DNA of 64,000 nucleotides from Nitrospirota bacterium (GTDB taxonomy: Bacteria > Nitrospirota > UBA9217): positions 160,001 through 224,000 of the forward strand of contig CAVWHO010000016.1 in the NCBI GenBank assembly GCA_963754875.1, in the 5' to 3' direction. This document shows, in pieces, positions 1 through 64,000 of this stretch. Every line of letters begins with the position of its first letter. The stretch's first letter is position 1. The position numbers and the translations under genes are program-made. Below the pieces are notes generated by a model, which worked only from the letters and a program-made list of their open reading frames with translations, ran no database searches and had not been told where the DNA came from.

Positions 1-222
1 GCAACATTGATCTTACTTCGGGGCCTGTGTTAAGGTGGTCTTAATTCTGGAGTTTGGATAGTGGATTTACAGCATTTCAATCCCTATCCACTTCTCCGCC
101 CGCTCGATCCGGTCGTCGTTTTCGATGAGCTATCGAATGGCGACTTATTAACTGTCCAGTCCCTGATCGCATGCCACCCGCCCACCAATGGGTTCTCACA
201 CCAGGATCTGTAATAGTAAACG

Positions 223-597
223 TTATTTTCGCAATTCCGCAAAAGATGATTTTACTACTCCTGCGAAATCAATAAGGTAGTATGTTCCTTGCTGAACAGT
301 CGTGCTGAATCTCTCGTCGGCCTGTTGCATAATTTCCTCAATCTTATGAACTGCCTTCTCAGGCAATTGTTTTAGCTCGGATGATACATTTTCCAGAATT
401 TCCGCGCTCTTTACTTCTATTTTATTGAGCGCACAGTCCACACGATCCACAGTTTTCGTGAAGGTAGAGCGAACCTTTTCCTGCACACTTTCCTGTGGCA
501 TCTTTGTCGAAATATAACCCGCAACGCTACCCAATTTCTCTCCGAATAAAGCTGCAATACTCTCGACTTTGTCTTTATTGCTTTTTTGGAAAGCCAT
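223..597 (-). CDS. Hypothetical helical protein, 124 aa
   Basis: Open ORF with GGAGG ribosome-binding site upstream; no recognisable family. Confidence 0.6.
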   Translation of the reverse strand: MAFQKSNKDKVESIAALFGEKLGSVAGYISTKMPQESVQEKVRSTFTKTVDRVDCALNKIEVKSAEILENVSSELKQLPEKAVHKIEEIMQQADERFSTTVQQGTYYLIDFAGVVKSSFAELRK

Positions 598-644
598 CTT
601 AACCTCCTTTTGTTTTCAACACTCAGACACTTGAAAGCCAGAGC

Positions 645-920
645 TTATTTTGTCCATTGTGAGATCGGATGCTCATTCTTGTCTCTAAAATTCCCCGATG
701 CTATCATGACAAGATCAAGAAACCACCACAAACCGAAACCACCCATGCTAAACAACATGATCAGAGCAGTGCCTGTTTTCCCCGAGTAAAATCGATGCCC
801 CCCGGCCCATCCAAAAAAGAAGCACAACAGCAATGCGACCAAACGACTCTTGCTTGATGCGGCAGCCTCCTCTTTCGTCTCGGAAATTTTTGCAGCTTCT
901 ACTGTTGCGTCCTCCATCAT
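645..920 (-). CDS. TM2-domain membrane protein (paralog 1)
   Basis: SKSRLVALLLCFFFGWAGGHRFYSGKTGTALIMLFSMGGFGLWWFLD matches the TM2 pattern (G-x-HRFY-x-G...GG-x-G-x-WW-x2-D). Confidence 0.85.
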   Translation of the reverse strand: MMEDATVEAAKISETKEEAAASSKSRLVALLLCFFFGWAGGHRFYSGKTGTALIMLFSMGGFGLWWFLDLVMIASGNFRDKNEHPISQWTK

Positions 921-1018
921 AACACATCCTTTCCTCCCGGTTAAACGGGAATTGATGTTTGCTCCTATGAGCATTGATTTTCTTTGCTCGTAACTTACAC
1001 GCTAAATAATTAGTTGTC

Positions 1019-1034
1019 TGTATCATAAGATACA
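1019..1034 (-). promoter_or_regulatory. Palindromic GTA-N8-TAC box, candidate CRP/NtcA-type operator
   Basis: Perfect TGTATC-ATAA-GATACA; minus-strand TAAGTT (992-997) lies 22 nt downstream, towards TM2 paralog 1. Confidence 0.65.
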
Positions 1035-1295
1035 TATAATAAATTGCATTTATGTGATAAAGTGCTTACAAGGTTTAATCGATGAGAAGAAGATGGGCCG
1101 CTCGCGCCATATTGGGATACCTCAGGTAGTGCGTTTTTGGGAAAGCGGGCACATGAATTGTAGTGCGAAATAAATGAATTACTGTGAATTTTATCCTCAT
1201 ATTCAATATGTTTCGCTACCACGAAGAATGCTGTAAGTTGTGGACAATAAAATCGTGATCACATTAACAAAAAGCGTCTGAAGGAAGGGGTATGG

Positions 1296-2282
1296 ATGAT
1301 GAAACAGAAAGTAACGTTCCTGTTTGTTGTTTTGTTTTTGCTACTTGCGACGTCAAGTTTTGCGAATGATTATGGTGTATATGTAAAGGTTATCGAGGGA
1401 GCACCTGGAAGCTATGCAGATGTAAGCTCGAAAATCGAAACAGCCTTAAAAAGTTCCGGGTGGAATATTCTTGCAATGTATGACACCGGTGTACCTGATT
1501 ATTGTCCCTATAATTCCAGGGTAATAATTTTTACTTCTCCGTCCTATGCAGAATCCATAATTGACCATGGAATACAAGCTGTCTTCGCGATTCCGCTCAA
1601 AGTCGGAATCTACGAGGATAAAGCAGGAGTAAATGTGGTTCTGTTAAACCCTGTATCCATAAATAGAACCATCATCAACAAAAAGAAATTTGAAGTACAA
1701 TCGCTTGCGACGCTCAATTCTATCAGTGAGATCGTATCAAAAGCGGTACCATCAGCCATCATTGTAAATAAGCAACTGGGGGAAATCCGGAAAAGCGGCA
1801 GCGTAGGCGGGATAGGCGGAGGTGACTTCGCAGATAAAATAGTAACTTTGTTTACTTCCCGCGACGATTCAGATACCAACTTCAAAAAGATAGCAAAAAA
1901 AGTTAAGCTTGGCATCCTGCATAATCAGACGGGCTGGAAGCTGATTTACACGCTGGATCTTTCGAGTAATGGTGCAGTGATCTACGGAGTTACTGAAGAA
2001 AGAATGGAAGGCTCTGCATTCGCTATAGCGCGTGCGCAAGGTTCAAAGTTGTATAAACAGGTCGTATTGCATCATAATACGGCCTTTCCAATAGAGGTGG
2101 TTGTTTACAAAGAAGAAGGCAAGGTCAAGGTCGTCACGCTGGATGAAATGTACAGAATGGAACTTTATTTTCAGGATGTCGGTACCTGGCCGTTCATCAT
2201 GTATATAAGAAAGCCAAACCAGATCCAGGAGGACATTGTTGAAATGGCGATCGACGGCCTTATGCAGGGAAACGAGAACTAA
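1296..2282 (+). CDS. Secreted/periplasmic protein with probable tandem DUF302-like domains
   Basis: Signal peptide (SFA-ND); two similar halves (PLKVGIYEDKAGVNVVLLNP and FPIEVVVYKEEGKVKVVTLD). Confidence 0.55.
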   Translation: MMKQKVTFLFVVLFLLLATSSFANDYGVYVKVIEGAPGSYADVSSKIETALKSSGWNILAMYDTGVPDYCPYNSRVIIFTSPSYAESIIDHGIQAVFAIPLKVGIYEDKAGVNVVLLNPVSINRTIINKKKFEVQSLATLNSISEIVSKAVPSAIIVNKQLGEIRKSGSVGGIGGGDFADKIVTLFTSRDDSDTNFKKIAKKVKLGILHNQTGWKLIYTLDLSSNGAVIYGVTEERMEGSAFAIARAQGSKLYKQVVLHHNTAFPIEVVVYKEEGKVKVVTLDEMYRMELYFQDVGTWPFIMYIRKPNQIQEDIVEMAIDGLMQGNEN

Positions 2283-2348
2283 TGCTCTGAGCTTGAGGTT
2301 CCTGACGTCTTACCTTAATGGCAAACAGGCTGTAAGTTGATAAATCAT

Positions 2349-2792
2349 ATGAAAGCGACCGACGAAATCATTTTGGTAGCGCCGTGTGGAGCGCATTGCG
2401 GAGATTGTTGGGCATATAAATTAAAAGACGATCCTTCTTCGTGTGAAAATCTCATTGCCATGAACACCATGAACATATATTGGAGCGGCGCACCCTGCCC
2501 GGGATGTCGGCCTAGCGGAGGGAATTGCCAGTTCATCAATGGTGTATGCGAAACCTATACTTGTATTGAAAAACGAGGGTTGGTTTTTTGCTTTGAGTGT
2601 GTTGAATTCCCCTGCGATAAACTGAACCCGGCGGCAGAGATGGCAGATATCCTCCCGCATAATATTAAAATATTCAACTTGTGCTGCATCAAACAACATG
2701 GTGTAGCAAAATGGCTGCGTAAGGCTGCTGAAATTAATGCCAAATATTTTCACGGAAAAATGAGGATTGGGCGAGGACCGCAGCTTGACTAG
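2349..2792 (+). CDS. DUF3795-like Cys-rich protein
   Basis: APCGAHCGDC, CPGCR, C...C...C and FCFECVEFPC motifs. Confidence 0.7.
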   Translation: MKATDEIILVAPCGAHCGDCWAYKLKDDPSSCENLIAMNTMNIYWSGAPCPGCRPSGGNCQFINGVCETYTCIEKRGLVFCFECVEFPCDKLNPAAEMADILPHNIKIFNLCCIKQHGVAKWLRKAAEINAKYFHGKMRIGRGPQLD

Positions 2793-3123
2793 TTGACCCG
2801 TCGGCGGATTATTATGTCGTTGCAAATAGAATTATTTCGATTCGTAATAATATCAATATTTGCATGCATTACCGGGTGGCAATTTCCATAGGGATGAAAA
2901 CTCTTTAATTCAGTCTTTAAAACAAATAGCCCTGAAAATCCGGATCTTCATCGATAGTTGCTTAAGGGAACCAACGGCACAGGGGAAGAGTCGCCCCACA
3001 TTTAACCAAGAAACGGACTTATGAAGGGAAAATGCATTCATAATGGATGTCAAGTGTATGAGCAGAATGCCAAATGCGTTGCTGGGGCACAATGTGCAGG
3101 GGGGAAGTGCAGGCAATCAATAA

Positions 3124-3768
3124 TTATTTTTGCGCTGGTTCTTTTTCCGGCGTCAACACGATGTTGATTCTTCGATTCTTTGCCCTTCCTGCCTCAGTAT
3201 CGTTTGATGCGATTGGTCTATATGACGAGTAGCCTGTTGCGGCGAGGAGTTTGGGATCGATACCTTTCATCTGCAGATATCGAGCGACTGTTGTCGCGCG
3301 TGACGTTGAAAGCTCCCAGTTCGATGCGAACTTTGCCTTGATCCGTTTGCTTAATTGAACATTGTCTGTGTAGCCTTCGATGCGGATTTGCTTGCCAGTT
3401 GTTTTTTTCAAGATCACCGCGACACGGTCAAGGACCTTTTTCCCCTCCTTCTTTATATCCGCGCTGCCGGACTCAAACATGATCTGCTCAACAAGGTTGA
3501 CCGATAGCTGGTCCTTGAGCTGCGTGATGGTGATCTCGCCTTTTTTAATCTCCTGGCTCATCTCTCCCATGAGATTGTCATAGGTATTCTTTATCTCTTT
3601 GAGGGATCGCTCTTTCCCCTCGATTGTGGCATCTTTTTCCTCAACCAAGGTGGTGACTTGCTTTTTAAGAGAATCAATCTCCTTGTTCTTTCCATGGATG
3701 GTCGCAAAAACGATGATAAGCACCACAGTTGCCAAGATTAATCGCCACACTCTGCGAGTCCTCCTCAA
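3124..3768 (-). CDS. OmpA/MotB-family peptidoglycan-binding protein with N-terminal TM helix and coiled coil
   Basis: MFESGSADI, IRIEGYTDN, SNWELSTSRA, GRAKNRRINI motifs; start codon uncertain. Confidence 0.85.
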   Translation of the reverse strand: MRRTRRVWRLILATVVLIIVFATIHGKNKEIDSLKKQVTTLVEEKDATIEGKERSLKEIKNTYDNLMGEMSQEIKKGEITITQLKDQLSVNLVEQIMFESGSADIKKEGKKVLDRVAVILKKTTGKQIRIEGYTDNVQLSKRIKAKFASNWELSTSRATTVARYLQMKGIDPKLLAATGYSSYRPIASNDTEAGRAKNRRINIVLTPEKEPAQK

Positions 3769-3822
3769 AAGACCGATCTACGAATGGTAATTATTTTTAT
3801 ACGGCCCGTCTTATCCGTCAGA

Positions 3823-3861
3823 TACAAAAATAGGGTCGATAGCGCAATGTCTATCCACCCC
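3823..3861 (-). terminator. Rho-independent terminator after TM2 paralog 2 (homologous to 5786-5821)
   Basis: GGGTGGATAG...CTATCGACCC stem followed by a T-tract on the minus strand. Confidence 0.6.
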
Positions 3862-3880
3862 AGTGCTTCACCGATGGGTA

Positions 3881-4141
3881 TTATGCCAGTTTCCAATTTG
3901 TGAGAGGAAGTTCATCGCGGTCCTTGTATTTCCCCGTGGTGACCATAATGAGATCGATGAACCACCACATGCCGAAGCCCCCCATCGTAAACAGCATCAT
4001 GAGGCCGGTGCCGATCTTGCCCGTATAATAACGATGCGCTCCAGCCCAGCCGAAAAGGAAACACAACAGTGCTGCTATCCCACGGCTTTTATCCGATACT
4101 TTAAAATCCTTTTTTACATCCTGTGTCATTTCTTCCGACAT
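3881..4141 (-). CDS. TM2-domain membrane protein (paralog 2)
   Basis: KSRGIAALLCFLFGWAGAHRYYTGKIGTGLMMLFTMGGFGMWWFID...WKLA. Confidence 0.85.
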   Translation of the reverse strand: MSEEMTQDVKKDFKVSDKSRGIAALLCFLFGWAGAHRYYTGKIGTGLMMLFTMGGFGMWWFIDLIMVTTGKYKDRDELPLTNWKLA

Positions 4142-4248
4142 TATTTGATCCTCCGTAATACGCACTGGCAAGTGCCTAGTTTATAGTATTCTACGGCTAT
4201 CGATAGTGCAACAGTCCGCCCTCTTAGCATCGATATCTTCTGTTCATT

Positions 4249-4470
4249 CTACTCCTCGGCAAGGATAGTGCACTTTGCATAGATCCCTAAGATGCTGAGG
4301 ACCTCCTTTTCGACTTTGAGTTTTTTTAATTGCGCTTTTTTCATTGCTGTTCCAATGCTGCCATCGCAGACTGACATGAAACCAAAAAATGATGCTACAC
4401 GCGCAGTTCCTTTCTTTGCCCCTCTCCTTGCTGTACCCGTTGTTACCGCCGTCTTGGAAACAAACGTATG
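4249..4470 (-). pseudogene. 5'-truncated TRL-like lipoprotein gene
   Basis: SKTAVTTG..GAKKGTA..FFGFMSVCDGSIGTAMK..LSILGIYAKCTILAEE aligns with 6196-6516; signal peptide/lipobox missing, with the dsrE 3' end in its place. Confidence 0.75.
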
Positions 4471-4480
4471 AAGAATGCCC

Positions 4481-4954
4481 TTAAATGAACAGATTGATCT
4501 GCGAATCTGCTGCTGCATCCAACCATGAGGCTGCACCGCCGAACTCGACACCTTTAATGATGTCCGCCTGTTTATATCCCATCACGTCCATCGTCATCTG
4601 GCACGCAATGAGTTTCACACCAGAATCTTTGGCAAGCTCAAGAAGCTGGCCGATCGTGGCTACGCCATGTTTTTTAAACATAGACTTCATCATGGCCGTG
4701 GCCACGGCCTCCATGCCGGGCATCGATGAAATCCACGTCGGTATCGGTACCGGCATCGGCATGGCCGGATTGCCTAGGGGAGAAACCATCAGCTTTTCGG
4801 TGTTGCCCTTCTTAATAATCTCAAGACCGTAAAAAGTGAAGAAGATCGTTGTATCCACATCCATAGTCGAAGCTGTAGTTGCGAGAATCAGCGGAGGATA
4901 TGCCATATCCAGTGATCCCTTGGACGCGATAATTGTCATTTTTTTATTTGCCAT
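4481..4954 (-). CDS. DsrE/DsrF/DrsH-like (DsrE2-type) sulfur-relay protein
   Basis: KGSLDMAYPPLILATTA, IFFTFYGL, KLIACQMTMDVMG motifs. Confidence 0.85.
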   Translation of the reverse strand: MANKKMTIIASKGSLDMAYPPLILATTASTMDVDTTIFFTFYGLEIIKKGNTEKLMVSPLGNPAMPMPVPIPTWISSMPGMEAVATAMMKSMFKKHGVATIGQLLELAKDSGVKLIACQMTMDVMGYKQADIIKGVEFGGAASWLDAAADSQINLFI

Positions 4955-4955
4955 A

Positions 4956-5204
4956 TTATTCTCCTGCCATCTTTTTGATATAGAAGGTGAACGTCCCGGA
5001 GCCCTCTTACATCTTTACGATTGCATTGCCCGGTCGATTTGCCCAGGATGCCATATCCTTCTTTGATCCCGCATCCGTCGTCTCTACTCTCAGAACCTGA
5101 CATTGAGAAAGCGTTTCCATTTCTTTTTTTGTTTTCAAAATCGGGAGCGGACAACTCATGCCCTTTGCATCGAGTAGCTGGTCAAACTTTGTATCTGCTG
5201 GCAT
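4956..5204 (-). pseudogene. TusA-family sulfurtransferase with premature TAA
   Basis: LDAKGMSCPLPILKTKK (CPxP motif); TAA at 5007-5009, after which the frame continues EGSGTFTFYIKKMAGE to a stop next to the dsrE start. Confidence 0.75.
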
Positions 5205-5385
5205 ATTGCTATCTCCTATCAATAGCCATGTATTAAGATGGAAACCACTATTTTTTTAAAACACTCAGTAGTAAGACACTTACTTTCGATAAAATGGGAA
5301 GCACGATGCCTGGAAAATTAGAGGATACAAGATCATTGAACTATTTTTTCAACTTGTCGCCTTCTCAGCTATCCTCCGTGCCTCC

Positions 5386-5658
5386 TCAAAAACGCCCGGT
5401 GATGGCCGGAGCGATTGAAATGGTGTCGCCGTTTTTGAGTGTGGTGTCTTCCTTGTTTAAAAATAGAATGCCTTCATTATTTAAGTAAATATTAATGAAA
5501 TAACGTACTTTCCCGTTATCGGATAGCCGCTCCTTCATCCTCGGGTAACTCTCCTCAAGCGTCTTAAGACCAGCAATGTTCTTCACCATGCATTCGACCT
5601 CTACGTTCCCGTTAGTCAACTTCTGTAGCGGTGTTGGTATTCTCACTTTTATAGACAG
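5386..5658 (-). pseudogene. Degenerate MoaD/ThiS (ubiquitin-like) sulfur carrier
   Basis: SIKVRIPTPLQKLT..FINIYLN..LKNGDTISIAPAI; the start after the GAGGA RBS reads CTG and the C-terminal GG is replaced by GRF. Confidence 0.7.
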
Positions 5659-5785
5659 GTTGCTATCCTCCGAATAGTGGGATATCGCACCTCGCAGCTG
5701 TCATACAAATATTTGCTGTCCGATCTCTTGATCTCCGCGCATGTATTTCTCTTTCGTGGTCTCAAACGGTTGGTTGCACGATAAA

Positions 5786-5821
5786 TAAAAAGAGGTGGAT
5801 AGACTTACGCCTATCCACCCG
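5786..5821 (-). terminator. Rho-independent terminator after TM2 paralog 3
   Basis: GGTGGATAG...CTATCCACC stem plus T-tract on the minus strand. Confidence 0.65.
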
Positions 5822-5840
5822 GTAGGCCAGTGCTCCCGTT

Positions 5841-6113
5841 TTAAGCCAGCTTCCATTCAGCGATCACAGAATTGTTATTGTCCTTAAATTTCCCTATCAG
5901 GAGCATGACGAAATCATAGAACCACACCAATCCAAATCCACCCATCGTGAACAGCATGATGAGACCCATTTTCGTCTGCTTGGCATAGAAACGGTGTGCA
6001 CCTGCCCACCCAAAAAACATACACAATGCCAAAGCAATTGAACGACTCTTGCTGGAAACCTGCACTTCTTTTGCTGACTTTTCTTCCGCAACTTCCTTAT
6101 TTTCTTCTGACAT
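5841..6113 (-). CDS. TM2-domain membrane protein (paralog 3)
   Basis: KSRSIALALCMFFGWAGAHRFYAKQTKMGLIMLFTMGGFGLVWFYD...WKLA. Confidence 0.85.
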   Translation of the reverse strand: MSEENKEVAEEKSAKEVQVSSKSRSIALALCMFFGWAGAHRFYAKQTKMGLIMLFTMGGFGLVWFYDFVMLLIGKFKDNNNSVIAEWKLA

Positions 6114-6195
6114 TTCACGTCTCCTTATCGTTTGGTTTGATCTTTATACATAAAACTACTCTTAATCTGGTACCTAAGCCCTTATGTTTAGGCAA

Positions 6196-6516
6196 CTACT
6201 CTCCTGCAACAATGGTGCACTGTTTTGTGTAGATGCCGAAGATGCTGAGATTGTCTTTGTCCACACTGAATATTTCCTTAATTCCGCCGTTCTTCATTGC
6301 GGCTCCAATGCTGCCATCTCCGATTGACGTAAATCCAAAAAGGCCTTTTATACATGCGGTTCCCTTCTTTGCCCCTGTCTTTGCCGGGCCCGTTGATACT
6401 GCTGTCTTCGACGCCGTATATCCCCAGCCAAAAGGTCCGTCCGCGACAAAACCGCACCCAGTGATTCCCACTGCCAATAACGCCAGAACTGCTACCGCAA
6501 CTAGTGTCCTCTTCAT
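6196..6516 (-). CDS. TRL-like family lipoprotein
   Basis: Lipobox ITGC; K-x-G-x-AC...GDGSIGAAMKNGGIKEIFSVD...QCTIVAGE pattern. Confidence 0.8.
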   Translation of the reverse strand: MKRTLVAVAVLALLAVGITGCGFVADGPFGWGYTASKTAVSTGPAKTGAKKGTACIKGLFGFTSIGDGSIGAAMKNGGIKEIFSVDKDNLSIFGIYTKQCTIVAGE

Positions 6517-6610
6517 TCCTGCTACCTCCCTTTGATTGAAATAATTGGATTATTGAAAATCCTTTGTACAAGCTTGAAACCGATGCTACACCAGATGCCG
6601 TACTGTTGTC

Positions 6611-6626
6611 TGTGCCTTTTGATACA
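6611..6626 (-). promoter_or_regulatory. GTA-N8-TAC-like box upstream of TRL gene
   Basis: TGTGCC-TTTT-GATACA; minus-strand TAGCAT (6583-6588) 23 nt downstream. Confidence 0.55.
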
Positions 6627-6652
6627 TGCGGCACTGAATTCTTAGTAGAACC

Positions 6653-6892
6653 TTACATCCAGTTAGAAATTTCGTTGTTGTCTTTGTCTAATAATTGGCC
6701 TGAGGCGGTTAAGATGCAATCAATGAACCACCAGAGGCCAAAACCGCCTAAGGTAAACAGCATGATGAGGCCAGTGCCCGTCTTTCGCGCATAAAAACGA
6801 TGCGCGCCCGCCCATCCCAGAAAAAAACACAACAGTGTGGCGATCATGCGGCTCCTCTGAGATGCTTGAACGATATTCTTTTTCTCGGCCAT
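6653..6892 (-). CDS. TM2-domain membrane protein (paralog 4)
   Basis: RSRMIATLLCFFLGWAGAHRFYARKTGTGLIMLFTLGGFGLWWFID; GGAGG RBS before ATG at 6892. Confidence 0.85.
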   Translation of the reverse strand: MAEKKNIVQASQRSRMIATLLCFFLGWAGAHRFYARKTGTGLIMLFTLGGFGLWWFIDCILTASGQLLDKDNNEISNWM

Positions 6893-6998
6893 GTTGCCTC
6901 CTCTATTTATACAAATTGTTTCTGAACAACGTTGATTGATTGAATACCAATAATCTCGATCATCGCTGATAGAAATATCACTTCTATGATGAATAGTC

Positions 6999-7014
6999 GG
7001 TATCCGACGATACA
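6999..7014 (-). promoter_or_regulatory. GTA-N8-TAC box upstream of TM2 paralog 4
   Basis: GGTATC-CGAC-GATACA about 107 bp upstream of the start; -10 match is weak. Confidence 0.55.
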
Positions 7015-7316
7015 TGTTTCTAATATTTTTTGGCTTATTTTGGACGGTACTTATGATCTGTCCGCGGTCTGTTAGACGGCTCTCGGAAAAACCGGGCTGA
7101 GCCATAAGAAACATCATCCGGAGAGATTAAAGGCGAGGCTGCTCATGACATCGAGCAGAGCGGTCGTAGTCGATCAGTTCCATGATTGTCGGTCTTTCAC
7201 CACACAGTGGGCATTCATGATTGCTGACGCCTTTATGGTACGATGCCCCTGTTCAACGCGTACCAAAATTAGGTTTCCTTTAAGTACAAAATTAAACTGC
7301 TTAGTCAGAATTAGTT

Positions 7317-8480
7317 TTATTTGCAGCTGTCGCTCAGAAAGCAGAATCTTCCAATACTGTGCTGCCAAAGCGGAGCCACGTTATTCTCCCACCAGTTTGC
7401 CCCGTTTTTTTTCTGTGAAGCCTCAACAAGCATGGTTATTTCGGTCTGATCGGTTAAAGCTTCTATTTTAAACTTATCCCTTACTTTATTGCTGGAATGG
7501 CCTAACGTTATCTTTGAGCCGACTGATACGACTTCCCCGTCGTCATATATAATTGTACAATTTGGCTCAGAGGAAGATACGGTATAGTTAACATATTCAC
7601 CCTCGGGAAAAGAAATCCAGTGAGGTGTTTGCTCGTTGGCCTGAAGCTGAAAAGAGTACTCCCCGGGCTGATAGATAATTTCGCCGGGCATATCGGATTC
7701 CACTGCAGCTTCACCGAGGTATTTTATTGCCAGAGCCCTGTTCTCGTTGGTTGCATTTTCATGACCGACTTTTCTGCCCAATTTTTTGGCTTCCTCAAGA
7801 TGATATCTGCCGAGCGTCTGCTTATTTTCTTCGTACTCTCTGGAATATTTTGCGTTGTTGAACCGGACGGCCTTTTCGAGCATGTCAACCCGTTCTTCGC
7901 TGGTTGATGCCGCTTGGCTCAGTGAATAATAATAGCCAGATATGGCCGGGTTAAGCTCAAGATCGATTTTGCCGGCCATATACAACAACAGGTCGGAAGA
8001 TGCCTTTGTATTACTGGCTTGCTTTCCTCTCCGGAGCAGGCTTGCGGCAACCTTTTTAGACAGGATGGGATCATAAAGAAAGGCTTCCCGGTAAAGCTCC
8101 TCCGCTTTTTGCAAATCGCCGGCATTGAGTTTCGCATAGGCTCGTTGTGCGTAAAGGATTGCAATCCTTTTCCCGTACTTAGTCTTAACTACACCAGCGC
8201 TGAACCGATCCTTGGCGCATCGCAAGTTGCCCTGGTTCAAGCAAAATTTCCCTTTTAGGAAGTGAAGTTTTGCATCTGTCGGATTTTGGATTATCAGTCG
8301 GTCAAAGCAGTCGCTTGCCTTGTCCGGCAGATTGAATTTCAGATAGTTTTCCGCATCAACCGAGGACTTACATTTGAGCGCGCTCGCGGCAGATACGGTC
8401 GCTGAGGATAGCAATGCCGCAAGAAGGAGTGTGATTATTTTTTTCAACAGAGACCTCATATTATACTGAAAATGACCCAT
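7317..8480 (-). CDS. Secreted TPR-repeat protein
   Basis: Signal peptide; TPR-like helices (NPTDAKLHFLKG, GDLQKAEELYREAFLYDP); beta-rich C-terminal domain. Confidence 0.65.
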   Translation of the reverse strand: MGHFQYNMRSLLKKIITLLLAALLSSATVSAASALKCKSSVDAENYLKFNLPDKASDCFDRLIIQNPTDAKLHFLKGKFCLNQGNLRCAKDRFSAGVVKTKYGKRIAILYAQRAYAKLNAGDLQKAEELYREAFLYDPILSKKVAASLLRRGKQASNTKASSDLLLYMAGKIDLELNPAISGYYYSLSQAASTSEERVDMLEKAVRFNNAKYSREYEENKQTLGRYHLEEAKKLGRKVGHENATNENRALAIKYLGEAAVESDMPGEIIYQPGEYSFQLQANEQTPHWISFPEGEYVNYTVSSSEPNCTIIYDDGEVVSVGSKITLGHSSNKVRDKFKIEALTDQTEITMLVEASQKKNGANWWENNVAPLWQHSIGRFCFLSDSCK

Positions 8481-8557
8481 GTTTACCCCTGAATTACGTT
8501 ATACGGCTGAGTTGAGATCCGCAGATTTTCGTTTGAAAAAGCTTTAGATTGGATCAG

Positions 8558-9232
8558 TTATTCATATCCAGCAGAATATTTTATTTGATCCAGCAATTTT
8601 ACTTCGTCGATTAGTTTGATCTGCTCGCTCGTCGTTTGGATTAAGCCATCTTTTCTCAATTTAGAAAAACACCTTGACACGGACACCCTTGTTGAACCTG
8701 TTAAATCCGCTATCTCCTGATGGGTCAACGGTATTTTGACAATTTTATTGTCTGCATATTTCAGCAACAGGGCTATTACTCTTGCGGGAATTTCCATGAA
8801 TGCCATGTCTTGAAGCAGATTTTCCATCGCTAGCCGTCTGTCCCCGATGAGTTTGATCAGTGTAAGGGCAAAATCGGGTCTTTTCTGCATAAAACCTTCG
8901 AAATGGACTTTGTCTATCTCGCAGCAGACAGAGTCCATCATGGCTTCTGCAAAGGATCTCCGCTCTTTTTCACCGGCGAGGCACAATTCTCCGAAAAATT
9001 GACCTGGTTCAATCAGGTCAATGGTAAGTTTCCTTCCATCCGTATTGACTCTTGATATTTTGATTATTCCTTGTTGCAGAATATATATAGCGTCTGAGGG
9101 ATCGCCCTGCATGAATACGGCATCTCCCTTAGCAATCTTCAAATGCCTGGAGAATTGCGACAGGCTTTCAATTTCTTGCTTCGACAAGTCAGAAAAGAGC
9201 GTGGCGCCATGAAGACATTGTTCTTTGAACAT
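8558..9232 (-). CDS. CRP/FNR-family transcriptional regulator (NtcA-like HTH), paralog 1
   Basis: cNMP-binding domain (GQFFGELCL..RRSFAEA) plus HTH LTHQEIADLTGSTRVSVSR. Confidence 0.92.
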   Translation of the reverse strand: MFKEQCLHGATLFSDLSKQEIESLSQFSRHLKIAKGDAVFMQGDPSDAIYILQQGIIKISRVNTDGRKLTIDLIEPGQFFGELCLAGEKERRSFAEAMMDSVCCEIDKVHFEGFMQKRPDFALTLIKLIGDRRLAMENLLQDMAFMEIPARVIALLLKYADNKIVKIPLTHQEIADLTGSTRVSVSRCFSKLRKDGLIQTTSEQIKLIDEVKLLDQIKYSAGYE

Positions 9233-9292
9233 AGCACATCTCGATCTTTTTGCATTCAGCCGCGTTGAAAGCCGATACCCCTTGAATATTCT

Positions 9293-9691
9293 TTATTCAT
9301 TTGGCCTAATGTCTCCGCCATCAAGCATCATTACAAGTCTGTAAGGAATAAAAGGTTTTTGGAGGAAGTCATTCGCACCAGCGCACAAGAATTCCATGCC
9401 TTTATCCTCTTCGCTCAGGACTATTATGATGGCTGCGGGGCATAGCTCGCCGAGCTGTTCTATGAGTTCAAAACCATTTATATCGGGCATATTATGATCT
9501 AGGATAATGTAATCGACATCATCAGTTGCTAATAATAACGGCGCATCTTTACTAAGTTCAGGGAATGATATATCAATGCCGTGTGCGTCCAAAGCATAAT
9601 TCAGAATGTCTTTGAGATCTCTATCGTACGAGAACATCATTACTCTCTGCTTGTATCGTGACGATCCTTTTTTTCGCAATGTAAAGCTCAA
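9293..9691 (-). CDS. Stand-alone response-regulator receiver protein
   Basis: IILDHNMPDINGFEL, IIVLS, GANDFLQKPF motifs. Confidence 0.8.
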   Translation of the reverse strand: MSFTLRKKGSSRYKQRVMMFSYDRDLKDILNYALDAHGIDISFPELSKDAPLLLATDDVDYIILDHNMPDINGFELIEQLGELCPAAIIIVLSEEDKGMEFLCAGANDFLQKPFIPYRLVMMLDGGDIRPNE

Positions 9692-9795
9692 TTGTATATC
9701 CTACATTGCATTATAAGCATCCTTGGGGGTTGTATCGATTGGCTTTAGCGCGGGTTAATTTACTTTTTTCGGTTAGTTTATTAATACATGTCCAT

Positions 9796-9840
9796 CGAAT
9801 CAGCAAGGGAATCGCTTTCGCAGAATCCCTTGCTGATTCG
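9796..9840. terminator. Long GC-rich hairpin after the 9849 gene
   Basis: CGAATCAGCAAGGGA...TCCCTTGCTGATTCG inverted repeat. Confidence 0.6.
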
Positions 9841-9848
9841 TACCTGGA

Positions 9849-10139
9849 CTAACAACCGACTGCGGCTTTGCGTTTTTCAGCTGCAGGTTTTACCTGCTTG
9901 AGCGTATCGTTTTCCACCGAGACTTCAACCTTTTCTCCAGCTTTTATATTGCTCATGTTGGCGTGCTTATCAACCTTGAGTGTGACATCTTCTGTGCTAC
10001 CCTCAGGACAGAAAACTACAGTTCCGGCTTTTGTGTCAATACTCTTGACAGTGCCGACCTTTGATTCTGCTGCGAAAACCAGCGACGAAATAAGAGCTAC
10101 CGAAGCAATTACGGCCAAGACCCATACGAACTTCTTCAT
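9849..10139 (-). CDS. Small secreted OB-fold-like protein with Lys-rich tail ending AAVGC
   Basis: Signal peptide (VFA-AE); GTVKSID..IKAGEKVEV pattern; C-terminal Cys. Confidence 0.7.
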   Translation of the reverse strand: MKKFVWVLAVIASVALISSLVFAAESKVGTVKSIDTKAGTVVFCPEGSTEDVTLKVDKHANMSNIKAGEKVEVSVENDTLKQVKPAAEKRKAAVGC

Positions 10140-10417
10140 CCGATTGAACCTCCTCATGTGAATTTGACTGCAAAATATTATAGTTATTTTTTGATCTTTG
10201 ATTTTTTACGAGGCGCTACGTAGAAACGATGTTTTGAACGAACGCTTTCTGAACCAGTTAACATTGCAATGCCTTGGATCTCCCAAAGTGCCGTTGCATA
10301 AGCGGTCGACTTTATGCACCATATCGTAATGCACCATCGCGCTTGCCTAATATCGTCTTACCGCATCACCTCCAAGTGTGCGGTTATATTGGTCGTTTCC
10401 TCTATCCGCCACGGGTT

Positions 10418-10729
10418 TTACGGTGAATTGGAGCCCGAGGATATCCTCTGCACGATGACAAAATCGTGTGTCTTCTCAATTTTGACTTTTTCGCCTCTCT
10501 CAAGCTTAGTTCCTGGCGCAGCTTTGCACTCAATCGCAGACGCCGTCTCGCAGCTGACCGTAATTATCTGCCCATCCTGATTTTCAGCTGCGATAAAGAG
10601 GGCGGCAATTTTCCCGTTCTTCATCGCGACATCATAAATCCTGCCAACAACGACATCTGCCCCCATGGCAGGAAACGTATAGGTAGCAACAAATGCTGCG
10701 ACGATAGCCACGACAGTTTTATTTTTCAT
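10418..10729 (-). CDS. Small secreted hypothetical protein
   Basis: Signal peptide; Cys pair; L-x-x-GEKVKI OB-like motif. Confidence 0.55.
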   Translation of the reverse strand: MKNKTVVAIVAAFVATYTFPAMGADVVVGRIYDVAMKNGKIAALFIAAENQDGQIITVSCETASAIECKAAPGTKLERGEKVKIEKTHDFVIVQRISSGSNSP

Positions 10730-10843
10730 CGTAGTCGCTCTTTCCTTATTCACGCTTTCGGCTTAAGAAATAAAGAAACGGCCGGAGGAGCAGGGGAGAG
10801 AGTTGGACCTCCGGCCGGAGGAACATATTTCAGACTCGATACA

Positions 10844-11932
10844 TTAATGCCAGTTGATTTCTATTCCGCAGAGTTGAGGAGATCCGCCGTCTATGCCTAC
10901 GGTAATGCCATTTGCCTTATGACAGGATCCGCATGCTGATACCTTGCCTACGATATTGTAGTTGCTCCTGTCCATGATATGCATGAGGCTATCATCTTTG
11001 CCATTCGTTCTTGCGGAGAGAAAGGCATACTTGCCGTCTTTGGTAAAGGCGAAGTCATGAATCACCACATCGTCTGGTAGATTGATGCGCTTTACAATCT
11101 CATCCTTGGCAGTATCAATGATGATCACCTGAGGTTTCATTGTGCGAGAAGAAAGCCCCGGTCCGAATTCATTCGCAGCTGCCACCCAAAGCTCTTTTCC
11201 GTCAGGAGACATCCTCATCTGGTGGATAAACGTCATCCCGTCAGCACTTTTGATTTCCTTGATCTTCTTCTTTGTTTTCCAGTCGTATACGTAGACGACA
11301 GCCGTGGGCATGTCAGATATGTATGCCTTGGCATTATTCTTGGTCCACGCTATGCCACAGACCGCTTTGCCTACAGGCATTTTATCAACTGTTTTCAGGC
11401 TCTTCGGGTTCCATACGTATACATGCCCATCTGCCATATCTTCAAGATAGATATTGCCATCTGCCCCGAGGATGGTACCACAGAACTTATTGCCGACTTT
11501 GAAGGGCCCTTCTTTTTTTCCACTCTTTAAATTTATTTTATAGACATTGCCGGCAAGCGTGCTGGCAACTAATACGTCTTTGCTGATTAAGGCCTGGCCG
11601 TGAGAGCCGCCGGCCTTTTTTACTTGTTCGAAGTCCATACCCGCAATTTTGCCCTCCATTTCGGAGCCTGCTTCTGTAAGAACAATCCTGTCTTTTTCAG
11701 GATCGGTTGGCGCCTTCATCGTATTCATATCGATGATCGCCAAGTGGCCGCCGTGTCCCGCAATGTAGGCAGTTGCGTTGAATGTCGGTATCTTCGGCGC
11801 CAGTACTTCTTTTGCGTCAATGACAGTTTCGGTGGCCGCTTCGATTGGCGTACGGAATGTGAGCCCAATTAAAAGAACAAGAGCAACAAATGCAAAAAGA
11901 CCAATTGCGACACTCTTTTTCACAAAACTCAT
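10844..11932 (-). CDS. Secreted YncE/YVTN-like beta-propeller with C-terminal CxxCH motif
   Basis: N-terminal signal/TM; blades (GIAWTKNNAKAYIS, MSPDGKELWV, FTKDGKYAFL); CGSCH at 10919-10933. Confidence 0.75.
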   Translation of the reverse strand: MSFVKKSVAIGLFAFVALVLLIGLTFRTPIEAATETVIDAKEVLAPKIPTFNATAYIAGHGGHLAIIDMNTMKAPTDPEKDRIVLTEAGSEMEGKIAGMDFEQVKKAGGSHGQALISKDVLVASTLAGNVYKINLKSGKKEGPFKVGNKFCGTILGADGNIYLEDMADGHVYVWNPKSLKTVDKMPVGKAVCGIAWTKNNAKAYISDMPTAVVYVYDWKTKKKIKEIKSADGMTFIHQMRMSPDGKELWVAAANEFGPGLSSRTMKPQVIIIDTAKDEIVKRINLPDDVVIHDFAFTKDGKYAFLSARTNGKDDSLMHIMDRSNYNIVGKVSACGSCHKANGITVGIDGGSPQLCGIEINWH

Positions 11933-12020
11933 AACAACCTCCTCATTGCGCATAATTTAGAAAATACATTCCTATTTGCAAATTGAATTGTATGACCTTA
12001 CAACTGCTCTCGTGCTGATA

Positions 12021-12341
12021 TTATTCGCCGGCAACTAGAGTGCACTGCTTGGTGAAAATGCCCAGGATGCTCAGGTTATCCCGGTTGACACTGAAGATTT
12101 GTTTTATTCCTCCGTTCTTCATTGCAGCCTCAATGCTGGCATCACCGATTGATATAAAACCAAAAAAGGCCGTTACACAAGCGTCTCCCTTTTTTGCCCC
12201 TGTCTTAGCCGGACCTGTTGATACTGCTGTTTTGGTAGCGGTATATCCCCAGCCAAAAGGCCCGTCAGCGACAAAACCGCACCCCGTTGTACCGAACGCA
12301 ACAGCTGCGACCACTGCCGCCAATACTGCGAACTTTTTCAT
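12021..12341 (-). CDS. TRL-like family lipoprotein
   Basis: Lipobox TTGC; mature part near-identical to 6196-6516 (CGFVADGPFGWGYTA...). Confidence 0.8.
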   Translation of the reverse strand: MKKFAVLAAVVAAVAFGTTGCGFVADGPFGWGYTATKTAVSTGPAKTGAKKGDACVTAFFGFISIGDASIEAAMKNGGIKQIFSVNRDNLSILGIFTKQCTLVAGE

Positions 12342-12439
12342 TCTGCCTCCCCCGTGTTTGAATTTTCAATGCGTGTTGTATGATATCCTAGGTAGTTTAA
12401 GCTTGGTGACAACTATATACCGATCAATACAGCGTAGTC

Positions 12440-12455
12440 TGTATCTTTTGATACA
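12440..12455 (-). promoter_or_regulatory. Perfect GTA-N8-TAC box upstream of the TRL/beta-propeller genes
   Basis: TGTATC-TTTT-GATACA; minus-strand TATAGT (12412-12417) 23 nt downstream. Confidence 0.7.
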
Positions 12456-12680
12456 GGAACGGCAAAAAAATGATATTTTTAAAAGGGAAAGTTTAGGAAT
12501 AGAGTTCGTCATCTCACTTTGTCAAAAATGCGATTCCTGGTATCTCCAAGTCTTGTATAATGACTTCCAGGGTCGGAGCGTAGGCATCCAACCTTCAAAG
12601 CACTTCAAATGGAATTACAAATGGATTTTACACTGGTTTCTGCGTTGTTCACCAATCAGCCTATCTGATAGCTGACATAT

Positions 12681-13112
12681 TTATCGATCACACACAAATG
12701 GTCCTTTTCGTTCCTTCGATGTAAAGTTATCAATGTAGGGCGACAAATACGTGTCTATAATCGTACGCCTGCTTACAACGCCCATGTATCGATTATTATT
12801 CATGATTGGAATCACCATATAGTTTTCGAGAAGCATCGTACGGATTAGATCATTGATGGAGGCAGTTATGTCTGCAGTTTTAGGATTTGTGGTCATAATC
12901 TGCTCAGCATTAATTTCATCAAAATCAATGCCGTTTTGCATGGCTTCAAGAACATGAGCTTCCGTGATAACTCCCACAACCTCCATCTTGTCATTAACGA
13001 CAGGAAGACCGGATTGCCCAGATGAGATAATCTTATTCGCCACTTCCCTCATCGTCATAAACCATCTAACGTATATCTTTTCACGCATGATATGCCTTGC
13101 ACAAAGTTCCAT
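12681..13112 (-). CDS. CBS-domain pair protein
   Basis: SGLPVVND..VVGVITE, IMTTNP, IPIMNN..GVVSR motifs. Confidence 0.85.
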   Translation of the reverse strand: MELCARHIMREKIYVRWFMTMREVANKIISSGQSGLPVVNDKMEVVGVITEAHVLEAMQNGIDFDEINAEQIMTTNPKTADITASINDLIRTMLLENYMVIPIMNNNRYMGVVSRRTIIDTYLSPYIDNFTSKERKGPFVCDR

Positions 13113-13154
13113 GATATTATCCTCCGGGAGGCCGTGTTGCGATTTTACGATTTA

Positions 13155-13835
13155 TTAGGAATAACTTGCAGATAGCCGCACGTGATCAGCCACGTGATCA
13201 GTCATATTATCGATCACTCTAATACGCTCACCAGCCGTTTCAATTAATCCGTCTTTTCTCAATTTGGCAATGCACCTTGACACTGATACCCGAGTCGATC
13301 CTGTTAAGTCCGCTATCTCCTGGTGGGTCAGGGGAATTTTGACAATACTCTTTACCGCATATTTTAACAGTAGTGCAACGACTCTCGCTGCGACGTCCAT
13401 GAACGCCATGTCTTCAAGAAGGTTTTCCATGGCAAGCCGCCTGTCTCCGATATGTTTGATCAACTTAAGGGCAAAATCAGGCTTTTTATGCATAAATTCC
13501 TTGAGATCATTTTTCCCAAGTTCGCAGAAAGAAGAATCCACCATAGCTTCTGCAAATGAACGGCGTTCTTTTTCGCCAGCCAGGCATAATTCTCCGAAAA
13601 ATTGTCCGGGCTCAATCAGGTCAATGGTGAGCTTTCTTCCGTCCGTATTGACCCGGGAAATTTTGATTATTCCCTCATGTAGAATGAAAATGGAGGACGC
13701 AGGATCACCTTGCATGAATACAGCATCACCTTTGGCAATCCTTGATCGTCGGGATGTCTTTGCCAAGACATCAATTTCATGCCCTGATACATCGGAAAAA
13801 AGTGCGGATCTCGAGTAACATTGATGTTGATCCAT
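13155..13835 (-). CDS. CRP/FNR-family transcriptional regulator (NtcA-like HTH), paralog 2
   Basis: Long stretches identical in protein to 8558-9232; HTH LTHQEIADLTGSTRVSVSR. Confidence 0.92.
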   Translation of the reverse strand: MDQHQCYSRSALFSDVSGHEIDVLAKTSRRSRIAKGDAVFMQGDPASSIFILHEGIIKISRVNTDGRKLTIDLIEPGQFFGELCLAGEKERRSFAEAMVDSSFCELGKNDLKEFMHKKPDFALKLIKHIGDRRLAMENLLEDMAFMDVAARVVALLLKYAVKSIVKIPLTHQEIADLTGSTRVSVSRCIAKLRKDGLIETAGERIRVIDNMTDHVADHVRLSASYS

Positions 13836-14004
13836 GGCCGTCTTCCTCCTTCTTCGTAATATAACGACAAATCATGCTACCAGAAGCATAAGCGTCTGAC
13901 GGGAGATACCATTGCCAGAAGCCTCTCCTTTTGATAGATGAAAATTCGAGGAAACGTTCCAAAGACTATTGAAGGTTTCTAAACTCAATAACTAATAATG
14001 TATT

Positions 14005-14020
14005 ATCAAGAATCATGCCA
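14005..14020 (-). promoter_or_regulatory. Putative sigma54 (-24/-12) promoter for CRP paralog 2
   Basis: Minus strand TGGCATGATTCTTGAT (GG-N10-GA variant of TGGCAC-N5-TTGC); palindrome TGCAA-N5-TTGCA at 14113-14127 upstream. Confidence 0.55.
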
Positions 14021-14453
14021 TATAGAGTTCTTGTTGAAAAACAGTATGTTATGCTGATGGATACTTAATATGACGGGGAATTAAGAGAAACCTGGAAGGT
14101 ATTTCAGCACATTGCAACATATTTGCAGCATTTCACACGAATTTGCATCAAGCACTACGGCAAATCGCCCAGCTTATGCAAAGGAATAGAAACCACTTTG
14201 CCGTAGTATTTTAATAAAGAACTCCGTTTTACAATTAGGACTGCGTTCCATATGAGTATTCTGCTCCAATTCAGGCAGCCATTCCACTGCAATTCAGGCA
14301 CCTGTTCTGCTCCAATTCAGGCACCCATTCCACTGCAATTCGGGCCGGTGTTCCGCTCCAATTCAGGCACCCTCTAACGCATTAAACGACGCTGGGTAAA
14401 TTCTACAAATTCGTATATCCTGCTCCTTAAAATTCGCTTCTAAGGAGAGCTGG

Positions 14454-15995
14454 ATGACGAGAGAAAGAATACCCGTGCGAACAATTAAAGAAGTTTTACG
14501 CCTCAAATGGTCCTGCGGCCTAGACCGCCGCGCTATATCCAAAAGCTGTGGAATAGCCAGAAGCACCGTTGACGAGTATACGAAACGAGCCAGACAGGCC
14601 GGGCTATCATGGCCCCTGCCGGCAGACCTGGACGATACCGCCCTCGAGCATCTTCTCTACCCGCCGGTCATTGTCTCCACATCTCCACGTCCGCTCCCTG
14701 TATGGGAGGATGTTCACCGCGAGCTTGCGCGTAAAAGTGTTACCCTGATGCTCCTGTGGGACGAGTACAAAGCGCAATATCCTGAAGGATATCAGTACGC
14801 ACATTTTTGTGACCTCTATCGCGCCTATGCAAAAAAGCTCGATATCTCCATGCGACAGGTTCATCTTGCAGGAGAAAAGCTGTTTGTTGATTACTGTGGC
14901 CAAACAGTCTCGGTAATCGACAAATCCACCGGAGAGGTACACAACTGTCAGATCTTCGTCGCCGTCCTAGGCGCCAGCAACTTTACATATGCCGAAGCAA
15001 CGTTTACGCAGGGTCTGCCAGACTGGATCGGTTCCCATGTCCGGACCCTTAAGTTCATCGACGGTGTGCCCGAGATCCTGATCCCTGATAATCTTCTCTC
15101 CGGCATCACCAAGGTCTGTCGCTATGAGCCAGGCGTCAATCGCACCTATCAAGAGCTTGCAGTTCATTACGGTGCTGCGGTCATTCCTGCCCGCGTCAGG
15201 AAGCCTAAAGACAAAGCGAAAGTTGAAGCCGGAGTCCTTCTGGTGCAGCGTTGGATCCTGGCAGCCCTCAGGAACCGTACCTTCTTCAGCCTCGCAGAAC
15301 TCAATGCCGCTATCCGGGAACTGCTGGATAGACTCAATAACCGGCCCTTCAAGAAGCTCTCCGGCAGCCGTATGAGCCGTTTTCTGGAGATCGATAAGCC
15401 TGCATTACAACCGCTGCCTGCTGTGGCCTTCGAGTACGCAGAATGGAAGATAAAAAAACGTTCCGGCATCGATTACCACGTCGAAGTCAATGACCACTAT
15501 TACAGCGTACCCTACCAACTCCGCAATGAATACCTGGACGTACGGCTAACGGAATCGATTGTAGAAGTCTTCTTTCACAACAAACGCATCGCCTCACATA
15601 TCCGGTCCTATGCCAAGGGAAGACATACGACACTTGCCGAGCACATGCCGAAGTCCCATCGGGACTATGCTGACTGGACCCCAGAGCGCCTGATACGCTG
15701 GGCATCGGAAACCGGCAAATCAACGGCAGAGCTGGTTACGGCCATTCTCGCAAAGAAGCTTCACCCACAACAAGGCTTTCGTTCCTGTATGGGGATCATC
15801 ACTCTTTCCAAGAAGTTTGGCAAAGAACGCGTCGAGGCTGCCTGCAAGCGAGCACTCGCCATCGGGGGCATCAGTTTCGGAAGCGTCAAGTCCATCCTTG
15901 AAACAAATTTAGACAAAAAACCGTTACCAGAGCCAAAAGCCGCATCACAGGCGATCACTCACAGCAACATCCGTGGCAGCGAATACTATAACTAA
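14454..15995 (+). CDS. istA: IS21 transposase IstA
   Basis: N-terminal HTH, GEKLFVDY, PDNL, PKDKAKVE DDE core. Confidence 0.95.
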   Translation: MTRERIPVRTIKEVLRLKWSCGLDRRAISKSCGIARSTVDEYTKRARQAGLSWPLPADLDDTALEHLLYPPVIVSTSPRPLPVWEDVHRELARKSVTLMLLWDEYKAQYPEGYQYAHFCDLYRAYAKKLDISMRQVHLAGEKLFVDYCGQTVSVIDKSTGEVHNCQIFVAVLGASNFTYAEATFTQGLPDWIGSHVRTLKFIDGVPEILIPDNLLSGITKVCRYEPGVNRTYQELAVHYGAAVIPARVRKPKDKAKVEAGVLLVQRWILAALRNRTFFSLAELNAAIRELLDRLNNRPFKKLSGSRMSRFLEIDKPALQPLPAVAFEYAEWKIKKRSGIDYHVEVNDHYYSVPYQLRNEYLDVRLTESIVEVFFHNKRIASHIRSYAKGRHTTLAEHMPKSHRDYADWTPERLIRWASETGKSTAELVTAILAKKLHPQQGFRSCMGIITLSKKFGKERVEAACKRALAIGGISFGSVKSILETNLDKKPLPEPKAASQAITHSNIRGSEYYN

Positions 15996-16013
15996 CTGCA
16001 AAAGGAGACTATT

Positions 16014-16754
16014 ATGTTAGCGCATCCCACACTCGACAAGATCGAACAACTCCGTCTTTTTGGCATGGCAAAAGCCCTGCGTGAACAACTGCAGAATCAA
16101 AAAGCGACTTCACTAAGCTTTGAGGAGCGGCTTGGGCTCCTTATTGACCGAGAACTGACAGAACGAGAGAACAGACGGCTTGTTACGCGCTTACGGGTTG
16201 CAAAACTACGAATCTCTGCCTCTGTCGAAGACATCGACTTCCGTCAGCCCCGAGGGCTGGACAAATCGCTCATTCTGTCGCTTGCGTCGAACCAGTGGAT
16301 TATCGAGCATCACAATCTGCTTATCATCGGCCCGACCGGCGTGGGAAAGAGCTATCTTGCCTGCGCCCTGTCCCACAAAGCCTGCCGTGATGGTCATGCC
16401 GTCGTGTATCAGAGGCTGCCGAGGCTTCTTGAAGATCTGGCCCTATCGCATCACGACGGACGGTATCGGAAACTGATGAAGTCACTTCTCAAGGCAGACC
16501 TGCTTGTCCTCGACGACTTCGGACTTGCTCCGCTCACGACGGAACAGCAAAGAGATCTTCTGGAAATCATCGAGGACCGTTATGATCGCCGGTCGACCCT
16601 CATAACTACCCAAATGCCGGTTAAGCACTGGCATGATATCCTGGCCGACCCGACCTTGGCTGACGCTATCATGGACCGTCTGGTGCATAACGCCTACAAA
16701 ATAGACCTGAAAGGAGAATCAATGAGAAAGAGCAAATCAAAGATCAATCGTTGA
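16014..16754 (+). CDS. istB: IS21 helper ATPase IstB
   Basis: GPTGVGKS, LLVLDDFG, ADAIMDRLVHNA, GESMRK motifs. Confidence 0.95.
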   Translation: MLAHPTLDKIEQLRLFGMAKALREQLQNQKATSLSFEERLGLLIDRELTERENRRLVTRLRVAKLRISASVEDIDFRQPRGLDKSLILSLASNQWIIEHHNLLIIGPTGVGKSYLACALSHKACRDGHAVVYQRLPRLLEDLALSHHDGRYRKLMKSLLKADLLVLDDFGLAPLTTEQQRDLLEIIEDRYDRRSTLITTQMPVKHWHDILADPTLADAIMDRLVHNAYKIDLKGESMRKSKSKINR

Positions 16755-17181
16755 CAAGTCAAAATCCCTATGAGATAGTAGCTTTAACCCAGCAATCGGT
16801 TATCCCGTTGGAGAGTGCCCGAATTGAATCGGAATGCGTGCCCGAAACGAAACCGAATGCCTGCCTGAATTCACCAGAATACACATTCCATAGTCGGTTC
16901 TCAAAAAAGGCACGGCTAGGTGCACTCAAAGCTCATCACACACAGTCTGGAGCAAAATACTAACAAGAAAGTTTGGGTATCAAAACGATGAAGACAAATA
17001 TCAACGGATAGTTGGGCGGGACAGACCAAATCATCAGGAAACTCTGTGAGCACTGAGGAGTGGGCATGGTAGAAGTGAAAAATATTTCGACCAGAGCAGC
17101 TTATCTGTGCTTTTCCACCCCACTCAAGTATAGGATGGGGATGTCCTTTTGTGGCGTCGGCGCTAGCCAGTGGTCATAACT

Positions 17182-18513
17182 TCAAGTTAGTTTGCGATGC
17201 AGTGTAGTTCTGTCAATACCGAGGGTTCGCGCTGCCATGGCCTTGTTGCCACCACATTCCTTCAGGACTCGGCGGCATTCTTCGACAGTGATCTTCTTAT
17301 ATAATTTTTTGGTTACTTTTGGTGCGGTTTTTTTGAACTCACTTACGGACATCTCATGCGGATTCAATTCTCGTTGTTTTTGCTTCCACATTTCCTTTAT
17401 GTCAAATGGCATACTATCGATAGTTATATAATCATCTTTCGTGCAAACGAGCGCATGCTCTAAGGCGTTCTCCAGTTCCCTGATATTACCCGGCCAATCA
17501 TATGCAATAAAGGCGTTCATAGCCTTTGACGAAACGGCGCGTATAGCCTTATAACCCTTTTTTTTGAACTCACCAAGAAAATGGTTGATCAGGCCCGGAA
17601 TATCTTCCTTCCTCTCTCTCAAAGGCGGCAGATATATCGGAACGACATTAAGACGGTAAAACAGATCTTCTCTGAAAGTGCCGTTTTTAATTGCTTCTTT
17701 AAGGTTCCTGTTTGTTGCGGCTAGTATTCTAACATCAACGGTAATAGTTTTATTGCTGCCAAGCCGCTCAAAACTCCGGGATTGAAGCACTCTTAGAAGC
17801 TTGACCTGCAGATGCGTGCTCAGCTCTCCAATTTCATCCAGAAAAACAGTTCCTCCGTCAGCTATCTCGAAACGGCCGGGCTTATCCATAAATGCACCCG
17901 AATATGCGCCCTTCACATGCCCGAAAAGTTCTCCTTCGAGGAGTGTTTCAGGAAAGGCCGCACAGTTAAGCTTCACAAAAGGAAAGCCCTTTCTCACGCT
18001 CTTTTGGTGAATGAGGTGTGCAACCAACTCCTTACCTGTCCCCGACTCACCCTGAATCAATGCGGTGACATTGCTCGACGCGACACTTAGGCAGAGGTCG
18101 ATGACCTCTAGCATCTTGCTGTTTTTCGTAACCATCGAGACCTCACTTTTTTGCATCCGTAATGCGTCTTCGAGGTCTTTGATCATACTTATGTCCCTGA
18201 ATAGGAATGCCTTCCATATGCATCCAGATATATCGCGTAGAGGTACATAGGTAAATGTTATATAGATGGACTTGTCTTCGTCACCGGGAAGTTTGAGGCT
18301 TGTAAGAGTTTCATCAATAAGAGTAACTTCGGTGCTTTTGATGAAAAAATTGTCGATATGACCGCCTATCATTTTCACAGCATCTTTGCCCAATATCTCC
18401 ATTCCGGGCGAGCTTATCCACCTGATGATATCAGCCACATCCGCGAGTATTATCCCCTCATCGAGGTGGTTGAATATCCTGTAAAGGTCAACTTTGTCTT
18501 TTGGAAAATCCAT
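17182..18513 (-). CDS. Sigma54-dependent transcriptional activator (PAS-AAA+-HTH)
   Basis: GESGTGKE, GAYSGA (GAFTGA variant), FLDEIGE, FREDLFYRLNV, WPGNIRELEN, Fis-type HTH. Confidence 0.93.
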   Translation of the reverse strand: MDFPKDKVDLYRIFNHLDEGIILADVADIIRWISSPGMEILGKDAVKMIGGHIDNFFIKSTEVTLIDETLTSLKLPGDEDKSIYITFTYVPLRDISGCIWKAFLFRDISMIKDLEDALRMQKSEVSMVTKNSKMLEVIDLCLSVASSNVTALIQGESGTGKELVAHLIHQKSVRKGFPFVKLNCAAFPETLLEGELFGHVKGAYSGAFMDKPGRFEIADGGTVFLDEIGELSTHLQVKLLRVLQSRSFERLGSNKTITVDVRILAATNRNLKEAIKNGTFREDLFYRLNVVPIYLPPLRERKEDIPGLINHFLGEFKKKGYKAIRAVSSKAMNAFIAYDWPGNIRELENALEHALVCTKDDYITIDSMPFDIKEMWKQKQRELNPHEMSVSEFKKTAPKVTKKLYKKITVEECRRVLKECGGNKAMAARTLGIDRTTLHRKLT

Positions 18514-19252
18514 AGTCTAATGTCAACTCTTCACGTGGAGGCTGCCTTTATCGATGACACTTGATTTAGCTCTGCAATGCTTTCTGTATAATTGCGAGAG
18601 GTGTCTGCCTTCTTAACTTGCTCTAAGTAAAATATATTAGTGGCGACATAGTTCAGTTGTTTATCTTTGCTATTATAACTCAGCCTTAACCCTTTGAGGA
18701 AGTTTTTATTGGGGTCTATTTTAATTGGATAATTGTTTCGTAGTTCGTGCTGCTAAGTTCTTAGAAGCAGTTCCGGTATTTTTTCTCGATGTCTTCCTGT
18801 ATCTATCCGCAGCAAAGGGCATCGACCTTGAGCCAACAAAACCAGTTCGCGTCACGGAAGGGGGGGCAACTCGCCTGTTATTATGATTTCACAATACTAT
18901 TTCCTGTCCAGCACAGCCCTGATTTATTTCGACAGTTCTTTCGGAAAAACGGGCTTTTGCAGGAGTGACAAGCCGTTATCCATACGTCGTTGCGGCAATC
19001 GTCCAGCAAAGCTCATCTATTTTTTAACACTGCGCGACATTTCTTTGCTATTTTCCTATCGCGCTTCCTAAACTCGTAGCACCAAATAATGCTCATGTTC
19101 TACCTTTTATTACAGCGCTGTTTTTTGTAGCCCACAAATAATTCCTTTACGGAAGCAGAATCCTATATCTTTTCAGCCTAAGCTTTCGTGCCAATCCCAT
19201 TATTATTATTTCTGCCATGAACCGACTATAAGCTATGTAATATAATGGAGTC

Positions 19253-19268
19253 TGTATCATGTGATACA
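19253..19268 (-). promoter_or_regulatory. Perfect GTA-N8-TAC box at the island edge
   Basis: TGTATC-ATGT-GATACA; minus-strand TATAGT (19225-19230) 23 nt downstream. Confidence 0.6.
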
Positions 19269-19269
19269 T

Positions 19270-19430
19270 GCCGGTTATTCTGTCCGCACGCTGACCAATT
19301 CACCAAACCGTGAGAACCCCTTTCATTGCCATACCACCGCCTATCCGTATAACTTCGATGATCCCCAAAAGATGGTTAATCTCTTCGAGGTGCTTCGGTT
19401 CTATATAACAATTATTGGGTCCCGTTTAAA
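19270..19430 (+). pseudogene. Fragment of an NAD-dependent epimerase/SDR gene
   Basis: GYSVRTLTNSPNRENPF..AYPYNFDDP then, in a shifted frame, LRGASVLYNNYWV; no start or Rossmann motif. Confidence 0.45.
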
Positions 19431-19706
19431 AGAGGTGGCTTCAAAGGTAAAAAAGCGGGAACTATACCGTAAAAAAACAACGCAATACAAGGCGTTTGAT
19501 TATTTTTACCATACGCGGTTATGCTGCGGACGTACACAGCGAAAGAGATATCGAGAGGATGCTCGGGCAGAGTACGCCAGGAATGTCGAGGAAATATTTA
19601 AAGCGGTCGGAAGAAATGTTACGCGGGATGCATCGATCATGTACTGCCCAACTACTGCCCAAAGAGGAAAAGCGCGAGGCTAACTGATGAAATTACAAAA
19701 TAAATT

Positions 19707-19784
19707 TGGCGTCCCCAAGGGGATTCGAACCCCTGTTATCGCCGTGAAAGGGCGGTGTCCTGGGCCGGGCTAGACGATGGGGAC
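19707..19784 (-). tRNA. tRNA-Glu (TTC)
   Basis: GTCCCCATCGTCTAG...CT-TTC-AC...GGTTCGAATCC...GGGGACGCCA cloverleaf with CCA. Confidence 0.97.
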
Positions 19785-19857
19785 AATGATTCAGTTTTTA
19801 GTTTTAAGTTCTTAGTCACTCAGCACTAAAAACTCACAACTCATGACTGCGCATAAC

Positions 19858-19933
19858 TGGTGAGCCGGCTGGGATTCGAACCCAGGACACCCGCCTTAAA
19901 AGGGCGGTGCTCTACCAACTGAGCTACCGGCCC
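19858..19933 (-). tRNA. tRNA-Lys (TTT)
   Basis: GGGCCGGTAGCTCAGTTGGTAGAGC...CT-TTT-AA...GGTTCGAATCC...CACCA. Confidence 0.97.
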
Positions 19934-20001
19934 GCTCACGCGGTCTTCGCTAAAGCTGCATATAATAACAAAGAACCTCTGTCTTTGTCAATAGTAAATA
20001 C

Positions 20002-21358
<1,357 letters not shown>

Positions 21359-21443
21359 TTAAATTGAAGAATGTTAAGAAAATCCGACAAATTTTTTCTT
21401 TCCAATTTCCAATCTTCAATTCGTTCCGTCTTTTTCGGAACAA

Positions 21444-23021
21444 TCAAATTTTAACCTGCTTCACCGACAGTACGTTCGGGAGCTTCTTGATCTTTCCCAT
21501 GAGGTCATCGGACACAATGTTGTCGATGCTGACCACCGACATTGCAAGGCCGCCCTGTTTCTCGCGGCCGAACTGCATGCGTGCGATGTTGACCCCGTTC
21601 TGGCCCAAAAGCATGCCGATGCCGCCGATGACGCCGGGCTTGTCGTTGTTCATCAGCACGAGCATATCGCCCTCGGGTACCGTCTCCATCGGGAAATTGT
21701 CTACCTGAATGATGCGGGGCTCTTTTTTGCTGTTCAGCGTTCCCGAAGCGGACACGTCCTTGCCGCCTGCCTTGATCCTGAGCGTGATGAGGCTCGTGTA
21801 CTCCGTCGCTTCGCTCGATTTGGACACCTTGACGTCTATGCCGCGGTCCTTAGCGATGAGCGGAGCGTTCACGTAGTTCACATTCTCCTGGAGCGTCGGC
21901 GTAAGCAGCCCCTTGAGCGCTGCCAGCGTGATCGGTTCCTGCTTGAGGTTCGTCACCTCACCGCTGTATTCCACCGTCACCCGGGTGAGTCCCCCCTCGT
22001 AGAGCTGCGCAATGAACAGGCCCATACGCTCCGCAAGGTTGATGTAGGGCGAGAGCGTCGGGAGCTGGTCAGCGGGTACCGACGGCACGTTCACGGCATT
22101 CCGCACGGTCCCGGCAATGAGATAATCCACAACCTGTTCGGCCACGGCCACGGCCACGTTCTCCTGCGCCTCCAGCGTCGATGCGCCCAAGTGGGGTGTG
22201 GCGATAAAATTATCGAGCGTGAGAAGCGGGTGGTTCTCCGGCGGCTCCTTCTCGAACACGTCAAAGGCCGCTGCGGCGACTTTGCCGCTCTTCAGTGCCT
22301 CGTAAAGGTCCTGCTCGTTCACGATGCCGCCACGGGCGCAGTTGATGATGCGCACGCTGTCCTTCATCTGGCCGATCGTGTCCTTGTTGATAAGGTTCGC
22401 CGTTTCCTTGGTCTTGGGCGTGTGGACGGTGATGAAATCAGACCGTTTGTAGATCGTCGGGAGGTCTGCAAGCTCTATCCCGAGGCTCTTTGCCTTTTCC
22501 GTAGAAATGAACGGATCATAAGCCAGGACCTTCATGCCGAGACCGATGGCCCGGCTCGCAACGACGCCGCCGATGGCACCCAAGCCGACGATGCCGAGGG
22601 TCTTGTCGTAAAGCTCGACGCCCTCGAACTTTTTCTTTTCCCACTTGCCGGCCTTGAGCGAGGCATAGGCCTGCGGGATCATGCGGGCGCAGGCGAAGAT
22701 CATGCCGATGGTGTGTTCCGCTGTGGTGACCGTGTTCCCACCGGGCGTGTTCATGACTACAACACCTTTTTTTGTAGCGGCCGGGATGTCCACGTTGTCC
22801 AGACCGCTGCCCGCGCGGCCCACGACCTTAAGCTTCGTTGCTTTCTCGAGGAGTCCTGCCGTGACCTTCGTGGCCGAACGGATGATCAGGGCGTCATAAT
22901 CGCCGATGATCTTCTCGATCTCTTCGACCGAGGTCTTGCTCCGGGCATCCACGTCGAGCCCGGCCTTTTTCAGAATCTCCACCCCGATCGGGGAGAGGTT
23001 ATCGCTGATGAGAACCTTCAT
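21444..23021 (-). CDS. serA: D-3-phosphoglycerate dehydrogenase with ASB/ACT domains
   Basis: GRAGSGLDNVD, GLGAIG, INCARGG, TPHLGAST motifs, ACT C-terminus. Confidence 0.95.
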   Translation of the reverse strand: MKVLISDNLSPIGVEILKKAGLDVDARSKTSVEEIEKIIGDYDALIIRSATKVTAGLLEKATKLKVVGRAGSGLDNVDIPAATKKGVVVMNTPGGNTVTTAEHTIGMIFACARMIPQAYASLKAGKWEKKKFEGVELYDKTLGIVGLGAIGGVVASRAIGLGMKVLAYDPFISTEKAKSLGIELADLPTIYKRSDFITVHTPKTKETANLINKDTIGQMKDSVRIINCARGGIVNEQDLYEALKSGKVAAAAFDVFEKEPPENHPLLTLDNFIATPHLGASTLEAQENVAVAVAEQVVDYLIAGTVRNAVNVPSVPADQLPTLSPYINLAERMGLFIAQLYEGGLTRVTVEYSGEVTNLKQEPITLAALKGLLTPTLQENVNYVNAPLIAKDRGIDVKVSKSSEATEYTSLITLRIKAGGKDVSASGTLNSKKEPRIIQVDNFPMETVPEGDMLVLMNNDKPGVIGGIGMLLGQNGVNIARMQFGREKQGGLAMSVVSIDNIVSDDLMGKIKKLPNVLSVKQVKI

Positions 23022-23157
23022 GAATCCTCCTGAATGCGATGTAACCACAGATGAACACGGTACGGCAACACTGATAAAAAAAAGTTTCTTTAAATTTGCT
23101 TTTTATCTGTGATCATCCGTGTGTCCGGTGCAGCCGGACCCGTGGTCCCAACCGCCA

Positions 23158-24294
23158 TTATTTCATCAATATTTCCTGGGCCGCGCCCACGCCGGTACCG
23201 AGTTTCACCGGATGGCCCAGGCCCTTAAGCACCATCTCGATGCCGGCGATAGCCGTGATCACGTCGAAGGTATCGGCATAGCCCAAGTGCGCGATACGGA
23301 AAATTTTGCCTTTGAGCTTGTCCTGCCCGCCTGCGCCGGTGATGCCGTACTTCACGCGCAAATCTTTGTAGATCGCCTGGCCGTCAACGCCCGCCGGCGC
23401 CTCGATTGCCGTCAGCGCATTGCTCGGGTTTTCTTTGGGGAACAGTTTGAGGCCCAGGGCCGTTGCTCCCGCTCTCGTCGCCTTTGCAAGCCTCGCATGG
23501 CGCGCCAGCACGTTTTCAAGCCCTTCATCCTGCAGCATCTTGATGCAGGAGTTGAGCCCGATGATGAGCGTCACTGCCGACGTGAAGAGGGTCTGGTTTT
23601 TGGCAAGATTTTCCCGTTCTTTCTTAAAGTTGAAGTAGAACTTCGGCGACTTGGCCGTATCAGCCATCTTCCAGGCTTTGTCGCTCACGGAAACGAAGGC
23701 GAGTCCCGGCGGGAGCATAACACCCTTCTGGGAACCGCCGACCATGACGTCGATACCCCATTCATCGGTCTTGAGATCGTGGGCCACGAGGGCCGAAATG
23801 GCGTCGACGACGAACAAGGCGTCGGTCTTTTTCACGACCGAGGCAACGGCCTTAATATCGTGGTACACGCCGGTCGATGTTTCGTTTGCTTGAATGAACA
23901 CGGCCTTGATCTTGGGATTTTTCTTGAGGCTGGCCTCGACCTGCTCGGGTTTCACGGCATAGCCCCATTCCACCACAATTTCCTCGACCTTCATGCCGTA
24001 GGCCTGGCAGATTTTGGTCCAGCGTTCGCCGAACTTACCGCCGTTCACGACGAGCACATCGTCACCGGGATTCAGAAAATTGTTCACCGAGCCGACCATG
24101 CCGCCGGTGCCGGTCGAACAAAGAATGAGCACGTCATTTTTGGTCTGGTAGAGCCACTGCAGGCCTTTCTTGGCTGAATCAAGAACGGGAAGAAAATCCG
24201 GTGCCCGATGGTGGATAATGGGCATGGCCATGGCCAGAAGCGCCTCTGGCGGTACCGGGGTCGGGCCAGGGGCCAAGAGATATTTTTTTTGCAT
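23158..24294 (-). CDS. Class V PLP aminotransferase (serine-pyruvate/alanine-glyoxylate type; probable phosphoserine aminotransferase role)
   Basis: PGPTPVP, NETSTGV, VDAISAL, GSQKGVMLPPGL; adjacent to serA. Confidence 0.88.
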   Translation of the reverse strand: MQKKYLLAPGPTPVPPEALLAMAMPIIHHRAPDFLPVLDSAKKGLQWLYQTKNDVLILCSTGTGGMVGSVNNFLNPGDDVLVVNGGKFGERWTKICQAYGMKVEEIVVEWGYAVKPEQVEASLKKNPKIKAVFIQANETSTGVYHDIKAVASVVKKTDALFVVDAISALVAHDLKTDEWGIDVMVGGSQKGVMLPPGLAFVSVSDKAWKMADTAKSPKFYFNFKKERENLAKNQTLFTSAVTLIIGLNSCIKMLQDEGLENVLARHARLAKATRAGATALGLKLFPKENPSNALTAIEAPAGVDGQAIYKDLRVKYGITGAGGQDKLKGKIFRIAHLGYADTFDVITAIAGIEMVLKGLGHPVKLGTGVGAAQEILMK

Positions 24295-24600
24295 GAGTGT
24301 ATCCTCCAAAAGTAATGTAAGCAAAATCGATCGTCAGATTTTTATTAGGAACAATCGCGAAAACGGAGCTGAATTATGCTCTGAAGTAAATTAGCGTCCC
24401 GTCGGGGCGGGACCTATGCCCGGGGTTGGCATGTCGATGGGATAGAGTGGATGTCTGTGCTGTATCAAGGTAATGCTGCCTCTCTTTGGATAATTCAGGT
24501 GAAACATATTGACAGTAACATAAGCCGATGAAAATTGTCAAGAAAATAGTTAAGCCCGCAACCGTAAGAGCGTTGCGGGCTTTCAGGGTATCCCCGAACC

Positions 24601-24996
24601 TTATTTTTGCACGACGTCCAGGATCAAGCTCAAGGTCAACACCGGACTCTTTCGGTCGTTTGAATAGAGGCTGACATGTTTTACCAGATGTCCGTTCTTT
24701 CCGGCTGTGTTCACATCTGCCTTTATCTGTCCCACGGTCCCCGGGTCAAGGTGATTAGAACTAATCACCGCAGCAGTGCAGCCTCAGGACGGCACGACCC
24801 GCTCAATATCCAGAGTCTCGTTCCCGCCGTTTCTGATTTCAAATACGTGACTTGCCAGGGTCCCCTCGACGACTTTACCGAAATCATATTGCACTTCCTT
24901 GGCGATGATCCTGGGCCCTTTTGACTCCTGCGCGGGCAGCACCCCCGCGAACCCGATCACAAGCACAACGACAATGACTGCGATGATCTTCTTCAT
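24601..24996 (-). CDS. DUF1573-domain secreted selenoprotein (S-U-G-C)
   Basis: In-frame TGA at 24784-24786 sits at the Cys position of the S-C-G-C-T motif; frame continues GCTAAVISS..HVSLYSND..VVQK to TAA; hairpin GGTGATTA-GTTC-TAATCACC at 24750-24769. Confidence 0.8.
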
Positions 24997-25059
24997 GCCA
25001 AACGTCCCTCCACGCGGGTGCTTCATTCCGCATTCTCCCTCCCGCAATCCGCTTTCGTA

Positions 25060-25770
25060 TCAGAGCCCCATCTTTTTCTGGTAAATCATGCTGACCAGCT
25101 CGTCTCGGCTAATCAGCCCCTTCTCAATGAGGAGCGTCGTGAGCGCCTCCATCCGTATTTTTGTGTCCTGAAGTGCCTGCTGAGCCGATTCATCCTTGGA
25201 CAGGATAGGCGATGCCGCATCGTTCTCAGTCTGTTTCTGCATGCTGAGATCACTTCCGCGGATGATTTCCATCTTTCCGCCCGAAGAGTACGCTGCTCCC
25301 TGATAAAAAGGCTCGTTCTTTTGTTTGCGCGCGAACTCTTCGCCGTCGTAGTACTTTTTAATGGCGTCCCTGATCTCGGATTCAAGGGCCAGCGACGGTT
25401 TGATGTTCAGCCCTGTGATAAACCGGATCTCATCGATCGCCTCAATGTCGAGGGGATCCAGCATTGCCAGCGTGAGGTTACTCTTGTCCCGCCTAGCCGG
25501 GATCACGTGATATTTCTTCGCGACATCGGGCTTGATGAGCTTGATCACGTTCTCGGGAATTTCAGGCTCGAACAGGTTGACATAAGGGGTATGCAATTGT
25601 TCTGCGATCACCCTGGCCAGGTCTTCTTCTCTTATGAATTCCAGTTCAATAAAAATGGAACCGAGTTTTCCTCCCCAGTTCCGTTGGTGCGACAGGGCGG
25701 ACTGGAGCTGAAACTCATCGATAAGACCGGCTTCTTTGAGCATGTCGCCGAGTTTCTTTACCTCGGCCAT
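25060..25770 (-). CDS. MshEN (GspE N-terminal) domain protein, probable c-di-GMP receptor
   Basis: KLGDMLKEAGLIDEFQLQSALSHQ..KLGSIFIELEFI and LAMLDPLD; no ATPase domain. Confidence 0.8.
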   Translation of the reverse strand: MAEVKKLGDMLKEAGLIDEFQLQSALSHQRNWGGKLGSIFIELEFIREEDLARVIAEQLHTPYVNLFEPEIPENVIKLIKPDVAKKYHVIPARRDKSNLTLAMLDPLDIEAIDEIRFITGLNIKPSLALESEIRDAIKKYYDGEEFARKQKNEPFYQGAAYSSGGKMEIIRGSDLSMQKQTENDAASPILSKDESAQQALQDTKIRMEALTTLLIEKGLISRDELVSMIYQKKMGL

Positions 25771-26021
25771 CGGATAAGCCCTCCTTGTACGAATACCAAT
25801 CGTCACTTCAATTAGGTTAAATTATATGCCGCGGGAACGGTGACTGTCAATGTTTTTTTGGACAAATATTTGAAGTTTCCCGTGCAGGGTTGTACGACGG
25901 TCACGGATAATAAAAAAATACAAGAGGGAAAAAGTGGGGAAAAAGAGCAAAAAGATCAGTCAAAACCATTTTTTGGATTTTCAGGTCACCTGATTCTCCA
26001 CCTCCTTATTGCTATCGGATA

Positions 26022-26846
26022 TTACGAATGATTAGGGCTTGCGTTTCGTATTGTATCTTCCGACTTCACCAGCAAATGCCTCAGATCAACGTCCGCAAGC
26101 GCGGCAAGCAGGCTTGCTTTGATGCCGGGGTGCTCCTGTTCAAGCCCAGAAAGCATTTTTTTTATCTTCACCCTTTTTTGGTCCTCGTCTCCGCAAGCGG
26201 GACAGGCGCAGCAGGCGATCGGGAAACCCGCTTCTGATGCGTAGCGGATGATATCATCCTCCGGTACATATACCAGGGGCCGGATGACCACATTCCGTCC
26301 ATCATCGGCACGCAGGAGCGGGGCCATTGCCTTTATGGCGCCATTATAGAATTGATTGAGCAATAGCGTCTCGATGAAGTCGTCCCGGTGGTGGCCGAGA
26401 GCCACCTTCGTGCATTCAAGTTCCCGGGCTTGCGTGTACAGCACGCCTCGTTTGATCCGGGAACAGAGAGCGCACGGCGTATCGTCGGGAGTTAGTTTCT
26501 CGAGCAGAAGCCGATGAATAGGCGCGGAAACAACATGATATTCAAAGTCGTGCGCCCGAAGATAATCTTCCATCAGCCCGGTTTGGAAGCCGGGAAAGCC
26601 GGGATGAACAGTAAGTGCGACGAGCGAAAAGGTGATTGGGGCACGCTGCCTGAGGCTGTCCAATATGTGGAGTAGTGTCCAGCTGTCTTTACCGCCCGAG
26701 AGCGCGACGAGGATCCGATCGTGGTTGTCGATCAGGCCGAAATCGCCGATGGCCTTGCCCGCAAGCCGGCGGATGTCATGTTCCCTGCGTTCTACTACGG
26801 TGCGCATGCGAAGAATGCTAATGCCTGCGGCCTCGGAAGTCAACAT
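26022..26846 (-). CDS. ttcA: tRNA 2-thiocytidine biosynthesis protein
   Basis: SGGKDS, PCALCSRIKRG, LGHHRDD, IRPL, CxxC motifs. Confidence 0.9.
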   Translation of the reverse strand: MLTSEAAGISILRMRTVVERREHDIRRLAGKAIGDFGLIDNHDRILVALSGGKDSWTLLHILDSLRQRAPITFSLVALTVHPGFPGFQTGLMEDYLRAHDFEYHVVSAPIHRLLLEKLTPDDTPCALCSRIKRGVLYTQARELECTKVALGHHRDDFIETLLLNQFYNGAIKAMAPLLRADDGRNVVIRPLVYVPEDDIIRYASEAGFPIACCACPACGDEDQKRVKIKKMLSGLEQEHPGIKASLLAALADVDLRHLLVKSEDTIRNASPNHS

Positions 26847-26929
26847 TTTTATGGGAGAATGTACCCGCTTTTACAAAAATAAAGGCCCCCGAATATCCAA
26901 TCCGGGGGCCCGTTTTTTTCGATTCTTTT

Positions 26930-27277
26930 TTACCGTCTTCTCTTGGCCGCCTTCTTTTTCGCTTTCTTCTTTGTTGCTTTTTTCTTTGTCGCCTTTTTCT
27001 TCGCTGCCGCCTTCTTTGTCGCTTTCTTCTTCACTGCCTTTTTCTTGGCCGTTTTTTTCTTGGCTGCTTTCTTCGCAGTCTTTTTCTTCGCTTTCTTTTT
27101 TGCCGGTTTGGGCTTTGTTACGGCTGCCGCAGCCGAAGGAGCCGGCGGAACGTTAGCTTCCGTCGCCTCCAGTCCGCAGCAGTACACGGGCTCTTCGTAC
27201 ACATCTCCGGTCCTTGTAACGTCTATCTTTCTGCCGCACACCCTGCACTCATACTGCATGATTCTTTCCATAGCCAT
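26930..27277 (-). CDS. Desulforedoxin-like Cys domain fused to a histone H1-like Lys/Ala tail
   Basis: YECRVCG...VYCCG followed by KKKA/KKTA repeats; AAGGAGG RBS. Confidence 0.7.
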   Translation of the reverse strand: MAMERIMQYECRVCGRKIDVTRTGDVYEEPVYCCGLEATEANVPPAPSAAAAVTKPKPAKKKAKKKTAKKAAKKKTAKKKAVKKKATKKAAAKKKATKKKATKKKAKKKAAKRRR

Positions 27278-27488
27278 AGGCGTTGCCCTCCTTAGTAAGC
27301 TGATGACCCCGCTGCAGCGGGGCGGTATAACGCTCTGACGCTTTTACATCATGCGAGGATAACCATTTGGGGTCCTGCACAGAAACACCGCATACAGCGC
27401 GGATATTACTCTTATTTGTCAGATGGTACTGTAGAATCATCTACAATAAATGTCAAGCTTTTTCGTGGAATCTGTCATGAAATCGGGC

Positions 27489-27680
27489 CTAACACCACAT
27501 GCGGGGCTGCTTCTTATTCGCGTTGATCATCGCCGTTCTTCTCTTGTCCGCTTCCCTCAGTTCCCAGATCTTCTCCATGCCTTCGAGTGCCGAGGACAAC
27601 GCCTCATCAGTCTTTTTCCCTTCCCATTCCTTCGTCTCGGCGAGCCGATAGAGCTCCATGATAACGTCTTCAAGAGTCAT
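27489..27680 (-). CDS. Hypothetical protein, 63 aa
   Basis: AAGGAG RBS, helical composition. Confidence 0.5.
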   Translation of the reverse strand: MTLEDVIMELYRLAETKEWEGKKTDEALSSALEGMEKIWELREADKRRTAMINANKKQPRMWC

Positions 27681-27888
27681 GCATAATCTCCTTTAAAAAC
27701 AATATGTTATTACAAATTACCCGGCAATTACCAGCAACCATTCCTTTGCCTATAAAAAAACCGGGAGAAAAGTCTCCCGGTAATGGTCATTTCATAACGT
27801 CCTCTTCTCTGCTGCAAACTGCAAACATCGAGACAACCGGATTATGCACATGACCTCCATGATCTGAACTTCCTGTCCTTTGATGCGA

Positions 27889-30237
27889 TTAGCCGCACTT
27901 CGAAAACCCGCAACCACGGCAAAAAGCGCAGCCTTCGCCGAACTCCAGGAGCCCGCCGCAGTCCGGGCATTCGGGGCAAAGGCCGAGGTGGTTCGTGTTC
28001 CCGCCTTTTGCGCAATCGGACGAGGTATAACCGACTGTCGGCTGGGCAGAAGAGGTCTTGTGGCGATGGCTCACATGCTCTTTTGTGTAACGTTCAAGCG
28101 CCCTGCCGATGGCATCGGGGCAGGACAGGATAGATCCGCCCTCACCCCAGGCCGGAGACGGGCAGCGAATGCCCTTTACCTGCTTGATGATGGAATCTAT
28201 GGACACTCCCGAGCGGAGCGCCAGCGAGACCATGCGGGAGACGGCCTCGGACTGGCTTGCGGCGCACCCACCGGACTTGCCCATGGTGGAGAAGACCTCG
28301 CAGATGCCTTCCTCGTCTTCGTTGATCGTGATATAAAGGTTGCCGCACCCTGTGGGAAGCTTCTGGGTTACGCCATGGGTGAGCGCGGGACGGCTCCTCG
28401 GCTTCTTCTCCTCGGCCAGCTCGGGCGAGGCCGAGGCGACCGTAACGTGCTGGTTTGTTGCAGCAGCTTTGCGCGCCTTTTCCGTGGCCCCGGTAGACAG
28501 CACCTGCTCGTCGCGGGAGCCGTCCCGGTAGATGGTCACGCCCTTGCAGCCGGTCTTGTACGCCAGCAGGTAGACTTTTTCGACGTCCTTCTTCACGGCG
28601 CTGTGCGGGAAGTTCACGGTCTTGGACACGGCATTATCGGTGTATTTCTGAAACGCCGCCTGCATGCGGATGTGCCACTCCGGGGTGATATCGTGGGCCG
28701 AGACAAAGACTTTCTGCACGTCCTCGGGAACGGTCTTGACGCCCGTGCATCCGCCGTGTTCTGCGATCTCCTTCATCAGGGACTCGGACGCGAACCCGCG
28801 GGCCTTCGCGACCCGCTCGAACACGGGGTTCACTTCGATCATTTCAGTGCCGTCGAGCACCTTGCGCACGAAGGAGAGCCCGAAGAGCGGCTCGATGCCG
28901 CTGGAACAGCCGGCAATGATGGACAGGGTGCCGGTGGGCGCGATGGTCGTAACCGTTGCGTTCCGGAGAGGCGCCATTCCCGGCTTATCGTAGATACTGC
29001 CTTTGAAGTTCGGGAAAGCGCCGCGCTCCTTGGCGAGTTCCTGGCTCATCTTCCGGCCCTCGTCGGTGATAAACTTCATTACGGACTCACCGACCCGCAC
29101 CGCTTCGTCAGAGTTGTAGGGGATGCCCATCTCGAGCAGCATGTCGGCGAAACCCATGACGCCGAGGCCTATCTTGCGGTTGGAGCGGGTCATCTCGCTG
29201 ATCTTGTCGAGGGGGTACCGGTTTGCATCGATCACGTTGTCCAGGAAATGGCAGGCCTGCTGCACCGTGTGCCGGAGCTTGTCGAAATCGATCGCCGTGC
29301 CGTGCTGCGCCAGCATCTTCGCCAGATTGATTGATCCCAGGTTGCAGGACTCGTACGGGAGCAGCGGCTGTTCACCGCAAGGGTTGGTGGACTCCACCAT
29401 GCCCACGTGCGGCGTAGGGTTGTACTGGTTGATGCGGTCCAAAAAGATGATGCCCGGGTCGCCGTTCTTCCAGGCCATGTTCACGATGGTGTCGAAGACC
29501 TTTCGGGCCTGGAGCCGTTTAACCACCGCCTTGCCGCGCGGGGTGACCAGGTCGTATTCGCCGTCCCTATCCACAGCGTCCATAAAGGTGTCGGTCATGG
29601 CAACGGAAATGTTGAAATTATTGAGCCGGTCGTTCTGCTGTTTGCAGGTGATAAAATCGAGGATGTCCGGGTGGTCTATTGACAGGATGCCCATATTGGC
29701 GCCCCGGCGCGTGCCCCCCTGCTTTACCGTCTCGGTGGCCGCATCGAACACGGTCATAAACGAGATCGGGCCCGAAGACACGCCCTTGGTGGACTTGACC
29801 ACGTCGTTCTTCGGACGGATGCGGGAGAAGGAGAAACCCGTACCGCCGCCTGACTTGTGGATAAGCGCAGCGTTCTTCACGGACTCGAAGATCTCGTCCA
29901 TGGAATCGCCCACGGGCAGCACGAAACAGGCCGACAGCTGGCCCAGTTCACGCCCCGCGTTCATGAGCGTGGGGCTGTTCGGCAGGAACTCGAGGGAGGT
30001 CATGAGGCGGTAAAACTCAGTCGCAGTCCGCTCCACATCTGCGTCGGACTTGCCGTAGGCGCGGTCGGCCTCGGCAATGGTTCGCGCCACGCGCGTGAAC
30101 ATGTCAACAGCCGTTTCAATAACAGTCCCGTCTTCGTTCCGCTTAAGATAGCGTTTTTCGAGAACCTTGAGGCAGTTCTCAGAAAGATTGAGGCCTTTGC
30201 CGGAAGCTGTTGTTGAAACAGAAGCTGCGCTCTTCAT
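27889..30237 (-). CDS. nrdJ: Class II (B12-dependent) ribonucleotide reductase with TSCPD domain and Zn ribbon
   Basis: PNSPTLMNAG, SACFV, TNPCGEQPL, APTGT, SCPDAI, CPDCG..CRGCG motifs. Confidence 0.95.
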   Translation of the reverse strand: MKSAASVSTTASGKGLNLSENCLKVLEKRYLKRNEDGTVIETAVDMFTRVARTIAEADRAYGKSDADVERTATEFYRLMTSLEFLPNSPTLMNAGRELGQLSACFVLPVGDSMDEIFESVKNAALIHKSGGGTGFSFSRIRPKNDVVKSTKGVSSGPISFMTVFDAATETVKQGGTRRGANMGILSIDHPDILDFITCKQQNDRLNNFNISVAMTDTFMDAVDRDGEYDLVTPRGKAVVKRLQARKVFDTIVNMAWKNGDPGIIFLDRINQYNPTPHVGMVESTNPCGEQPLLPYESCNLGSINLAKMLAQHGTAIDFDKLRHTVQQACHFLDNVIDANRYPLDKISEMTRSNRKIGLGVMGFADMLLEMGIPYNSDEAVRVGESVMKFITDEGRKMSQELAKERGAFPNFKGSIYDKPGMAPLRNATVTTIAPTGTLSIIAGCSSGIEPLFGLSFVRKVLDGTEMIEVNPVFERVAKARGFASESLMKEIAEHGGCTGVKTVPEDVQKVFVSAHDITPEWHIRMQAAFQKYTDNAVSKTVNFPHSAVKKDVEKVYLLAYKTGCKGVTIYRDGSRDEQVLSTGATEKARKAAATNQHVTVASASPELAEEKKPRSRPALTHGVTQKLPTGCGNLYITINEDEEGICEVFSTMGKSGGCAASQSEAVSRMVSLALRSGVSIDSIIKQVKGIRCPSPAWGEGGSILSCPDAIGRALERYTKEHVSHRHKTSSAQPTVGYTSSDCAKGGNTNHLGLCPECPDCGGLLEFGEGCAFCRGCGFSKCG

Positions 30238-30354
30238 AAATCTTCCTCCTCAAAATAGAATAAAATATGCAAACATAAACTCAGAAAGAGCACCCCGAAG
30301 GCTGCTCTAAAATAGTTATTTATGTTTGAAGGTTTTTTTAGGTAAAACGGAATG

Positions 30355-30402
30355 CTACTTTATTTAGTGGATCGAGGTAATTATAGCCACAAGATATTGT
30401 GT
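30355..30402. promoter_or_regulatory. Tandem NrdR boxes
   Basis: CTACTTTATTTAGTGG (30355) and CCACAAGATATTGTGT (30387), 32 bp apart, fit acaCwAtATaTwGtgt upstream of nrdJ. Confidence 0.8.
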
Positions 30403-30750
30403 TGTCAAACGATTTATAAAAAAACTTATCCCGGTGAAACATTCGGATTCATCCCGTTTAATGCGGTTTTTTTCAAGCATCTCTTACTTCTCAAGCGCCA
30501 GGCAAGGCCAAAATAAAACCGGGTGTTAAAAATGCAAGCCTGTGGCGGCTATTCTATTCGCGTTCATTTATCAAATAGGATTTTCGAGGAGTAGTTTTAT
30601 CTGGTTTTTCGAAAATGGGCCATACTTTTTGGGGCTGCGGTCCTTTTTTGACCACCGGAGAGACTGGTAATTATAAAATGGTTCTCGCACTGCTTTATTA
30701 GTATATGATGGTCCTTGCACACCCAGTGTCTCAGCGAAAAGGCTCTCATC

Positions 30751-31329
30751 TCATCCCTCTTTTGACAAGATAACTGCTCGACTAAACCGGATCTGCGGAG
30801 CATCGTTGATGCGGAATCCTGACTGCCGCGCGTATCCGAGGATCTCCTTAAACCTTCTATTCGGAACGTGCATTTTCGGTTCCGTGTAAAGGAATTTGCC
30901 CCCCTCTTTCAGGACAGCATGAATCTGACCAAAGAAAAGCGGAATATCCTTCACTTCATGGACCATCCAGAAGGCCAGCACGAAATCAACCGACTCCCGA
31001 AGCACAATGTCGTCATCTTTCGCACAAAGCGTGCGAATGCGGTCGGCTACTCCCGCTTTCCCGGCCCGTCTCTTCAGAAACTCCAGCATCTTCTCCTGAA
31101 GGTCCACTGCAACGACCGAGCCTTTCCCGCCGACCATCTTCGCCATGGCAATCGAAAAATATCCCATACCGCACCCGATGTCCGCAACAATCATTCCTTC
31201 CCGGACATAAGGGTCGACGATTCGTCCGGGGTCCTGGAAAACCCTGCGGAGGGGGTTATCGAAAGTCCAGATCAGCCACCACGGACAGACTCGGTCTTCT
31301 CTGGAAAAAGGGGGTTCGTGATCATTCAT
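30751..31329 (-). CDS. Class I SAM-dependent methyltransferase
   Basis: VADIGCGMGYF, VVAVDLQ motifs. Confidence 0.88.
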   Translation of the reverse strand: MNDHEPPFSREDRVCPWWLIWTFDNPLRRVFQDPGRIVDPYVREGMIVADIGCGMGYFSIAMAKMVGGKGSVVAVDLQEKMLEFLKRRAGKAGVADRIRTLCAKDDDIVLRESVDFVLAFWMVHEVKDIPLFFGQIHAVLKEGGKFLYTEPKMHVPNRRFKEILGYARQSGFRINDAPQIRFSRAVILSKEG

Positions 31330-31447
31330 TTTTTGGAGGCACTCCTGCTGAAGTGTTGTATGGTTTAGGTTGGACTATTCACTCTTCCTCTTCTGTTGCT
31401 TATGACATAATAGCATCATTTGTACAAATTTTTTGTATGCCTTTTCA

Positions 31448-31924
31448 TCATTCCACCACCCATACGGCACAGCCTTTTGCCTCGTGGACAAGCCTGCTCG
31501 ACGTACTGCCGAACAGGAACTCCTCGGCCTTTGTCTTATGATGGCGACCCACGACCACAGTGCAGCATGTCAGATCGCACCGGGTCTCAAGGATGGCGTC
31601 GGAAAAAGATTTTGCCTCGCCCACGCATGAGCTGAATCTCACCTTGTCCTCAGGAAACCCGGCCTGTCTAAGGACTTGCTTATAATTTTCAAGCATCTTG
31701 TTTGTCGCATCGAGCTTTTCCCTGATCCATGCATTGAGCTCCGCTGGCGAGTCATAAAAATCCTCTTCAGGATCGGGAATGATGGAGATGAGCGTGACTG
31801 CAAATCCCGGAAACCCACCGAGAAAGTCGGCCACATACAGCACGGCGCGGCGGGAGCTGTCCGACTCATCAACAGCGATCAGGAGCTGTTTGTCTTTCGT
31901 CAGGGCATTATCTTCGGGCTTCAT
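31448..31924 (-). CDS. Universal stress protein
   Basis: LLIAVDESDSSRRAV, VVVGR, LFGSTSSRLV motifs. Confidence 0.88.
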   Translation of the reverse strand: MKPEDNALTKDKQLLIAVDESDSSRRAVLYVADFLGGFPGFAVTLISIIPDPEEDFYDSPAELNAWIREKLDATNKMLENYKQVLRQAGFPEDKVRFSSCVGEAKSFSDAILETRCDLTCCTVVVGRHHKTKAEEFLFGSTSSRLVHEAKGCAVWVVE

Positions 31925-32027
31925 GGCTGGGCTCCTTTTGACAATGAGAAAGTTTTTATTTTATAGTTTTACGTTCATAGTTAATTCATATCGCTCAACG
32001 GCGAATGCGAACGCAAAACTCGAGCAA

Positions 32028-33020
32028 TCAACTCAAAACTCGCCTCAGGTCCTCCCTCACCTCTCCCAAATCTTCGAGCAGTTCCTTCGTTTCCTCATAA
32101 TAGATCGGCGCGCCCAGAGAAAAGTGCATCAGCACCCGGTTCAGCTTCTCCGGCAGATAAGGATAAATCTTCTTGAGATTGTTCACACGGTTGTGGAACA
32201 CGATGTTCAGGTCGTCTTCGGTCAATCGGTCGAGAAGGTGCGGCGCCTCATGAAGAAGGCGATAGGTCGTGATGTCCCCACGGCCCGTAATGAAGAGCAG
32301 GACATTCCCGAGTCCGAAAAGGTCGTAGCCGAAGCGGCTCTCGCCGTGGCGGTAGTTGAAGTCAAAGTCGATCCACCGGTATCTGCCCGTGGAAACATCC
32401 TTAATGATGTGGTCGCGCCGGATATCGCCGTGCTTTTCGTTGTTCTCATGCAGGAACCGGATCGCCTCGGAGACCTGGATGAACTCGTCGAGCAGCGCGG
32501 GATAATAATTATAAAAAAAATCTTCGTGGTCCTTGCCCATTTCGAGAGCCAGCTGGCCGAGTGTCTTTCCCTTGATATAATCCAGGATACGTAGCTGGTT
32601 CCCGGAAGAGTCGAGCACCGTCTTGCCCTGCATGAATTCCTGTCTGCCTCGCACCAATTCAAGGATCCGCGCCTCCTTCTGCGGGCTCCTGACGCACTCG
32701 AACACGAGATTCCCGATCTTCGCCTCGAACCGCTCCCTGAAGACCCACTTGAGAATCTTGACCTCGCCATTCAGGAGGTTCCGGGCACGCTTGACCCAGA
32801 ACTTCTGCTCATCATCAATGCCGAACCTGCCCTCGCGCTCATTGTTCCGCACAAAGTAGGGCACCCCGCCCAGCACGACCACGTCGTCATAGTCCACGCG
32901 GAAGAAATCGGACGTGTCCTTAACTTTCACGCGCTTGGGCACACGCTCGCGCGGCACCCACTTGCGGACCATATGCAAGAGCTCTTTTTCTGAATAACCG
33001 CCCGCTTCAGACGACATCAT
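32028..33020 (-). CDS. Protein-kinase-like fold protein
   Basis: HGDIRRDHII, WIDFD, YDLFGLG motifs. Confidence 0.7.
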   Translation of the reverse strand: MMSSEAGGYSEKELLHMVRKWVPRERVPKRVKVKDTSDFFRVDYDDVVVLGGVPYFVRNNEREGRFGIDDEQKFWVKRARNLLNGEVKILKWVFRERFEAKIGNLVFECVRSPQKEARILELVRGRQEFMQGKTVLDSSGNQLRILDYIKGKTLGQLALEMGKDHEDFFYNYYPALLDEFIQVSEAIRFLHENNEKHGDIRRDHIIKDVSTGRYRWIDFDFNYRHGESRFGYDLFGLGNVLLFITGRGDITTYRLLHEAPHLLDRLTEDDLNIVFHNRVNNLKKIYPYLPEKLNRVLMHFSLGAPIYYEETKELLEDLGEVREDLRRVLS

Positions 33021-33248
33021 ATACTCCCGGTTCCTTGTTACATTATATATCATATCAAACCGCTCCAATTTCGGGATGACAATGACAAAACTGGACAGTG
33101 CGTGCTTTGGCAATCCGAAATTAGCGGTCTGAAACAGGCAATCACAACCTTTTCTCTTGACTTTTCGGGCAAATAACGCTAATTTCCCTATAATAATTCT
33201 TCATGGCCCGGACCGGTACGGCCCATGCACGGAGGGGCTTAGCCACCC

Positions 33249-34007
33249 ATGTCGTATCAGATCAAACTCGAAATTTTCGAAGGTCCCATGGACCTTCTGC
33301 TGCATCTCATCAAGAAGCACGAACTCGACATCTACTCCATTCCCATCGCACTCATTACCCAGCAATACCTCGAATATATCGACATTATGAAGAGTCTTGA
33401 CATGGAAATTGCCGGTGATTTCCTTGTCATGGCGTCGACGCTCACGCACATCAAGTCCAAGATGATGCTGCCGCCGCCGGAAAACCCGGAAATCGATGAT
33501 GACGGGGTCGACCCGCGTGCCGAGCTCATCCGTCGCCTGCTCGAGTACAAAAGCTTCAAGGACGCAGCAGGTTCCCTCGAAAACAAAGAAGAAACCTGGT
33601 CGCAGATGTACACGAGACCGGCTGAAGCCGCGCCCGATGTGCCTGCTGACGACGAGCCGCTGCTCTTCGACTTCCACCTCTTCGACCTGCTCGCTGCGCT
33701 CAAGGATGTGATGGCCCGCGTACCCGACGCCAAGTTCGAGATCACGGCCGAGGCGGTCTCGATCACGGAAAAGATCTCCCAGATCCTCTCACGCCTCGAA
33801 ACCGTGGACAGCCTGCTCTTCTCTGATCTCTTTGAAGGGAGCACGTCCAAGGCCCAGGTCATCGGCACGTTCCTGGCGCTCCTGGAACTGATCAAGACTA
33901 GGGTCATAAAAGCGTTCCAGGTCGAGCAGTTCGGAGCCATCAGGATCATGAAATCCGTGACCGACACACAGGACAAAGACACAGCCACGGGGAACCTTTT
34001 CGGATAA
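33249..34007 (+). CDS. scpA: Segregation and condensation protein A
   Basis: FEGPMDLLLHLI, FLVMASTL..IKS, TFLALLEL motifs. Confidence 0.93.
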   Translation: MSYQIKLEIFEGPMDLLLHLIKKHELDIYSIPIALITQQYLEYIDIMKSLDMEIAGDFLVMASTLTHIKSKMMLPPPENPEIDDDGVDPRAELIRRLLEYKSFKDAAGSLENKEETWSQMYTRPAEAAPDVPADDEPLLFDFHLFDLLAALKDVMARVPDAKFEITAEAVSITEKISQILSRLETVDSLLFSDLFEGSTSKAQVIGTFLALLELIKTRVIKAFQVEQFGAIRIMKSVTDTQDKDTATGNLFG

Positions 34008-34068
34008 GTGAGAGCCGTTTGGGAAACGCTTGATCGTTCGAACGCTTAAACGCTCAAACCTTTTTTGT

Positions 34069-34920
34069 ATGACAAAACCTGACATCAAAGCGCTTGCGCT
34101 TGAAAAAAAGTTCGGCGTCATCGAAACCGCTATCTACGAGGACCGCACGCTTATCGGCGACCTTGTAGCGCAGCTTGCGGAAAAAAACGGGGACGTTCGC
34201 TCGGGCGTTCTGAACCTTCTGTCGCGGGTCGGCTTTGACTTTCCGAACGATACGCGGCCCCATCTGCCGACCCTGATCGCGCTTTTGGACGATCCGGACA
34301 TGTTCATCAAGATCGACGCGGCGAATGCCGTGGGCAACCTGGGCTTCAGCTTCAAGGAATCGGCGGCAAAAGCAGCCCCCAAATTAAAGGCGCTCCTGGA
34401 CCATGAGCAAAGCCTCGTCCGCCAGGAGGCCGCCTATGCTTTGGGCAACATCGGCTTCGCGCACACGGACCTGGTCCGGGACGCGGTCCCGCGTCTGATC
34501 CAGATGCTGGAAAAAGGGGACGATGATGAGCGCGAGGCGGCTGCCCATGCTTTGGGCAAACTCGGCATCAACGCACCGGAGCTGATCCGCGGGATCCTGC
34601 CTAAACTCGTCGAAGTGCTCGAATTTTCGAAAGAGGCCACCTGCGGCGGTGTGCTCTTCGCCCTGGGCGCCATCGGTCTCCACTATCCCCGGGAAGTGGC
34701 AAGCCTGGTGCCCCGGTTGATGAAGTATTTGGACAGCGGCCACCCGAACGCGGTCAAGAACGCCGTCGCTGCCCTTGGCAATATAGGCAGCTCGAACCCC
34801 GACATCGTAAAAGATGCGGTCCCGAAGATCCGGCAGATCATGGAATCTACGAACGATATCGACATTAAGATGAACGCCAAAGTCGCCCTCGGAAGGCTAG
34901 GCGATCCGTCGGCGATGTAA
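34069..34920 (+). CDS. HEAT-repeat protein
   Basis: Repeated VR-x-AA-x-ALG-x-IG...AVP-x-L units. Confidence 0.85.
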   Translation: MTKPDIKALALEKKFGVIETAIYEDRTLIGDLVAQLAEKNGDVRSGVLNLLSRVGFDFPNDTRPHLPTLIALLDDPDMFIKIDAANAVGNLGFSFKESAAKAAPKLKALLDHEQSLVRQEAAYALGNIGFAHTDLVRDAVPRLIQMLEKGDDDEREAAAHALGKLGINAPELIRGILPKLVEVLEFSKEATCGGVLFALGAIGLHYPREVASLVPRLMKYLDSGHPNAVKNAVAALGNIGSSNPDIVKDAVPKIRQIMESTNDIDIKMNAKVALGRLGDPSAM

Positions 34921-35018
34921 GCAACTACAGTTTTGAGTTCGAAGTTCTTAGTTTTTAGTTGGCGAATTTTAATGCCAACAACTCAAGACTCAGCACTTAA
35001 AACTCATATTTTTTTGAG

Positions 35019-35735
35019 GTGCAGGAATTGGAAGATCAAGAACTGAAATCGGCGATCGAAGCGCTTCTTTTCGTTGCAGGCAGCCCCCTGTCCGTAGACA
35101 GACTCAAAGGCGTCTTTGAAGAAGTGACAAAGGAACAGATTGAAGCGCAGCTTTTGGCGATCAAACAGGAGTGCGACGACCGGAACGCGGGGATAACGCT
35201 TGCAGAAGTGGCTGGCGGGTACCAGTTTGCAACAAGACCGGAGAACGCTGCCTGGATCCGGAAGTTCAAGGCCGTAAAAGTCTCAGCCAAATTGTCGAGA
35301 CCGGCCCTCGAAACACTGGCCATCGTGGCATACAAGCAGCCGATCACCCGTACGGAGGTGGAAGCGGTGCGCGGCGTGAACATCGGCGGCATCATGCGAA
35401 ACCTCATGGAACGCCGCCTCGTGAAAATCGTCGGCAAAAAGGACGTTCCGGGCAAACCCCTGCTGTACGGCACCAGCTCGGAGTTTCTTCAGTACTTCGG
35501 ATTAAAGGACCTCTCGTCCCTGCCGACGCTCAAGGAGTTCCAGGAGCTTGAAGCCGGGGAAGAGGTCATGGAAGAAGTCCCTCTTGAAGAAATGGACGGG
35601 TCACCTGCCGGGGAATCGGCCCCGGAAGAATCGGCGTCCGGGGAACCGCCTGAACCGGGAGATGCAGCGGAAGGCACGGCGTCCGAAACAGAACCCGTGA
35701 CTGCGGACGTGACCGGGGAGAATGTGGCGGGATGA
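35019..35735 (+). CDS. scpB: Segregation and condensation protein B
   Basis: IEALLF, LSRPALETLAIVAYKQPITR, GKPLLYGT..FL.YFGL motifs. Confidence 0.93.
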   Translation: MQELEDQELKSAIEALLFVAGSPLSVDRLKGVFEEVTKEQIEAQLLAIKQECDDRNAGITLAEVAGGYQFATRPENAAWIRKFKAVKVSAKLSRPALETLAIVAYKQPITRTEVEAVRGVNIGGIMRNLMERRLVKIVGKKDVPGKPLLYGTSSEFLQYFGLKDLSSLPTLKEFQELEAGEEVMEEVPLEEMDGSPAGESAPEESASGEPPEPGDAAEGTASETEPVTADVTGENVAG

Positions 35736-36676
35736 TCGAAATCCAGGATGCTCTGCGTAAGAAGGAAATCTGGGCTATCGGCGGCGGTAAAGGCGGGATC
35801 GGAAAAAGCCTGATTACCGGCAATATCGGCATTCACCTAGCGCGCCTGAAAAAGAAGGTCCTGCTTGTGGACGCCGACCTCGGCGGCGCAAACCTTCATA
35901 CGACCCTCGGCATCGGTGTCCCGGAAATAACGCTCTCCGACTTCCTGAACCGGCGTGTGGAAAACATCCAGGACATAATCATCAACACGACCATCCCGAA
36001 CCTCAGCCTCATCAGCGGTGCACAGGACTTCCTTGACGCGGCCAATCCCAATTTCGCCCAGAAGACGCGGCTCCTCCGGCACCTTGAGACGCTCGATGCG
36101 GACTATATTTTGCTGGACCTCGGAGCAGGCACATCGTTCAATATCCTCGATTTTTTCCTCTTCTCTGACCACGGCATTCTCGTGGTGCTGCCCGAGCCAA
36201 CCGCAATCGAGAACGCATACCGGTTCATCAAGAGCGCTTTTTACCGAAGATTCAAAAAAGTCGTGGCGAACCAAAACATCAAGGACCTGATTGATGCTGC
36301 CATGGACCAGAAGAACACGATGGGCATCCGGACTCCCTACGACCTTATCGAACGCGTGAAGATGTTGGAACAGGAAGTCGGCGAGATCCTCGAGCTCGAA
36401 GTGCTCAAGTTCAGGCCTAAGCTGGTCGTGAATCAGGTGCGGACCAAAAACGATATCCAGATCGGGTTCTCGATGAAGAGCGCATGCCAGAAATATTTCG
36501 GCATCAACCTCGATTACCTGGGTTACGTGGAATACGACGACTGCGTCTGGCAGTCGATCCGGAGCAAGCGGCCGTTGGCCATAGAATACCCCTATTCCCG
36601 GCCGTCACGGTGCATTGAGCGCATCGTTCACAACCTCCTTCGGAAAGAGCAGCTCACGGCAAGCATGCTGTATTAA
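35732..36676 (+). CDS. MinD/FlhG-like P-loop ATPase
   Basis: GGGKGGIGKS, VDADLGGANL, PEPTAIENAY motifs. Confidence 0.85.
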   Translation: MIEIQDALRKKEIWAIGGGKGGIGKSLITGNIGIHLARLKKKVLLVDADLGGANLHTTLGIGVPEITLSDFLNRRVENIQDIIINTTIPNLSLISGAQDFLDAANPNFAQKTRLLRHLETLDADYILLDLGAGTSFNILDFFLFSDHGILVVLPEPTAIENAYRFIKSAFYRRFKKVVANQNIKDLIDAAMDQKNTMGIRTPYDLIERVKMLEQEVGEILELEVLKFRPKLVVNQVRTKNDIQIGFSMKSACQKYFGINLDYLGYVEYDDCVWQSIRSKRPLAIEYPYSRPSRCIERIVHNLLRKEQLTASMLY

Positions 36677-36829
36677 AAAACATTGACCGCGAGGCACCGG
36701 AACACCGGGAAAGCGGAAGACGACCAACGTATCAACTAAACCCCCGGCGGATCCTGAAATACTTCGTACCTTTGTGCATTTGTGATGAAATTTGTTTCGC
36801 CTCTTCCGGTTTTGAGAGAGAATAACACC

Positions 36830-37513
36830 ATGATCAAAAAAATTGAAGACCTGAATTACTACGAACTGCTGGAGGTCAGCCCCACGGCCACTTCGCAGGA
36901 GATCCACAAGGCCTACGAACGGGTCCGGCGGATCTATGAGCCGAACTCCATCGCCCTCTATTCGCTCTTCAGTGCCGACGAGACTGCGGCCATCCACCAA
37001 CGGATCGAAGAAGCTTACCGTACCCTCGTATACGAAGACAATCGAAAACGGTACGATGCGATGTTGAGGCAGCAGAATGACTTGCCGGAACCGCCTCCGC
37101 CTCCCCCGCCGCCAAAGTATCAGCGCCAGCCGATTCAACCGGCACTCTCGCTGCCGTCGGGCAATCATTACCGAAGCAGCATGGACCCGCCTCAGGCGCC
37201 GGCGGAAGAGACACCGGCCCCCCTGGAAAGAGTCGCCCCCCTGTCCCAGTTTATTGCCGAGTTTTCCGGCGCCGCGATCAAGATGCTGCGGGAACAGCGC
37301 GGGCTGAGCTTGCGGAATGTTGCGGATGCGACAAAGGTGAGTGTCCGGTATCTTGAAATGATCGAGGAAGAAAACTTCACAAAACTTCCGGTCCGCGCCT
37401 ATACGCGGGGTTTCCTCACGCTTTATGCCAAGGCCCTTGGCTGGGACACGGAGCGGGTTACCGCCGACTACTTGAAACGCTACGATGCCGCACGGGCGCC
37501 AAAGACGAAATAA
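36830..37513 (+). CDS. J-like domain plus RodZ-type HTH protein
   Basis: NYYELLEVSPTATSQEIHKAY (HPD replaced by EPN); C-terminal LREQRGLSL..YLEMIE..YTRGFLTLYAKALG. Confidence 0.75.
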   Translation: MIKKIEDLNYYELLEVSPTATSQEIHKAYERVRRIYEPNSIALYSLFSADETAAIHQRIEEAYRTLVYEDNRKRYDAMLRQQNDLPEPPPPPPPPKYQRQPIQPALSLPSGNHYRSSMDPPQAPAEETPAPLERVAPLSQFIAEFSGAAIKMLREQRGLSLRNVADATKVSVRYLEMIEEENFTKLPVRAYTRGFLTLYAKALGWDTERVTADYLKRYDAARAPKTK

Positions 37514-37613
37514 CAGAAGAAGATGGATGATTCATGATGCATGATACCTGATGGACAATCGATTTTCGGTTTGTCCTTTATCATGCATCCTGCATCCTCT
37601 TACCTTCCTCGGC

Positions 37614-40600
37614 CTACTGCCTTTTCAGTTCCCGTTCCTTCCAGATCACGTAAATCGCAGGATAAATGATCAGCTCCAATATCGTCGATGTCACCACGCC
37701 TCCGATCATAGGGGCCGCGATCCGCTTCATCACGTCCGCGCCGGTGCCGCTCGGAGAACATAATCGGCACCAGCCCCGCGAGAATCACCGACACCGTCAT
37801 GATCTTGGGCCTGATGCGTTTCACCGCGCCTTCCATCACCGAGTCCTCGATGTCCTGCAAAGAATTGATCCTTCCTTCCTGGTGCCACCGGTTAAATGAC
37901 AAGTCGAGGTAGAGCAGCATCACGATGCCCGTTTCCGCGTCGAGGCCCGCCAAGGCGATCACGCCGACCCAGACCGCGGTGCTCATGTGGTAGCCCAGGA
38001 AATAGAGGAACCAGACCGTGCCCACAAGCGAAAAGGGAACTGCCAGCAGCACGATCGTGGTCTTGGTGAGCGATTCTGTGTTGAGATAGATCAGAACGAT
38101 GATGATCAGGAGCGTGAGCGGAATCACGTAGAAGAGCTTGGCTTTGACGTTCTCCATGTATTCGTATTGCCCGCTCCACTGGATCGTGTATCCCGCAGGG
38201 ATCTCCACCTTCTCGGCAATCGCCTTGCCGGCCTTCGCCACGTAGCCGCCATAATCGCTTCCTTCAATGCCGAGCGTCACCGCGGCAGTCAGACTCCCCC
38301 CCTCGCTCTGGACCATGCCGGGGCCGCGCGTCACTTTGATGTCCGCAAGCTGGCCCAACGGGACCTGGGCGCCATCCATCGTCGGGACAAGCACCCGCTT
38401 GAGCTTCTCGATATCGTTCCGCAGTTCCCGGCCGTAGCGGATGTTCACGGGATACCGCTCCCGGCCCTCGACCGTCGTGGTCAGGTTCATGCCGCCGATG
38501 GCGGACTCGATTACTTCCTGCACGTCCTCGATGGTGAGGCCGTATCTGCTGATTTCGTCGCGGTTGATGTCGAAATCGAGAAAGTAGCCCGTATTGGCCC
38601 GTTCGGCGTAAACACTGCGCGTACCGGGGACGGTGCGAAGAGCCTGTTCCAGATCGAGGCCGATACGCTCGATCCCGTCAAGATGGGGGCCGAATATCTT
38701 GATGCCCAGGGGCGTCCGGATGCCCGTCGCGAGCATATCGATCCTGCCGATGATCGGCATGGTCCAGGTGTTCGCCACGCCGGGCATGGTGAGGGCATTG
38801 TCGATGTCATCGCGAAGGTCTTCCCATTTTTTGTACTGCGGCCGCCACTGGCTCATGGGCTTTAAGGTCACATTGGTCTCGACCATCTCGAGCGGCGCAG
38901 GATCGGTCGGTGTCTCGGCCCTGCCTGCCTTGCCGAAGACTCGCTCCACCTCGGGAAACTCTTTGATGATCCGGTCCTCGGCCTGGAGCACCTCGCTCAT
39001 GGTCGTGATGGAGGCGCCGGGCACTGATGACGGCATGAACAGGAGCGTGCCCTCGTAGAGCGGCGGCATGAACTCCGAACCCAATTTGGTAAAGGGGAAA
39101 ACCGTGACCAGAACGATGACGATCGCAGCGATGATGACGAACTTCCGAAAGCGGAGTGCGAAGTCTGCAACGGGGTGATATATTTTCGTGAGAACATGAC
39201 TGATGGGGTTGTTGTCCTCATGCCTGATCTTTCCTTTGATAAAGAGCGTCATCAGCACGGGTGTAAGCGTGATGGCGAGGAAACTCGCAAAGAGCATGGA
39301 AAACGTTTTTGTATACGCGAGGGGTTTGAACATTCTGCCGGCCTGTTCCTCCAGCGTAAAGACAGGGAGAAACCCCACGGTGATAACGAGGAGCGAGAAG
39401 AAGAGCGACGGTCCGACCTCTTTTGCAGCGTCGATAATCACGTCCACGCGCGATCCGTGGACCATTCCGCCCTTTTCCCACTCTTCGAGCTTTTTGTGCG
39501 CGTTCTCGACCATGATGATCGACGCATCCACCATGGCGCCGATGGCGATGGCGATGCCGGAGAGGCTCATGATGTTCGAGCTGATCTTGAGGTAGTACAT
39601 GCAGACGAAGGAGATCAGGATCGCCACGGGCAGGGTCAGGATCACGACGAGAGCACTCGGAAGATGGAAGAGGAAGATGATGCAAACTACGCTCACGGCA
39701 ATGCCGAGTTTTATCACTTCTTCGCGGAGCGTGTCCACGGAGCGGTGGATGAGCTCGGACCGGTCATAGGTTGTCACGATCTTGACCCCCTCGGGCAGAG
39801 ACGGCTGCAGCTCTTTAATCTTTGCTTTCACCCGCTCGATCACGTCGAGGACGTTTTCGCCGAAGCGGACCACGACAATGCCGCCTACGGTCTCGCCTTT
39901 TCCGTCCAGGTCCGACGTGCCGCGCCGGATCTCCGGGCCGAGCTGGACCTGGCTGATGTCCCGGAGCAGGATGGGCGTACCTTTCTCGTTTGTGCCCACG
40001 GCGATCTTCTCGATGTCCGACTTGTCGTGGATGTAGCCGCGGCCGCGGACCATGTATTCCCTGCCGGACCATTCCACGACCCTGCCTTCCACGTCGCGGT
40101 TGCTGCGCCTGACAGCGTCCATGACCTTTGCAAGTGAAAGCTTGTACGCCGCGAGCCGGTTCGGGTCCACAATGATCTGGTACTGTTTCACGAACCCGCC
40201 CACGCTCGCCACCTCGGAAACGCCGGGCACTGATTCAATGGCATACTTGAGGGTCCAGTCCTGGAGCGATCGGAGCTGGGAAAGATCGTGTTTTCCGCTC
40301 TCGTCCTCCAATGCGTACTGGAACCCCCAGCCCACACCGGTCGCGTCAGGGCCGAGCTGCGGGGTCACGCCCGCGGGAAGTTTTCCCTGGACGCCCTGGA
40401 GATATTCGAGCACCCGGCTCCGCGCCCAGTAGATGTCGGTGCCGTCTTTGAAAATGACATAGACGAAGGACGTGCCGAGAAAGGATTTGCCGCGCACCAC
40501 GCGCACCTCGGGCGCAGCGAGCAGCGTCGAGACAATGGGATAGGTGATCTGGTCCTCGACCAGGTCCGGGCTCCTGCCCGTCCATTCAGTGTATACGATC

Positions 40601-40740
40601 ACCTGGGCGTCCGAAAGGTCCGGGATGGCGTCGAGCGGCGTGTGATACACCGCCCAGATCCCCCAGAGGGTAAGGAACCCCACCAGCAGAAAAACGAGGA
40701 ATTTATTTCGTGCCGAAATTTCTATGATTTTGGCTAACAT
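37614..40740 (-). CDS. cusA: CusA/CzcA heavy-metal RND permease (+1 frameshift at ~37752, probably an error)
   Basis: PLDAIPDLSD, GPDATGVGW, GIAIAIGAMVDA, RIRPKIMT; C-terminus GTGADVMKRIAAPMIGG in the shifted frame. Confidence 0.92.
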
Positions 40741-40835
40741 GATATGAAACCTCAGTTCCGGGTTCAGAGTTCAGCATGTAAAGTGCCACCGTCTGTTTCT
40801 TCTTCTTTTTTCTCTGAACTCTGAACTATGAACGA

Positions 40836-42050
40836 TTAGTATCCCCCCGACCTCAGCTGGCTCTCGGAATCTATCAGGAAGTTGCCGGACGTAACGACGC
40901 GCTCGCCTTTTTTAATGCCTTTCAGTACTTCTACGTAATCCTCTCCTCGCAGGCCGAGGGTCACCCGCCGCATCTCGTACACTCCCGGTTTTTTCTCGAC
41001 ATAGACGATCTGGCGCGTGCCCGAATCAATCACTGCCTCGCGGGGGATCACCAGCCTTGAGCCTGAAGAGACCATGATCTCGACATTCGCAAACATCTCG
41101 GGCTTCAGGAGGAGTCCGGGATTCTTCATGGACAACCGCACTTTGACCGTCCGGCTCACCGGGTCCAGGGACGGATTGATATAATTTACGATTGCACGAT
41201 GACTCTGGCCGGAATAGTACGGCAAGGTCACCACTGCAGTCTGGCCGACCCTGACTAAGGGGACTTCATATTCGTAAATATCGGCCATGATCCAGATCGA
41301 CGAAAGGTCGGCTATTTTATAAAGGTTCATGCCCGGCGTAATATAGCCTCCTTCGAGCACCATTTTCTCGAGCACGATGCCGCTCTGCGGCGACTCGATG
41401 ATCATCTCGGTCTGAGGTTTTCCGGTCTTTTCAAGCTCCGCTATCTGCGAGTCGGTGATGTCCCAGAGCTGAAGCCGCCGCTTCGCCGATTGCAGCAGTT
41501 CGCTGCGTGAGGCCTCAATCTCGGCCATGTGGCCGGTCCCGGTCAGAGATGACCTCACCGACCGCAGCGCAATGAGATATTCCTCCTGGGCCGTGACGAG
41601 ATCAGGACTGTAGATCGACAATAGAGGCTGGCCTTTCTCCACCTGTTTTCCGGTATAATCGACGTAGAGCTTTTTCACCCATCCCGCGATCTTTGTGTTC
41701 ACGAAGGCGAGACGCGTTTCGTCGGGCTCTATCTTGCCCACGGTGCGGATCTGCTTATCCAGCGAGCGAAGGTCCGCCACGGCCGTGCGCACACCGATGA
41801 GCTGCACCTTATCCGGGCTGATCGTAATGACCGGAGGAGCGGCCTGTTTCATGCTTGCGGCACTCTGCTCCTTGCTACCCGACACCTGTCCAGAGTGGCC
41901 AGCGTGCTCCTGGGCCGATACGACAAGGCTGACAAAAACTAAAACGCACGCGGCACAATGCGCAAAGAAAATGGATTTTCTTTTTTCCCGTCCGCAGCCT
42001 TCACGGAGCCTGTACCGCTTGCGGAACATTCCATAATTATTACATTTCAT
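40836..42050 (-). CDS. cusB: CusB-like RND periplasmic adaptor
   Basis: GWVKKLYVD, YSPDLVTAQEEYL, LKPEMFA, SGNFLIDSES motifs. Confidence 0.88.
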   Translation of the reverse strand: MKCNNYGMFRKRYRLREGCGREKRKSIFFAHCAACVLVFVSLVVSAQEHAGHSGQVSGSKEQSAASMKQAAPPVITISPDKVQLIGVRTAVADLRSLDKQIRTVGKIEPDETRLAFVNTKIAGWVKKLYVDYTGKQVEKGQPLLSIYSPDLVTAQEEYLIALRSVRSSLTGTGHMAEIEASRSELLQSAKRRLQLWDITDSQIAELEKTGKPQTEMIIESPQSGIVLEKMVLEGGYITPGMNLYKIADLSSIWIMADIYEYEVPLVRVGQTAVVTLPYYSGQSHRAIVNYINPSLDPVSRTVKVRLSMKNPGLLLKPEMFANVEIMVSSGSRLVIPREAVIDSGTRQIVYVEKKPGVYEMRRVTLGLRGEDYVEVLKGIKKGERVVTSGNFLIDSESQLRSGGY

Positions 42051-43290
42051 GATCTTCTCCCGTTATCTCGCCAAGCATGGACATGGTCTTGTTCAGGTTC
42101 ACCAGCTCTTCCTGCTCCATGAGCTGGTACTTCAGGAGCATGTTCTCGCTTTCCAGCAGCGTCATAAAATCGGTTTTCCCTACCTGGTAATTCGTCGTAG
42201 CGGACTGGAGCGACAGCTTCGCCTGCGGAATGATCCCCGCTTCATAGAGATCGATGTGGTGCTCCGCAGTCTTCACCATGGAATAGAGGTCGCGCACCCG
42301 GGCCAGCGTCGCAAGCCGCTCTGCGTCGTACTCATAGCGCGCAGCGCTGAGGTCCGCAGACGCGGACTTCACGCCCGTTGATTTATTCCAAAAGTAGAGC
42401 GGAATTTTGAACATCACACTCGCCTGCCATACGTCCGTTTTTTCGCCCCGCGTGAACCATCCGCCGGATACCACCATGTCCGGCAGGTATTCCCTGCGGC
42501 TCAGGGAAAGCTCTTCCCTGCTTTGTTCCACCGTCCGCTGTTTTCCCTTCAGCATCGGGGAATGCTCGATCGCCATGGCGGCCATTTCATCTACGGTAAC
42601 AGCGGGCGTCGCCCTCGGAAGCTCATCAGGCCTGCCAAGGGGCGCAAGGGGATTGCGGCCAACAAGGCTGTTGATGGCCGACGCTTGTGCTTCTTTTTTC
42701 TGTTCCTCTTCGGCAAGCCGGTCCAGGATCATGGAGACCTCAAGCTGGGCTCGAATTACATCCTGTTGGGTCCCTTGGCCTGTTGCGTACCGTGTTTCGG
42801 CGATGCGCTGAAAATTCTTCAAGAGTTCCTTGGTCTGGTCCAGAATCTCGGCGGATTTGAACGCGAGGAAATATTCATAGTACGCGGACCTGAGGCTATT
42901 CAATACTTTAAGCTTTGTTTCGCGGGCAGCCTCATCCATCCTTTCCGCTTCTTTGCCAGCTGCACGGCCTTTTGCCCCGAGCTTGCCCGGAAACGGGATC
43001 TCCTGAGTGAAGACCACGCCTTGCATGCTCATATCTTCCGTTCCTACACTCCACGTGCCTGGAGACCCGACATTCTGCACCATATAGCCAATCATGGGAT
43101 CAGGCATCGCCGCGGCAACGATCTTCCTGTCATCTGATGCCTCGGCTTTCTTCGCCGCCATGAGGATTTCGGGATTGTTCTGAAGCGCCTCCTGCTCAAG
43201 ATCTTTCAGCAAAATGAGGGAATCATCGGCGAGGGAAACTGTGGGAACGAGGAGAACCGCAATTACCAAAACGACCATAGGGATCCGCAT
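42040..43290 (-). CDS. TolC-family outer-membrane efflux protein
   Basis: ALQNNPEI, QEIPFPGK, YQVGKTDF motifs; in operon with cusBA. Confidence 0.88.
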   Translation of the reverse strand: MRIPMVVLVIAVLLVPTVSLADDSLILLKDLEQEALQNNPEILMAAKKAEASDDRKIVAAAMPDPMIGYMVQNVGSPGTWSVGTEDMSMQGVVFTQEIPFPGKLGAKGRAAGKEAERMDEAARETKLKVLNSLRSAYYEYFLAFKSAEILDQTKELLKNFQRIAETRYATGQGTQQDVIRAQLEVSMILDRLAEEEQKKEAQASAINSLVGRNPLAPLGRPDELPRATPAVTVDEMAAMAIEHSPMLKGKQRTVEQSREELSLSRREYLPDMVVSGGWFTRGEKTDVWQASVMFKIPLYFWNKSTGVKSASADLSAARYEYDAERLATLARVRDLYSMVKTAEHHIDLYEAGIIPQAKLSLQSATTNYQVGKTDFMTLLESENMLLKYQLMEQEELVNLNKTMSMLGEITGEDHEM

Positions 43291-43565
43291 TGCCAACCTC
43301 CTGGGGTTGTTATTGTGCAAGGTTCAGACCATCATAGCAAAAACAGTTTATCGTGACAAATCAAACCGTTATGGGCAGGATGACTCAGCATGATAATTTT
43401 TGTGGAGCGCTTGCTGAAGTGGATGTAGTATTTGATACAGGCGGCAGATGATCTGATAGCGGACAAACAAAATCGAAAGCGTTTATTCTCGCGCAGAGGC
43501 TTTTCATAATCCGCTTAGAGATGAGAGAATGGCGGGGAAAGGACTTGCGGCCCGCTGGTGGTCCG

Positions 43566-44447
43566 TTACTTCATTCTGGCAAGCCGATCCTTAGCGATTT
43601 CAGCTTCATTGGAAGCAGCATGCTCCCTGATGACCCTGTGAAGATACTCTTTTGCTTTAGGAAAATTTTTCTCGTTTAGGTACGAGAGCCCGATCTTTAG
43701 TTTTGCGCCGGCTACTTTGTCGCTCTTGGGGTAGTTTTTGATGACCTTGGCAAAGGCCTCGATCGCCTTGCTGAACTCTTTCTTGGAGTAATAGCATTCG
43801 CCGACCCAGTATTGAGCCTTGTCCACCGTGCTGGTATCGGGATACTGGACAACATAATTCTGGAACCCGGCAAGAGCGAGGTCGAAATGCCCCTTGTCGT
43901 AATCGTGTTTCGCCTGTCGATAGGCTTCGGAAGGCTCGATCGTCTTCGGGGTCGATGACTTCCCTTTGCCCGCCGCAGTCGGGGACGCGGCCGTAGGTGT
44001 CCCCGCGCTCAGCAGCTTAACTTTTGCATCGAGTTCGTCGACACGGGCTGAAAGCTCTGCAATTTTGACGGCCCGGTCATCCAATTTCTGCGAAAGTTCC
44101 GCGATGCGGAAGTTGTTTTCTTCAAGCTTGCCTTGAAGGAGCTGTAAATCCGTAGTTAGCTGGTCGTTTTTGGCACCATAGTCAGCCATGACCTTCTGCG
44201 CGTCCACGGATCCCTTGACATTCTCATCGAGCATATCAAGACGCTTCAGGATGTCCCGGTCGAGGCGTTTCTGCAGTTCCTGCGCAAGCGCTTTGGTGTT
44301 TTTCACGTCCTGGCGCAGATCCGTCATCTCGGACTGGGTTTTGACCAGTTCGGCCTGGGGGGCACAGGCGGCCAGCAAGAATAGGATACCGGAAATGGTG
44401 AGTAAAGGCTTGGCTGTCATCTGACTCTTTACGAATTCCTTCCGCAC
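43566..44447 (-). CDS. cpoB: Tol-Pal system protein CpoB/YbgF
   Basis: Lipobox LAAC, coiled coil, TPR (AQYWVGECYY); downstream of pal. Confidence 0.88.
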   Translation of the reverse strand: MRKEFVKSQMTAKPLLTISGILFLLAACAPQAELVKTQSEMTDLRQDVKNTKALAQELQKRLDRDILKRLDMLDENVKGSVDAQKVMADYGAKNDQLTTDLQLLQGKLEENNFRIAELSQKLDDRAVKIAELSARVDELDAKVKLLSAGTPTAASPTAAGKGKSSTPKTIEPSEAYRQAKHDYDKGHFDLALAGFQNYVVQYPDTSTVDKAQYWVGECYYSKKEFSKAIEAFAKVIKNYPKSDKVAGAKLKIGLSYLNEKNFPKAKEYLHRVIREHAASNEAEIAKDRLARMK

Positions 44448-44561
44448 ACTCGACTAACGGGAACCGGGGACGCGGGAAAGTTGAGAGGGGGAAAGGCGAC
44501 GCGAGGCAATTAACTCCGCGTCACCACTTCACCCCTTTTTTGCTTCGTGAAACCTGCGTTC

Positions 44562-45128
44562 CTACTCTGTTAGGGCCACGAGATCATCTCTGCGGTTTTT
44601 CTGCCAGCAGTCTTCGGTATGCTCCGTGCAGACGGGTTTTTCCTTGCCGTAGCTGATGAGCGAGATGCGTTTAGATGAGATCCCCATATCGGTAAGATAT
44701 TTCTTCGCGCTCGTTGCCCGGCGCTGCCCGAGGGCCTGGTTGTATTCCTTGGTGCCCCGTTCGTCGCAGTTCCCCTCTATCCTGATCTTGATCTTAGGAT
44801 TGGCCTTGAGCCACTCGGCATTGGCTTTCATCACGGACCGAGCGTCGTCGCGGATAAAGGACCTGTCAAAATCGAAGTAGATCGGCTGCAGACCGGCTGA
44901 TGCGGCCGCGGCACGCTCTTTGGACTCTTCCTGTGCCGCTTCCGGTTTGGCCTCTTCCTTCGTGGGCTCGGTCTTTTGTTCAACCTTCGGCTCTTCCTTG
45001 GCAGGTGCGACGGCGGTTTCCTGTGATTCAGGCGAAGTAGTTACTTCCGCTTTCTTGGGGCAGCCCCAGAGAACCAGGATACTCAACAACATAATGACCG
45101 GAACATACATACGTTTTCTGCTCATCAT
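44562..45128 (-). CDS. pal: Peptidoglycan-associated lipoprotein
   Basis: LWGC lipobox, IYFDFD, EGNCDERGTKEYNQALGQRRA motifs. Confidence 0.95.
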   Translation of the reverse strand: MMSRKRMYVPVIMLLSILVLWGCPKKAEVTTSPESQETAVAPAKEEPKVEQKTEPTKEEAKPEAAQEESKERAAAASAGLQPIYFDFDRSFIRDDARSVMKANAEWLKANPKIKIRIEGNCDERGTKEYNQALGQRRATSAKKYLTDMGISSKRISLISYGKEKPVCTEHTEDCWQKNRRDDLVALTE

Positions 45129-45329
45129 ATATCCTCCTCTATTCTGTTGTTTCAAAATGAATAATAACAGACAAGCAAATGCAAGACCTTATGTGCGGGA
45201 ATACGTTCTGAAGATAGCATACAACCCTACTCTTGTCAACGGTAAAGGATTTTCGACCATCTGGGCGTCCTGCTACAAAGTGCACGGTATCATTGACGCT
45301 TATTGCTCCAAAACTTCTGCACCGTCTTG

Positions 45330-45630
45330 CCGAGTTGTGCATGGTTTGCGCCGTGGACACGGCGCCGCAGAAACCGTAATTCCGGAACTGTCCCCTGATG
45401 AGGTCGTTTGAGTAATCGCCCGATACGATCCTTTGTTTTCACATCGCATTCCAGCAGCCTTTTCATGACTCCTCGCCCCCCTGCCGGGGGAATGGTCAGG
45501 TCCATGATGACGACGCTAATGGCAGCCTTTTTTTCCTCGGCATAGACGTGGAACGTTTCCTGGCCGTCGCGGGCGCAGAACACAGCGTTTCCCAGTGGCT
45601 CAAGCCGTTTTCCCCTCCTCCGCTTGCTGC
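45330..45630 (-). pseudogene. Degraded receiver-domain fragment
   Basis: ARDGQE..VVIMDLTIP with frameshifted downstream segments. Confidence 0.5.
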
Positions 45631-45633
45631 TGA

Positions 45634-46143
45634 TCACCACCCGTTATCATGGACCCGCGAACCGTCGAAGCGGTCTTGTGCCTGTTTGATCTCCGCCGGG
45701 AACCCGAGCGGGATGAGAGAAAACGGCACGACGTGTTGCGGCATGCCCAACAACCTCCGAAGGTTCATGACCCGGTCTTCAGTCGGATATACACCGCACC
45801 AGACCGAGCCGAGCCCTTTTGCATGGGCGGCAAGCAGCATATTTTGCGTTGCCGCCGCGCAGTCGAGCACCCAGTATCCTTTGTGTTTTTCCAGCGTGGG
45901 ATCGCCGCACACGAGGATGGCCGCGTGAGCCTGTTTCAGCATCCCGGCATAAGGATGGAACTGAGGGATCTCATCAAGGATCGCGCGGTCGGTTATGACG
46001 ATGAAATGCCATGGCCGCTCACCTCCCGCCGAAGGGGCGCTCATGGCTGCTTTCAGGATCTCCTCGATGAGTGTGCGGGAAACGGGCTTCGGTGTGTAGA
46101 GCCTGATACTCCTGCGGGAAAAGATCGCTTCCAGTGCTTCCAT
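45634..46143 (-). CDS. Nitroreductase-family flavoprotein
   Basis: RRSIRLY, APSAGGERPWHF, NMLLAAHAKGLGSVW motifs. Confidence 0.9.
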   Translation of the reverse strand: MEALEAIFSRRSIRLYTPKPVSRTLIEEILKAAMSAPSAGGERPWHFIVITDRAILDEIPQFHPYAGMLKQAHAAILVCGDPTLEKHKGYWVLDCAAATQNMLLAAHAKGLGSVWCGVYPTEDRVMNLRRLLGMPQHVVPFSLIPLGFPAEIKQAQDRFDGSRVHDNGW

Positions 46144-46162
46144 ACAGTCCTCCTTGCCGCGC

Positions 46163-47131
46163 TTAGCGCACTTTCGTCTGATATGTCCGGACCATCTCCT
46201 CGACGCCCCGTTCCAGAGTGTATTCAGGCTCCCAACTGAGCACGCGCCGGGCCTTATCGTTGAGAAACAGAAGATCGGAAGACGCATACTGCACATACGC
46301 ATTCAAGCTGAATTTCACATTAAACAGGCTGCCGACAAAGTCAAGAGCACGCGACGGAACGCCCAGTGCAACAGTCGGCACGGGCAAGAGCCTGAATTTT
46401 TTCCCGACTGATGCGGCAATGGCATTGAAAAAATCATACCAACTGTGACGCAGGCCGTCGGTAAGATTGAATGTTTGGCCTGCGGCATTCTCTTGCAAGC
46501 CGGCGAGGTAGATGGCGCGGGCAAGATCTTTCACATGAATGAGCGGGGCGACGTTATTTCCCTTTCCCACAAAGGGAAAACCAATAGGGCCGAATCGTTC
46601 GATTGCAGCGATTAACCCTCCGAGGTAACGGGAGCCAGAGCCGTAGACCACGCCGGGCCTGATGACGACGTACTCTACCGCTGTCTGTGCTGCAAGAATC
46701 TCTTCACACTGTTTCTTGTAGGCGGTGTAATGCTCTTCGGGGACAAGCTTCGGTTCTGTCTCTTCCGAGGAAGGAAGTGCCGAGGGAATGCCTGCCACGG
46801 TCAACGAGCTGATGAAGAGGAAGCGCTTTAAGCCCGCTTTTTCAATGTTGTTGAGAATCTTTTCTACAAGCTTCACGTTCTTCTTCGCGGCTCGGGGTGA
46901 TGTGTTCCTCAGCTCTCCGATATGGTAGAGCACATCCATGCCCGCCATGGCATCAACGAGTGAGCCGGCATCCTGGAGGTCTCCGCGAAAAAGCGAGACA
47001 TCTTTTCCTGCGAACTGCGCAGGAAGTTCAGCCGTTCGTGCAAAGAGCCGGACGGTGTGGCCGTTTTCCGCGAGCAGACTGACGACCTTGCTCCCGATGA
47101 ACCCTGTACCGCCGGTGACAAGTGCTTTCAT
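46163..47131 (-). CDS. NAD-dependent epimerase/dehydratase (extended SDR); in frame with the upstream rSAM in this assembly
   Basis: MKALVTGGTGFIG, YTAYK, IRPGVVYG motifs. Confidence 0.85.
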   Translation of the reverse strand: MKALVTGGTGFIGSKVVSLLAENGHTVRLFARTAELPAQFAGKDVSLFRGDLQDAGSLVDAMAGMDVLYHIGELRNTSPRAAKKNVKLVEKILNNIEKAGLKRFLFISSLTVAGIPSALPSSEETEPKLVPEEHYTAYKKQCEEILAAQTAVEYVVIRPGVVYGSGSRYLGGLIAAIERFGPIGFPFVGKGNNVAPLIHVKDLARAIYLAGLQENAAGQTFNLTDGLRHSWYDFFNAIAASVGKKFRLLPVPTVALGVPSRALDFVGSLFNVKFSLNAYVQYASSDLLFLNDKARRVLSWEPEYTLERGVEEMVRTYQTKVR

Positions 47132-48187
47132 ACATGCCAGCTTTGAAGCTTCAATAAAGCACTGCGGGTCTTCTGCAAGAAAATCGTCAACGCCGTGCGA
47201 CCGTGCATAGGCGTAAGCAATCGCCCGGCAGCCCCTGCACTGCGCCCACCGGCTGCAGGTGCGGCATTTACCCTTGTATCTGTTCCGGTCCCTGAGCGCA
47301 TCGAGGATCGGCGACGTTGACCAGAGCTCCCGGAGGGAATCCTTCATTACGTTCCCGAGAGAGAGGGGCAGCCTCCTGCAGGGCATTACATCTCCATTCG
47401 GGAGCACGGTCAAACCGGCAACACCCGCCGAGCATCCGCTGATGGCAACGGACCCGGCATCATCGTCCGTTTTCACCCGCATCTGCGACGCGACCGGGTC
47501 TCCGATTACGATTTCGATGCCGTCATGGCCGAGCGCGAATACTGTTTCATAGAGGTCCCTTACCTGCTCCCGGGTCAGCATTTGCGCGAGCAAGGACCTG
47601 CCTTTCCCGGCAGGCACGAGCCGCGAGAACCCGATCCGTTGTACCCGCATGTGCGAGCCAAGAGCGATAATTTTTTTTACCGTCGAAGCATTGATGGCGG
47701 AAAGCGTAGCGTTCAGCGTGATCGGAAGTTTTGCGTCGACAAGGCATTCGACTCCCTCTATTGAGGCACGAAAGCTCCCCTTGCCGCGGATCGCATCATG
47801 GACATCCTCCGGGCCTTCCATACTTACCTGAACTCCATCGACACCGAGATCAGCAAGACTCCGGGCCCGATCCCGGCTAACAAGGGTCCCGTTGGTAAGA
47901 ACATACATTTTGAATCCCTGCTTCTTGATTTCTCCCAGGATATCGAAGAGGTCTTTTTTCAGGAACGGTTCGCCGCCGGTAACATTCATACTTGGCGAAA
48001 AAGCGACCCCGTAAGTGTCCGACCAGTCTTTGATCATGTCCGATACTTCACCGACGACTCGTTTCATTTCAGACAAAGGCAGCTCTCCAGTGCTTCGCTC
48101 GCTCTGGTAACAGTGCCTGCACCGGAGGTTGCAGTTTTCCGTTAAATGCCACTGGATAAAAAACTCAAAGGGTTTATTGGTTGCCAT
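47132..48187 (-). CDS. Radical SAM/SPASM-domain enzyme (peptide-maturase type)
   Basis: CNLRCRHC (CX3CX2C), TGGEP, SPASM CSAG..NGDVMPC..CRTC..CRGCRA..EDPQC. Confidence 0.92.
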
Positions 48188-48324
48188 GAGATTTAAGGGA
48201 TGCAGCAGATTGCGAATAACTTCGTTTTACACTTGTCAATTATGATCTAAGAAAGATGAGGCGGCAGATCAGGCGGGCCCTCGTGCAACGGCACAGACCA
48301 GCCGGATCTGCCGGCTTGGGTGTT

Positions 48325-48340
48325 GTTGCTGACCAGCAAC
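48325..48340 (-). promoter_or_regulatory. Bacterial SECIS-like hairpin
   Basis: GTTGCT-GGTC-AGCAAC, closely resembling the E. coli fdhF SECIS apex GTTGCA-GGTC-TGCAC; loop starts 25 and 16 nt after the two TGAs. Confidence 0.7.
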
Positions 48341-48341
48341 G

Positions 48342-48464
48342 TTAGCTCTTTCAGCCCTTTCATTTGCGACAGAGAGTGCCGGGATTCTGCTTTGCAAGCC
48401 GCTTCATGGCATTCCAGTATGCTGCTTCTTTAGTAAGAGCGTCCCTGCTCATTTGCTTCTTCAT
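48342..48464 (-). CDS. Putative 40-aa selenocysteine-containing precursor peptide MKKQMSRDALTKEAAYWNAMKRLAKQNPGTLCRKUKGUKS
   Basis: AAGGTGA RBS; in-frame TGAs at 48360-48362 and 48351-48353 in C-x2-U-x2-U register; TAA stop; SECIS-like hairpin; upstream of rSAM/SPASM. Confidence 0.68.
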
Positions 48465-48571
48465 CCTGAATTCACCTTCTTTCTCTTGGCATGGAGATAA
48501 TCATATCATAAAAAAGGAGGTCCTGCGATGTCCCACCGTTCGCATATTACGAGGCGTTACAGTATGTGACT

Positions 48572-49318
48572 TCAAGGCCTCCCGGCCGCTTCCCGGTCGA
48601 GAAACCAGGCAAGCATCCCGCTTTTGGGCCGGACCAGTCCGGCTGGATATCCTTCAGAATTTCCCTCGTTCAAAATATTCTTAACCACCTTCGCTTTAGC
48701 CCCGCCCGTCGCAAGGAATAACACATAAGAGGAATGGTTGATGATCGGAAGTGTAAGGGTAACCCGGCTCATCTTGGGCTTTTCGAAATACACGGGAACG
48801 GCGATCCGCGCAGTTTCATGGAGCGCCGATGAACCGGGAAAGAGAGATGCCGTATGCCCGTCCTCGCCTACGCCCAACATGATAAGGTCAAAGGCGGGGA
48901 TATGCGTTCCATAGAAGTCCTTGATGCTCTGTTCGTATTTACGTGCCGCTTCGCCGGGATCCGCTTCTCCCTCCACGCGGTGAATATTGTTCTTCGGCAG
49001 GGGAACATGCATCAGCAACTCATCGCGAAGCAGTGCATAGTTGCTTTCAGGATGATCGGACGGAACGCACCTCTCGTCTGCCCAGAACAGGTGTATGCGG
49101 CGCCAGTCGACTGTGGTTTGATAGGGTGTCGAGCCGAGCAGCGCGTACAGTCGCCGCGGCGTTGAACCGCCTGAAAGGGCAACGACAAATCTCCCTTGCG
49201 CGGCAATCGCCGCGCGTGAAAGCGAGTAAAACGATTGGGCAGCCGCGCGGCTCAGCGCTTCGAGATCTTCGAATACTAAAACCTCCATCCCGCCTCGGAC
49301 ATTCACAAAGGTCTCCAC
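48572..49318 (-). CDS. pgl: 6-phosphogluconolactonase
   Basis: ALSGGSTP, WADERCVP, GVGEDGHTASLFP motifs. Confidence 0.93.
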   Translation of the reverse strand: METFVNVRGGMEVLVFEDLEALSRAAAQSFYSLSRAAIAAQGRFVVALSGGSTPRRLYALLGSTPYQTTVDWRRIHLFWADERCVPSDHPESNYALLRDELLMHVPLPKNNIHRVEGEADPGEAARKYEQSIKDFYGTHIPAFDLIMLGVGEDGHTASLFPGSSALHETARIAVPVYFEKPKMSRVTLTLPIINHSSYVLFLATGGAKAKVVKNILNEGNSEGYPAGLVRPKSGMLAWFLDREAAGRP

Positions 49319-50880
49319 GAGCGTCCGATTTTTTTCAGCAGGCGCAGCGCCTCATTTGGCCCGTCCGTCCCCGCGGGGTACAGTGCGAGCGGCACGCCCT
49401 TTCCCGAATCGACAGCATCGAGCACCGGGGTAAGCGCTGACCATGCAAGCTCCACGCTGTCTTCGCGCATGAAGAGCATATGGTCGCCGATCATGCAGTC
49501 CAGCAGGACCCATTCGTAGGCGTCGAGTGCCATGCCGCGGGAATAATCGTATTTCATCTCCACCGGGTTCAGGCAGATCTTGGTGCCTGCCTCTTTGGTC
49601 TGGAACGTCAGGCTCATTCCCTCTTCCGGTTGTATCTTCAGAACGATGGAGTTCGGTTCAATGGGACCGCTGACCGAATCGGGAAACATGGAGTGCGGCA
49701 CTTCACGGAATTGAACGGCGATCTCCGTTTTCCTCACCCCAAGGCGCTTCCCGGAACGGAGAAAAAAAGGAACACCGTGCCAGCGCCAGTTGTCGATAAA
49801 TGCTTGCATGGCCGCAAAGGTCGGCGTTAGCGATGCTGCTGCTACGCCCTGTTCCTGGCGGTAGCCGGGGACTTCGCTGCCGTCGATCGTCCCTTTTGTA
49901 TACTGCCCGACCACAAGTTGATCGGCCAGCGTATCGAGGGACAGGTGCCTGAGGGAACGGAGGACCTTTGCCTTTTCATCCTGCACGCGGTCGGCGATGA
50001 ACACCGCGGGTGGCTCCATGGCAATGAGGCTCAGGAGCTGGAACATGTGGTTCTGGAACATATCACGAATCACGCCCGCTCCTTCATAATAACCGGCACG
50101 GTGTTCCACGCCGATGGTTTCGGTGGCCGTGATCTGTACATGGTCCACATACCGCCGGTTCCACAACGGCTCGAAAATGGCGTTCGCGAACCGGAACATC
50201 AAAATATTCTGCACTGTCTCTTTGGCCAGGTAGTGGTCGATGCGGAATATCTGGCTTTCTTTATAATGGGTATGTACGAGTTGGTTCAATTTCCGGGCCG
50301 AGGCAAGGTCATGGCCGAAGGGCTTCTCGATCACGATATGGCTGCAGCCCTTTTCCTCGCGCGACAGCCCCGCAGCTGCGAGATTGTGGATCACGCTTTC
50401 GAAGACCGTCGGCGGTATGGCCAGATAAAAAATGCGGTTCCCCGTGGTCTTATGCTTGCTCTCGAGCTTCGGAAGGATATCGACAAGATCGACGGTGTAC
50501 GACGCCAGGTTCTCGTAATTGAAGGTGGAGTAATAGAGATGGGGCACGAACTCGTCCCACACCCGCTGATCAAAATCACGCGGCAGCGTCGTTTTGACCG
50601 CGTCCTGCATGGACCCGCGGAATTGCTCGGTCGTCATCCTGATACGGCTGGTGCCGAGAATAAAAAACAGCTGCGTGAGCATTCTGTTTTTGAAGAGCCG
50701 GTAAAGCGACGGGAGGAGCTTCCGCCGCATAAGATCGCCGGACGCGCCGAAAATGATGAATGCCGCCGGCTGCGGTACCTCGACATCACAGTTCTCGACG
50801 CGGTGATACGCCTGCAGAGAGTCTGCACCGTCCCCTGCCAACTCCATGCTTTTTTGACGGGTGGCGTCATCCTTGTTCAT
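49303..50880 (-). CDS. zwf: Glucose-6-phosphate dehydrogenase
   Basis: GASGDL, EKPFG, RIDHYLAKE motifs. Confidence 0.95.
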   Translation of the reverse strand: MNKDDATRQKSMELAGDGADSLQAYHRVENCDVEVPQPAAFIIFGASGDLMRRKLLPSLYRLFKNRMLTQLFFILGTSRIRMTTEQFRGSMQDAVKTTLPRDFDQRVWDEFVPHLYYSTFNYENLASYTVDLVDILPKLESKHKTTGNRIFYLAIPPTVFESVIHNLAAAGLSREEKGCSHIVIEKPFGHDLASARKLNQLVHTHYKESQIFRIDHYLAKETVQNILMFRFANAIFEPLWNRRYVDHVQITATETIGVEHRAGYYEGAGVIRDMFQNHMFQLLSLIAMEPPAVFIADRVQDEKAKVLRSLRHLSLDTLADQLVVGQYTKGTIDGSEVPGYRQEQGVAAASLTPTFAAMQAFIDNWRWHGVPFFLRSGKRLGVRKTEIAVQFREVPHSMFPDSVSGPIEPNSIVLKIQPEEGMSLTFQTKEAGTKICLNPVEMKYDYSRGMALDAYEWVLLDCMIGDHMLFMREDSVELAWSALTPVLDAVDSGKGVPLALYPAGTDGPNEALRLLKKIGRSWRPL

Positions 50881-51761
50881 GCTATCTTCCTTTTTTCGGA
50901 TTTTATCAATCTGTTCCAGTCCTCGGAAAACCGTTCCATTCCCCTGGTTGTCAGCTCATGCCGTACATCGTATTCCTCCCATTTTTTGTCGAGTTGTATC
51001 TCTTTGTAGGGAATGGGCTTCGGGAATTGAGCGTTGTAGCGGTAATCGTCTCCAGGCAGAGGCATCCCCTTTTCACCCCAGGCTTTCAATATTTCGTAGG
51101 GCGCTGTAATGATGTCCGTCCCCAGCTTGAGCGCATACAGGAAGTGTTCGATGTTCCGCACGCTCGCGGTCAGGATTTCCACGCGGTCTTCTCCCTGCGC
51201 ATACATACGCAGGATATTGGCGATCACATCCATGCCGTTCTCACCGCGGTCATCGAGTCTCCCGACGAACGGTGAAACGAACACCTGCCCTTTCCGGGCG
51301 CCCCGCGCTGCCGCATACACTGCCGCTGCCTGCTCCTGTGAGAAGCAGAGCGTCATGTTCACACGCATTCCCGTCTGTACCGCCCGCTCTGCCGCTTTGA
51401 GCCCTTCCCGGTTCGTCGGAAACTTGACATGCGCATTGGCGATCCAGGAAAACATTTCTTTCCCCTGCTTTAGCATCGTTTCGGCCTGGGTCGTTACGTC
51501 GGCATAGACCTCCACGGATATCGATCCCCCGGGGATTAACCCGCAGAGGGTTGTTACGACCCCGCGATAAAAATCAAGTACCTCTTTAACGCTGAACGTC
51601 TCGCCCCGCTCAAGCCTTGCGCGGGCTTCAGGGTTCTTCGCGATCAGCGTCGGGTTTGTTGTCTGGCCGTCGAGGAACCCGAGGAGCCGTATGATGTCCT
51701 TCGTTTCCACCGGATCACCGCCGTCCAGAAATATTTTTGTTTTGAGTTTTTGCGGCCTCAT
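50877..51761 (-). CDS. tal: Transaldolase
   Basis: GQTTNPTL, VNMTLCFS, SPFVGRLDD motifs. Confidence 0.9.
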   Translation of the reverse strand: MRPQKLKTKIFLDGGDPVETKDIIRLLGFLDGQTTNPTLIAKNPEARARLERGETFSVKEVLDFYRGVVTTLCGLIPGGSISVEVYADVTTQAETMLKQGKEMFSWIANAHVKFPTNREGLKAAERAVQTGMRVNMTLCFSQEQAAAVYAAARGARKGQVFVSPFVGRLDDRGENGMDVIANILRMYAQGEDRVEILTASVRNIEHFLYALKLGTDIITAPYEILKAWGEKGMPLPGDDYRYNAQFPKPIPYKEIQLDKKWEEYDVRHELTTRGMERFSEDWNRLIKSEKRKIA

Positions 51762-51784
51762 TCCAATCCCCCCTTTTTGCCAGG

Positions 51785-52720
51785 TCAGGCAATTTTTCTC
51801 TTTTTCCCCTTCCCCTCCTCTGCCGCAGATGCCTGCACCTCATGGCCTCCAAACTGATGCCTGAGGGCAGAGACGATCTGTCCGGCATAGGTGGGGTTTG
51901 TCTGCGACTGGAGCCGAAAATCGAGGGCTCCCTTGATGATAGGCGCGGGGACTCCGAACTCCTTCGCCGCGTCTATGGTCCACAGGGCCTCTCCGCTCTG
52001 CGCGACCGCGCCAGAGATACCTTCGAGGTTCTCACCGGATTGTTCATACGCAGCCTTGAGCCACCCAACCAGCCGCGATTCGATCACGCTCTTGTGGTTG
52101 TACAGCTCGGCGACCTTCGCCAGATCGAGGTCGAAGCCCGAAGCCTTCAGGATAGCAAACCCCTCGGCAAGCGCCTGCATCATGCCGTATTCGATCCCAT
52201 TATGGACCATCTTCACGAAATGGCCTGCACCCGATTTGCCGAAGTACGCGTACCCCTGATCGACCGAAGCGTCGCGAAAAATCTGTTCGTACCTGCGAAA
52301 TACTTTCTCGCTCCCGCCGACCATGATACACGCCCCCGTTCGCGCGCCGCCTGGACCACCGCTTACTCCCGCATCGAGAAAGTTGATGCCCTTACTCTCC
52401 AATTCCTGTGCCCGGCGAATCGAGTCCTTGTAGGGTGAATTGCCTCCGTCGATTATCGTATCACCTTTCGTCAAGTACGGCGAGAGGTCCTTCAAAATCG
52501 CATCGACCGCCTGATAGGGCACCATGATCCAGACAAGCCGCGGCGACTCCAGCGCAGTCACGAGCGAGCGGACCGAATCCGTTGCAATTGCCCCTTTTTG
52601 TGCGATTTTTTGGACAGGTGCTTTACTCCTGTTATAGGCAACGAGCTGGTGCCCCTTTTCGAGCAGCAACTCAGCCATGTTGTAGCCCATCTTGCCCAAA
52701 CCGATATATCCCAGCTTCAT
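51785..52720 (-). CDS. gnd: 6-phosphogluconate dehydrogenase (short, decarboxylating)
   Basis: GLGKMG, IDGGNS, GHFVKMVHNGIEYG, RHQFGGH motifs. Confidence 0.93.
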   Translation of the reverse strand: MKLGYIGLGKMGYNMAELLLEKGHQLVAYNRSKAPVQKIAQKGAIATDSVRSLVTALESPRLVWIMVPYQAVDAILKDLSPYLTKGDTIIDGGNSPYKDSIRRAQELESKGINFLDAGVSGGPGGARTGACIMVGGSEKVFRRYEQIFRDASVDQGYAYFGKSGAGHFVKMVHNGIEYGMMQALAEGFAILKASGFDLDLAKVAELYNHKSVIESRLVGWLKAAYEQSGENLEGISGAVAQSGEALWTIDAAKEFGVPAPIIKGALDFRLQSQTNPTYAGQIVSALRHQFGGHEVQASAAEEGKGKKRKIA

Positions 52721-52809
52721 GGCAATTTCTCCTTTTGAGTTCTTCGCAAATTATTGTGCGTCACAAGATTCAACAGCTTTCACCCACAGCCTGAATCCGG
52801 AGGGCCATT

Positions 52810-53265
52810 TTAGCGTTTAATGAGCTCCTTTTCGATATTCGCGATCTTGCTCAGCCGCCGCACATGCCGTTCCGCACCCGAGAATGTCGACTTCAAATAC
52901 GTAGCTACGATATCCTTTGCCAATTCAGGTCCGATGACCCGTGCTCCAAGACATAAAACATTCATATCATCGTCCTCCACGCCTTGGTGCGCAGAGAAGG
53001 TGTCGTGGCATATGGCGGCCCGGATCTCGGGGAATTTGTTCGCCGCTACACAGGCCCCGACCCCGCTGCCGCAGATAAGTATCCCCCGCTCTGCTCTCCC
53101 ATCGATAACAGCATTGGCCACGGCCCGGGCATAGTCAGGATAATCGACTGGGTCGCTGTCATAGGTCCCCAGGTCACGTACGGCGTGACCCAGCTTTTTA
53201 ATGTACTCCAGGAGAATTACTTTCAGGTGAAATCCCCCGTGGTCAGCACCGATGGCGATATTCAT
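52810..53265 (-). CDS. rpiB: Ribose-5-phosphate isomerase B
   Basis: GADHGG, CGSGVG, ANK, RHVRRL motifs. Confidence 0.93.
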   Translation of the reverse strand: MNIAIGADHGGFHLKVILLEYIKKLGHAVRDLGTYDSDPVDYPDYARAVANAVIDGRAERGILICGSGVGACVAANKFPEIRAAICHDTFSAHQGVEDDDMNVLCLGARVIGPELAKDIVATYLKSTFSGAERHVRRLSKIANIEKELIKR

Positions 53266-53291
53266 TGTCTTACGCTCCTTCACCGTCTTCA

Positions 53292-55037
53292 TCAACAATA
53301 AAGCGGATCGGCGCAGGTCAGGACCTGTTCGCTCTTGCTGCCGCTGCGAAAAACCGTAATACCTTTGACGCCTTCCCGGTAGGCGAGGAGAAAGGCCTTT
53401 CGCACGTCTTCCTCGGTGGCCTGCTGCGGAAAGTTGATCGTCTTGGACACGGCGTTGTCCGTGTGGCGCTGAAACGCCGCCTGCATGCGCACGTGCCACT
53501 CGGGCGCGATTTCGAAGGCCGTCACAAAAAGACGCTTCACGTCTTCGGGCACGCTGCTCATGCGCTGGATGGATTCTCCTGCCAGGACTCGCATCAGTAG
53601 CTGGTCGCTGAAGAACCCCTGCTTTTTTGCCGTTTCGAGGAAGGACTTGTTGAGCTCCGGGAGCTCGACGTCTCCCAGTATGTGGCGCGTAAAGGAGAGC
53701 GCAAAGAGCGGCTCGATGCCGCTTGAGCAGCCCGCAATGATCGAAAGTGTTCCCGTCGGAGCAACCGTCGTCACGGTCGCGTTCCTGAGAGCGGGGCCGC
53801 CCGCTCGATCGTATCTGCTCCCGGGATAGTTCGGAAACACACCGCGTTTTCGTGCAAGTTCGGCCGAATACGCCCGCCCTTTTTCCCTCACGAATTTCAT
53901 GATCTCCTCGCCCGTGCTCAGTGCTTCTTCGGAATCGTAAGGAATACCCAGGCGGATCAATATGTCGGCAAAACCCATGACGCCGAGGCCGATCTTCCGG
54001 TTGCCCTTTGCCATTCGGTCGATTTCGTCGAGCGGATACCGGCTCACATCGATCACGTCGTCCAGAAAATTGACGCCGATCCGCACGGTCTGTTTTAGTT
54101 TTTCCCAGTCTATCTCAGCAATACCGTTAACGGACTTGACCATCAGGCCGAGGTTGATAGACCCGAGATTGCACGGTTCGTAGGGCAGGAGCGGCTGCTC
54201 GCCGCAAGGATTGGTGCTCTCCATCTCTCCGAGCTGCGGGGTGGGATTGTCCCGGTTGATCCGGTCGAGAAACACTACGCCGGGATCTCCCGTTTTCCAG
54301 GCCATCTGCACGATCCTGTCGAAAACCTCCCGTGCCTTCAGCGTCTTGACCACCTGCCGGTTGTGCGGATTGACAAGCAACAGCTCCCCGCCGCTCTCGA
54401 CAGAATGCATGAAATTCTCGGTCACAGCCACAGAAATATTGAAATTTGTCAATTCTCTGTTGTCTTCCTTGGCTGAGATGAACTCCAGGATGTCGGGATG
54501 ATCCACGCGCAGGATTCCCATGTTCGCACCGCGCCGGGTTCCGCCTTGCTTGATCACCTCCGTGGCTATGTTGAAAACCCGCATGAACGATACCGGACCA
54601 CTTGCTGCGCCACTGGTGGTGCGCACGGCATCGTCCTTGGGCCGCAGCCTGCTGAACGAGAAGCCTGTGCCGCCTCCACTCTGGTGGATGAGGGCCGTAT
54701 TCTTGACTCCGTCGAAGATGGATTCGAGCGAATCTTCGATCGGCAGCACGAAACAAGCTGCCAGCTGCTGAAGAGGCCGACCTGCATTCATCAGGGTCGG
54801 TGAATTCGGCAGGAATTCGAGATTTGCGAGTACGCTAAAAAATTCCTCTTCCGTTGCTCGGATATCCGCGTGGTCGTCATAGAGAAGCTCGGCCTGGGCA
54901 ACATTGCTCGCCACCCTGCGAAACATCTCTTCCGGCGACTCTACAGGCCTCCCGTGGTCGTCCTTTTTCAAATAGCGGCGCGAAAGCACCGCCAATGCAT
55001 TTGCAGTAAGGCCCGTATCCTGTGTCTTTACAGTCAT
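53292..55037 (-). CDS. nrdJ: Second, short class II ribonucleotide reductase (no TSCPD domain)
   Basis: PNSPTLMNAG, AACFV, TNPCGEQPL, APTGT; C-terminus QVLTCADPLYC. Confidence 0.92.
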   Translation of the reverse strand: MTVKTQDTGLTANALAVLSRRYLKKDDHGRPVESPEEMFRRVASNVAQAELLYDDHADIRATEEEFFSVLANLEFLPNSPTLMNAGRPLQQLAACFVLPIEDSLESIFDGVKNTALIHQSGGGTGFSFSRLRPKDDAVRTTSGAASGPVSFMRVFNIATEVIKQGGTRRGANMGILRVDHPDILEFISAKEDNRELTNFNISVAVTENFMHSVESGGELLLVNPHNRQVVKTLKAREVFDRIVQMAWKTGDPGVVFLDRINRDNPTPQLGEMESTNPCGEQPLLPYEPCNLGSINLGLMVKSVNGIAEIDWEKLKQTVRIGVNFLDDVIDVSRYPLDEIDRMAKGNRKIGLGVMGFADILIRLGIPYDSEEALSTGEEIMKFVREKGRAYSAELARKRGVFPNYPGSRYDRAGGPALRNATVTTVAPTGTLSIIAGCSSGIEPLFALSFTRHILGDVELPELNKSFLETAKKQGFFSDQLLMRVLAGESIQRMSSVPEDVKRLFVTAFEIAPEWHVRMQAAFQRHTDNAVSKTINFPQQATEEDVRKAFLLAYREGVKGITVFRSGSKSEQVLTCADPLYC

Positions 55038-55121
55038 TCTGAACCCCTAACCACTATTTTAGCACTCTTGAGAATCGACCGTACTTTCACCAGCTTGGTA
55101 GAAAGAAACGCCATCACGACC

Positions 55122-55829
55122 TTAGTAGTAAGAGACGAACAGGACCAGGAACAGGATGCTTTTTGTGACCTCGATCCAACCGGTAGTCTGCAGCCTGACT
55201 TTGTAGAGCGTGGCTGCAGCTACGAGGTTCTCGACCAGGGGAAGGAGAATGAGCAGGGGGATAAACATTCGGTGATAGACATATGCGGAGAGCAACACAT
55301 ACACAATCGTCAGGATCCGGTCCGCCGTTTTTTTCATCAGCATCGCCTTGATCTTGAAAATACCGGCGGTAAAATACACCGCCAGGCCGAGGAACAACCT
55401 GACGTCAAGCCCCCCGGTGAGGAGGTACTTCGCAAGCACGCCCGCCAGGCTGAGCAGCACGAACCCCAGGATCTCCGTGAGAATAAAATGCTCGCCAGCC
55501 AGCTTGTTTGACAGGAGATAGGCCGCAGGGAAAATCAAGAGCGGCAGAAGCATGGTTATATCGTTCCGGAAGACGGCGAGCAGGATCGCTGCCGCCGAAG
55601 CGACGTGGCCCAGGAAAACGACCAGCGGCGTTCGGTCGTCCCTGCTGCGACGCCATTTCATGAATGCCTGTTTGGAGTTAATCAGCACGGCAAGTGCGGC
55701 AAAGAGTGGAAAGAGTAACCACGTAAATGCGTGGCTTACACCAGCGCCTATTAAATACGCGACGACCAATACGCTCCACGAGCCATACTCTTTTAAGAGG
55801 TATGATTTTGCTTCTGTTTTCATATACAA
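55122..55829 (-). CDS. YwiC-like membrane protein
   Basis: KEYGSW N-terminal motif, multiple TM helices, GWIEV near the end. Confidence 0.7.
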   Translation of the reverse strand: MYMKTEAKSYLLKEYGSWSVLVVAYLIGAGVSHAFTWLLFPLFAALAVLINSKQAFMKWRRSRDDRTPLVVFLGHVASAAAILLAVFRNDITMLLPLLIFPAAYLLSNKLAGEHFILTEILGFVLLSLAGVLAKYLLTGGLDVRLFLGLAVYFTAGIFKIKAMLMKKTADRILTIVYVLLSAYVYHRMFIPLLILLPLVENLVAAATLYKVRLQTTGWIEVTKSILFLVLFVSYY

Positions 55830-56034
55830 AGTATATCATGGGTCGCGAGATGCTGTTATGAGGGGAATCATGATTTCGAAACGTGAAACGCATTCCGACA
55901 GATAAATCTGTCTGACCATGATTGGAGTGCGACGGCAGAACAAGGTTGTGGTAGCCGCAATTTCGCGCTCTGTCTTGACAACGGGAAAGGCTGGATAGTG
56001 TTGAAGTAGATTGTCGAAGTGAAAGGAGGCAGAG

Positions 56035-56413
56035 AGGAAGAAGCGTATAACCATAGACGTTTTGGCCTTTGCTCTTGCCTTAGGGGCAGCGTATGCTGCA
56101 GAGGTGAGCACGCCTATGACGGGCGGGACGAGTGTTTCAGAAATGTATATGCCAATGACGCACGAGATGAGCAGTGCAGGAACCTATAATGGTATTACCT
56201 GTTTTGATACTGGTTCAGGGTGTGAGATTGCTCAAGGCGCAGGTGCAGACGGATTCGCTCCAGAAGAACCAGGCTTAGAACAGAACGACGGATGACGAGT
56301 TCTGATTTAGGCAGGGCTCCCTGGCAGGAAAGGGTTCATGCATAGAAAGCACCGTTTCTGCGGGACCCGCAAGAGATAACGGTGTTACGGTTTTTTTGAA
56401 ACAGAACCGATAG
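56035..56413 (+). pseudogene. Decayed small secreted protein gene
   Basis: GAAAGGAGG RBS followed by AGG-AAG-AAG (lost ATG) and a signal peptide; NGITCF/NGVTVF repeats in different frames. Confidence 0.4.
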
Positions 56414-56542
56414 AAGCGAATGACGAGCTTCTTTAAAAAGACGACAATAAGGCGGTGCAAATCAAAAGTAAGCGGACAGTAGCAAGTATCAAATGTAGAG
56501 TAAAAAAAGCAGGCGATAAGTTAGCCTGCTTTTTGTTTCCTG

Positions 56543-57181
56543 CTACGGGAATATCGCCCCTTGAGTGAATCCATGCTTGGTACTTACATCATAAGCCTGC
56601 TCATCGTCGTTCAATTTCTTCATTCTCAGGCGGCAGAGCGTCTGCACTTCCCGGTCAAGGCCGGAGCAGCTCGGCGCCGGCGGTAATTTGCCCACGGATT
56701 GAGAAAGTTCAGTTGCCGCTTTCACGGCAATGTCCCGATGCCCGTTTTCATGCACGGTGAGGTTTTTCATGTAACTGTCCCATTTGGCTACGAGCGGCTG
56801 GGGCACCCCACCGGCGTGGACCCATTTGGGATAGAGGAAGACCACCTCGACAGAGGCTTTGAAAGAAACCGCAGTACAGGACTGGGGGGCACGGTCGTAA
56901 TCGTAGTTCCACTTCACTCGCCAGCTTGTCACAGAATCGTACTTTCTTCCATCATCCCATCTGCAGCTGTTATGGTTCATGTCACAACGCAATTCCGGTT
57001 CGCTCGACCCCTTGACTTCATAGTATTCGAACTTTTCAGTCACCTTGGGCGAAATTGACGGCTTTATCATGAGACGGTCAATGTTTTTATCAACTTTTGC
57101 AATAACGATTTTATCTTGAGCTGCACCTATTGATGCAGCAGCAATTAACAGAAGTAGAAGAAAAACCGTGCTTTTTATCAT
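56543..57181 (-). CDS. DUF922-like secreted Zn-dependent protease
   Basis: EYYEVKG, L.VHENGH (HExxH), YDVSTKHG..QG motifs. Confidence 0.8.
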   Translation of the reverse strand: MIKSTVFLLLLLIAAASIGAAQDKIVIAKVDKNIDRLMIKPSISPKVTEKFEYYEVKGSSEPELRCDMNHNSCRWDDGRKYDSVTSWRVKWNYDYDRAPQSCTAVSFKASVEVVFLYPKWVHAGGVPQPLVAKWDSYMKNLTVHENGHRDIAVKAATELSQSVGKLPPAPSCSGLDREVQTLCRLRMKKLNDDEQAYDVSTKHGFTQGAIFP

Positions 57182-57553
57182 GTCGAAACCCCAAATAAAA
57201 TACTTGGATTTAGGTGTCTCTATTCTTTATAAGAAATCAGGTGAAGAAAAAACAATGGCAAGAAAAAAAAGAAACGAGGGCATAGCCTCGAACAAATGTT
57301 CGCACATTTGATTGTAACATACAACTTTCGACCATTTGAATCAAGTGAGAAAAAAGGATCGGAGTTATGTCCTAGCCCGTGATAGAGTACTTTCGGCTTA
57401 TGGAACATTCTGACTCAGGTACACTTTTTGGTCTTCTTTATCAGCAGGCAATATGATTCTGAAGTCTGACAATAAAAAAGGCCAGGCATTCAGCCTGGCC
57501 AATTTGCGGACGTTTCCATTCCTGCATTTTCCCGTATCCGGAAAGCGCAGCAC

Positions 57554-59008
57554 TCACATGATCCCGGTGATCGAGGCACGCGCGTAGTTCAGGATATCCG
57601 TCGGATACACCCCGATAACGAGCACAGCGGTTACCGAGATCGCCAGCGCCAGTGCGAGGGACGGAGACGTCAAAAGCTCAACGCTGCCTTTCGGCTCATG
57701 CATATACATGACCATGATGACCCGGAGATAAAAATAGGCGCTCACCGCAGAGAACAGCACACCCGCTACCGCAAGCCAAATGAGCCCTGCCTGCACCGCG
57801 GATTTAAAGATATAAAATTTCCCCACGAACCCTGCAAGAGGCGGGATGCCGGTGAGCGAGAACATGAAAATCAACATAAGAAAAGCCGCGGTCTTGTTCG
57901 TTTTGCCGAGCCCCGCAAAATCGGAAATTTCCTCGCCCCGCTCCCCAGCTTTTCTGAGCATGATCACAACGCCGAAAGCGCCCATGTTCATGAGGGCATA
58001 GATGCAGACATACAACATCACGCTCGCAGCGCCATCCGGCCCTCCGGCTGCAAGACCGACGAGAGCATACCCGGCATGGGCAATTGACGAGTAGGCGAGC
58101 ATCCGCTTGATATTGGTCTGGGACAAGGCCATGATGTTGCCGACGGCCATGGTAAGGACCGCAAGCCCGGAAATGATTACCGTAGAGTGTTGGTGCAGCG
58201 GTTCAAAGGCATACAGGAAAACCCTGAGCAGCACGGCGAAACCGGCCACCTTGGGTCCTGCAGACATAAAAGCCGTAACCGAGGTCGGCGCCCCCTCATA
58301 CACATCAGGCACCCACATATGGAACGGCACGGCTGCCACCTTGAACCCGAAGCTCACGACCAGCATGATCATGGCGAGAAAGATGATAGGGTTCGTAAGG
58401 CTGGTACTACGCAGGTACGTCAGGATCCCGGTGAGATTCGTGGTGCCCGAAAGCCCGTAGAGAAGCGACATGCCGTAGATCATAATGGCCGAAGAAAAGG
58501 CGCCAAGGATGAGATATTTGATCGCGGCCTCGTTCGACCGGTTGTTGTGCCGCATAAAGCCCGCAAGAATGTAGATGGAGAGGGCCATGAGTTCCAGGCC
58601 AAGATAAATCGTAATCAGGTCCCCTGCCGATGCCATGAGCATCATACCGCTCGTTGCAAAGAGCATGAGGGCGTAGTATTCGCCGCGATGGATGTCCTCG
58701 ATCTTGAGGTAGTTGATTGAAACCAGGATCCCGAGTCCGCAGGCAATGTAGAAGACAAATTTAAAAAATGTGGAGAAGGCGTCCAGCTGAAACGTTCCGG
58801 CAAAAACGACCTCGTTTGCGCCCATTAACTTATAAGTAGCGATGGCTGCACCGACGACGCCGAGCACGCTGAACCAGCCGAGTATTGATTTTCGGTCCTT
58901 CTCGACGAAGAAATCGAAGATGAGCACTAAGAGAGCAGTGACGATCATGATAGTCTCAGGCAATATCGGAATTATCTTTTGCAGAAATTGTTGATACAGA
59001 GTGGGCAT
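57554..59008 (-). CDS. nuoN: NADH-quinone oxidoreductase subunit N
   Basis: FKVAAVPFHMWVPDVYEGAP, KRMLAYSSIAH motifs. Confidence 0.95.
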   Translation of the reverse strand: MPTLYQQFLQKIIPILPETIMIVTALLVLIFDFFVEKDRKSILGWFSVLGVVGAAIATYKLMGANEVVFAGTFQLDAFSTFFKFVFYIACGLGILVSINYLKIEDIHRGEYYALMLFATSGMMLMASAGDLITIYLGLELMALSIYILAGFMRHNNRSNEAAIKYLILGAFSSAIMIYGMSLLYGLSGTTNLTGILTYLRSTSLTNPIIFLAMIMLVVSFGFKVAAVPFHMWVPDVYEGAPTSVTAFMSAGPKVAGFAVLLRVFLYAFEPLHQHSTVIISGLAVLTMAVGNIMALSQTNIKRMLAYSSIAHAGYALVGLAAGGPDGAASVMLYVCIYALMNMGAFGVVIMLRKAGERGEEISDFAGLGKTNKTAAFLMLIFMFSLTGIPPLAGFVGKFYIFKSAVQAGLIWLAVAGVLFSAVSAYFYLRVIMVMYMHEPKGSVELLTSPSLALALAISVTAVLVIGVYPTDILNYARASITGIM

Positions 59009-59022
59009 GATTTCTCCTTACC

Positions 59023-60561
59023 TTATTTTCCTATCACGGTGCTGAGCATCTGGGTGACCGCCGGTGCCGTCGCCACCTTGGCGTTGATCTGCTGAACCAA
59101 GTTTTCCACCGAGGCATGCATCACACCAAAGGCGGCGTTCGGGTAAAGACCGATGAGGAACACCAGCACGACGAGCGGAAATGCCGCCGCAACTTCGCGG
59201 ACATTCATGTCTGCAAGGTGCTCATTATGTGAATTCGTTATCTTGCCGAAGGCAACGCGCTGGTAGAGCCAGAGCATGTATCCTGCGCCGAGGATGATGC
59301 CCAGCGACGCGATCACGGCGTACGGTTTATAGTGCAAAAATGCGCCCAGGAGGATCGTGAACTCGCCGATAAAACCGTTCGTTCCCGGCAGCCCGATTGA
59401 CGAAAACGTGATGATCATCAGGAATGTGGCGTACACCGGCACCCGGGCCGCGATCCCGCCGTAGTCCGCGATCTGCCTCGTGTGGGTCCGCTCGTAGATC
59501 ACACCCACGGCGAGGAACAGCGCGCCGGTCGAGATGCCATGATTCAGCATCTGAAGGATGCCGCCTTCGAGGCCCTGGAGGTTCAACGCAAAGATGCCGA
59601 GGGTCACAAAGCCCATATGGCTAACACTGGAGTAAGCAATGAGCTTCTTGAAATCGGTCTGCGCAAAGGCCATATAGGCGCCGTAGATGATGGCAATGAC
59701 CGAGAGCACCATGATGGCAGGCGTCCAGGCAATGGCCGCGTCGGGGAAGAAGGGCAGCGAGAAGCGCAGAAACCCGTAGGCCCCCATCTTGATGAGGATG
59801 CCCGCAAGAATGATACTGCCGGCAGTCGGCGCCTCAACGTGGGCGTCGGGCAGCCAGGTGTGGACCGGGAACATCGGGACCTTGACGGCAAAAGCCGCGA
59901 AGAAGGCCGCAAACACCCACATCTGGAAGGTGTAGTCGAATTTATGATTCATGAGCGCGAGCACGTCGAACGTGTGTCCGGCCGCGAAATAGACCGCGAT
60001 GATCGCGATGAGCATGAGCACGCTGCCGACCAGCGTGTAGAGGAAGAACTTGATTGCTGCATACAGCCGGTTCGGACCGCCCCAGATCCCGATCAGAAGG
60101 TACATGGGGATGAGCATGGCTTCCCAGAAAATATAGAAGAGGAAGAGGTCAAGGGAAACAAAGACGCCGATCATGGCCGCTTCGAGGAACAGCATGGCGA
60201 TCATGAATTCCCGCACCCGGTCCTGGATGGCGGTCCAGGAGACCATGATCGATATGACCGTGAGGAGCGCAGACAGCGCGACGAACAGAATGCTGATCCC
60301 GTCAACGCCGAGCCGGTAATTGATGTTCCAGGCCGCGATCCAGGGCATGCTCTCGCCGAACTGCATGTTGGCAATGGAACTGTCGAAGTTTAGGAGAAGC
60401 GGTATGCACAGGCCGAGTTCGATGAGCGAAAAGGCGAGTGCTGTCCAGCGCACCACAACCGCATTTCGAATGAAAAGCAGGATAAACGCCCCGGTCACGG
60501 GGAGAAGGATAAAAAGGCTCAGCAGCGGATAGTCAAGCTGATTGAGTTTCAATTCGAGCAT
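59023..60561 (-). CDS. nuoM: NADH-quinone oxidoreductase subunit M
   Basis: KVPMFPVHTWLPDAHVEAP, IAYSSVSHMG motifs. Confidence 0.95.
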   Translation of the reverse strand: MLELKLNQLDYPLLSLFILLPVTGAFILLFIRNAVVVRWTALAFSLIELGLCIPLLLNFDSSIANMQFGESMPWIAAWNINYRLGVDGISILFVALSALLTVISIMVSWTAIQDRVREFMIAMLFLEAAMIGVFVSLDLFLFYIFWEAMLIPMYLLIGIWGGPNRLYAAIKFFLYTLVGSVLMLIAIIAVYFAAGHTFDVLALMNHKFDYTFQMWVFAAFFAAFAVKVPMFPVHTWLPDAHVEAPTAGSIILAGILIKMGAYGFLRFSLPFFPDAAIAWTPAIMVLSVIAIIYGAYMAFAQTDFKKLIAYSSVSHMGFVTLGIFALNLQGLEGGILQMLNHGISTGALFLAVGVIYERTHTRQIADYGGIAARVPVYATFLMIITFSSIGLPGTNGFIGEFTILLGAFLHYKPYAVIASLGIILGAGYMLWLYQRVAFGKITNSHNEHLADMNVREVAAAFPLVVLVFLIGLYPNAAFGVMHASVENLVQQINAKVATAPAVTQMLSTVIGK

Positions 60562-60674
60562 GGATAAACTCCTTAATGAAACAGGGTACTGAGTGCAGAG
60601 TTCAGCGTGAAACCGTAATCGCTAAAGGAACGTTTGGCTATGTATTCGTATTATGGATCTTATAACTTCGTACG

Positions 60675-62610
60675 TTAATTAAAAATGTAGTACAAACCTA
60701 CCAGCACCACGAGGCCGAGCCCCATGGTAAAGGCGTACTGCTGCACATAACCGCTCTGAAGTTTCTTGCCGCTCTGACTCGTAGAGCCGATGAAGCCGGG
60801 CAATGCCATTCACCGCGCCGTCTACGATTTTCACGTCCCCCACCGTGTAGAGGAATTTCGCGAGTTTGTGGACCAGGCCGTCGACGAAGATGTAGTTGTA
60901 GATCTCGTCAACCTTGTACTTGTGCAGGAGCAGGTTGTACGTGCCGGCGAATTTCGTCGCCATTCGATCGGGGACTGACGTGTTCTTTACATACAGCATA
61001 TACGCAAGCCGGATACCGGCCGCTGCAACAGCCACGGAAAATACCATGAGCCCGAGTTCGAGCCAATGGCTTTCCGCTTCTGCAGCGTGCTCAGCGTGGG
61101 GAAAGAGCGGCGCTAGAAAATCTCCGAACAGGTTCGCATGGGGAATAATCGCACCCGGTATGCCGATCAAGCCGATGAACGCGGCGAAGAACGCGAGGAT
61201 CATGAGCGGTACGGTCATGACCTTGGGCGATTCATGCACGTGGTGCTCAACATCATGGTCCATCCGCGACTTGCCGTAGAAGGTAAGATAGATCAGCCGG
61301 AAGGAGTAGAAGGCAGTCATGAACGCACCGACTACGCCGAGTACCCACAACAGTCTGCCGAGGGACGAAGCGTTATAGGCGCTCCAGAGAATCTCGTCCT
61401 TGCTGAAGAAACCGGCAAAGGGGAAGATGCCGGCAAGCGCAAGCGAACCGATAATGAAAACGACATGGGTAATCTTGATCTTGGATTTGAGCGCGCCCAT
61501 CTTGCGCATGTCCTGCTCGCCCGAAAGGGAATGGATCACACTGCCCGAAGCAAGGAACAGGAGCCCTTTGAAAAACGCATGCGTCGTGAGATGGAAGATG
61601 CCGGCAGAGTACGCCCCCACGCCGAGGCCCAGGAACATATACCCGAGCTGGCTGATCGTGGAATAGGCAATTACCCGCTTTATATCGTTCTGCACGAGAC
61701 CGATGGTCGCGGCAAAGACGGCGGTCAGACCGCCCACGATCGCTACGGTGTTCATCGCAGTTTCAGAGAGCGAGAAGATCGGCGCGCAGCGCGCCACCAT
61801 GAACACGCCGGCGGTCACCATGGTTGCAGCATGGATCAGGGCGCTGACCGGGGTAGGGCCTTCCATGGCATCGGGCAGCCAGACATACAGAGGAAGCTGC
61901 GCAGATTTGCCCATCGCTCCCAGGAACAGGAGGAGCGCGATCAGCGTGACCACGTTGATCTCCCCGCCGAAGAGCTGATAGGTCTGGCTCGTGATCGCCG
62001 GGGAACCCATTGAGGCGAAGACTTCGGAAAAATCGAGAGTGCCGCAGGTCAGAAAAATGAGTAGAACGCCGAGCACGAACCCGAAGTCGCCCACGCGGTT
62101 TACCACAAAAGCCTTGACGCCCGCATCAGCAGCCGACTTTTTCTCGTACCAGAAACCGATGAGCAGGTAGGAGCAGAGGCCCACGCCTTCCCAGCCCACG
62201 AACATGACCAGGAAGTTATTGGCCATCACAAGTACGAGCATGAAGAACGTGAAGAGCGCCAGGTAGGAGAAGAACCGGGGATATCCCTTGTCGCCGTGCA
62301 TGTAGCCTACGGAGTAAATATGAATGAGCGAACTGAGCGTGGTCACCACCAGCAGCATCACCGCGGTGAGCTGATCTATCTGGAAACCCACGTTGACCGA
62401 GAAGGTGCCGACTGAGATCCAGTTGTAAAAATTCTCATTCAGCTTTGCCCCGCCGAGGACATCGATGAACGCGCTGATGGAAAGAATGAACGCGCCGATC
62501 ACGCCCGCAATGGGGAAGTAGGCGGCCCTCTCTTTCAGGATTTTCCCGAACAGCCCCGCAATCAAAAAGCCGGCAAACGGCAAGAGCGGTATGAGTGCGT
62601 ATGTGAGCAT
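60675..62610 (-). CDS. nuoL: NADH-quinone oxidoreductase subunit L (+1 frameshift at ~60798, probably an error)
   Basis: GKSAQLPLYVWLPDAMEGPTPVSALIHAATMV; C-terminus LQSGYVQQYA in the shifted frame. Confidence 0.93.
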
Positions 62611-62664
62611 GTCATGCACCTCGATTTTCAACGGAATAATACGTTCTCAACAGCGGACCGGAAC

Positions 62665-62967
62665 TCAGCCCTTCATGATATTGAACTCGTCCACGTAGAT
62701 GCTCCCCCGGTTGCGCGAGAGCAGAATGATGATTGCGAGCGCCACGGCAGCCTCGGCAGCGGCCACCGTTATGACGAAGATGACGAAGATCTGTCCGGTC
62801 AACGATTGCAAATAGTGTGAAAAAGCGACAAGGTTGATGTTCGCCGCATTCAGCATGAGTTCAATGGACATCAGAATGATGAATATGTTGCGCCGGCTCA
62901 AGACGCCTATGATGCCGATCGAGAACAGTGCTGCGCTCAGCATGATATACCAGGACAGGGGGATCAT
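62665..62967 (-). CDS. nuoK: NADH-quinone oxidoreductase subunit K
   Basis: MSIELMLNA, VAAAEAAVALA motifs. Confidence 0.95.
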   Translation of the reverse strand: MIPLSWYIMLSAALFSIGIIGVLSRRNIFIILMSIELMLNAANINLVAFSHYLQSLTGQIFVIFVITVAAAEAAVALAIIILLSRNRGSIYVDEFNIMKG

Positions 62968-63057
62968 GGGACCTCCAGACTAATCAGGGTCATGGGGCAG
63001 GGGTCATGGGTCACGATTTCCTTGACCCTTGCTGCTTGACCCTTGACCCGTCTTTTT

Positions 63058-63564
63058 TTACTCGTTACTCCTCTTCTTTGCCAACATGACCGCGCCCACC
63101 AGACCTACGAGCAGGATGATGGACGCCGCCTCAAAGGGGACCAGATACTTCTGGTACAGCAGTTCACCCAGTTCCTTGACGCCGCTTCCGGCAAGCTGCA
63201 TGGGCTGCCCCGTATCTGCAGAGAAGGTGCCACGCGAGATAAGAAGGATGACCTCGGCGGCGATCACCACGCCGAAACCGACCATCCAGGGCCAAAAGCG
63301 GTTGGCACGTACTGCGGAACTCTCCCGGTCCACGTTCAAAAGCATCACCACAAAGAGGTAGAGGATCAGGATGGCCCCTGCATACACAATGATCTGCACT
63401 GCTGCCAGGAATTCTGCGTTCAGGAGCACGAACACCCCTGCAATGTGAAAAAATAAAAGCAGCATGAACATCACACTGTGAATAGGGTTCCTTCGGGTTA
63501 TCATCAGGACGGCCGACAGCAGAATGACCGCTGCGAAGTACAGGAATATTAGCTCATGCGTCAT
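63058..63564 (-). CDS. nuoJ: NADH-quinone oxidoreductase subunit J
   Basis: AEFLAAVQIIVYAGAI, PFEAASIILL motifs. Confidence 0.95.
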   Translation of the reverse strand: MTHELIFLYFAAVILLSAVLMITRRNPIHSVMFMLLLFFHIAGVFVLLNAEFLAAVQIIVYAGAILILYLFVVMLLNVDRESSAVRANRFWPWMVGFGVVIAAEVILLISRGTFSADTGQPMQLAGSGVKELGELLYQKYLVPFEAASIILLVGLVGAVMLAKKRSNE

Positions 63565-64000
63565 TTCTTGTTTACCGCCTTCCCGCCCATGAAGCGATCG
63601 CCCACGTCGACCAGGCGGTCCTTGGTATAGAACGCGTCTTTTCTCGAATAGCAGGCAAGTTCAAACTCGGGCGTCATCAGGATCGCCGATACGGGGCAGG
63701 CATCGATGCAAAACCCGCAGAACACGCACCGGAGCAGGTCGAGTTCGTAGGAGTTGACGAGCTTTTCGTGCTCGGACCCCTCTGAGGTTGTCACGGTAAT
63801 AGCTTTCGAGGGACAGACCGCCTCGCACAAACCGCAGCCGATACACGCCGCCTTTCCCGTTTCATCGCGCCGCATGGCATGGAGCCCCCGCGAACCGGGG
63901 ATCGGCTTTCGTTTGAACGTGGGGTACTGACGGGTGACGGCCGGCGTCAGCATGGTCTTGAGCGTCAATGCCATACCTTGGGCTATTTCGATCAGAAAGA
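63561..64000 (-). CDS. nuoI: NADH-quinone oxidoreductase subunit I (5' end probably outside the window)
   Basis: CIGCGLCEAVCP and CVFCGFCIDACP 2x[4Fe-4S] motifs. Confidence 0.93.
   Translation of the reverse strand, partial: FLIEIAQGMALTLKTMLTPAVTRQYPTFKRKPIPGSRGLHAMRRDETGKAACIGCGLCEAVCPSKAITVTTSEGSEHEKLVNSYELDLLRCVFCGFCIDACPVSAILMTPEFELACYSRKDAFYTKDRLVDVGDRFMGGKAVNKK

Follow-up and report, generated by a model that had tools for sequence, protein, structure and literature searches.

An overlooked gene for a probable two-selenocysteine peptide beside a radical SAM/SPASM enzyme in a Nitrospirota bacterium

In the window, a 64,000-nucleotide stretch of a Nitrospirota contig, the initial annotation had noticed an unlisted minus-strand reading frame with its own ribosome-binding site and two in-frame TGAs. 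Translation of 48464-48342 with TGA read as selenocysteine (Sec) gives exactly the same 40-residue peptide, and the ribosome-binding site is present as noted (Table 1). The codon coordinates put both TGAs in three-residue register with Cys32 (48371-48369), and the frame closes at a TAA (48344-48342), right after which comes the hairpin GTTGCT-GGTC-AGCAAC. The radical SAM/SPASM gene, thought to start ~155 bp downstream, begins with an ATG 154 nt past the peptide stop. A six-frame scan of the 4.3-Mb genome for C-x2-TGA-x2-TGA-(1-4 codons)-stop yields 27 occurrences, and this peptide locus alone among them is followed at suitable spacing by a perfect GG-loop hairpin of 6 pairs; the peptide gene is confirmed as an observation and stands far above chance. 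A GGAGGTG-type site precedes the peptide start in the 49 orthologous loci listed. The promoter match agrees at 9 of 12 positions and is weak on its own, since 0.6 such matches are expected by chance; -10-like motifs lie upstream of the peptide in 45 of 70 orthologs, a raw count without a background rate.

Table 1. Features of the peptide-enzyme locus, in window coordinates.
Feature	Position	Strand	Remark
Putative selenopeptide gene, 40 residues	48342..48464	-	invariant E13 + W17 leader; core C32-x2-U35-x2-U38-K-S
TGA35 (predicted Sec)	48360..48362	-	SECIS loop 25 nt further on; TGA in 114/114 loci
TGA38 (predicted Sec)	48351..48353	-	SECIS loop 16 nt further on; TGA in 114/114 loci and 53/56 metagenome peptide loci
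Ribosome-binding site AAGGTGA	48472..48478	-	7 nt ahead of the peptide-gene ATG
Sigma-70-like promoter match GGGACA-18-TATGAT	48505..48534	-	upstream of the peptide gene
Bacterial SECIS-type hairpin GTTGCT-GGTC-AGCAAC	48325..48340	-	entirely beyond the stop codon
Second, longer hairpin	48262..48313	-	between peptide and enzyme genes; region z = -2.69
Radical SAM/SPASM enzyme, 346 aa	47150..48187	-	CxxxCxxC at 19-26
TCA replacing the enzyme stop codon	47144..47146	-	joins enzyme to SDR; this assembly only
NAD-dependent epimerase/SDR	46163..47131	-	local neighbour; not a conserved part
Nitroreductase	45634..46143	-	local neighbour; not a conserved part

A conserved peptide with its tail kept in frame was found in 114 distinct homologous loci, counts that exclude three loci cut by contig ends and include close kin, so that they are not independent. 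Both internal TGAs are invariant in these loci and the first is never TAA or TAG, whereas the actual stop codon varies (TAA 56, TGA 48, TAG 10); Cys32 is encoded by TGC in 86 and by TGT in 28. The frame beyond each UGA is conserved, as expected of a selenoprotein gene, and a pN/pS of 0.21-0.35 over 51 orthologs supports selection on the peptide as a protein. The Sec UGAs are followed by A in all 114 loci, and the Lys after each Sec (the contexts are K-U-K and [GS]-U-K) may reflect this codon context rather than chemistry. The model for bacterial SECIS elements places the loop 16-37 nt from the UGA (PMC13188914); TGA-type terminators, just 5-13 nt from the loop, fall outside this range, while both internal TGAs fall inside it here. 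The hairpin carries G at the first two loop positions (GGUC) and is conserved among orthologs, with 99.6% of cells paired, two-sided changes in three of the six pairs and a covariation score reached by none of 500 shuffles. Alone, the 16-nt hairpin folds at -5.4 kcal/mol, weaker than the limit of -7.5 kcal/mol in the SECIS model (PMC13188914); the stretch from the first UGA gives -10.9, and two orthologs -7.9 and -8.0. A search of Rfam matched nothing at E up to 1.

The TGA/TGC/TGT interchange anticipated at positions 35 and 38 was not seen in DNA, where Cys codons occupy the Sec positions in 0 of 114 distinct genome loci and 0 of 56 metagenome peptide loci. Three of the 56 have a single Sec only, and one 31-residue database protein (P0186) has Cys at the U35 position, at the protein level only. 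The sole full-length database match (P0126) was rejected as a Cys variant: it shows W for each TGA and clusters with a 34-residue protein, and so is a code-4 gene call. Profile matches in G385 and G506 were discarded as chance, having Cys codons and no SECIS. Two UGAs nine bases apart have precedent in UxxU double selenoproteins (PMC13188914, Table 1); NF041115, the FmdB family TIGR02605 and Prx-like UxxU proteins are other families, to which the peptide has no NCBIfam match, and no C-x2-U-x2-U partner of a radical SAM enzyme is listed among them. Comparative sequence patterns thus strongly support the recoding of both UGAs from one post-stop SECIS, and the product of the overlooked tiny gene is very probably a peptide of 40 residues with two Sec.

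The host genome has the Sec machinery, with selA, selB and selD above cut-off and a tRNA-Sec (selC). The second Sec gene reported in the window, at 24996-24601, encodes a selenoprotein resembling DUF1573/OS_HP2 (76 bits with the Pfam model against a cut-off of 26.1; 78 bits with NF041425 against a cut-off of 100). Among 401 genomes of the phylum, peptide and enzyme ortholog occur together in 71, the enzyme only in 2 and the peptide only in 1, 71 co-occurring against 3 discordant genomes, which agrees with the proposed pairing. A selB match was found in 65 of the 72 peptide-bearing genomes and not in the other seven; in one peptide-bearing genome (G005, 86% complete), selA, selB, selD and tRNA-Sec were all undetected. 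Outside its own family the peptide was found in 0 of 199 selB-less genomes; about 120 genomes that use Sec are likewise peptide-negative. Most genomes have a single peptide copy, and the enzyme lies directly downstream in 103 of 114 loci. The eight genomes with an unlinked peptide copy all retain an enzyme ortholog (53-59% identity). Enzymes without a detectable peptide occur in G039 (100% complete), G064 and G066, and 7 of 63 metagenome enzyme loci have no peptide upstream. A link to mercury methylation was rejected, HgcA matching 53 of the 64 genomes of the order irrespective of the peptide.

The enzyme has seven SPASM cysteines (252, 270, 308, 311, 317, 320 and 343), of which alignment to CteB assigns C252, C270 and C320 to a three-Cys auxiliary cluster 1 and sets C308, C311, C317 and C343 apart. 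This seven-Cys pattern does not discriminate, since it is also present in AhbD-like and SbtM enzymes. An N-terminal or fused RRE is absent, the radical SAM motif beginning at residue 19 and the enzyme giving no PqqD match. W55 and R286 are present in 36 of 36 aligned enzymes of the clade and in 0 of 11 outgroup enzymes. D230 and C270-R-[RK] recur in SbtM; CteB, SkfB, PqqE and anSME have different residues after the equivalent Cys. In a quick tree the clade has an SH-aLRT of only 85, and AhbD/NirJ2-like heme enzymes, not SbtM, are drawn adjacent.

We modelled the enzyme with the 34 peptide residues preceding the first TGA, in which Cys32 is the sole thiol. The complex scored 0.84, against 0.02 for the best of three controls, past a mark that 116 of 157 solved complexes attain, as do 2 of 215 mismatched pairs, although the input included our own alignments and small molecules and so lies outside the calibration of the tool. 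At least 87% of contacts agree between runs, with a partner pLDDT of at least 77. The invariant W17 of the peptide packs on W55/Y59 and E13 on R286/W289, and Cys32 is placed at auxiliary cluster 1. Since similar SPASM-peptide complexes have already been solved, the pass may partly reflect likeness to them. The modelling indicates that the adjacent enzyme very probably grips the peptide.

The closest precedent in layout is SbtA/SbtM, described as the first radical SAM-made Sec-containing RiPP (PMC9204691), an anaerobe system that likewise sets a Sec peptide and a SECIS next to a radical SAM/SPASM enzyme; G248, G382 and G402 have both systems. However, SbtA has no sequence likeness to this peptide, whose profile matches none of five SbtA copies. 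Those examined run to 66-97 residues, are hydrophobic at the N-terminus and carry x-U-[AS]-G motifs set well apart, in contrast to a Lys-rich peptide of 40 residues with C-x2-U-x2-U, and the GGUG/SGUG-type Sec motif of SbtA (PMC9204691, PMC13188914) is absent here, with K-U-K and [GS]-U-K instead. The 346-aa enzyme lacks the ~200-residue N-terminal part of SbtM and scores 152.6 bits with TIGR04082, against a cut-off of 350 and 565 for a true SbtM. TIGR04081, the 'selenobacteriocin' precursor model, found no match in the host genome, and the peptide has no NCBIfam match at all. These profile comparisons place the pair outside the SbtA/SbtM family (TIGR04081/TIGR04082), as had been supposed.

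Other SPASM enzymes share single traits. CteB, PapB, Tte1186 and SkfB have seven SPASM cysteines, a three-Cys auxiliary cluster 1 and a matching fold, but these ranthi- and sactipeptide maturases are only 16-22% identical to this enzyme, which lacks their RRE and stays far under the cut-offs of the PapB, StsB and SkfB models. Their natural precursors are Cys-based, and the CX3D motif is missing from this peptide. The best HMM scores come from AhbD/NirJ2 (TIGR04545 and TIGR04055, 176 and 170 bits), equal in length and Cys pattern; the enzyme misses their cut-off of 500, and they lack W55, R286, D230 and R271. ACGX (TIGR04340) and GeoRSP (TIGR04303) are likewise short, RRE-less SPASM enzymes, with scores here of 165 and 152 bits, where the cut-off of each model is 400, and no peptide-model match. 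By identity (38-41%), the nearest are uncurated short, RRE-less SPASM enzymes whose genes follow those of TIGR04222 membrane proteins, which end in a Gly/Ser-CxxC tail with three-spaced Cys, but they lack the W55 insertion and R286, and Sec was not seen there; the quick tree does not show them as a sister clade. The peptide/enzyme pair matched nothing among NCBIfam models, Pfam models or a 119-family selenoprotein table, and a literature search, with most subscription journals outside its coverage, returned nothing on this family.

We consider it probable that the two genes form one system in which a recoded two-Sec peptide docks by its leader, binds cluster 1 and is oxidatively modified by the radical SAM enzyme. 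SelB acting on the single post-stop SECIS would recode both UGAs and yield the 40-residue peptide ending in C-x-K-U-K-x-U-K-S. Its N-terminal helix would dock on the enzyme through the predicted W17 and E13 contacts, a direct site peculiar to this enzyme clade that would make an RRE domain unneeded. A core Cys or Sec, Cys32 by prediction, would then ligate the open iron of auxiliary cluster 1, by analogy with PapB/Tte1186. Ranthi- and sactipeptide maturases bind Cys or Sec at this three-Cys cluster and can form selenoethers on synthetic peptides (PMC10177961). A 5'-deoxyadenosyl radical would finally drive an oxidative change in the core; chemical modification of the peptide is the most likely role of the enzyme. 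For the chemistry, our tentative best guess is SbtM-like oxidation of Cys/Sec side chains, possibly with azole formation, which, given the active-site residues shared with SbtM, is at least as likely as a seleno-ether. The next candidate, also doubtful and only narrowly behind, is a S/Se-to-carbon crosslink, e.g. to a conserved Lys four residues off. No peptidase or transporter was found among recurrent neighbours, so the product is most likely retained inside the cell, where it may be redox-active or bind metal.

The locus has also been read with other boundaries. Databases give a selenium-free 34-residue peptide stopping at the first TGA, and 120 of the 120 homologs listed end two residues past the Cys; this 34-mer alone binds in the complex model, and any failure of recoding will yield some of the short form. 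Those ends, however, are gene-caller output, and a true stop is most improbable against the in-frame conservation of the second TGA and the codons after it, a covarying SECIS, a first TGA fixed where the later stop is free to vary, and confinement of the peptide to Sec-using lineages. Tailoring of the peptide by the SDR and the nitroreductase, as members of a larger cluster, is just as hard to credit. The order and common strand of the three genes stand as first described, but enzyme and SDR form one 674-codon ORF here (48187-46163), codon 348 reading TCA and its counterpart in a close relative TGA; this single-base stop loss is absent from the other SDR-bearing loci listed. Of 123 loci, 16 have an SDR and 17 a nitroreductase downstream, almost all of them in close kin, and 7 have both; neither lies within 1.6 kb in 97, many loci having a 1.5 kb flank only, in which a second gene can be missed. 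The initial annotation therefore holds for recoding, Sec machinery, the radical SAM/SPASM pairing and the distance from SbtA/SbtM, and not for these two genes. Very unlikely, too, is a selenium-sensing leader, in which UGA translation would control the hairpin and hence enzyme expression, the peptide being roleless. Two UGAs, the SECIS and a terminator-like hairpin do lie within 154 nt before the enzyme, and in one subclade the start of the enzyme overlaps the SECIS, which makes a degree of coupling to the Se supply plausible as a by-product; but the peptide genes are intact in the eight genomes where they are unlinked, pN/pS is low, E13 and W17 are invariant and direct binding is predicted. 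The second hairpin may be an mRNA stabiliser or a leaky terminator: like arm motifs occur in 68 of 92 loci (a loose pattern, with no background rate), and T-runs follow it where the peptide gene stands alone.

A more serious, though still unlikely, alternative makes the selenopeptide a stable small subunit or a carrier of a cofactor. It would complete auxiliary cluster 1 as fourth ligand, or would use C-x2-U-x2-U to hold an Fe-S cluster or metal of its own, and the substrate of the enzyme would be something else, e.g. a tetrapyrrole or another small molecule. Co-occurrence and predicted binding are accounted for equally well, and the mostly single peptide copy per genome, the lack of a recurrent peptidase or transporter, redox-type neighbours (YceI in 27 of 149 loci, a pyridine nucleotide-disulphide oxidoreductase in 8) and the AhbD/NirJ2-like enzymes as best HMM and tree neighbours all fit it. 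The CxxCxxC-type spacing is ferredoxin-like. On the other hand, the host owns a separate AhbD above cut-off (530 bits), the intergenic hairpin suggests that the peptide is made in excess over the enzyme, and a helix leader with a C-terminal Cys/Sec core at an open cluster site is the known layout of SPASM substrates (PMC10177961). We favour the substrate reading.

If the product carries natural Se-C crosslinks, or is a Se-bearing redox cofactor, made through an RRE-independent leader site, the system could be a second, distinct selenium-RiPP class, widespread in anaerobic Nitrospirota and Desulfobacterota; we hold this possibility only tentatively. The locus offers a candidate natural substrate of 40 residues and a stand-alone enzyme of 346, and the pair is present in the cultured Syntrophorhabdus aromaticivorans (locus L051), whose enzyme is WP_028894462.1, so that three questions become directly testable: how a SPASM enzyme acts on natural Sec, how a leader is recognised without an RRE, and whether both UGAs, 25 and 16 nt away, can be served by one post-stop bacterial SECIS. 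RNA contigs from four S. aromaticivorans runs start within 3725-3733, 35-43 nt ahead of the start codon, and two span the peptide gene into the enzyme gene; as the data are contigs, they are a weak hint of expression and give no ranking of genes. In the databases, the copies examined stop at the first TGA and are either unnamed or called hypothetical, an annotation that the 40-residue reading corrects.

Re-reading the sequence bore out the hidden selenocysteine (Sec) reading frame proposed in the initial annotation, with its ribosome-binding site, Cys32 register and hairpin spacing all as described (see Table). The codon pattern of the peptide core occurs at 27 sites in the genome, and a comparable hairpin accompanies only one of them, the peptide locus itself. 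A radical SAM/SPASM gene, whose product we call the enzyme, begins 154 nt downstream. We have hardly any doubt that the locus encodes a genuine, unannotated two-Sec peptide.

Table. Features of the peptide locus and other genes in the window
Feature	Position	Strand	Remarks
Peptide ORF, 40 codons	48464-48342	(-)	AAGGTGA ribosome site; Cys32; in-frame TGA at codons 35 and 38; TAA stop
Hairpin GTTGCT-GGTC-AGCAAC	directly past peptide TAA stop	(-)	loop 25 and 16 nt 3' of TGA35 and TGA38
Enzyme (radical SAM/SPASM)	47150-48187	(-)	
Codon 348 of the enzyme frame	47144-47146	(-)	TCA
SDR	46163-47131	(-)	
Nitroreductase	45634-46143	(-)	
Response-regulator receiver remnant	45290-45640	(-)	weak; overlaps nitroreductase stop
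DUF1573/OS_HP2-like selenoprotein	24601-24996	(-)	S-U-G-C; hairpin 14 nt past TGA; NF041425 78 bits, cut-off 100
Two ribonucleotide reductase large-subunit genes	27889-30237 and 53292-55037	(-)	one with TSCPD domain
Adenylosuccinate synthetase ORF	20693-21322	(-)	model positions 1-173 of 416 only; may be split
IS21-type transposase and IstB pair	14454-16754	(+)	

Searches with the enzyme and with a peptide profile yielded 147 peptide loci, 114 of them distinct, three truncated at contig ends and two chance matches having been left out. Although the locus pattern left room at codons 35 and 38 for Cys, for Trp and for every stop codon, the expected interchange of TGA with TGC or TGT was not seen: both codons are TGA in 114/114 distinct loci. 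In the same loci Cys32 is encoded by TGC (86) or TGT (28), and the terminator is TAA (56), TGA (48) or TAG (10). The terminal TGAs lie only 5-13 nt from the SECIS loop, too close for decoding under the 16-37 nt UGA-to-loop distance of the bacterial model (PMC13188914). The hairpin is conserved across homologs: 99.6% of cells are paired, two-sided changes occur at three of six pairs, and none of 500 shuffles equalled the covariation score (slid controls at most 0.09), which kinship of the sequences may inflate. Peptide pN/pS is 0.21-0.35 (51 orthologs without indels), Lys34, Lys36 and Lys39 are conserved in 111, 107 and 113 of the 114 loci, and the base after UGA is A at both sites in all of them. 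Across homologs, TGA35 and TGA38 act like sense codons.

The Sec machinery presumed for the host was found in its genome, with selA, selB and selD (the last with one TGA) above cut-off and a tRNA-Sec. In a 401-genome sample of the host's phylum, selB is present in 190 genomes and in 65 of the 72 that bear the peptide, and, outside the host's family, not one of 199 genomes lacking selB carries the peptide. Two of the seven selB-less peptide genomes have selA, and three carry either tRNA-Sec or a selD gene with a TGA; genome G005 (86% complete) showed none of four Sec markers, and G059 (63%) neither of the two tested.

Among the database matches listed, 120/120 homologs stop at the first TGA, as do 115 matches from a wider profile search; the one full-length match was a code-4 miscall. 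A single 31-residue protein, known from its protein record alone, has Cys at position 35. Upstream DNA was sufficient at 63 of 80 metagenome enzyme loci, revealing a two-Sec peptide in 53, a one-Sec peptide in 3 and none in 7. The one-Sec variants (L217, L229, L235) retain the SECIS. Their existence suggests C-x2-U-K as the minimal unit. Eleven of the 53 two-Sec peptides are of a divergent type with F replacing W17; this subfamily (L260-L266, L268-L270, L273), upstream of the match, has the core C-L-x-U-K-S-U, and its enzymes form a separate subclade with R at position 229.

The enzyme lies immediately downstream of the peptide in 103/114 loci, two others being at a contig edge. The nine loci without it belong to eight genomes, all with an ortholog elsewhere (53-59% identity), and behind two lone peptide copies lie degraded pieces of the enzyme start. 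With orthologs taken at >=50% identity, 71 of the 401 genomes have both partners, 2 the enzyme only (one with an internal TAA), 1 the peptide only (65 nt from a contig end) and 327 neither. Distances between peptides track those between enzymes (Spearman 0.73), a pattern that common ancestry would produce too. The family was further found in 16/68 and 16/301 genomes around two Desulfobacterota-type records, one chance match removed. Membership of the SDR and nitroreductase in the cluster, as first proposed, did not stand: they follow in 16/123 and 17/123 loci, both in 7 and neither in 97, and the commonest follower is YceI (27/149). The system therefore consists of peptide and enzyme, the peptide very probably being the partner of a dedicated enzyme clade.

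In one subclade (L053-L057, L131-L147, L224-L239) SECIS and enzyme start codon overlap, and the first residues of the enzyme are thus encoded in the hairpin. Genome G348 carries three peptide copies (L094, L095, L096), one with an intact enzyme, one with a decayed enzyme and one with a frameshifted start behind another rSAM's fragment, and at L122 a lone peptide gene stands, by eye, tail to tail with a selD-like gene.

The enzyme (346 residues; model pLDDT 90.5) combines a TIM barrel with a SPASM domain, its nearest folds being SuiB, SkfB, PqqE, anSME and CteB at 16-22% identity; no RRE was found in it. By alignment, its seven SPASM cysteines follow the CteB arrangement, in which auxiliary cluster 1 keeps one of its irons open. 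It scores under all NCBIfam cut-offs shown, and the host encodes a separate AhbD. In a quick phylogeny built from 52 selected sequences, which leaves the deeper branching order unresolved, the three peptide-linked subclades (SH-aLRT 99-100 each, joint grouping 85) separate from SbtM, AhbD-like and TIGR04222-linked enzymes. Loci L184-L190 hold candidate protein-tail maturases, an rSAM/SPASM clade at 38-41% identity that has not been curated; their genes come immediately after those of TIGR04222 membrane proteins with Gly/Ser-rich CxxC-repeat ends. The SDR does adjoin the enzyme on the same strand, as initially annotated, but in this assembly the two form one in-frame fusion of 674 codons, because codon 348 is TCA instead of the TGA of a relative at 82% identity; the change may be either a real mutation or an assembly or consensus error.

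We modelled the enzyme with the 34 residues preceding the first TGA, SAM and three clusters, Cys32 being the sole thiol offered. The complex scored 0.84 against 0.02 for the best control; 116/157 solved complexes and 2/215 mismatched pairs attain the pass mark. Structures of related SPASM-peptide complexes exist, and the score may owe something to resemblance to them. Modelled contacts agree at >=87% with partner pLDDT >=77, the tightest, W17-W55/Y59, E13-R286/W289 and Cys32 against residues 251-253 and 320 (the cluster 1 ligands), joining invariant residues on both sides; W55 and R286 occur in 36/36 aligned clade enzymes and 0/11 outgroup enzymes. The model supports binding of the peptide. 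While the sequences themselves establish the ORF, its invariant codons, the hairpin and the pairing with the enzyme, the leader is predicted to dock on the enzyme and a chalcogen to sit at cluster 1; radical chemistry would then modify the peptide. We consider the peptide probably the enzyme's substrate; the main rival, that it serves as a non-substrate subunit or metal carrier, seems unlikely.

PapB and Tte1186 make selenoethers, the Sec of their substrates being bound at cluster 1 (PMC10177961), and SbtM removes four hydrogens from Cys/Sec, which yields a thio(seleno)oxazole (PMC9204691, PMC11002830). The enzyme has D230 and C-R-[RK] in common with SbtM, and its residues after the C-R-[RK] Cys are unlike those in CteB, SkfB, PqqE and anSME, which leans thinly towards SbtM-like chemistry. 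Lys34, Lys36 and Lys39, with a Cys or Sec four positions away in each case, would suit crosslinks, but two of the three may be explained instead by the A after UGA.

The pair shares its outline of action with the SbtA/SbtM system, but the peptide has no TIGR04081 match and differs in motif, length and enzyme, which upholds the initial view that it lies outside that family. True SbtA/SbtM loci are present in three genomes that also carry the peptide system. Read through TGA, the SbtA precursors L276-L280 have 66-97 residues, a hydrophobic N-terminus, two separated Sec/Cys motifs and KK, KE or KR ends, with two copies each in G382 and G402. The peptide family is not in Table 1 of a 2026 review that catalogues 119 families of prokaryotic selenoproteins, where two UGAs in UxxU spacing have precedent (PMC13188914), and a literature search, with most subscription journals outside its coverage, found nothing on it. 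Outside the window, an HgcA model matches above cut-off in the host (G000:C16:598766-599746) and in 52/64 genomes of its order.
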